From assembly GCA_964426185.1 (NCBI GenBank), contig CAYRPF010000018.1:10442-42441 (forward strand): 32,000 nt of DNA, read 5' to 3'. Made by a program: the position numbers and the translations under genes. Under the pieces are notes generated by a model. The model saw only the letters and a program-made list of their open reading frames with translations, did no database searches and was not told where the DNA came from. The stretch is from an uncultured archaeon. Lineage in GTDB: Archaea > Asgardarchaeota > Lokiarchaeia > Sigyniarchaeales > Promethearchaeaceae. Position 1 is the first letter of the stretch. Every line of letters begins with the position of its first letter. Shown piece after piece: positions 1 to 32,000 of this stretch.

Positions 1-1107
1 CTCTACACCAGCGGCACCACTGGAAAACCTAAAGGTGCTCAATTAACACACTACAATATTCTACGTAATACTGTGGATACTGCGAATGTAATGCGATGCG
101 GTCCAGAAGATAAATATCTTATTCCAGTACCTTTCAGTCACTGTTTTGGTAATACTCTCGGAATAACCACGGCAACTTTGACTGGTTCTTCAATGATCCC
201 ATTACTGGATCAAACTCCGTCTGTCGCAATGCGAAAGGTTATGGATGAACATGTTACCGTAGCACACGGCACCCCCACTCATTTTATTCGATATATTCGA
301 TATTTGCAAGAACATCCCGAAATAGATGTCTCTCACCTTCGAACTGGGATAATTGCTGGTGCTCCCTGTCCGCCAGATACCATGCGTGGAATCATGGATG
401 TTATGCATATGCAAGATATTGTAATCGGCTATGGATTAACTGAAGCAAGCCCTATCATCACTCTTACTCAACCCGATGATCCTTTCGAATATCGGGTGAA
501 TTCTGTTGGGAAAGCAATTCCCGATATTGATGTGAGAATTGTAGATAGTGATAATAACGAAGTTCCAGTAGGAGAAGCGGGAGAATTAGTAGTAAAGGGT
601 TATAATGTGATGAAAGGTTATTATAAATCAGATTTTCAACCAATCGATGAAAAAGGATATTTGCATACTGGTGATTTGGCCACTGTGGATGAAAATGGTT
701 ACTATAAAATAGTAGGACGCAAAAAAGATATGATTATTTACGGTGGATTTAACGTATACCCGAAAGCGGTGGAAGATTTCCTTATTCAACATGAAGATAT
801 CTTAGAAGTTGCAGTAGTAGGGGTTCCTGATGAAGAATATGGAGAGTTAGTTACAGCAATTATAAGAAAACCGAAAGAATCCACATTAACGGAACAAGAT
901 GTGGTTGATTATTGCTATGGAACAATTAACAGTCCGAGTGTTCCTAGATATGTTCGATTTGATATAAAATTACCTCTTAGCGGCCGTGGAAAAGTTCAAA
1001 AATATAAACTGCGAAATCAATTGAAGAAAATGAAAGAAGAAGGTAATTTGGGACCAAAACTGGTTCCTACTAAAGTAAAAGAGAAGCACAAGCAAAAAAA
1101 TAATTAA
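1..1107 (+). CDS. AMP-binding acyl-CoA synthetase (5'-truncated by window edge)
   Basis: Frame 1 is open from base 1 and reads LYTSGTTGKPKG (AMP-binding P-loop), so the true start lies upstream of the window. Also GYGLTE, LHTGD, GRKKDMI and terminal SGRGKVQK motifs. Confidence 0.93.
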   Translation, partial: LYTSGTTGKPKGAQLTHYNILRNTVDTANVMRCGPEDKYLIPVPFSHCFGNTLGITTATLTGSSMIPLLDQTPSVAMRKVMDEHVTVAHGTPTHFIRYIRYLQEHPEIDVSHLRTGIIAGAPCPPDTMRGIMDVMHMQDIVIGYGLTEASPIITLTQPDDPFEYRVNSVGKAIPDIDVRIVDSDNNEVPVGEAGELVVKGYNVMKGYYKSDFQPIDEKGYLHTGDLATVDENGYYKIVGRKKDMIIYGGFNVYPKAVEDFLIQHEDILEVAVVGVPDEEYGELVTAIIRKPKESTLTEQDVVDYCYGTINSPSVPRYVRFDIKLPLSGRGKVQKYKLRNQLKKMKEEGNLGPKLVPTKVKEKHKQKNN

Positions 1108-1231
1108 GAAATTCTACAGATGGATTAATCCTATTTTTTCATATTTTTACTTAAAAATTTTCTGATTTATTTTCACCGTGTGCTTTTTTTGGTAACCATA
1201 CCTATGAAATAGTGAAATAAAGGTGTGTTAA

Positions 1232-2548
1232 GTGAACTTTAAAATAGAAAAAATCCATGCTCGATGGATTCTTGATTCACGCGGGAATCCCACCGTGGAA
1301 TGTGATATGTGGGCTGGCGAAAATACTTTCGTTCGCGCAGCTGTTCCTTCAGGTGCTTCAACTGGAGAAGCTGAAGCCGTAGAACTACGAGATAATGATC
1401 CGACCAAATTCGGCGGGAAAGGAGTACTGAAAGCGGTCTCGAACATCAATACCAAGATTAGTAAAATTGTTGTGGGGATGGATTGTTCCCAACAAAAAGC
1501 TTTGGATCAAGCCATGATCGATGCCGATGGAACACAGAATAAGGGTAATTTCGGAGCAAATGCAATTTTAGCTATATCGATGTGTGCAATGAAGGCGGCT
1601 GCGAAAATTCAGCAAAAGCCACTATATCAATACGTTTATGAATTAGCTCATGATGGCAAAACTGCCGACAAATATTTATTGCCAATCCCTTCATCAAATG
1701 TCCTTAATGGTGGAAAACATGCTGGAGGGGATTTGGCTCCACAAGAATTTATGATTCAAGCAATTGGGGCTCCAAATTTTCGAGAAGCAATTCGCATGAC
1801 AGCAGAAGTTTATCATACTATGAAAAAAGTAATTAAACAAAAATACGGTGCAACTTCTGTTAATGTAGGCGATGAAGGTGGATTTGCCCCAGCATTATCG
1901 ACCACACGGGAAGCCTTAGATATAATTATGGAATCTATTAAACAATCAGGTTATGCCCCAGGTAAAGATATCGTTTTGGCGATGGATCCTGCTGCTTCTG
2001 AATTTTATGATAAAGAAAACAAAGTATATAATATCGATGGAAAAGCTCTAACACCGGCTGAGTTAGTGGATTACTGGGCAGGAATTGTAAATGAATATCC
2101 AATAAAATCTTTAGAAGATCCATTCGATGAAGAAGGATGGTCCGAATTTGCTGCACTTAAGGCAAAGATTGGAAATCAATGTCAGATTGTTGGCGATGAT
2201 TTAACCGTTACTAACGTGAAACGACTACAAAAGGCTATTGATATGAATGCCATTAGCTCTTTACTTCTAAAAATCAATCAAATTGGAACAATAACGGAAG
2301 CTATTGAAGCAGCAAAGCTTACGTTTAGTCATGGTTATACGGTAATGGTTTCTCATCGCTCGGGTGAAACATGTGATAATACCATTGCAGATATTGTAGT
2401 AGGATTGTGTACTGGGCAAATTAAATCAGGTGCACCTTGTAGAGCCGATCGACTTTCGAAATACAATCAATTAATGAGAATTGAAGAAGAATTGGATGAA
2501 AAAGCCCACTACCCCCAGAAATATTCCGATTTTAAAGATTTTCAATAA
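1232..2548 (+). CDS. eno: Enolase (phosphopyruvate hydratase)
   Basis: DSRGNPTVE, VPSGASTG, VGDEGGFAP, LLKINQIGT and SHRSGET motifs; GTG start preceded by AGGTG SD-like motif. Confidence 0.98.
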   Translation: MNFKIEKIHARWILDSRGNPTVECDMWAGENTFVRAAVPSGASTGEAEAVELRDNDPTKFGGKGVLKAVSNINTKISKIVVGMDCSQQKALDQAMIDADGTQNKGNFGANAILAISMCAMKAAAKIQQKPLYQYVYELAHDGKTADKYLLPIPSSNVLNGGKHAGGDLAPQEFMIQAIGAPNFREAIRMTAEVYHTMKKVIKQKYGATSVNVGDEGGFAPALSTTREALDIIMESIKQSGYAPGKDIVLAMDPAASEFYDKENKVYNIDGKALTPAELVDYWAGIVNEYPIKSLEDPFDEEGWSEFAALKAKIGNQCQIVGDDLTVTNVKRLQKAIDMNAISSLLLKINQIGTITEAIEAAKLTFSHGYTVMVSHRSGETCDNTIADIVVGLCTGQIKSGAPCRADRLSKYNQLMRIEEELDEKAHYPQKYSDFKDFQ

Positions 2549-2554
2549 AATAAA

Positions 2555-2572
2555 TTTTTTTCAACTTTTTTT
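2555..2572 (+). terminator. Oligo-T archaeal-type terminator after eno
   Basis: Two T-runs (T7 and T7) immediately after the stop codon. Confidence 0.45.
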
Positions 2573-2611
2573 CTCGCTCTATTTCCAGATTAAATAGGAT
2601 ATTTCAGTGTC

Positions 2612-3430
2612 ATGTTCTGTCAAATCAATGGTATACGCGTTTATTATGAAACCTACGGAAAAGGAATTCCTGTATTGATGTTGCACGGATTCCCACTTGA
2701 TAGTCGAATTATGATAGGGTGCATGGAACCAATCTTTAGGGAGATTACGGGATATCAACGAATTTATCTAGATTTTCCCGGGATGGGTCAAACCGAAGTA
2801 TCTCGCCATATAAATTCAACAGACGATATCTTGCAATTTACTTTAGATTTTATTGATCTTATTCTACCTAACAAAGAATTTCTCTTGGTCGGTGAAAGCT
2901 ACGGAGGCTATATTGCTAGTGGAATTGCCGTAAAGCGACGAGAATATATTCAAGGATTACTTCTTATTTGTCCGATGTTGGAACCAGATTTTTCTAAAAG
3001 AAATTTACCTAAACGCACTATTTTAGAGCGAGATGAAAAATACTACTGTAATCTTTCTTTAAAATTACAAAAGGAGATTGATTCCTTTTTAGTAATAGAA
3101 AATGAGCGTATTTGCAAGCGATTTCTCCAAGAAATTCCTCAAGCTATGAAAATTGCAAATATGGAAACATTGAATCGTATTCAGCAGAAATCCTATGGTT
3201 TTTCATGGGATTTATTTGATATCCCTAATATGTTCTCTTTTCCCGCATTATTTATATGTGGTCGACAAGATGATGTAGTGGGTTATCAAGATGCTTTGAA
3301 ATTTTCAGAAAAATTTTCTCATATAACAGTGAGCATTTTGGATAAAGCAGGACATTATGCTCAAGTAGAACAGCAAGAGATTTTTGAGATGCTTGTTAAT
3401 GAATGGTTGAAGCGCATAAGAAGTGCATAA
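2612..3430 (+). CDS. Alpha/beta fold hydrolase
   Basis: HGFP oxyanion motif, GESYGG nucleophile elbow, GRQDD acid and AGHY catalytic His. Confidence 0.9.
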   Translation: MFCQINGIRVYYETYGKGIPVLMLHGFPLDSRIMIGCMEPIFREITGYQRIYLDFPGMGQTEVSRHINSTDDILQFTLDFIDLILPNKEFLLVGESYGGYIASGIAVKRREYIQGLLLICPMLEPDFSKRNLPKRTILERDEKYYCNLSLKLQKEIDSFLVIENERICKRFLQEIPQAMKIANMETLNRIQQKSYGFSWDLFDIPNMFSFPALFICGRQDDVVGYQDALKFSEKFSHITVSILDKAGHYAQVEQQEIFEMLVNEWLKRIRSA

Positions 3431-3453
3431 GAAGCGCATGAAAAGTGCATGAA

Positions 3454-4113
3454 TTATAATTTTATAATCCGGAACAAATCCGCATGAATATATTTTTGTT
3501 TTTTTTTATGATAAGAATAGGAATGTTTTAAGACCAACTGCAATGTAAAAACATGATCAACACGACCTCCCAACTGGGAAATCTTTCGAATTAGAAATTC
3601 ACGATTTTGGGGATGGCTCAAATGCAAGGAGTATATCAAATTTGAGATGGAAATTGCTTGTTTTAGGAAAATTACATCAATTCCACGCCTTTTTACTCCA
3701 AAAGGTGGGTTAGAAACGACTAAAATCGCAGATTTATCTAAAGTATCCCAATTTGTTACATTAAGAATTGTTTCTTCTAACTTTAAGGTGGTTAAATCTC
3801 CCTGTATTAAGGTAATTTTGTCATTTAATTGCAGAGAATCGATGTTTTCTTGGCAAATACTTAAGGCTTCTGGATCAATATCAATTCCTATTGTTTTTGG
3901 CGCACCTAAAACCGCTGCCGCAATTGATAAATTTCCTCCGCCGCATCCCAAGTCGATCACCAACCGATTATTCAAATCTTGGCGTTCAAAAGCAATGTGG
4001 TAGAAAATATCTGCAGTTGCGATGGCATCGGTATAGTACTGCTCATAATGCGCTTTTGGAGATTGAAATGTTTTTAAACTTTGGATAAGATTGATTAACT
4101 CTGATTTTTTCAT
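3454..4113 (-). CDS. METTL5-family SAM-dependent RNA methyltransferase
   Basis: EQYYT N-terminal motif, DLGCGGG SAM-binding motif, NPPFG catalytic motif; sits next to csl4 as in other archaea. Confidence 0.88.
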   Translation of the reverse strand: MKKSELINLIQSLKTFQSPKAHYEQYYTDAIATADIFYHIAFERQDLNNRLVIDLGCGGGNLSIAAAVLGAPKTIGIDIDPEALSICQENIDSLQLNDKITLIQGDLTTLKLEETILNVTNWDTLDKSAILVVSNPPFGVKRRGIDVIFLKQAISISNLIYSLHLSHPQNREFLIRKISQLGGRVDHVFTLQLVLKHSYSYHKKKQKYIHADLFRIIKL

Positions 4114-4209
4114 ATTTTGATACCGTGTAAATAATGGGATTTCACTTTAAATGTAAAGTAAAAAAAGCATCATTCATTCATTAATCATGCGATTGGTGAA
4201 AAAAAAATA

Positions 4210-4833
4210 ATGATATGTGATCGGTATATGAATTCATCTGATAAACCAGAAAATAAGAAACCATTTGTCTATATTGGCGATGAACTGGGCCACACCGAAG
4301 AGTATCTGGGAGATTCGTCTACTACATATACAGAAAATGGTAAAATATATGCTGCAATTGCTGGGTTTTTGAGTATTGATGAAAAAAATCGACAAATCTA
4401 CATTGAAGGAAGTTATACTGAGCGTCAAAAAACCCCTCTTCCAGGAGATATAGTTATGGGTGTGGTTTATTCCATCCGAAAAACTTCTGTGGGAACCAAG
4501 ATAAATACTATCAATAACTTAGTGGTAGTAGATATGGGATTGATCGGTAATGTTCATGTGTCCAATGTATCGAAATCTTATGTAGATAAACTGGATGAAA
4601 TTTTTGAGAAAAATGACATTGTTCGAGCCAAAATTATACGACAGGAAGGAAGAGAATTTCAGATAACATTAGTCGACAACAATCTTGGTGTGATTAAATC
4701 CTTTTGCAAGTACTGTGGGCATGAAATGAAGCGTAAAAATAAAACTCAAGTTCGTTGTCCGTTTTGTGGAAATGTGCAACGGAAAATAATGGCAAATGAC
4801 TACGGTGAGTTTGAAGAAGTGTTACACTTCTAA
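4210..4833 (+). CDS. csl4: Exosome complex RNA-binding protein Csl4
   Basis: GDELG..EEY N-terminal region, S1 domain (PGDIVMG, HVSNVS, DIVRAK), C-terminal CKYC..CPFC Zn ribbon followed by RK. Start may be the ATG at 4228. Confidence 0.92.
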   Translation: MICDRYMNSSDKPENKKPFVYIGDELGHTEEYLGDSSTTYTENGKIYAAIAGFLSIDEKNRQIYIEGSYTERQKTPLPGDIVMGVVYSIRKTSVGTKINTINNLVVVDMGLIGNVHVSNVSKSYVDKLDEIFEKNDIVRAKIIRQEGREFQITLVDNNLGVIKSFCKYCGHEMKRKNKTQVRCPFCGNVQRKIMANDYGEFEEVLHF

Positions 4834-4859
4834 AAAACAAAAAAACGAGGAAAATCGTA

Positions 4860-5099
4860 ATGGCACGCACCGGAAAGAAAACCATCTTAATTCAAGTTTC
4901 AGCAGTTGATGAAATTGAGGATATGATAGAATATGCCCAAAAGCGCGCAGATAATGCTGGATTAAAGATCAGCGTAGATTACACCCATGACATTGGTTTA
5001 AAATTGATTGTTGCAGGACCGCGGGACAAAATTCAACTATATGAACATCAAATCCGAGATGCTCAGAGAGAGATGGAACAAGAGAACGATTTGCAATAA
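4860..5099 (+). CDS. Small hypothetical protein, possibly similar to the DUF2067 N-terminal (KH-like) domain
   Basis: GAGG SD upstream; co-oriented 26 nt after csl4; beta-alpha-beta-beta-alpha pattern with AGPRDKI. Family call is tentative. Confidence 0.6.
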   Translation: MARTGKKTILIQVSAVDEIEDMIEYAQKRADNAGLKISVDYTHDIGLKLIVAGPRDKIQLYEHQIRDAQREMEQENDLQ

Positions 5100-5164
5100 T
5101 TTTTTTATAAATTCTGATTTTGAAGCGATATTACTTAACATCAATTCTACTATTCCTTATTTCA

Positions 5165-5536
5165 TTATTCTAATGGGGATTGACAGCTTTTGCAGAATTT
5201 TTCTCCTTTAAGATTGTGTTCTCCACAATAGGGACAAATTATCTTTGGTAATTCGGAATTTGTCTCAGTTAACGGCATATCATAGGTGGCATCATACATA
5301 TCGAAACTTTTCCCTCTTTTAATCCGGCCTATGGTTAACAAAATCATACCTATTACTAGAAAAATGAACGCTCCGAAAAAGAAGGGAAACATCAAAAACA
5401 CATTTTTAGTGAATATCGGAACCAAAACGCTGCTAAAAAACATAAAAATACCTAGTATAACTACTATTATTCCAATTATTACTCTGGTTGAACTCCCAGA
5501 AGTGGATTTTCCAAATCGATATTGCGAATTTCTCAT
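5165..5536 (-). CDS. Two-TM membrane protein with C-terminal zinc ribbon
   Basis: Two hydrophobic segments followed by CPYCG..FCKSC. Confidence 0.8.
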   Translation of the reverse strand: MRNSQYRFGKSTSGSSTRVIIGIIVVILGIFMFFSSVLVPIFTKNVFLMFPFFFGAFIFLVIGMILLTIGRIKRGKSFDMYDATYDMPLTETNSELPKIICPYCGEHNLKGEKFCKSCQSPLE

Positions 5537-5621
5537 ATGAATTAACTATTATCCATATCGTACAAATTCATAAATTTTTTTTGAAATGCTTTGCTACTTA
5601 TGTTGTTGGTGTAAAGTTTTC

Positions 5622-6068
5622 ATGGGAAAAAAAAAGTCACTTGAGGAAGAATTGGATGGAGATTTTTTAAGCGTAGATAAAGATTCGGATGAAAATATCG
5701 AAGAAGATGTTCCCTCTGATCAATCCAAAGAAGAACTCGCTGAAATACTCTCTTCTCAGCTTGGAGAAGAAATTCCTCAACGAGATTACAAATATCTAAA
5801 AATCCATATTGAACAAGAAAGCGAATTTGAATATTACGTTATCGTTGAGCATCAATCCCACGGATTGATGAATTATATGGTCTCAAAAATGTTAAAATGC
5901 AGCGGGGTGGAATTTTGCGCCTATAAACAAACTAGTTTTGATCCCCCCAAAATGTATGTGCGATTAAATTCTTTTCGTGATATCAAAAGTGTTTTACGCG
6001 AAGCTCTGACGAAAATGAAGACAGAATGGAAGGGAATGAAAAACGCAGTGGCAGCCATGAAATTATAA
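5622..6068 (+). CDS. rpoL: DNA-directed RNA polymerase subunit L (Rpo11)-like protein with acidic N-terminal extension
   Basis: VEHQSHGLMNYMVSKMLKCSGVEFCAYK aligns by eye to the RpoL pattern (EGEDHTLGNLL...VEFAAY); near csl4. ATG 5622 is preferred over 5586. Confidence 0.72.
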   Translation: MGKKKSLEEELDGDFLSVDKDSDENIEEDVPSDQSKEELAEILSSQLGEEIPQRDYKYLKIHIEQESEFEYYVIVEHQSHGLMNYMVSKMLKCSGVEFCAYKQTSFDPPKMYVRLNSFRDIKSVLREALTKMKTEWKGMKNAVAAMKL

Positions 6069-6119
6069 ATTTCGCCCTAAAGCGATTCGGTTTGAATTTT
6101 TTCCTCCATTTTTTTTAGT

Positions 6120-6290
6120 CTATTCATTAAAGAGAATTTTTGGGCTAAATCGGTGCGGAACAATGGTAATTCCTAAGATTTCTGCTTTATTTCTGATAAT
6201 AATATATGCCTGACGTCGATGTGATTTGCAAAATATCGGTTTACGAATTGACTTGAAATAGATGCTTAAGGTAGTGTACGTTTTGCTCAT
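6120..6290 (-). CDS. Possible 56-aa basic small protein (not in ORF track)
   Basis: ATG..TAG frame reads MSKTYTTLSIYFKSIRKPIFCKSHRRQAYIIIRNKAEILGITIVPHRFSPKILFNE and fills an otherwise empty gap; no recognised motif. Confidence 0.3.
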   Translation of the reverse strand: MSKTYTTLSIYFKSIRKPIFCKSHRRQAYIIIRNKAEILGITIVPHRFSPKILFNE

Positions 6291-6462
6291 AATTTTCAAC
6301 TAAATTGCCACAAATAATTTTTTGAATGATAATTTCAGAATAATTTAAAAAATAAAGCTTCTCTTAATTGATCCCTATCCTTAAAAATAGTCTAAAAATA
6401 CTAAAAAAAATTCTTAATTCCAAATCTTTTTCATAGTTAGAGTGCTCTATTTATTCAATACC

Positions 6463-6966
6463 ATGGTAGAACCAATGCCCGATAAGCCGGAGCCGGATAA
6501 CTCCCAGAAACTTTTACTCTCTGAAGAATTAAACTCCATTCGTAAAAGTTTGCAAATTAACAGCTTAAAGGATATAGGAATCAATAAATCCTTAGCGAAA
6601 TTTGGAGACGCAATAACGAACACCATTTATACTATTGCAAAAACTGCTGTTCTCGGCCAATTCACCCAAAGAAAGGTAAATAGAACCATTCTTTCCCATG
6701 CTTTGAAAAATGCAGAGATGAAACTATATGGAAAAACACGGTCGGATGCTCATGCTATGGCGGATACCACTGAAGCATTTATTGGATTTGTTTACTGCGA
6801 AGATGGATGGACAATTGAATCGATGGGCTCAATATTGATAGAAACACTTAAGAAATTTGACTTAAACGACTCAATGATGGAAACTCAAGCAGCAATTGAA
6901 GCTTTTACTGTGTTATTAAGGAAAATTAAAAAATATCTTGTTGAAAAATATCAGTGGGAAAATTGA
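6463..6966 (+). CDS. Archaeal ribonuclease III-like protein
   Basis: SLAKFGDAITN and ADTTEAFIG match the two RNase III signature regions; no dsRBD. Start is uncertain (GTG 6442, ATG 6463 or 6475). Confidence 0.75.
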   Translation: MVEPMPDKPEPDNSQKLLLSEELNSIRKSLQINSLKDIGINKSLAKFGDAITNTIYTIAKTAVLGQFTQRKVNRTILSHALKNAEMKLYGKTRSDAHAMADTTEAFIGFVYCEDGWTIESMGSILIETLKKFDLNDSMMETQAAIEAFTVLLRKIKKYLVEKYQWEN

Positions 6967-7586
6967 AACGAAAAAGTTGCATCTTGGCTTTTGATGATGG
7001 AAAACATGAAAAATCCGATTTAATGCGTTATCGTCCTCAAGTAGATCCTGATTCTTCACATATGACCGACCTTATTGGAGTAATTACCAAAGGTCTGCAA
7101 TTGATGCATGTGTCCAGCACTCGGATAACCGTGGATGGGAGTGATTCGACTACTAAAATCCTTGAATTAATCCAATCTAATCCGTATAGAAATGAAATTA
7201 AACTCATTTTGATTGATTCTCCATGTGTCGCAGGCTTCAATATTCCAAATCCGTTTATCATTTATGAAAAAACCCAAATCCCGATTTTGCTCATTCCCAG
7301 TAATCATCCTACACATATCATCGGAGATGTTTTTGAAAAAGTATTTCCCAACCGATTAGATGAATTGGTAGTATTGAAAAATCTTCCTCCTTTAGAAACC
7401 CTAAATGTAAAGGTCAATATTTCTCCTGAATTGTCAAAAAATGTGTGTTTTCATCCAATTGGTATATCAAAATCAGAAGTGATTGATTTACTGCACTTTT
7501 TAACCCATTATTCCTCAGTTCCTGAGCCATTACGGCTCGCACATTTAATCGCTTCACGATTTAAATTGAAACATGATGCCGCTTGA
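6954..7586 (+). CDS. DUF99 family (endonuclease V-like) protein
   Basis: AFDDG, ITVDGSDST, AGFNI and terminal PEPLRLAHLIA motifs; overlaps upstream gene by 13 nt. Confidence 0.82.
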   Translation: MGKLKRKSCILAFDDGKHEKSDLMRYRPQVDPDSSHMTDLIGVITKGLQLMHVSSTRITVDGSDSTTKILELIQSNPYRNEIKLILIDSPCVAGFNIPNPFIIYEKTQIPILLIPSNHPTHIIGDVFEKVFPNRLDELVVLKNLPPLETLNVKVNISPELSKNVCFHPIGISKSEVIDLLHFLTHYSSVPEPLRLAHLIASRFKLKHDAA

Positions 7587-7646
7587 TAAAATTAGAAGGA
7601 GAAAGAAAGATATTAAAAAATGAGAATGAAAAAATTTAAAATCGAT

Positions 7647-8117
7647 CTATTGCAAATGACGTTCGATGATTTGCCGAAGCTTGCTTTTATTTTGCTCATT
7701 GATTCCCACCATTCCATAGGTAGGAACCCCTAATGCCGCTTCAATTGAACTTGGATCCATCCGATCATCCAAATCTTGCTTGTTCGCAATTGCTATGACT
7801 TTTGCAGCATTTTTAGTCAAATGACGTTCCAACAAGTCCTTTGTAAGCATCACGTTCTTCGTAGTTGAATCCGTCACAACTATTGTCAATTTGGAACCGC
7901 GCAAAAATTCATCCCAAAGAAATTGAAATCTTCGTTGACCCGCTAAATCCCAAACACACATGTTTCCTAATGCCGTCGGGACTTTAGAGATTTCGACCCC
8001 AATGGTCGGTTTTCGTTCGTCGAGGTCGTGTTTTTCTTTCAGGAGTTTGGTGAGGGTCGTTTTACCGACATTAGCTTCGCCGATTAACACAGCTTTATAT
8101 GCATTCATATTTTTCAC
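7647..8117 (-). CDS. Small Ras-superfamily (Arf/Rab-like) GTPase
   Basis: G1 GEANVGKT, G2 PTIG, G3 WDLAGQ, G4 NKQD; 156 aa, stand-alone. Confidence 0.92.
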   Translation of the reverse strand: MKNMNAYKAVLIGEANVGKTTLTKLLKEKHDLDERKPTIGVEISKVPTALGNMCVWDLAGQRRFQFLWDEFLRGSKLTIVVTDSTTKNVMLTKDLLERHLTKNAAKVIAIANKQDLDDRMDPSSIEAALGVPTYGMVGINEQNKSKLRQIIERHLQ

Positions 8118-8302
8118 CGAGAAATGTATTATGGTTAAGAAGAAAATAGGGCTTGATGTTAATCAAATGGAATAATACAAGCTTGCCATTGGGATAATAC
8201 ATGCATATTATGTGTGATTATTTGTAAATCGAAAATTAAGAAGTTAAGAAGTAAAATGGTGCAATAGGGAAAGAATAAAAAGCATGTAGTAAAGGCGAAT
8301 AT

Positions 8303-9109
8303 ATGGTTGACATAAAAATTCTGCCCATAAAGCCTCAAACTGACCAAATCTTCTGGAATTATATAAAAAGGCGTGAAGATGAATTTTTCTTTTATTTGCT
8401 GGATTATAAACAATATCCCCAAAACACTCAGTTATTCGCGGCTGTGGATGTTAACGAGAAAATTCATGGCTTATTTATCATCTGGCGTAATCAAACCATT
8501 CAACTTCGAGGATCCTGTGAAGCTGCCGAAATATTTCTCGATTATTTGAAAAAACAATTAATTGATATTCGCGAAATCACCGGAACCATGGAACACAAAG
8601 AATTGTTAGAAAGGAATTTTCCTTCTTTCAAGCTAACTTTTAATTTATATCGGATGGTTCTAAATAAAGGAGAAGAGAAAATACCAGAAAAGCTCGAAAG
8701 AAGATTTTCCCCTGAAATTTTGGAATCCAGTCCCGCTTCTAAGGAAAAAATCGCGGCTTTCCTCCGTAAAGTAGATCCTATTTTCTGGGGAGAATATTCT
8801 GCAGCGGATATTACTATGGATGATAATCATCTTTATTTGGCAATTTTGGACAAAAACAGAGAATTTATCAGTTTAGCAGGGCTTTGGATTGATGAACAAA
8901 TAGGGATTATAAGTATAATTGGCACCGATCCAGATTTTCGCAATCAAGGATATGCAACCTCAATTGTTGCGAGTAGTGTGCAATTTCTTTTCAAGCATAC
9001 AAATATCATTCTTATTCATGTTCGCACTGACAACCCATCTGCAGTGCACGTTTATCAAAAAGTGGGATACAAAGCAAAATATGAATACATCGTGATTAAA
9101 ATGAGATGA
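8303..9109 (+). CDS. GNAT family N-acetyltransferase
   Basis: C-terminal IGTDPDFRNQGYA (acetyl-CoA motif A) and N.SAVHVYQKVGY (motif B). Confidence 0.88.
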   Translation: MVDIKILPIKPQTDQIFWNYIKRREDEFFFYLLDYKQYPQNTQLFAAVDVNEKIHGLFIIWRNQTIQLRGSCEAAEIFLDYLKKQLIDIREITGTMEHKELLERNFPSFKLTFNLYRMVLNKGEEKIPEKLERRFSPEILESSPASKEKIAAFLRKVDPIFWGEYSAADITMDDNHLYLAILDKNREFISLAGLWIDEQIGIISIIGTDPDFRNQGYATSIVASSVQFLFKHTNIILIHVRTDNPSAVHVYQKVGYKAKYEYIVIKMR

Positions 9110-9321
9110 TATTTGAAAATTCTCGTCTTTTCCTTATATGTGCTACATGGTAAAGGCTGGGAAATATTCCGCAGGATAGAATTCTTCAAGTTTGCATGGA
9201 AAAAAAAATAGATTGATTCATTCGGTTATAGGTGCAGATTTTTTAAATTTTCTGAAATACACCATGCCAACTGGGTTAGAAGCAGATTTGATTTGATTTC
9301 ATATATAACTGAATTTTTAAC

Positions 9322-9465
9322 ATCTATATATAAATATTATATGTAGATTTCTTTGACAAACCTCATTTTTGTTCGAAAGACGAATCAGCAAGATTTATAT
9401 AATCGCATCAATATGTAGATAATATATAGAATTCATATTGATCTATTTTCAGATCGATATATAGA
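9322..9465. promoter_or_regulatory. Cluster of ATATRTAGA motifs around a TATA-like box upstream of the SDR gene
   Basis: Forward copies at 9339, 9411, 9422 and 9457; inverted copy at 9322-9331; TTTATATA at about 9394-9401. Confidence 0.45.
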
Positions 9466-9490
9466 AGAAAATAACAAGGAAGTAACAAGT

Positions 9491-10606
9491 ATGCAAATCT
9501 TATTGACTGGTGCTTTTGGAAATGTTGGTATGAGCGTTCTCTCTGAACTGCTAAATAGAGGTTTTTTTGTGCGGATTTTTGAACTACCTTCCAAACGTAA
9601 TAAAAAAATTGCTGTTGAAGTCGTAAAATCTCATAGTGTTGAAATTTTCTGGGGTGATTTACGAAATTATGATGATGTGGTGAAAGCCGTTGAAGGTGTT
9701 GATTATGTCCTACACATTGGTGCTATTATTCCACCAATGGCCGATAAATTTCCCAAATTAGCTGAAACCGTGAATGTAGGTGGAACTAAAAACATACTAA
9801 CTGCAATTAAAGCTCAGAAAAATCATCCTCGAATTCTCTATACTTCAAGTATTAGTGTTTATGGTGATCGGCGTAATAATCCTTGGATAAGAACAACCGA
9901 TCCGCTTATTCCAAGCCCAAAGGATATATATGGTCATCAAAAAATGCAAGCAGAGCTAATGATTCGCAATTCAGGCTTGGAATGGTGTGTATTTCGTTTA
10001 ACTTACATTACTTCTATGGATAAACTCGATTTAGATCCTCTTATGTTTGAAATGCCTTTGGAAACCTGCATTGAAATATGTGACACTAAAGATGTTGGTT
10101 TGGCAGTTGCCAATACAATTGAAAACGAAAAAATTTGGGGCAAGAAAAAAATTTTCAATATCGGAGGCGGCCCTGCTTGTCGAACCACATTTGGCGAATA
10201 TCTAATCACCATGTTGGAATTATTCGGATTAGGGAAAGATATTTTACCAGCAGATGCATTTTCACATGAAGAATTTCATTGTGGTTGGTTGGATACAACC
10301 GAATCTCAAAAATTGCTGCAATACCAGCGTACAACATTAGAATCATATTATAAAGAGGTAAAAAAGAAGGCAATGTACACCCGATTTTTTGCTACTCTGT
10401 TCCGTCCGCTGGCTAAGGCAATCATTCTTCGTCGTTCTCCCTATTTCCGCAACTTAAATAAAAAGAAGAAAATTCGTTCTCGAAAATTGTTAAGTATTGG
10501 AGAATATCTACGGAAAATCAATCGTATTACCTCAGAGATTATGAAATCCACGCCAAGTAATTCCGTCTCTGCCAAGAAAAATCAACCAGATATCTCTCAG
10601 AAGTAG
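9491..10606 (+). CDS. NAD-dependent epimerase/dehydratase (extended SDR)
   Basis: TGAFGNVG Rossmann motif, SSISVYG, YGHQK catalytic YxxxK; basic C-terminal tail. Confidence 0.9.
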   Translation: MQILLTGAFGNVGMSVLSELLNRGFFVRIFELPSKRNKKIAVEVVKSHSVEIFWGDLRNYDDVVKAVEGVDYVLHIGAIIPPMADKFPKLAETVNVGGTKNILTAIKAQKNHPRILYTSSISVYGDRRNNPWIRTTDPLIPSPKDIYGHQKMQAELMIRNSGLEWCVFRLTYITSMDKLDLDPLMFEMPLETCIEICDTKDVGLAVANTIENEKIWGKKKIFNIGGGPACRTTFGEYLITMLELFGLGKDILPADAFSHEEFHCGWLDTTESQKLLQYQRTTLESYYKEVKKKAMYTRFFATLFRPLAKAIILRRSPYFRNLNKKKKIRSRKLLSIGEYLRKINRITSEIMKSTPSNSVSAKKNQPDISQK

Positions 10607-10849
10607 TTATTCATTTTTTTTCCAATTTACCAAAATTGCATTATGCTTGATTGAGAATATGATAGCATTCCGTAATTCAACCCGATCATTGTGAACATTG
10701 TAATGTCGTTTTACAGTCAATCCTTTGGTGTTTGAAAGTATTGTAAACCACTCAATACTACTAGTAATTAACGGGTTGAAAATTTAGGTAATTTTTCTTA
10801 ATAAAAAATAATTTAAAATTTCGTTCATAAAGGTGTATTGTAGATAATA

Positions 10850-11506
10850 ATGATTAGAGATGCTGAAAACAAGAGTAGCGAAGCTCAAAAATTAGAAATG
10901 TTGAAGACAGGGACGACTACTATTGGTATGGTTATTAAAGATGGGGTTATTTTAGCCACTGAATCACAAGCCACCGCTGGTTTTTTCGTTGCAACGAAAG
11001 AAGCTCAGAAGCTCTTTAAAATCAATGAACATTGTGGTATGACTATTGCTGGTGGAGTTGCTGATTGTCAATATATGGTCGGACAAGCTCAAGCAATCAG
11101 CCGTTTAATGGAAATTCAGCACGATGGAAAAGAACCTACCACTTCCTATATTGCAAATATAATTCGTAACATCGCATTTAATGGTCGTTCCTATTTCTAT
11201 TCTTTTATGATAGTTGGAGGATATGACACTAAAGAAAAGCGCGGGAAAATTTTTCCGATAGATTTTATCGGTTATATGGCCGAACAAGAAGATTTCGCCA
11301 GTTTAGGCTCAGGATCTTCATTTGCTTTGGGTGTCTTGGAAGCGAATTATAAACAAAACATGAGCGAAAAGCAAGGAATCGAATTGGTAAGACAAGCTTT
11401 GACGGCGGCTAAAAATCGTGATGCAGGTTCCGGTTACGGAATGCAGATTTGTATCATTACAAAGAAAGGTTTCAAAGCAATAGAGGGTCCGTTAGCTTTA
11501 AAATAA
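10850..11506 (+). CDS. psmB: Proteasome subunit beta
   Basis: 21-aa propeptide ending KTG|TTT; mature Thr1, Glu17 and Lys33 at canonical spacing; GSGS motif. Confidence 0.96.
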   Translation: MIRDAENKSSEAQKLEMLKTGTTTIGMVIKDGVILATESQATAGFFVATKEAQKLFKINEHCGMTIAGGVADCQYMVGQAQAISRLMEIQHDGKEPTTSYIANIIRNIAFNGRSYFYSFMIVGGYDTKEKRGKIFPIDFIGYMAEQEDFASLGSGSSFALGVLEANYKQNMSEKQGIELVRQALTAAKNRDAGSGYGMQICIITKKGFKAIEGPLALK

Positions 11507-11616
11507 ACGCGTTTTTATCACAGTTTGATTTATTTTTCTTCACTGTTTTTCTCAACACAAACTCAAATATTTTCAATTTTTTACTAATTCTGGTTTATTT
11601 TAATAATTTTTCTGCT

Positions 11617-11630
11617 CGAATTCTATAAAT
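11617..11630 (+). promoter_or_regulatory. Candidate BRE/TATA box for micro-ORF unit
   Basis: CGAA-TTCTATAAAT, with TATAAA at 11624-11629 about 30 nt before the start codons at 11658/11661. Confidence 0.35.
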
Positions 11631-11660
11631 CTTGTATTTTTTAAATTGCTGTGCATAGTG

Positions 11661-11714
11661 ATGGCCAAGAAGATAGAGATTCGCATTGGATCAATCAAAA
11701 TTCGGATTTTTTAA
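11661..11714 (+). CDS. Candidate 17-aa micropeptide MAKKIEIRIGSIKIRIF
   Basis: Read directly from the sequence; strict Ile alternation either side of a GS turn; TATA-like box upstream. Confidence 0.4.
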   Translation: MAKKIEIRIGSIKIRIF

Positions 11715-11748
11715 ATAACAAAATAAAGAGGAAGTTGAGGTGATAATT

Positions 11749-11781
11749 ATGCTACCAAATGCTGAACCGATTCCAAATTAA
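11749..11781 (+). CDS. Candidate 10-aa micropeptide MLPNAEPIPN
   Basis: ATG preceded by archaeal SD GAGGTGA at 11737-11743 (5-nt spacer). Confidence 0.4.
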   Translation: MLPNAEPIPN

Positions 11782-11812
11782 GTTAAAATTGCAATGAAAT
11801 TATTATAATTCG

Positions 11813-11840
11813 GGTGAATTAAAAAGACACCTTTTTTTTT
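11813..11840 (+). terminator. Short hairpin plus T9 terminator candidate
   Basis: GGTG(11813-16)..CACC(11828-31) followed by nine T. Confidence 0.45.
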
Positions 11841-12104
11841 CTACTTTTATTTAGTAAAAATGATTGAATTTTCTTTTTGTCGTTCAATTGAATTGAAAGA
11901 AATTCAGGGATTACGCCCCTTGAATTATACTTAGAATGAATTTTCTTTAAAAATTTTCTTTTGCTAGTCGTGGTGTTTTGTGGGAATTGAGAATTAGTAA
12001 TTGATTTACTATGTCTTAGTAAAGTATAATGTCAGAGTTTGGGCAAAACGGGATGAAAGTTAGGATGTAAATCAACTATGGGAGAAGTAAGAAAAAAAAG
12101 TTAT

Positions 12105-12638
12105 TCACTTTGTATAATTTAATTTGTATCGCTCCAGAGGCAAAATTACCATTTGGGCTTTTCCTTTGACATTTATTACAGGATTAGGATCTAAAACCCC
12201 ATTATCGGATGAAAAAATCTTTCCATATACTTGAACTTCAAATTTTTTTTGTGATATATCGATATTCTGCTCTAAATTTATCTCCCCTTGAATATAGATG
12301 TATTGTTCGATTAGTACAGGTTTAAGATACCGTAAGCTGAGTTCTTTAGTTACTCCATATCTCTTAAACTTACGATAGACTGTATGAGCCATTACCTCAT
12401 CCAATAAAGTAGCAAGGATTCCACCATGAGCATATCTAGGAAAACCACAAAAATCATAAAAAACTTTGAATTTAGAAAATACTTTATTTGAATATTCTGG
12501 GGAAGAAGAAGAAAAAAACCGCAAATGCAATCCAACTGAATTTTTCTGTGAGCAAGCAAAACAATGGTGATCTATTCCAGGAGGAACATCTACATGAATT
12601 TCTTCCATACCTATCTTTAAAAATTCATTGTATTGCAA
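12105..12638 (-). CDS. PaaI-family (hotdog fold) thioesterase
   Basis: CFAC..N..GL N-terminal motif and HGGILATLLDE; TTG start with AGGAGG SD about 10 nt upstream; follows gltX. Confidence 0.88.
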   Translation of the reverse strand: MQYNEFLKIGMEEIHVDVPPGIDHHCFACSQKNSVGLHLRFFSSSSPEYSNKVFSKFKVFYDFCGFPRYAHGGILATLLDEVMAHTVYRKFKRYGVTKELSLRYLKPVLIEQYIYIQGEINLEQNIDISQKKFEVQVYGKIFSSDNGVLDPNPVINVKGKAQMVILPLERYKLNYTK

Positions 12639-12660
12639 TTGATTTCATCCTCCTGTTTAA

Positions 12661-14448
12661 TCAATTGTTTGTAAAATAACCATAGATTTTTTCATCAGAA
12701 ATCTCTTTAATCTTCACATATCCATAACGTTCAAATTGCACAATGTCTCCGATCGACACTTCTTTTAAAAAGCGTGTGGTAAATCCCGTAGTTATTTTTC
12801 CATCAGGTTGGAGAACTCTCATTTGAATACTTTCTTGTTCAGGAACCACTTGAATCTTGCGAGAATCATGGCTCATTTCTTGTGAATGGTACTTTACATT
12901 TATGGGATCATTGATTTTTTGCACGATTACATTAAACATATCTTTAAATCGGAGAATTTGTCCTACATCCAGTTTGGGATAAATTAGTTTACCTTTAGCG
13001 TTACGGTATTCTTCTAAATCCATTGAAGCCATGTAGACTCGTGCTTGACTTTTGCGAATTGGCAGTTCTATTTTACGTGTTCCTCGTTCTGGAAAATTGG
13101 GGTGTAGAAGTGGTTCAGCAGTGAATTTCTTAAATGGAATCTCGTTAATTACTACAGATCGAGGATCTTCTACAAACCAATATCTATTAGCATGTTCATC
13201 AATAAGTTTGGTATTTTTGGAATAAATCCACTCTTTGTCGAATTCAATTCCGCGATTTGACATTCCTAAATCAAGTAAGGCCTCTCTAACTGCAGTTGGT
13301 TTAATACCTCGTGCTGCTAAAGATTGTAAGCTCCATGTACGAGGATCAGCCCATCCTTCATATTCACCACTATAGACTTTTTGGCGGGCGAGTGTCTTCG
13401 ATAACTTAAATTCACCCGAAAAACGAAGTCGCCCATAAAGTTTAATTTCTGGATGTTCCCATCCATATAAATTCCAAATAAATTTCTCAATTTCTCCTTC
13501 TTTCTTCAAATCTATACCGCGAACAATGTGAGTAATTCCTAGAAGATGATCATCTAAACCCCAAGACCATTCTAGCACTGGCCAGAGTCGTACTTTAGTT
13601 CCTATTCGCGGGTGTGGGGCATCAGAAATCCGCATTAAAATATGGTCACGCAGTGCTGGATCTTTTTGATCCATACCTGTTTTCAAACGGACTACTGCGC
13701 CTTGTTCTGCAATTGAACCGTCTTTCATTTTTTCATACATATCTAAATGATATTCAATTGATTTATTTCTGCAAGGGCATTCTTTGCCTGGACGTTTATA
13801 ATCTTCTCGGAAGGTTTTAGGATCACAAGTACAAACATATGCATGTCCTTGTTCTATTAATTTTTCAGCTTCCTTTTGATATATTTCTACTCGATCACTT
13901 TTATAATACACTTCATGATATTTTATCCCCAACCATTCTAATCCTTCCGGAATAAGATCATAGGCTTCGGGAATAACATATTTTGCTTTAGGATCATTAA
14001 TTTGTGCTAAGGTGGTCCCTATGGTGTCATCAAAAACTAAGAGCAACTTACCGTTATAGCGTTTTACGTATTCATCATTTAAAACTACCATTCTAGCATT
14101 TCCAATATGTAGTGCACCGGATGGGTAAGGAGCTAACCGCATAACAACTTTTCTCGGTTTTGCATTGGGTAAATCTGGTAATACTTTTTCTTCTCTTTGA
14201 TGTTTTTCTTCTGGATCTAGTGCGTGGGGATCTAGTTGCAAAACTTTGTTCGTTTGCACTTCAACACTAAGCTGATTTATTTGCTGAACAATTTCTTGGA
14301 CGCGTCCTTTGAGAACTTTTCCTTGTGAACGAAGATCAGGCCGATCACGCATTAATTTTCCGATTACGGCTTTGTCGTTTGCAGTTCCATTGAAACGGAC
14401 TGCATTTTTTAAACCCTCTATCCAAATAATTTTATCAATCTCATCCAT
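12661..14448 (-). CDS. gltX: Glutamyl-tRNA synthetase (archaeal type)
   Basis: RLAPYPSGALHIGN (HIGH), CTC..CPC Zn region, THIVRG, KLSKT (KMSKS variant), terminal QFERYGY. Confidence 0.96.
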   Translation of the reverse strand: MDEIDKIIWIEGLKNAVRFNGTANDKAVIGKLMRDRPDLRSQGKVLKGRVQEIVQQINQLSVEVQTNKVLQLDPHALDPEEKHQREEKVLPDLPNAKPRKVVMRLAPYPSGALHIGNARMVVLNDEYVKRYNGKLLLVFDDTIGTTLAQINDPKAKYVIPEAYDLIPEGLEWLGIKYHEVYYKSDRVEIYQKEAEKLIEQGHAYVCTCDPKTFREDYKRPGKECPCRNKSIEYHLDMYEKMKDGSIAEQGAVVRLKTGMDQKDPALRDHILMRISDAPHPRIGTKVRLWPVLEWSWGLDDHLLGITHIVRGIDLKKEGEIEKFIWNLYGWEHPEIKLYGRLRFSGEFKLSKTLARQKVYSGEYEGWADPRTWSLQSLAARGIKPTAVREALLDLGMSNRGIEFDKEWIYSKNTKLIDEHANRYWFVEDPRSVVINEIPFKKFTAEPLLHPNFPERGTRKIELPIRKSQARVYMASMDLEEYRNAKGKLIYPKLDVGQILRFKDMFNVIVQKINDPINVKYHSQEMSHDSRKIQVVPEQESIQMRVLQPDGKITTGFTTRFLKEVSIGDIVQFERYGYVKIKEISDEKIYGYFTNN

Positions 14449-14563
14449 AAGAAAGTCAATGAAGTATGAATAATGAAATTTTCTGATAGAAGCTGAACAT
14501 TAAAGAAGATTGAAAAGGAATTCTTTCTATTACTTAAAGTAGAAAAAAACACGGACGACTTGC

Positions 14564-15661
14564 ATGACTGACAAAAATATTCCAGAAAATAAGATTGATT
14601 CAGACTATTTTTATTGTGGACGCTGTAATAAACAATTGAGATATAGTGATGACTCTAAATTCTGTGTTAATTGTGGAGTTCCTTTTGTATTTGATGTTCA
14701 TGGTAAAATCCTCGTTGATGATAACAATCATGCATATATTAAACCTGATTTTGAGAATTCTCCTTATGATTCCACAAATCCATCGACTTCTCCTAATTCA
14801 ATAAACCCATCAACAATGTTCATTCCTGTTCCTCAAGATATGTATTATGGCCAGCCAAAATGGAAAAAACGCCGAACATGGAATTTGCTTGCAGGTATAT
14901 TTCTACCCCTTATTACATATATTTCTATCATTATTGTTAGTGTCATAGTTTTAATCCCCTTTCTTCTGATCTATGGATTTGATTTTTTTTTAACTCAATC
15001 TTCTTGGTTTGAATTTTTTATCAGTGCCTTCTCTGTGTTTTTTTTTCTCGTGCCCTTGTTTTGGATCCAGCGATATTATCCAGGTAAATTAACCATAAAA
15101 CAGCGGATGATTGAATTAGGATTAGATTTTAAGAAATATTCACGAAAAGAATTATTCCGTGAAATTTTATTAGGCATCTTCTTGGGTTTTTTTGGAGTAA
15201 TTGTTGTTTTAGGCTTGCAATGTTTTGCTGGAATTCTGGTCAAATTTTTTTTTGGGATAGATATGGATGTTTTGAGTAGTTCAGATGATTTTTCACAGTT
15301 TTCTGCCCTAGTTCCTGAAAATTTATGGCAATTGCTTCTATTTGTAGCCACCATGGTTTTTTTTGTTGGTATGCCTGAAGAAGTAATGTTTAGGGGATTT
15401 GTGCAGAGATCTTTTGAGACAAAAATGAAAAAACCTTCCGCCTTAATCTTAACTGCCGTATATTTTGCAATTTACCATATTTATATCTACATTCTTAATC
15501 CTCCACTTTTCATTTACTTAAGCATTGCATATCTTGGCTTATCTATTTACTTGGGGCTTATTCGGAATTGGCGGGGCGATATAATTGCCTCATCCATAAT
15601 GCATATGGTTTATAATTCCACCCAGATGATTGTTATCTATCTGATCTTGGTAAATATTTAA
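14564..15661 (+). CDS. CPBP (Abi/CAAX type II) intramembrane metalloprotease with N-terminal zinc ribbon
   Basis: CGRC..CVNCG N-terminus, multiple TMs, PEEVMFRG, FAIYH and HMVYN motifs. Confidence 0.9.
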   Translation: MTDKNIPENKIDSDYFYCGRCNKQLRYSDDSKFCVNCGVPFVFDVHGKILVDDNNHAYIKPDFENSPYDSTNPSTSPNSINPSTMFIPVPQDMYYGQPKWKKRRTWNLLAGIFLPLITYISIIIVSVIVLIPFLLIYGFDFFLTQSSWFEFFISAFSVFFFLVPLFWIQRYYPGKLTIKQRMIELGLDFKKYSRKELFREILLGIFLGFFGVIVVLGLQCFAGILVKFFFGIDMDVLSSSDDFSQFSALVPENLWQLLLFVATMVFFVGMPEEVMFRGFVQRSFETKMKKPSALILTAVYFAIYHIYIYILNPPLFIYLSIAYLGLSIYLGLIRNWRGDIIASSIMHMVYNSTQMIVIYLILVNI

Positions 15662-16662
15662 TGAGGTTCACTGTGATGAACATTAATGGTAACCAGAATT
15701 GGGTTGAATTTTTCCAAAAAAAAGCACTCCAACAAACAAGCACAATATTGATTGGTATTTCAGAAGATGCTTCGTTTTATCAGCGATTAAGACCAATAAT
15801 GCTAAAATTTCTTATTAACAGCAATTTATCCTTTGTTTTAGTAGGAAAAAATCCCATGAAATTCCATTCTTCTTCTAATTTTTCTTCGTTTCAAAACCGA
15901 GTTGAAACCATAACAGATCCAAAACCCGAGCAAAGAATGGCATCTCTAATATTTAACCAGTCAAATCTTCGAACAGATCATTATCAGATAATAACAAAAC
16001 CTATTGTTGTAATCCGAGGTGCATTGAGTTCTTCAAAATTTCTTGCTGCTATTAAAAATGAGATTAGGAAAGTGCCTCCATATCAAAAAATTGATGGTAT
16101 TCCACTCCAAACAATTTCACGTTTGGCATTATTGGAGACCGCAGAAAATTTTCAATTCTTTTTTGGTGGAGTTGGCATTGATGAAGTAAATTCATTTGAA
16201 AGTAAACGGAAAATGATTGGATTGAGTCGTCTTTTTTTTGAAAGGCTTAAACATCCGCTACATATCGGTTTATTAAGTGGAGGCAGGCTTTCGGATGAAG
16301 GTCGGGATGCAATTGTGGATCAGAGTCTTTCTGAAGCAAAAAGATTGGAAAAAGTATTTACCGAGATGTGGAAGAAAAATCCTCCAGATATTCCATGTTC
16401 AATTTCACATTATGAAATTTTAATTGAACAAGCTATTTCCCATAATGTTGATCTTTTAATTGCACCTAATGGCATATCCGGGAATCTTATCTATCGAACT
16501 TTGGTTCATTTAGGAAAGGGGCGATCCTTTGGAGCCGTATATTTGAATTTATTTTTGCATTTTAATCGAATTGTCATTGATTGTTCTAGAGTGGCACCCT
16601 CTTTTGAAATTGAAGGTGCGATTGGATTAGCTGCCGGCTTAGTCCCCTTTATGTTGCTTTGA
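15661..16662 (+). CDS. MtxX / methanogenesis marker protein 4-like
   Basis: VIRGALSS, GVGIDE, LSGGRLSDEGR and APNGISGNLIYRTL motifs; TAATG stop/start overlap with upstream gene. Confidence 0.75.
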   Translation: MRFTVMNINGNQNWVEFFQKKALQQTSTILIGISEDASFYQRLRPIMLKFLINSNLSFVLVGKNPMKFHSSSNFSSFQNRVETITDPKPEQRMASLIFNQSNLRTDHYQIITKPIVVIRGALSSSKFLAAIKNEIRKVPPYQKIDGIPLQTISRLALLETAENFQFFFGGVGIDEVNSFESKRKMIGLSRLFFERLKHPLHIGLLSGGRLSDEGRDAIVDQSLSEAKRLEKVFTEMWKKNPPDIPCSISHYEILIEQAISHNVDLLIAPNGISGNLIYRTLVHLGKGRSFGAVYLNLFLHFNRIVIDCSRVAPSFEIEGAIGLAAGLVPFMLL

Positions 16663-16720
16663 ATTTACCCAACCATAAAATTTTAATATATTTCTTAAGG
16701 AGTTGGGAACTACCTAGATT

Positions 16721-17074
16721 ATGTCTCGATCTCTACCGAATATAAAATATCAAATTAAACTTTGGGTAAATGAGCAACGCATTCCTATGAAACCTTATAT
16801 CAGCAATACTCTGGGTAATATATGTATGGCATTTTTGAGTGAATTAAAAGGATATAAGCCCGAATTATTAACTCAAATCCAAATAATGCCCCTCAAGTTT
16901 GAATTCGAATCAGTTAAAGTCCAAGTGGGTGATCAGAGTCTTGAATTGAAGGATTTTGTCCAAAAACAAATGAGTGCTGTAATTTCTGCATTTATATCTG
17001 TTTTGGATAAAATTCCTGTCCCATTTGACGAATTGAAGAAAGTAGAAATCCGAATAACCTTACAAAAAAAATAG
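16721..17074 (+). CDS. Hypothetical protein with two internal repeats (resembles MobB C-terminal extension)
   Basis: IKLWVNEQRIPMKPYI..MAFLSELKG and VKVQVGDQSLELKDFV..SAFISVLDK are alignable halves; GGAG SD upstream. Confidence 0.65.
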   Translation: MSRSLPNIKYQIKLWVNEQRIPMKPYISNTLGNICMAFLSELKGYKPELLTQIQIMPLKFEFESVKVQVGDQSLELKDFVQKQMSAVISAFISVLDKIPVPFDELKKVEIRITLQKK

Positions 17075-17087
17075 TAGGTTAATTTTC

Positions 17088-17990
17088 TTGAATGAGCAAA
17101 AGTTGAAGCACATCGGTTTTAACTATCGGTACCTCATCATAATTTGGTATATTGGGACAAATTTTGCTGGCTCACAACGTCAGCCACAGAAACGAACGGT
17201 TGAAGGTTGTCTAATTAGTTCTTTAAAGAAAACTAATTATATTGAAGATGCACAAACCAACTTATTTCGCGCCGGAATGAGAACGGATAAAGGCGTTCAT
17301 GCACGGGAAGCAGCTTTTGCCTTTTCAACCAATAAAAAAATGATTCCCCGTTTATTAGATTCTGATTTACCCACCGATATCGGATTAATTAGATTCGCAG
17401 AAGTTTCTGAACATTTTCATCCCAGATGGAATTGTCTTGAAAAAGAATATCAATATTTTTTACCAGTACCTCAGAAAGAACTAAAGAGCCTAAATTTGGA
17501 AAATATTCGAAAAATTCTAAAGCTTATTGCAGGTAGACATGATTTTCGTCATTTTTCAAAAACCGACCACACAAAGCCCAATCAAAATACCGTTATTACG
17601 CTTAAATCTTGTTCCATTTTTGAACAACCTCATGGATTATTGTTCTCATTTACAGCGCAAGCATTTCTTTGGGAGCAAATCAGACGAACCGTCCAATTTC
17701 TATATCAAATTGGAAAAGAAACGCGCACGGTGGATGATTTGACTCGACTATTAACATCTCCATCAGATCCAGAGAACAATCATAGAATTCACCGTGAAAA
17801 ACCACTACCTGCAACCGGTCTCACTTTATATCGCGTTCAATTCTCCACTGAGATCAAATTCCAAGAGTATCAAGCTAAATTATATCATAAAAGGAAATTT
17901 TTTCAAGAAAACTTGATATTTTATCAGCAAAATACCTACTGGCTCGAAAAATTTAAAAAAAATCTTTTCCAAGGTCTTAAAGATCAATAA
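17088..17990 (+). CDS. truA: tRNA pseudouridine(38-40) synthase
   Basis: YIGTNFAGSQRQ, RTDKGVHA with catalytic Asp, GRHDF, AFLWEQIR; TTG start. Confidence 0.92.
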   Translation: MNEQKLKHIGFNYRYLIIIWYIGTNFAGSQRQPQKRTVEGCLISSLKKTNYIEDAQTNLFRAGMRTDKGVHAREAAFAFSTNKKMIPRLLDSDLPTDIGLIRFAEVSEHFHPRWNCLEKEYQYFLPVPQKELKSLNLENIRKILKLIAGRHDFRHFSKTDHTKPNQNTVITLKSCSIFEQPHGLLFSFTAQAFLWEQIRRTVQFLYQIGKETRTVDDLTRLLTSPSDPENNHRIHREKPLPATGLTLYRVQFSTEIKFQEYQAKLYHKRKFFQENLIFYQQNTYWLEKFKKNLFQGLKDQ

Positions 17991-18948
17991 TTGCCAGCTT
18001 TGCAAGCATAGCATTTAATTGAATCTCCTCAGTCGCCCCTTGAGATAACCTAAATTCGAATTCTGCCAGTAATTTTAAAATATCCACCTTAGCCCGTTCA
18101 GAAATATCCAAATTAAAAACTTCTTGGTGGCACTGCTTGATAATATTTCTGCCAGAAAGCCCATATTGTTTAAATAATACATCTAATTTCCTACGCGCCA
18201 CCGTATATTCGCCCGCAAGTGCGGCTTTCAGTAAATGCTGGATCTCTTGAGGATTGATCTTGCCGGTAATGCGATATATGATTTCTTCTGTAATTTTTTC
18301 ACCTAAACTGGCCGCTGCTTGCAAATAGTTGACCGCCCGTCTGAGATCGCCGTTAACCACATAAATTAAGGCCTCAATTGCTTCGGGCTCAATTTGAACG
18401 TTCTCACCTTTTGCGATATATTCAACCCTTTCCACTATCTCTTCTTTTGAGAGTGGGGCAAATCTAAACATGCTGGTTCTGCTTTGAATGGGAAGAATGA
18501 TCTTATTGGAATAATTACAGATCAAGATAAAACGGCAGTTTTGTGTATATTTTTCCATGGTTCGCCGCAAAGCTTGTTGAGCATCTGGTGTGGTCGAATC
18601 TGCTTCATCCAATACTAATATTTTAAAGGGAACTCCTTCAGGAGGTTGAGTTTTTGCAAAATCTTTCACATCTGTGCGTATTACACCTATTCCTCTCGCA
18701 TCACTGGCATTCAATTCTAAATAAGTGGAATTTCGCTTCATTTTTGAGCCAAAAATATCACGTATTAGCGCTAATGCACAAGTTGTTTTACCTGTTCCAG
18801 CAGGTCCCGCAAACATCAAATGTGGCATTGATTTCCCTGAAGGACCAGTAAATACTTGTAATCTCTTTACAATTTCGGTTTGACCAACCACATCTCTTAA
18901 ATGTCGTGGACGATATTTCTCCACCCATGGTTCCTGATTTATCGTCAT
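17977..18948 (-). CDS. rfcS: Replication factor C small subunit
   Basis: PWVEKYRP, GPAGTGKT, ELNASDARG, LDEAD, QQALRRTME; 14-nt convergent overlap with truA. Confidence 0.97.
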   Translation of the reverse strand: MTINQEPWVEKYRPRHLRDVVGQTEIVKRLQVFTGPSGKSMPHLMFAGPAGTGKTTCALALIRDIFGSKMKRNSTYLELNASDARGIGVIRTDVKDFAKTQPPEGVPFKILVLDEADSTTPDAQQALRRTMEKYTQNCRFILICNYSNKIILPIQSRTSMFRFAPLSKEEIVERVEYIAKGENVQIEPEAIEALIYVVNGDLRRAVNYLQAAASLGEKITEEIIYRITGKINPQEIQHLLKAALAGEYTVARRKLDVLFKQYGLSGRNIIKQCHQEVFNLDISERAKVDILKLLAEFEFRLSQGATEEIQLNAMLAKLAIIDL

Positions 18949-19288
18949 GTTATTTTTTCCTGAATGAGCGATTAAGTGATTAAAATTGGAGGTGATTCCA
19001 TTAAAATTTAAGTACTGTTGATTTAATAAAAATTATTTCTTAGTTTGAGCTAATAACCTATAAAATATTAATTATTCCCAAATTTGCAAAATGTTTAGGA
19101 AATGTTAAAACTTCTTTATCAAGATTAATTTTTACAAATTGGTAAGTTTTGTTTCCCGTTTTGCTTTATTTTATCTGAAACATTACCGGGAAGTATAAAA
19201 AACTAAATAAAGATCGATACATTTATAAGATTGTATAGTTCAAATATATTGTTAAGTAACTTATTAATCATAAGTGAGTTTTCCTTTT

Positions 19289-19846
19289 ATGAGCACCATT
19301 ACGAAATTAGATGATATCGATAAAGCCATCATTAATATGCTCCAAAAAGATCCATCTATTACACATTCTCAAATAGCTAAAAAGTTGGATCGAAGCCAAC
19401 CTGCCATCGGAGCTAGAATTAAAAAATTAAATGAAAATGGGATTTTAGCCACTCAAATTGGTGTGGATTTTTCTAATCCCGATGTAAATTCAGTATTAAA
19501 TTTGGTAAAAGTTGAGCTAACCACCTCTAACCCAGAAGATGTTTTTGCTCTTTCTAAAGTCTGCCCTTATATTATTAATGCCTTGAAAACTAGCGGAGAA
19601 TATAATGTTTTGATGTTCATGGCATGTTCTAGTCTAAAAAGATTGGATACCATATTGGATAGACATTTCAGAAATAAGGAATATGTGAGAAAAATTCAAA
19701 TGGATTTAATCACAAGTTATGCTCATCCCTTTATTCTTCCAGTGGATTTCATGTCTGAAAATTTTGAAAATCCTGATGATCCTTGTAAAATTACAACATG
19801 TCCTTACTGTGAAACTTTGCTTTCCAAAGAAAAAGACAAGAAGTGA
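19289..19846 (+). CDS. Lrp/AsnC family transcriptional regulator with Cys-rich C-tail
   Basis: LDDIDKAII..SQPAIGARIKKL HTH, SGEYNV RAM domain, tail CKITTCPYC. ATG 19289 preferred over GTG 19274. Confidence 0.88.
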   Translation: MSTITKLDDIDKAIINMLQKDPSITHSQIAKKLDRSQPAIGARIKKLNENGILATQIGVDFSNPDVNSVLNLVKVELTTSNPEDVFALSKVCPYIINALKTSGEYNVLMFMACSSLKRLDTILDRHFRNKEYVRKIQMDLITSYAHPFILPVDFMSENFENPDDPCKITTCPYCETLLSKEKDKK

Positions 19847-19994
19847 AAATTTGAAATTTAAAAGAATCCAACCTTATATATTTATGAAAAATAAAAGATT
19901 TATGGTTGATTATATCTATTTTAAAGGATTAGAGTTATATTAATCTGCTAAATTGTATAATTATAAAGCATTAGAATTTTGGATTGGTAATATA

Positions 19995-20540
19995 ATGAAA
20001 TATGATGATATTTTAGAAATTGATGAAACAGACAAAGAAATAATATCGATCTTACAAAAAAATCCTGACACAACTCATTCGGTTATTGCAGAAAAGGTTC
20101 ACAAATCGCAACCGGCGGTTGGGGCACGAATTATTAAATTGAAGAGAAAATTCCTTTTAACCGAAACAATTGGTGCCAATTTTAAGAAATTAGACTTAAA
20201 ATTAGCTCGGGTCGAAATTTCTGCTAAAAATGTTGAAGAATTATGGAACAAATTTGAAAAATGCCCCTATGTGATTAATTGCTTTAAAATGACAGGTATT
20301 TTTAATTTGATGATCGAATTAGTGGCTCCAAATGTCAGAACAATTGATAATTTCGTTGATACATGCCTTCGCAAGGATCCTATAATAAAAGATATTCGGG
20401 TGAATTTTGTGATCGACTCATTGCGGCAGTATGTAATTCCTTTAAACTTTGAAATTGAAAAGTATGAAGAACATGGTTGTAATTTTGAATGTGGTGGGAA
20501 ATTGTATAAAAAAGATCTGAATGAACTGTTAAACTCATAA
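19995..20540 (+). CDS. Lrp/AsnC family transcriptional regulator (paralog of upstream gene)
   Basis: IDETDKEII..SQPAVGARIIKL HTH, CPYVINC, TGIFNL, tail CNFEC. ATG 19995 preferred. Confidence 0.88.
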   Translation: MKYDDILEIDETDKEIISILQKNPDTTHSVIAEKVHKSQPAVGARIIKLKRKFLLTETIGANFKKLDLKLARVEISAKNVEELWNKFEKCPYVINCFKMTGIFNLMIELVAPNVRTIDNFVDTCLRKDPIIKDIRVNFVIDSLRQYVIPLNFEIEKYEEHGCNFECGGKLYKKDLNELLNS

Positions 20541-20594
20541 ATAACTTTTTTATTGATTTCAATTGAGTATGGAAAACAATCATTTATATATTCA

Positions 20595-22040
20595 TCAGAA
20601 CTTGGGGAATACATAAATAATGAATGCAAGATATGCGATTCCCAATAGAATATGGAATAATGCAAATAAACCTCCAATTTTTACAAGCCTTTTATAATTT
20701 ACATCATCCACATGGTAGTAGGTGGAAAGTTCTAAGGTCATCATATCGGCGGCAGATCCTTGAGGTAGGAAATTTCCTCCCAAGTTTATTCCCAAAACAA
20801 AAGCTATCAAAATTGGTGTAGCTGAAAAACCAGTTTCACTGATAAGAATACGAATTATGGGAAGAAAAATAATGGTTACAGGGGCATTATCTAGAAATCC
20901 CGAAAGTAAAGATGAGAAAAATAATACAACTAAGGAAGTAAGAAAAATGTTATTTACTACTAGCTTCTCTATTAAATCTTCTAATAATGCAACCGTTCCA
21001 TTGAATTCCATTAAGAATACTAATATAAAAAGGCACATAAAGAAATAAATTAATTTATAATCCACTTTTCGTAAGTATTTTGATAGAGATGGACGAAATT
21101 TTCCTTTTTTATCTTTTTGCACATTAAGAAAAATAAAAATTAGCATACTCAGCAAACCTGCTACATGTATTTGTGGGATAAATAACAAAAGAATAATAAA
21201 AATTACCAATCCAACGCTATTTTTAATCAAGGAATTCCGCTTTAACACCTTTTCATTCAAATTGCCTTCTATAGCTTCTAAAGAAATCGGGGGGGAAAGG
21301 TGAACGGGAAAATTTTCTTTTTCTTCTTGCATTTGAGTTAATTCAGAAATATTTTTGGGTAGTTCATTAAATTCGTCTATTTCTTCACTTTTTGGGATCC
21401 ATTTTTGATCAATTGATTTTCGTAAAACAAAGAAATCCAACAAAACTAAAGTTAATAATATGGTAAAAATGAAGTACATCCCGAAATTTAATAAAAAGAA
21501 TCGAAAAGATAGCTGAAATTCATGAGCAATCATAATATTTTCTGCAGATCCAAATGGCGTGAGTGTTGATGCTAAATTTATACAAATTGTCATACCGTAA
21601 AGAAAAGGTGCAGGATTTGTTTTTAATTCTTGACATGTAAGGATTATAATGGGAATAAAAATGATGGCAATAGATAGATCTTCAAGAATAGATGCTAAAA
21701 GAGTAGATATAATGCACAATATGTAAAACATTATTCTAATATTTTTGCGAAATCGTTTTATGATAAATTGTGCTATTGCATAAAAAATATGAGCTTCATT
21801 GAGAATCTCCACAATTGTAAACATGGAAATCAAGAAAAGAATAACTTGCCAATCGATTCCACCAATATAATCTTCCAATGTAGGTGGATTTTCCATATCA
21901 AACGACGTAATTATGGTAGATATCATTAAAAATAGCACAGAAAACGTCAAGTAATCCTGCTCATCGAAGAATAATACAAAGATTAGCGCCACAAAACATA
22001 TTAAAACGGTGATTTGAGATAATGGATGAAGAAAGGGCAT
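20595..22040 (-). CDS. ArsB/NhaD (SLC13-like) ion transporter
   Basis: About 11-12 TM segments in two halves; TLTPFGSAEN, SGFLDNAP and NLGGNFLPQGSAA motifs. Confidence 0.87.
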   Translation of the reverse strand: MPFLHPLSQITVLICFVALIFVLFFDEQDYLTFSVLFLMISTIITSFDMENPPTLEDYIGGIDWQVILFLISMFTIVEILNEAHIFYAIAQFIIKRFRKNIRIMFYILCIISTLLASILEDLSIAIIFIPIIILTCQELKTNPAPFLYGMTICINLASTLTPFGSAENIMIAHEFQLSFRFFLLNFGMYFIFTILLTLVLLDFFVLRKSIDQKWIPKSEEIDEFNELPKNISELTQMQEEKENFPVHLSPPISLEAIEGNLNEKVLKRNSLIKNSVGLVIFIILLLFIPQIHVAGLLSMLIFIFLNVQKDKKGKFRPSLSKYLRKVDYKLIYFFMCLFILVFLMEFNGTVALLEDLIEKLVVNNIFLTSLVVLFFSSLLSGFLDNAPVTIIFLPIIRILISETGFSATPILIAFVLGINLGGNFLPQGSAADMMTLELSTYYHVDDVNYKRLVKIGGLFALFHILLGIAYLAFIIYVFPKF

Positions 22041-22114
22041 AAATATTAAAAATTTTTGAGCTAATTAATATTATTGGCTTTACTTTCAAAGCATAATCGG
22101 GGCATAATTAATTC

Positions 22115-24679
22115 ATGAGAAAAAACTATTGGGTGCAGATCTACGTACTATTTTTATTTTACATTGCTTTTTCAAGCCAGATATTCATCTCCAGTTCTGG
22201 TTATTCTAATTCTTTAAATGAAAATAGTTCAAATCATGTTTTAATTGTTCCTATGGTGGACTATACTCTTGAAAATGAATTAAACTTCAATTTTACGGTT
22301 CAAGAAAGAATTTCAAGGCAAGATTCATGGTATCACAACCAGCAGAGTGCTTCGATTGAAATTCCGGAAAATTACTCTCGCGTTTTATCCGAATTTGTGG
22401 TGCAAGTCCGAAACGAATCTATTTATAAACCCGAAACGAATACAAACATTTCAACTTACTTACCGAACAATCAGCGTTATGCTCAGATGGTTTATATTCC
22501 TGAAGAAATGGATTTAACCGGTATTTCACTTTATTTAACAAAGAAAAATAACCCTACAGATTTCATTTTTGAACTTAGATCGGAAAATCTAACGGGAAAG
22601 TTGATTTTCAGACAATTATATGCTTTTAGTGGTAATTATGAAGGTTGGTATGATTTTCAATTGAATGATTATGTTCATCTTCCAAATAATAATTTAATAT
22701 TCATTATAGAAGCTCAATCAGGTCAAAATTACAAAAAACTTTTCCGAAGTCCATCGGGGGAGAATGTATCGAAAACTTGGTATTACGATGGAACGTGGAA
22801 TATAGCAGATTATGATATACCTTTAAAGTTAAATGTAACGAAATTTGTATCACCTGAGTCTGTGGACTTAAGAATTGACAATATTCCTGTTGTAAGCGTG
22901 GGTAATAATTTGGGAAAGGCTTTTATTGAAAAAATAGTTTTCGAAAATTTGGTTAATTTGACCTTTAATTCAAATGCTTCAGTTAACATTTCTTATTCTG
23001 TGAATTCCACTTTTATTGATGAAAAATCCCTCTCTTATAAAATAATTCAAGAAGGGAATTTTTTCAAATGGAATTTGACTATAAACCCGCAGAACCATTC
23101 ATATCCTTATACAGATTATCAGATCTACATTGAGGGGTTGAAATCCGATTATTCCAATTTTGCGGCGTGGAATGATAACTACATTGTGGATTTTCAAATT
23201 CTTGCTAACAACATAGTCTTTTCTAACTTTCCCATTACGATGTTTTCTTTTACCAGCATAAATTACCTGGAAACCATAAATATTCCAGATTATTCCGCTA
23301 ATGGGGATGAAATACAAATAAATGCCACCAGCAGAGCCGTTGGAAATATTTCTTTAAATATTTATGCTGATTCTTCTCAAAATACCCCAATTTTTCAAGA
23401 TAATCGTAGCTTTCAAAACAGAGTTAGTTTTCTCTTTACTATTCCCATTAGTACTTCTAGCGAATATCTTGAGATTGAGTTAATTTATTTTGGAAATAAT
23501 GAATTTGGATATCTTAAGGTTCCTTTAAGCGTTTTTCAAAAAATGGAGATTTTATCCACCGATTATAGGGTTAAAACTTTTGAAATGTTAAATATAATTT
23601 GTCAAACTCGAGATTATTATAACCATAATGCAGTTACTGAATGCAAAGTTCATCTCCATCTGGAAAATCTCGACATTCCCATGAACCACACTGAAAATGG
23701 TTTTTATAAAGTTTCATTAGACCTTAATCAATTAAATCTGCCAGCGGGAGCATATAACGCAATAATCAATGTTCAAGATGAGTATTTTATCTCAAATCAA
23801 TCTGAAATTGTAATAAATGTGGAAAAAAGAGATGCCACTATTAGGATTATAAAGGAACGCAGTACCATCCATCCAGGTAAATCAATAAATTGGAAGATCC
23901 AACTTTTTGACAATGAAACTCAAAAATTCTTGCTCAGAACAGTAAAAATAAATACTCAAGTGACTGCAATGGATGGACATAATCAAAGCGGTGTATTGGA
24001 TTATCAATCCATCGAAGAGGTAAGTCAAGAAGTAGATTTAACTTTAGATATTCCCAAAACTGCTGAGCCCGGTGCCTATCAACTTCAAGTGGAAATTATT
24101 AGTGAATATTACTCCGGAATAAAAGTATTCCCTGAAATTGTTCAGGTTGTCAAACCAATTGGTTGGTATGTTTATATTTCAATTTCATTGGGATTGGTAG
24201 GAGGGGCGTCCATGCTTCTTTATTATTATCAAGAAAAGGTAAGACGGTCTTTGTTTGGTGTGCTTATACTTCATTCAAACGGATTACCTTTAGCCTATAA
24301 ACTTTCTGGGAATCTTTTAGAAAATGATGCAGTGTTAATCTCGGCGGCTCTCACAGGAGTCATCTCCATCATGAAGGAAATTACCGGGTCAACCACAAGA
24401 ATCATTCAAATTGAAGGTGGTTATATAATAATCACAAAGATGGAAGATTATTGGGTGATTCTTTTTACAGCTAAATCTCCGATAATTATTCGCCCTATAA
24501 TTTTAAAATTTATCAAAGATCTCGACCAAAATTATGTACCGAGGGAAAAAATGAAGCATCCTCGTCCTTTTTATGTAGATTTTGACTCTCTTTGCCATCA
24601 ATATTTTCATTGCACCATTGATTTGAGAGAAGAATCAAATAGTAATTCCATTACTGATAGTGATAAGCAAAAAGAATAA
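22115..24679 (+). CDS. Single-pass surface glycoprotein-like protein with cytoplasmic longin/roadblock-like domain
   Basis: N-terminal signal peptide; beta-rich ectodomain with about 21 NxS/T sequons; TM at about aa 682-705; tail LILHSNGLPL..DAVLISAALTGVISIMKEI. Confidence 0.78.
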   Translation: MRKNYWVQIYVLFLFYIAFSSQIFISSSGYSNSLNENSSNHVLIVPMVDYTLENELNFNFTVQERISRQDSWYHNQQSASIEIPENYSRVLSEFVVQVRNESIYKPETNTNISTYLPNNQRYAQMVYIPEEMDLTGISLYLTKKNNPTDFIFELRSENLTGKLIFRQLYAFSGNYEGWYDFQLNDYVHLPNNNLIFIIEAQSGQNYKKLFRSPSGENVSKTWYYDGTWNIADYDIPLKLNVTKFVSPESVDLRIDNIPVVSVGNNLGKAFIEKIVFENLVNLTFNSNASVNISYSVNSTFIDEKSLSYKIIQEGNFFKWNLTINPQNHSYPYTDYQIYIEGLKSDYSNFAAWNDNYIVDFQILANNIVFSNFPITMFSFTSINYLETINIPDYSANGDEIQINATSRAVGNISLNIYADSSQNTPIFQDNRSFQNRVSFLFTIPISTSSEYLEIELIYFGNNEFGYLKVPLSVFQKMEILSTDYRVKTFEMLNIICQTRDYYNHNAVTECKVHLHLENLDIPMNHTENGFYKVSLDLNQLNLPAGAYNAIINVQDEYFISNQSEIVINVEKRDATIRIIKERSTIHPGKSINWKIQLFDNETQKFLLRTVKINTQVTAMDGHNQSGVLDYQSIEEVSQEVDLTLDIPKTAEPGAYQLQVEIISEYYSGIKVFPEIVQVVKPIGWYVYISISLGLVGGASMLLYYYQEKVRRSLFGVLILHSNGLPLAYKLSGNLLENDAVLISAALTGVISIMKEITGSTTRIIQIEGGYIIITKMEDYWVILFTAKSPIIIRPIILKFIKDLDQNYVPREKMKHPRPFYVDFDSLCHQYFHCTIDLREESNSNSITDSDKQKE

Positions 24680-24693
24680 AGTGATTCAATCAA

Positions 24694-25260
24694 TTAATAT
24701 TTGATTTTTTTACTGTTAACTTCGCAAGGTGATCGCTCACTATGCTTCATCCGGAGTTTCGCTTGATTTGTATGATAAACATCATGAATCTGGGAACGGA
24801 TAAATTTTATATGGTCCACAAAATCGATCTCTTGCTGCTGCAGATAGTAATCTAAGAGTTCTTCTAAAATCTTTTTCTTTTCCAAAAAATAAAACAGAAA
24901 ATGGATTGTCGCTGGAATTGGATATTGTAAGAATTTATTTCTTTTTCTCTTAGTCCGCATAAAAAGCCTAATTTGATCGATAAAAAGCCGAGTTTCATAT
25001 TCTAATATCTGAATAGCACTGATCTTCACTTCTCCTGAAGTATTTGAATCTGGGTTGATATAATCTTGAAATGCTTTTTCGATCCTTGAAGAAAAATAGT
25101 TTTCGATTCTTTGTAATTCATGCATGCTTCGTTGGTAATCTTCCCGGTTTTTGGTTCGAAAGCTCTTCATTGTAAATTCTAATAATTTGGGTAATAATTG
25201 ATGAAATTTTTCTGAGGAGATTTCGCTCAAATCTGCGGGAAACATAAAATTCAACAACAA
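24694..25260 (-). CDS. Hypothetical all-helical protein
   Basis: 188-aa ORF filling the gap; no motif recognised; start uncertain. Confidence 0.6.
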   Translation of the reverse strand: MLLNFMFPADLSEISSEKFHQLLPKLLEFTMKSFRTKNREDYQRSMHELQRIENYFSSRIEKAFQDYINPDSNTSGEVKISAIQILEYETRLFIDQIRLFMRTKRKRNKFLQYPIPATIHFLFYFLEKKKILEELLDYYLQQQEIDFVDHIKFIRSQIHDVYHTNQAKLRMKHSERSPCEVNSKKIKY

Positions 25261-25376
25261 CTATAAATTGTTTAAATAATTAAATTACTTATTAATCTTT
25301 CCCATTTATATCTTATTAATATAGTATTGTTTTTCCTCCGAAAATGGGGAAATTCAGAGGAAAAATAAAGCTTTTG

Positions 25377-26612
25377 TTAACGTTTTAAAAAAAGTTCTTT
25401 TTTCAATTGTTCTTCATCGATTTCTAGCCCTAAATTTTGTAGAAAAAATCTATCACTTCCTGAAATCGAATTCGAAGGACCCATTATAATTCCACCTTGC
25501 AATTTTTTTTCTTCTATAAGAACTTTTTTACTGATAAATTTCTCTGCATCCGTATTTTCGATAATAATTTTGCCGTCAGAAAGATTTTCAGTTGAAAGGA
25601 GTTTTCCAAAACAGCTTAAGTTTAATCCAGCTACCTTCAAACGAGTACTCCAAAAAGTCCCCTGATATGGGTCTTGTTCAATATTAATTATACTTTTTGC
25701 AGCAATTTTGGCTTGTTCTAAACATGCTGGGATAATTCCCCAAATTGAACCGTTAAATTGGATGCAGTCCCCTGCAGCATAAATGTCTTCTTCGCTGGTT
25801 TGCATAAAATCATTAACAACAATCCCACGTTCAACTTTCAGTCCTGCGTTTTCAGCTAACTTGGTTTTAGGAATTATCCCCATTTGTTGAAGCACCATTT
25901 GACATGAAATTGTGTTACCAGATTCGAACTTTACCCCGGTGACGTGTTCTTCTCCTAAGATTTTCTCGGCTTTCTCCCCACATATAATCTGCAATCCCTT
26001 ATGTTCTAAATATTCCTTCAAAAGCTTTGCAGTACCGGAATCCAATTGTCGGGGTAATAAATAGGGTGCAATTTCGCATATCATTATTTTTAAGCCGAGT
26101 TCGCTTAGATTATAACCCAATTCGATACCGAGCAATCCTCCCCCCAGAATCATTAATTCTTTCACATCTTGAGAGCGGATATATCCTTTGATTTGTTCTG
26201 CATCTACTATACAACGAAGGGTGAAAACTCCTTTTACGTTGGGATTTCCAAAAGGTAGTCTACGGGGTTTACTTCCCGTTGCAATAACCAACTTATCATA
26301 ACTCATTATGCCGGTATCATCGGAATTAGAGAGGTGTTTTTGGAATCGAATTTCCTTCTCGCGAGAGTTTATTTCAATCACTTTCGAATTCAAATGAAGA
26401 AAAATGTTTTTTTTTTCATACCATTCAGGCTTTTTTAATATTAATTTTTCCAGTGAGCGTTTTTCTGCTATAAAATTCGGAAGAAATATTCTGGAGTAAA
26501 AAGGAAATGATTCTTCAGTGAATATATGAATCTGACGATCCTGATCCGATTTACGTATTTCCTCTGCTACTGTTTGACCTGCTACTCCATTTCCAATGAT
26601 AACAACGCGCAT
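25377..26612 (-). CDS. FAD-dependent NAD(P)H oxidoreductase (rubredoxin reductase/NirB-N-like)
   Basis: GNGVAG FAD motif, ATGS, GGGLLGIE NADH motif, IYAAGD. Confidence 0.9.
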   Translation of the reverse strand: MRVVIIGNGVAGQTVAEEIRKSDQDRQIHIFTEESFPFYSRIFLPNFIAEKRSLEKLILKKPEWYEKKNIFLHLNSKVIEINSREKEIRFQKHLSNSDDTGIMSYDKLVIATGSKPRRLPFGNPNVKGVFTLRCIVDAEQIKGYIRSQDVKELMILGGGLLGIELGYNLSELGLKIMICEIAPYLLPRQLDSGTAKLLKEYLEHKGLQIICGEKAEKILGEEHVTGVKFESGNTISCQMVLQQMGIIPKTKLAENAGLKVERGIVVNDFMQTSEEDIYAAGDCIQFNGSIWGIIPACLEQAKIAAKSIINIEQDPYQGTFWSTRLKVAGLNLSCFGKLLSTENLSDGKIIIENTDAEKFISKKVLIEEKKLQGGIIMGPSNSISGSDRFFLQNLGLEIDEEQLKKELFLKR

Positions 26613-26787
26613 GATCTATTCTGTGCTTAATTTATATGGCATTTAATTAAAATATCTTTATTTATTTTTATTATTGAATTTGCTAATCGAATTTCTTTTA
26701 ATCATGTTATAAAATATAAAGATATTACGTTTGAGGTGTTTAACCTAATACCCAAAATAATTTAAAAATCACTTACATAATTCAAAT

Positions 26788-27105
26788 ATGAGTTCAGAAA
26801 TACCATTCGTAGAAGAAAATGGAAAGGTAGATCATCAAGATATCACGGTATATGCTCTATCAACATGCGGTTTCTGCAGACGAGGGTTGCAATTCTTAAG
26901 GGATCGTCAAGTAAAATTCCGTTATGTATATGTGGATAAAATTCCATATGAAGTAAAGAATGACTTAAAGGTTAAACTCCAAGCGAAGTTTCAGAGAAGA
27001 GTTGCCTTTCCCTTTGTAGTGATTAACGACGAACGAGCACTGGTAGGCTTCGTCCAAAGAGAATGGGAAGAAATAATAAAGTTTAACATAAAGTGGGAAA
27101 AATGA
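26788..27105 (+). CDS. Glutaredoxin-family protein
   Basis: YALSTCGFC active site, AFP cis-Pro motif, LVGF. Confidence 0.88.
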   Translation: MSSEIPFVEENGKVDHQDITVYALSTCGFCRRGLQFLRDRQVKFRYVYVDKIPYEVKNDLKVKLQAKFQRRVAFPFVVINDERALVGFVQREWEEIIKFNIKWEK

Positions 27106-27422
27106 AAACCAAAGAACAAACTCGCAAATTTATGGAAATGGTGGCTAAAAAAAATGGCTGGCATTTGAATCGTGATGAAGAATTTTTAGATATGTTAGCC
27201 GATGGTTTAACCACTAATTACAACAGGTACGGCTATTACTCTTGTCCTTGTCGCGATGCGGATGGGGATAAGGAATTGGATAAAGATATAATTTGTCCGT
27301 GCGATTATTGCGTCCCCGATCAGAAAGAATACGGACATTGCTACTGTGGTCTTTTTTTAACCCCTGAATTTTATCTGAGTGGAAAGGAACCGGAAGCTAT
27401 ACCCGAACATCGGCCATTATAA
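27102..27422 (+). CDS. Ferredoxin-thioredoxin reductase catalytic-subunit family protein
   Basis: CPCR, ICPC and HCYCGLF motifs; ATGA overlap with the glutaredoxin stop. Confidence 0.92.
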   Translation: MKTKEQTRKFMEMVAKKNGWHLNRDEEFLDMLADGLTTNYNRYGYYSCPCRDADGDKELDKDIICPCDYCVPDQKEYGHCYCGLFLTPEFYLSGKEPEAIPEHRPL

Positions 27423-27477
27423 TCAATTTACTTTAATTGAACTAATTCTATCAATTTAACTAAAAAAAGTGAAAAAA

Positions 27478-28719
27478 ATGAAAGCAGTAGAAATTACAGA
27501 TGGAATATACTGGATCGGTGCCAGTATCTCCTCCAATGATTTATTTGAAGGAATCTGGCCCATCCCGAAAGGTGTTACAATTAATTCCTACCTTATTAAA
27601 GGTGAAAAAGTTGCAATTGTTGATCTAGTCAGAGATTGGGCAGGAGCTTCGACTTATCTGCTTGATGAGCTTCGATCTTTGAATATATCTCCTCAAGATG
27701 TGGATTATATTATTTTAAATCATCTTGAGCCTGATCACACCGGAGATTTAAGAGCCTTTTATGAGTTATGTGAAAATACCAAGATTATTACTTCTAAAAA
27801 GGGCGTTCCACTGGTGAAAGCGTTTTACGGCTTTGAGGAAAAGGTAGAAGGTGTAGGGACTGGAGATGAACTGGATTTGGGAAATGGGAAGAAATTAAAA
27901 TTTTTCGATATTCCCAACGTCCACTGGCCAGAGACCATGGCTACCTATGAAGAATCTACCGGAACTCTGCTTCCTTGTGATGCATTCGGATCTTTCGGAG
28001 CATTTAAAGGTTGTATTTTCGATGATCAAGTATCTGAAGAAGATCACCTGTTTTACGAACGGGAATCGCTTCGATACTACGCAAATATCGTGGGGCCTTA
28101 TTCCAATTTTGTAACGAAAGCCATTGAAGCCGTTGGAACACTTCTCATTAAAATTATCGCACCTTCACATGGACTAATTTGGCGGAAAAATCCCGGGCGA
28201 ATTGTAGAGCGCTATAAACATTACGCTTCCTATATGACCGATTATGCTGAGCCTAAAATTACTGTAATTTGGGGCAGTATGTACGGAAACACCGAACTAA
28301 TGCTAAGATCGGTTCTCCAAGGTATTGCATCTGAGAGTGTTCTGACAGAAGTTTTTCGGGTTCCAGAAGATCATATATCCTACATTTTAGCATCTGTTTG
28401 GGAATCCGCAGGATTAGTGTTTGGAATGCCCACGTATGAGTATAAAATGTATCCACCTATGCGCGATGCCTTGACCCATATCGTTCAAAAGAAGGCAAAA
28501 TATAAAAAAGTGTTCCGCTTCGGTTCCTATGGATGGTCTGGGGGTGCTCAAAAGGAGTTCGATACACTCACTGAAAAAATGAAATGGGATATGATTGATC
28601 CAATGGAATTCCAAGGTTCTCCCACGGATGAGGATTTGAAGTTAGCATTTCAACGTGGGGCTGATTTAGCTTGTGAAGTTAAAAAAATCGCCCGAAAAAA
28701 TTCGGAGTTTCATTCTTAA
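27478..28719 (+). CDS. fprA: FprA family flavodiiron protein
   Basis: NHLEPDH, VHWPET and CDAFG di-iron ligands; flavodoxin SMYGNT and FGSYGWSG. Confidence 0.93.
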   Translation: MKAVEITDGIYWIGASISSNDLFEGIWPIPKGVTINSYLIKGEKVAIVDLVRDWAGASTYLLDELRSLNISPQDVDYIILNHLEPDHTGDLRAFYELCENTKIITSKKGVPLVKAFYGFEEKVEGVGTGDELDLGNGKKLKFFDIPNVHWPETMATYEESTGTLLPCDAFGSFGAFKGCIFDDQVSEEDHLFYERESLRYYANIVGPYSNFVTKAIEAVGTLLIKIIAPSHGLIWRKNPGRIVERYKHYASYMTDYAEPKITVIWGSMYGNTELMLRSVLQGIASESVLTEVFRVPEDHISYILASVWESAGLVFGMPTYEYKMYPPMRDALTHIVQKKAKYKKVFRFGSYGWSGGAQKEFDTLTEKMKWDMIDPMEFQGSPTDEDLKLAFQRGADLACEVKKIARKNSEFHS

Positions 28720-28763
28720 ATGTATTATTTTTTTTCTTCCTTGCATTTAGACTTAAAAAAAAA

Positions 28764-30269
28764 TTAAAATAACTTTTTTCTGAACACAATCAAAATGTAA
28801 AGGGAGTTGGCTAATTCTAAGCAAGATAGTAAAATTAATAGCAGTAACATATCAGGTTGGAATTGACTTAATAGGGTATAAACGCTACTCTCCAATCCAA
28901 TTAAAAGGCTGAACAAGAATGGAATTAAAAGCATCAAAATCGCGATAATTACTAAATGCACTATGATATCCACCCAAATTACTTGGCGTTTTTGGCTGCT
29001 AATCAGTTTTTCTTCCATCTGTTTCTCAATCTGCTGCTTGATTCCGAAAAATTTCCAGATTTTTCTCCCAATCACAAAAATAACTACCACCATAATCAAA
29101 ATATACAGTACGACATGAGACAGAAAAGGATAATATGGTGGCTGGTCATTTAAAATGTTATAAATACTATCAGCCAAATTGCGGTAATAGACTTGATTTC
29201 CGAAAAAGCTATTTACATTGGTTAAAACCACAATTCCACCCATATCCTCAGGTGTTAGCAAAATTTCAATATGATAATCTTGGAAATCTCCCGATTGTGC
29301 CAAAAACTCAACATCATTAAACGTAAAATTGTACCAACCAACTGCCCATGATGAATTTAAAGAGGAAGAAGACGGGTTGGAAAGTGAATGAAGCAATTGG
29401 AATGAATCAGGCTGCAATACATTTTTTGTGACGTTGCTGTTGGAATAATCCAAGTGGGCTAACATTAGTTTTAACAAATCCTCGATATTTGTAAGCACAC
29501 CGTTTGCCGGTGCAATTTCTGTATCGTGAGAAATTCGTGAGGGAATCATCATTCCATACCAAATTCGATAACCATGAGCAAAATTAGGGTTATTGCGAGC
29601 ATCTTTAATGTCAAAGTAGGTTTGATTCATTCCTAGAGGATGCAAAATACGCGTTGTAATAAAATCTTGAAAGGTTTGATTGGTTATTTGTTCGATAATT
29701 CCTCCTAAAATCCAATAGTTCGCATTGGAAAATTCAAATACGGTTCCAGGTGCAGCAATAGGTTTTTCGTCTTTTAAACCCAAGATCAAATCTGAAATCT
29801 TATCTTTTTTCTCAGAATTGTCTCCTGAATCAATGGATAACCCCGATTGATGTCGTAAACAATTTTCCACTGTAATACGAGCGGCATACTCCGAGTTGGA
29901 AAGACCAAATGTATGTAAATAGTCTATCACATGATTTGAGATATTCAATAGACCATCTTCTTGCAGGGCTAATATCCCCATGGAAGTAAGTATTTGTGAA
30001 ATTTCTCCGACCATAAACAGACTTTGGTTGGTTATAGGTGTATTATCATTATCAGCTTTTCCATTTCCATCAGCGTAAATTATTTTTCCTTCTTGAATTA
30101 CACCTACAGCCATGCCTGGGATAATTGATTTGGATATTTGCTCGTTGATGTAATTATCAATAAGTTCGCTGGTGGTGGAAGCGCTACCATTTGAAACAAG
30201 GATTAAATTACTCAATGGGGCTAAAAACAGTAATATTAAAACATAAGTGATAACTCGATAGATCTTCAT
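28764..30269 (-). CDS. Membrane-anchored beta-lactamase/serine hydrolase-fold protein, catalytic motifs substituted
   Basis: IPGMAVGVI, ITVENCLRHQSG, PG..FEFSNANY and PLGMNQT scaffold motifs; signal peptide and 3 C-terminal TMs; SxxK is ExxQ. Confidence 0.88.
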   Translation of the reverse strand: MKIYRVITYVLILLFLAPLSNLILVSNGSASTTSELIDNYINEQISKSIIPGMAVGVIQEGKIIYADGNGKADNDNTPITNQSLFMVGEISQILTSMGILALQEDGLLNISNHVIDYLHTFGLSNSEYAARITVENCLRHQSGLSIDSGDNSEKKDKISDLILGLKDEKPIAAPGTVFEFSNANYWILGGIIEQITNQTFQDFITTRILHPLGMNQTYFDIKDARNNPNFAHGYRIWYGMMIPSRISHDTEIAPANGVLTNIEDLLKLMLAHLDYSNSNVTKNVLQPDSFQLLHSLSNPSSSSLNSSWAVGWYNFTFNDVEFLAQSGDFQDYHIEILLTPEDMGGIVVLTNVNSFFGNQVYYRNLADSIYNILNDQPPYYPFLSHVVLYILIMVVVIFVIGRKIWKFFGIKQQIEKQMEEKLISSQKRQVIWVDIIVHLVIIAILMLLIPFLFSLLIGLESSVYTLLSQFQPDMLLLLILLSCLELANSLYILIVFRKKLF

Positions 30270-30305
30270 TTTCGTTTTTTCCTAGTTACGAATTTTACAT
30301 TGAAA

Positions 30306-30328
30306 TATATTCATTCTGAATGATTATA
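30306..30328. promoter_or_regulatory. Palindromic operator candidate in divergent promoter region
   Basis: TATATTCATTC-T-GAATGATTATA; 11-bp arms with one mismatch, perfect 6-1-6 core. Confidence 0.5.
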
Positions 30329-30385
30329 GAATAAAAAACTTACTTTAATTTACGAAGTGAACCTATAATAATAATTGGTGAAAAT

Positions 30386-30745
30386 ATGCAATTTCAATGG
30401 GAAATCACAGCAGATGAGAAAATTACGGTAATTATAGAACTGATTTTTTCACTTGTAGCACTATTTACCTTGATAGAATTTGCATTTATTAAGAAAAAGT
30501 ATCCTAAATTAACCAAAAAAGGATATGGACTGATATTTTCAGGTGTTATAATTTTTGCAATCCATATATTGTTTGATCTGCTTGATACTCTTGCTATGAA
30601 AAAAGTGAACGGAGAAAATTCAATTCTTTACCTAATTTTTGATTATTTAGATGCAATTTTTTCGTTTATTGGTTTATTTGCTATTGGGTTCGGAATTCTT
30701 CAAGTAGCTAAATATGGCATGGATGTTTGGGAGGGTGATGAATAA
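30386..30745 (+). CDS. Small 3-TM membrane protein A
   Basis: Three hydrophobic segments, basic loop KKKYPKLTKKGY, FDLLD; GGTGA SD upstream. Confidence 0.8.
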   Translation: MQFQWEITADEKITVIIELIFSLVALFTLIEFAFIKKKYPKLTKKGYGLIFSGVIIFAIHILFDLLDTLAMKKVNGENSILYLIFDYLDAIFSFIGLFAIGFGILQVAKYGMDVWEGDE

Positions 30746-31095
30746 TGATTTTCCTATCGATTATTACTCCAGCTCCAAGCATAGATGAGTTGGATTTAAT
30801 CTTGGAATTTTTAAGTTTACTGGGATTTCTGTTTATCTTTATCATGGTAATCTATGCCAATAAGAAAAACCCGGTATTCCGATCCAAAGGATATCCAGTT
30901 TTGCTGATCGGTATTGGATTAGGTACTATTGCAGCAGGAATGGATGTATTTGATGAATTTTTCTGGATTCATCAGGGATATGAAATCTTTAAAACGACTA
31001 TGAACGTTCTCTTCATTCTTAGTCTAACAATTTTCAGCTTTGCCATCTTCTTGGTGTTTCGCTTTACCAAATTTATCATGGGAGAAGATAACTAA
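30745..31095 (+). CDS. Small 3-TM membrane protein B (paralog of A)
   Basis: Three hydrophobic segments, loop KKNPVFRSKGY, MDVFD; TAATG overlap with A. Confidence 0.8.
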   Translation: MIFLSIITPAPSIDELDLILEFLSLLGFLFIFIMVIYANKKNPVFRSKGYPVLLIGIGLGTIAAGMDVFDEFFWIHQGYEIFKTTMNVLFILSLTIFSFAIFLVFRFTKFIMGEDN

Positions 31096-31109
31096 ATCCG
31101 TGAAAAATC

Positions 31110-31961
31110 ATGCTACTTGAAGTCTTCATTATTCAAAAGGGTACTTCTTTCTTGCTAGTTCGTTACCCTTTCACTAAAAAGGAACTCCAGATGGATGGAA
31201 CTCTCTTTTCTGGCATGATTTCAGCTATATCACTTTTTACCAACGAGTTGAAGATCGGAGAAATCCAATTTTTCGAAACTAAAGATCATCAAATAATCAT
31301 TCACGCACTGGAAAACATAATCGCGGTCGGTGTGGTGGAAAATAAAAAAGAAGATGATTTTGTTATAAAAACTTTGAAAAATATTGCGCAGCAATTTATA
31401 GATAAATATTCTGAAAAATTAAATAATTGGAATGGCGATATCGGTATTTTTGTGCCGTTTTCAAATGATATTGCCGAAATCTTCTATTCGCGTTTTGCAG
31501 AGTTTTATATCGCACGTGATTTCCCCCAAAATATAATCAAAGTTATTCGAAATATTCAAAATAAATTCGAACCGCATATCATCAGATTTATTGGTTTAAA
31601 AATTGGTCATGAAAGAGCCTCTAATGTTCCTGAAAAGCAACTACAAAAATTAAGAAATAATGAAAATGAATTTGGAAAACCGCTTTTAAAAATTGTAGAA
31701 AAGGAAATTAATCACTTTTCTATTAGCCAAACCCAATATATAGATAAAGATAATCAAAATTTTTTGGAAGTTTTCTTAAAAATTTGCCCCGAATGTCGTG
31801 GTATTCATGATTCTGAATTTTCATGTCATTTTATTACCGGGTTTTTGGAAGGATTTCTCGATCGAATAAATCCAGTAAGAAAATGGATTGTCTCAGAAAA
31901 AGAATGTCATGCTCGAGGCGATCCAAACTGTGTTTTTAAAGCAATTCCTCATCTTAAATGA
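31110..31961 (+). CDS. Longin-like domain fused to V4R (4-vinyl reductase) domain
   Basis: N-terminal EVFII..DGTLFSGMISAISLFTNEL..QQFIDKY..WNGD..F; C-terminal CPEC..CHFITGFLEG..EKECHARGDPNCVF. Confidence 0.8.
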   Translation: MLLEVFIIQKGTSFLLVRYPFTKKELQMDGTLFSGMISAISLFTNELKIGEIQFFETKDHQIIIHALENIIAVGVVENKKEDDFVIKTLKNIAQQFIDKYSEKLNNWNGDIGIFVPFSNDIAEIFYSRFAEFYIARDFPQNIIKVIRNIQNKFEPHIIRFIGLKIGHERASNVPEKQLQKLRNNENEFGKPLLKIVEKEINHFSISQTQYIDKDNQNFLEVFLKICPECRGIHDSEFSCHFITGFLEGFLDRINPVRKWIVSEKECHARGDPNCVFKAIPHLK

Positions 31962-32000
31962 AAAAAGGGTGTTAATTCTCAATTTTAGCATGAATTACAG

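Follow-up and report, generated by a model that had tools for sequence, protein, structure and literature searches.

Two independent things appear to lie side by side in the window, the whole 32,000-nucleotide stretch of DNA analysed here. Three adjacent genes, encoding two small membrane proteins and a soluble longin-V4R protein, recur as a triad across the Asgard archaea and probably form a sensor or adaptor complex, with the longin-V4R protein docked at the membrane. The fourth gene encodes a separate, catalytically dead surface protein and is best read as a genus-level neighbour of the triad. To this combined reading we assign a probability of roughly 0.6. The features concerned, in window positions, are as follows.

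28764-30269, minus strand: PBL, the pseudo-enzyme (501 aa), a catalytically dead S12/beta-lactamase-fold protein of ClbP architecture
30270-30385, no strand: divergent spacer (116 nt) between PBL and TM3a
30386-30745, plus strand: TM3a (119 aa), a 3-TM protein paralogous to TM3b
30745-31095, plus strand: TM3b (116 aa), the second paralogous 3-TM protein
31110-31961, plus strand: LV4R (283 aa), a soluble longin-V4R protein

TM3a and TM3b overlap by 1 nt, the last A of the TM3a stop codon TAA being the first letter of the TM3b ATG (TAATG), and a gap of 14 nt separates TM3b from LV4R. The four open reading frames, the 116-nt divergent spacer, the overlap and the gap are all exactly as given in a preliminary description of this DNA. 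The palindrome that it placed in the spacer exists at 30306-30328 (11-nt arms, one mismatch, 1-nt spacer), but it is weak: shuffling the spacer 2000 times yields an equal arm length in 116 cases, 11 of 550 116-nt segments of the 32-kb window also reach it, and the palindrome is absent from the matching spacers of two congeneric genomes (G001 and G002). The spacer also holds a TATA-like TTTACGAA box upstream of TM3a, which is present in G002 as well and may serve as a promoter element, and a Shine-Dalgarno-like GGTGA motif 5 nt ahead of the TM3a ATG.

The case for the triad is carried by its conservation. A profile of the 3-TM pair matches 49 of 400 genomes of the phylum, in 24 of 85 genera, and nearly always as exactly two adjacent matches. 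Forty-six loci were taken with flanks of ~5 kb; three are cut by contig ends, hence 43 are testable. At every one of the 43, an LV4R homologue matching both domains directly adjoins the pair. These loci occur in Loki-type genomes, Thorarchaeota, Heimdallarchaeum and other Heimdall-type MAGs, and of the 41 nearest genomes, the eight with the 3-TM pair are exactly those in which a full-length LV4R orthologue is found. Beside the triad, no further gene family recurs across lineages in the 46 loci with their ~5-kb flanks; a related-locus search with the window's own LV4R as query returned no matches. The earlier suggestion that the three plus-strand genes act as one functional unit is borne out by these 43 intact loci and by the coupled spacing of the genes. 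Judged by sequence and gene order, TM3a-TM3b-LV4R is an Asgard-wide conserved three-gene unit.

TM3a and TM3b each have three TM segments by hydropathy. That they are paralogues, as first described, is upheld by a BLASTP match between them (E 4e-4) and by five residues (E18, K45, G46, D64 and Y82) that are invariant across 14 sequences of the 3-TM pair. Hydropathy and the distribution of positive-inside charges indicate that the N-terminus of both proteins is likely outside. With the N-terminus outside, the conserved carboxylate cluster would sit at the outer membrane face, and the conserved basic loop and C-terminal tails would lie in the cytoplasm. In TM3a, an alignment of 42 orthologues shows E18, D64, D67 and T68 to be invariant, with an FDxLDT motif at the predicted outer end of TM2, a conserved, probably cytoplasmic loop (YPKLTxKG) and a conserved C-terminal W115. 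TM3b carries an MDxFDEFxW motif at the corresponding predicted outer end of its TM2, and a conserved C-terminal LFGE tail. Neither protein falls into a known family. TM3a has no Pfam or NCBIfam match over cut-off and matches just 42 representative clusters among 1.84 billion proteins; its matches in the ESM Atlas are unnamed clusters only.

LV4R is predicted to be soluble, with zero TM segments by hydropathy, and its model is well defined (pLDDT 91, pTM 0.84). It consists of a longin domain at ~1-105 and a V4R/Bet3-fold domain at ~111-283. The longin domain has the bb-a-bbb-a topology, as seen in the DSSP order of the model (E2-9, E15-20, H30-47, E54-56, E61-67, E70-76, H79-105), and Foldseek aligns this half with Mon1/Ccz1 (9l0d, 7qla), AP-3 sigma (9c58_M) and Fuzzy-Inturned. 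Residues 221-278 match PF02830 at 36.1 bits against a cut-off of 31, and orthologues score 33-49 bits. The same C-terminal half aligns, as a two-layer alpha/beta fold, with TRAPPC3/Bet3, Thor-TRAPPC3, MopR/PoxR/DmpR and MJ1460 (6aq3, 7yh3, 5kbg, 5fru and 2oso; E 2e-6 to 5e-4). The longin-V4R fusion in the preliminary description is thus confirmed by the profile, the folded model and the matches of both halves. An alignment of 38 sequences shows four invariant cysteines (C226, C229, C266 and C274), which make up a putative zinc-type site; a fifth, C239, is conserved in ~90%.

For a membrane-docked longin-V4R complex, structure prediction gave an ipSAE of 0.45 (runs at 0.41, 0.45 and 0.47) against 0.04 for the best control, a result graded as weak support and one that, by the method's own calibration, is wrong more often than right in this range without a strong prior. 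At least 92% of contacts are shared between the runs, with partner pLDDT of at least 79. Of the cases used for calibration, 58 of 80 solved complexes and 2 of 110 mismatched pairs came up to the mark; at values of 0.60 or below, 7 of the 80 solved complexes passed, together with both mismatches. The assembly that we propose would work as follows. Translational coupling would yield TM3a and TM3b in equal amounts, and the two would most likely come together as a membrane anchor of six helices. Its cytoplasmic loop and tails would dock the soluble LV4R, whose V4R/Bet3-fold half, held by the putative Cys4 site, would bind a small, probably hydrophobic ligand, and whose longin half could act as a dimerisation or partner-binding platform.

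Two other functions of the triad have to be weighed against a sensor or adaptor role. A small channel or transporter for cations could be built from TM3a and TM3b as a hetero-oligomer, with the conserved carboxylates (E18, D64 and D67 of TM3a and the D/E cluster of TM3b) lining the path and LV4R as a ligand-gated cytoplasmic regulator. Acidic residues close to the TM helix ends are invariant in 42-43 orthologues, which would suit such a path, as would the strict co-occurrence of the pair with LV4R and the role of V4R domains as ligand sensors in MopR, PoxR and DmpR. However, neither Pfam, NCBIfam nor the ESM Atlas relates the pair to a known channel or transporter family, the carboxylates seem from hydropathy to gather at one membrane face and not along a path, and six short helices are a small scaffold for transport. 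We regard a channel as unlikely.

The other function is that of a membrane-anchored small-GTPase regulator, an archaeal counterpart of longin/TRAPP-type exchange factors, with TM3a and TM3b setting the membrane site and LV4R acting on a Ras-superfamily GTPase encoded elsewhere. The likeness of the longin half to Mon1/Ccz1 and AP sigma, and of the V4R half to TRAPPC3/Bet3, speaks for it; there are 44 Ras-family matches in the 3.26 Mb of genome G000, and a distant relative of the TM3 pair adjoins an Arf/Ras gene. Yet at only 6 of 43 loci do the ~5-kb surroundings of the triad include a Ras-family gene, which is the number that the density of such genes in G000 predicts by chance. The Ras genes beside LV4R at these six loci were considered and rejected as evidence of linkage because their positions vary between lineages and their frequency equals the chance rate. 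The GTPase at 7647-8117, which is one of the 44, lies ~21 kb from the triad. With linkage at chance level, neither a GTPase partner for the triad nor the GTPase-regulator step of the preliminary description is supported. In the flanks of the triad, TRAPP-like, roadblock and GTPase families do not recur, and the multi-subunit setting of TRAPP is not seen there; the crystallographers who studied Asgard V4R/TRAPPC3 proteins considered ligand binding their most probable role (PMC10933270). A GTPase regulator therefore seems improbable, and a membrane-docked sensor or adaptor remains the preferred reading.

The fourth gene product, PBL, has an N-terminal signal anchor (~1-30), an ectodomain (~31-377) bearing N-glycosylation sequons, and three C-terminal TM helices (~378-497). 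Hydropathy gives the signal anchor and places the C-terminal TM segments at 378-410, 427-467 and 472-497, in line with helices at 385-408, 424-457 and 472-500 in the model (pLDDT 79.6). The earlier account of a pseudo-enzyme with a PBP/AmpC fold and no catalytic residues holds: PBL matches PF00144 at E 5.7e-38 in a profile search, and all three catalytic motifs are replaced, SxxK by E-I-S-Q, YxN by F-S-N and H/K-x-G by Q-S-G. These replacements are identical in G000 and G001, and G002 has E-L-S-Q, F-S-N and I-S-G; Flp (4gdn) and active paralogues keep S-x-x-K, Y-x-N and H-x-G. Foldseek matches PBL to Pab87 (E 2e-23) and also to AmpC, R61 and ClbP. The full-length alignments with ClbP (7mdc, 7mde and 7ul6) span 478-494 columns at a TM-score of 0.65-0.67 by query, with a sequence E of 7.5e-23, and, together with hydropathy and the model, they show that PBL shares with ClbP an extracytoplasmic S12 domain ahead of a TM domain of three helices. 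A common origin of this TM region with TM3a/TM3b was also considered and is rejected because the hhalign probability is 0.25%.

ClbP is a colibactin-activating inner-membrane peptidase (7mdc/7mde; PMC9889268). Unlike ClbP, PBL is archaeal, has no natural-product gene cluster nearby, and cannot be a peptidase, since other residues stand in place of the catalytic Ser, Lys and Tyr and of the His/Lys of the third motif. PBL is a dead ClbP-architecture surface protein that could bind but not cleave. These archaea have no peptidoglycan, and a dead ClbP-type protein in such cells is a small curiosity in itself.

In the preliminary description, all four genes were joined in one pathway: the PBL ectodomain would sense an extracellular ligand (e.g., bacterial cell-wall fragments) and signal through the 3-TM pair and LV4R to a small GTPase. 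The divergent arrangement around a shared 116-nt spacer, the presence of just two PF00144 genes in G000, the coincidence by genus of a PBL-type gene and the triad within family f1, and an ectodomain that is dead but intact in fold, as fits a binding role, are all compatible with this pathway. So is the adjacency of PBL and triad, which the three genomes of the genus share. However, that adjacency is found only in this genus (g1), and it carries no special weight because it lies inside an 11-gene collinear block; in G002, moreover, a GNAT gene separates PBL from TM3a. In the closed genome of a sister genus (G010), a PBL homologue and the triad are both present but ~2 Mb apart. Genome G011, likewise closed and from a related genus, has the triad, and no full-length PBL homologue was found there; the PBL query also matched nothing in two Thor genomes that carry the triad and are 97-98% complete. 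A TM-anchored PBL-type neighbour of the triad is seen in none of the ~40 loci, out of 46, that come from other genera. The lack of conservation of the palindrome and the chance-level GTPase proximity weigh in the same direction. The gene-neighbourhood comparison across Asgard genomes, proposed in the preliminary description as a check, thus confines the linkage of PBL with the operon to g1, the two being otherwise unlinked or PBL absent, and the four-component pathway is very improbable. For PBL, coincidence, which was allowed for at the time as a caveat on the adjacency, is the better reading. On the evidence of sequence comparison, PBL is not part of the conserved unit and is a neighbour by genus-level synteny; the proposed link to a pseudo-beta-lactamase receptor is therefore not to be carried forward.

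A single beta-lactamase-family neighbour was found at triad loci from other genera (locus L076, genome G185). It was examined as a possible PBL and set aside, being an unrelated, soluble Pab87-type paralogue with intact motifs. Within family f1, a full-length PBL-type homologue and the triad are both found in genera g1, g5 and g6, and neither is found in g2, g3, g4 and g7. This genus-level co-occurrence is faint, and shared ancestry may explain it.

The closest described relative of LV4R in domain architecture is a Heimdallarchaeota longin-TRAPPC3 fusion, known from an AF2 model (Tran et al., 2024, Commun Biol; PMC10933270), which is likewise an Asgard archaeal protein with a longin domain at the N-terminus and a TRAPPC3/V4R-fold domain at the C-terminus. 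It was presented as a single protein with no mention of membrane partners, whereas LV4R represents a family of Loki-, Thor- and Heimdall-type lineages that always lies beside two 3-TM genes; the Heimdall fusion (MBD3190748.1) is absent among the matches listed for the LV4R family. Asgard longin/TRAPPC3-type proteins were diffuse when expressed in HeLa cells (PMC10933270). The V4R sensors MopR/PoxR/DmpR and MJ1460, as well as Thor-TRAPPC3 (7yh3), share with LV4R the fold (Foldseek E 1e-5 to 1e-4) and the PF02830 match, and its four-cysteine site resembles the zinc-binding Cys4 site of PoxR and Thor-TRAPPC3 (PMC10933270). In contrast to MopR/PoxR/DmpR, LV4R lacks an AAA+/HTH output, and longin fusion and coupling to membrane proteins set its V4R domain apart. 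Like the eukaryotic TRAPP core and tri-longin GEFs (Bet3/TRAPPC3; Mon1-Ccz1), the triad would bring longin and Bet3 folds together in one membrane-acting assembly. The triad differs from them in having neither GTPase linkage above chance nor other linked TRAPP subunits, and its attachment to the membrane would be through integral 3-TM proteins, as opposed to lipidation or peripheral binding.

Longin and Bet3/V4R folds are two building blocks of the regulators of eukaryotic membrane trafficking. A strictly conserved operon of a longin-V4R protein and two integral membrane proteins offers a concrete hypothesis for how these folds meet the membrane in Asgard archaea. In its boldest form, which we hold to be quite unlikely, the triad would serve throughout the Asgard archaea as an integral-membrane receptor for a platform of longin and Bet3 folds, and would be an archaeal forerunner of the membrane-targeted longin/TRAPP-type machinery that gives eukaryotic membranes their identity; the site would be marked by the 3-TM pair, a lipid or metabolite would be sensed in the V4R pocket, and in this genus PBL would perhaps have been added as an extracellular input. 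The triad hypothesis spans Loki-, Thor- and Heimdall-type lineages and is testable by co-expression. The 19 sequencing runs that contain the stretch are DNA metagenomes from vents and sediments.

The region is best read as two separate units. One is a conserved plus-strand operon, here called the triad, with genes for two paralogous three-transmembrane-helix (3-TM) proteins, TM3a and TM3b, and a soluble longin-V4R protein, LV4R. The other is the gene for PBL, a predicted inactive protein of the S12/beta-lactamase fold, which is a neighbour of the triad in this genus only. The four open reading frames lie exactly where the preliminary description placed them.

Open reading frames of the region (window positions)
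28764-30269, minus strand: PBL, 501 aa
30386-30745, plus strand: TM3a, 119 aa
30745-31095, plus strand: TM3b, 116 aa
31110-31961, plus strand: LV4R, 283 aa

The last base of the TM3a stop codon TAA is the first of the TM3b ATG (TAATG), with a Shine-Dalgarno-like run, GGAGGGTGA, upstream of this junction, and 14 bases separate TM3b from LV4R. PBL and TM3a diverge from a 116-nt spacer. The palindrome reported there is present at 30306-30328 (arms of 11 nt, one mismatch) and is unremarkable: its arm length is matched in 5.8% of spacer shuffles and 2% of 116-nt windows across the 32-kb window, and neither of the two congeneric genomes has it in the corresponding spacer.

A profile search of 400 genomes from the phylum recovers the 3-TM pair in 49 (24 of 85 genera), nearly always as exactly two adjacent matches. 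Among 46 of its loci fetched with flanks of ~5 kb, an LV4R homologue with both halves directly adjoins the pair in 43, and the other three end at contig edges. Of the 41 nearest genomes, eight carry the pair, and full-length LV4R orthologues occur in those eight and in no other. By record title, hosts include Candidatus Thorarchaeota, Candidatus Heimdallarchaeum endolithica and aukensis, and other Heimdall-type MAGs. TM3a-TM3b-LV4R is the commonest order; LV4R comes first in some lineages, lies on each side of the pair in some Thor loci and is convergent in one genus. Clustering of all flanking ORFs revealed no further family common across lineages. Three loci of family f31, which includes a genome titled Thorarchaeota, read LV4R-TM3a-TM3b-LV4R (L057:2825-6586, L065:3979-6588, L070:521-3127), and their flanking longin-V4R paralogues suggest that a single membrane pair could use either of two soluble partners. 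The triad also occurs in a contig labelled 'Candidatus Bathyarchaeia archaeon' at NCBI (DATKZI010000013.1, locus L094), where LV4R shares 68% identity with its counterpart in a Heimdall-type MAG; the label is probably wrong, and the taxonomy used here places both in the Asgard genus g52.

LV4R, named 'V4R domain-containing', '4-vinyl reductase' or 'hypothetical' in databases, is the longin-V4R fusion initially proposed. It has a V4R match above cut-off and a confident model (pLDDT 91, pTM 0.84, 38-sequence input). Residues 1-105 follow the longin order beta-beta-alpha-beta-beta-beta-alpha and match Mon1/Ccz1, AP-3 sigma and Fuzzy-Inturned in Foldseek; residues 111-283 match TRAPPC3/Bet3, Thor-TRAPPC3, the MopR/PoxR/DmpR sensor domains and MJ1460. 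Four invariant cysteines (C226, C229, C266, C274) appear to resemble the four-cysteine zinc site described in PoxR and Thor-TRAPPC3 (PMC10933270). Tran et al. 2024 modelled a single longin-TRAPPC3 fusion from Heimdall and do not mention membrane partners (PMC10933270), and our search of the literature on longin together with V4R turned up no description of the triad.

TM3a and TM3b match no family above cut-off. Each has three hydrophobic segments, as first described, with a basic loop following TM1, and the two are paralogues (BLASTP E 4e-4; five columns invariant over 14 sequences). By the positive-inside rule, the N-terminus would lie outside and the C-tail inside. Carboxylates near the outer helix ends are conserved positions in 42-43 orthologues (E18 and FDxLDT in TM3a, MDxFDEFxW in TM3b), as are the cytoplasmic loop and C-terminal tails. 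The family is tiny, with only 42 clusters (50% identity) at E 0.001 among 1.84 billion representatives, and LV4R again adjoins one of the more distant matches. Another distant relative of the pair (E 4e-5), on a JGI metagenome contig (L089:236-2120), is followed by two genes convergent with it, one for a 183-aa protein without a family and one for an Arf/Ras GTPase; the contig carries no longin-V4R gene there, and the LV4R profile gives no match to the 183-aa protein.

Complex prediction, in which TM3a and TM3b were folded with LV4R as partner from the three alignments, gave weak support at an ipSAE of 0.45 (runs 0.41, 0.45 and 0.47; best control 0.04). In calibration, 58 of 80 solved complexes and 2 of 110 mismatches attained the mark; at scores of 0.60 or under, only 7 of the 80 complexes passed, together with both mismatches. 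The runs share at least 92% of contacts, with partner pLDDT of at least 79. Because strict gene linkage is a strong prior, we count this modelled score as mildly favourable, but not as more than that. The operon would encode a membrane-docked longin-V4R complex, in which a TM3a/TM3b heterodimer holds soluble LV4R, the V4R pocket may bind a small ligand and the longin domain may act as a partner or dimerisation surface.

A less supported reading is that the 3-TM pair forms a ligand-gated channel or transporter. A membrane-anchored GTPase regulator is likewise less supported: a Ras-family gene lies within ~5 kb of the triad in 6 of 43 loci, at a position that varies by lineage, and the 44 Ras-family matches in the window's genome (a 3.26-Mb assembly, 92% complete) would by chance place one near ~14% of loci, as observed. 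These 44 include the GTPase at 7647-8117 that the preliminary description mentions, ~21 kb away.

Also less supported is the four-component pathway of the preliminary description, in which PBL belongs with the triad. This genus, with three genomes, is the only one in which PBL adjoins the triad. Eleven consecutive genes are collinear there between the window's genome and congener G001, which leaves the adjacency without special weight. In the other congener, a 164-aa ORF, GNAT acetyltransferase-like by eye, interrupts the shared divergent spacer between PBL and TM3a (L020:830-1324). The PBL-type homologue of the closed sister-genus genome G010 lies ~2 Mb from its triad; the closed genome of a related genus (G011) has the triad, and no full-length PBL homologue was found in it. 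In two closed Heimdallarchaeum genomes the only counterpart is a domain-only paralogue of 385 aa, ~1.5-1.7 Mb away, and the PBL query matched nothing in two Thor genomes that are 97-98% complete. Nor is the PBL transmembrane region homologous to TM3a or TM3b. A faint signal is that, within family f1, the genera that have a full-length PBL-type gene (g1, g5, g6) are also the ones carrying the triad, which shared ancestry may explain. A PF00144 gene convergent to LV4R elsewhere (L076:2684-4057) is an apparently active Pab87-type protein with an octamerisation domain, unrelated to PBL and a chance second case.

PBL itself fits the surface-exposed AmpC-fold protein lacking catalytic residues that had been described. 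It matches PF00144 (E 5.7e-38), with Flp, Pab87 and ClbP as nearest solved relatives. In alignment to Flp and active paralogues, S-x-x-K reads E-I-S-Q, Y-x-N reads F-S-N and H/K-x-G reads Q-S-G, and the orthologues in both congeneric genomes have lost the same three motifs. By hydropathy, PBL begins with a signal anchor, continues with an ectodomain of 347 residues, which has N-glycosylation sequons, and ends in three TM helices. The AlphaFold model (pLDDT 79.6) aligns with full-length ClbP over 478-494 columns (TM-score 0.65-0.67), longer than any domain-only match. In ClbP, a peptidase of the inner membrane, the catalytic domain is periplasmic and the TM domain has three helices (PMC9889268); PBL shares this architecture without the catalytic motifs. 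Motif loss, the anchor and three TM helices, and the full-length alignment together therefore mark PBL as a predicted catalytically dead protein of ClbP architecture. The TM-anchored G010 homologue (L021:1465-2964; 28% identical) has lost only the nucleophilic Ser (A-M-G-K), keeping Lys, Tyr and His, and from its sequence looks like an intermediate stage of inactivation within this protein family.

Upstream of PBL, at 25377-28719, lies a gene run of redox-related look by eye: a pyridine-nucleotide-disulfide-oxidoreductase-like protein, a small glutaredoxin-like protein that carries a CGFC motif, a Cys-rich protein of 109 aa and a flavodiiron-like one of 416 aa. These genes are collinear with their G001 counterparts, at 57-88% identity.
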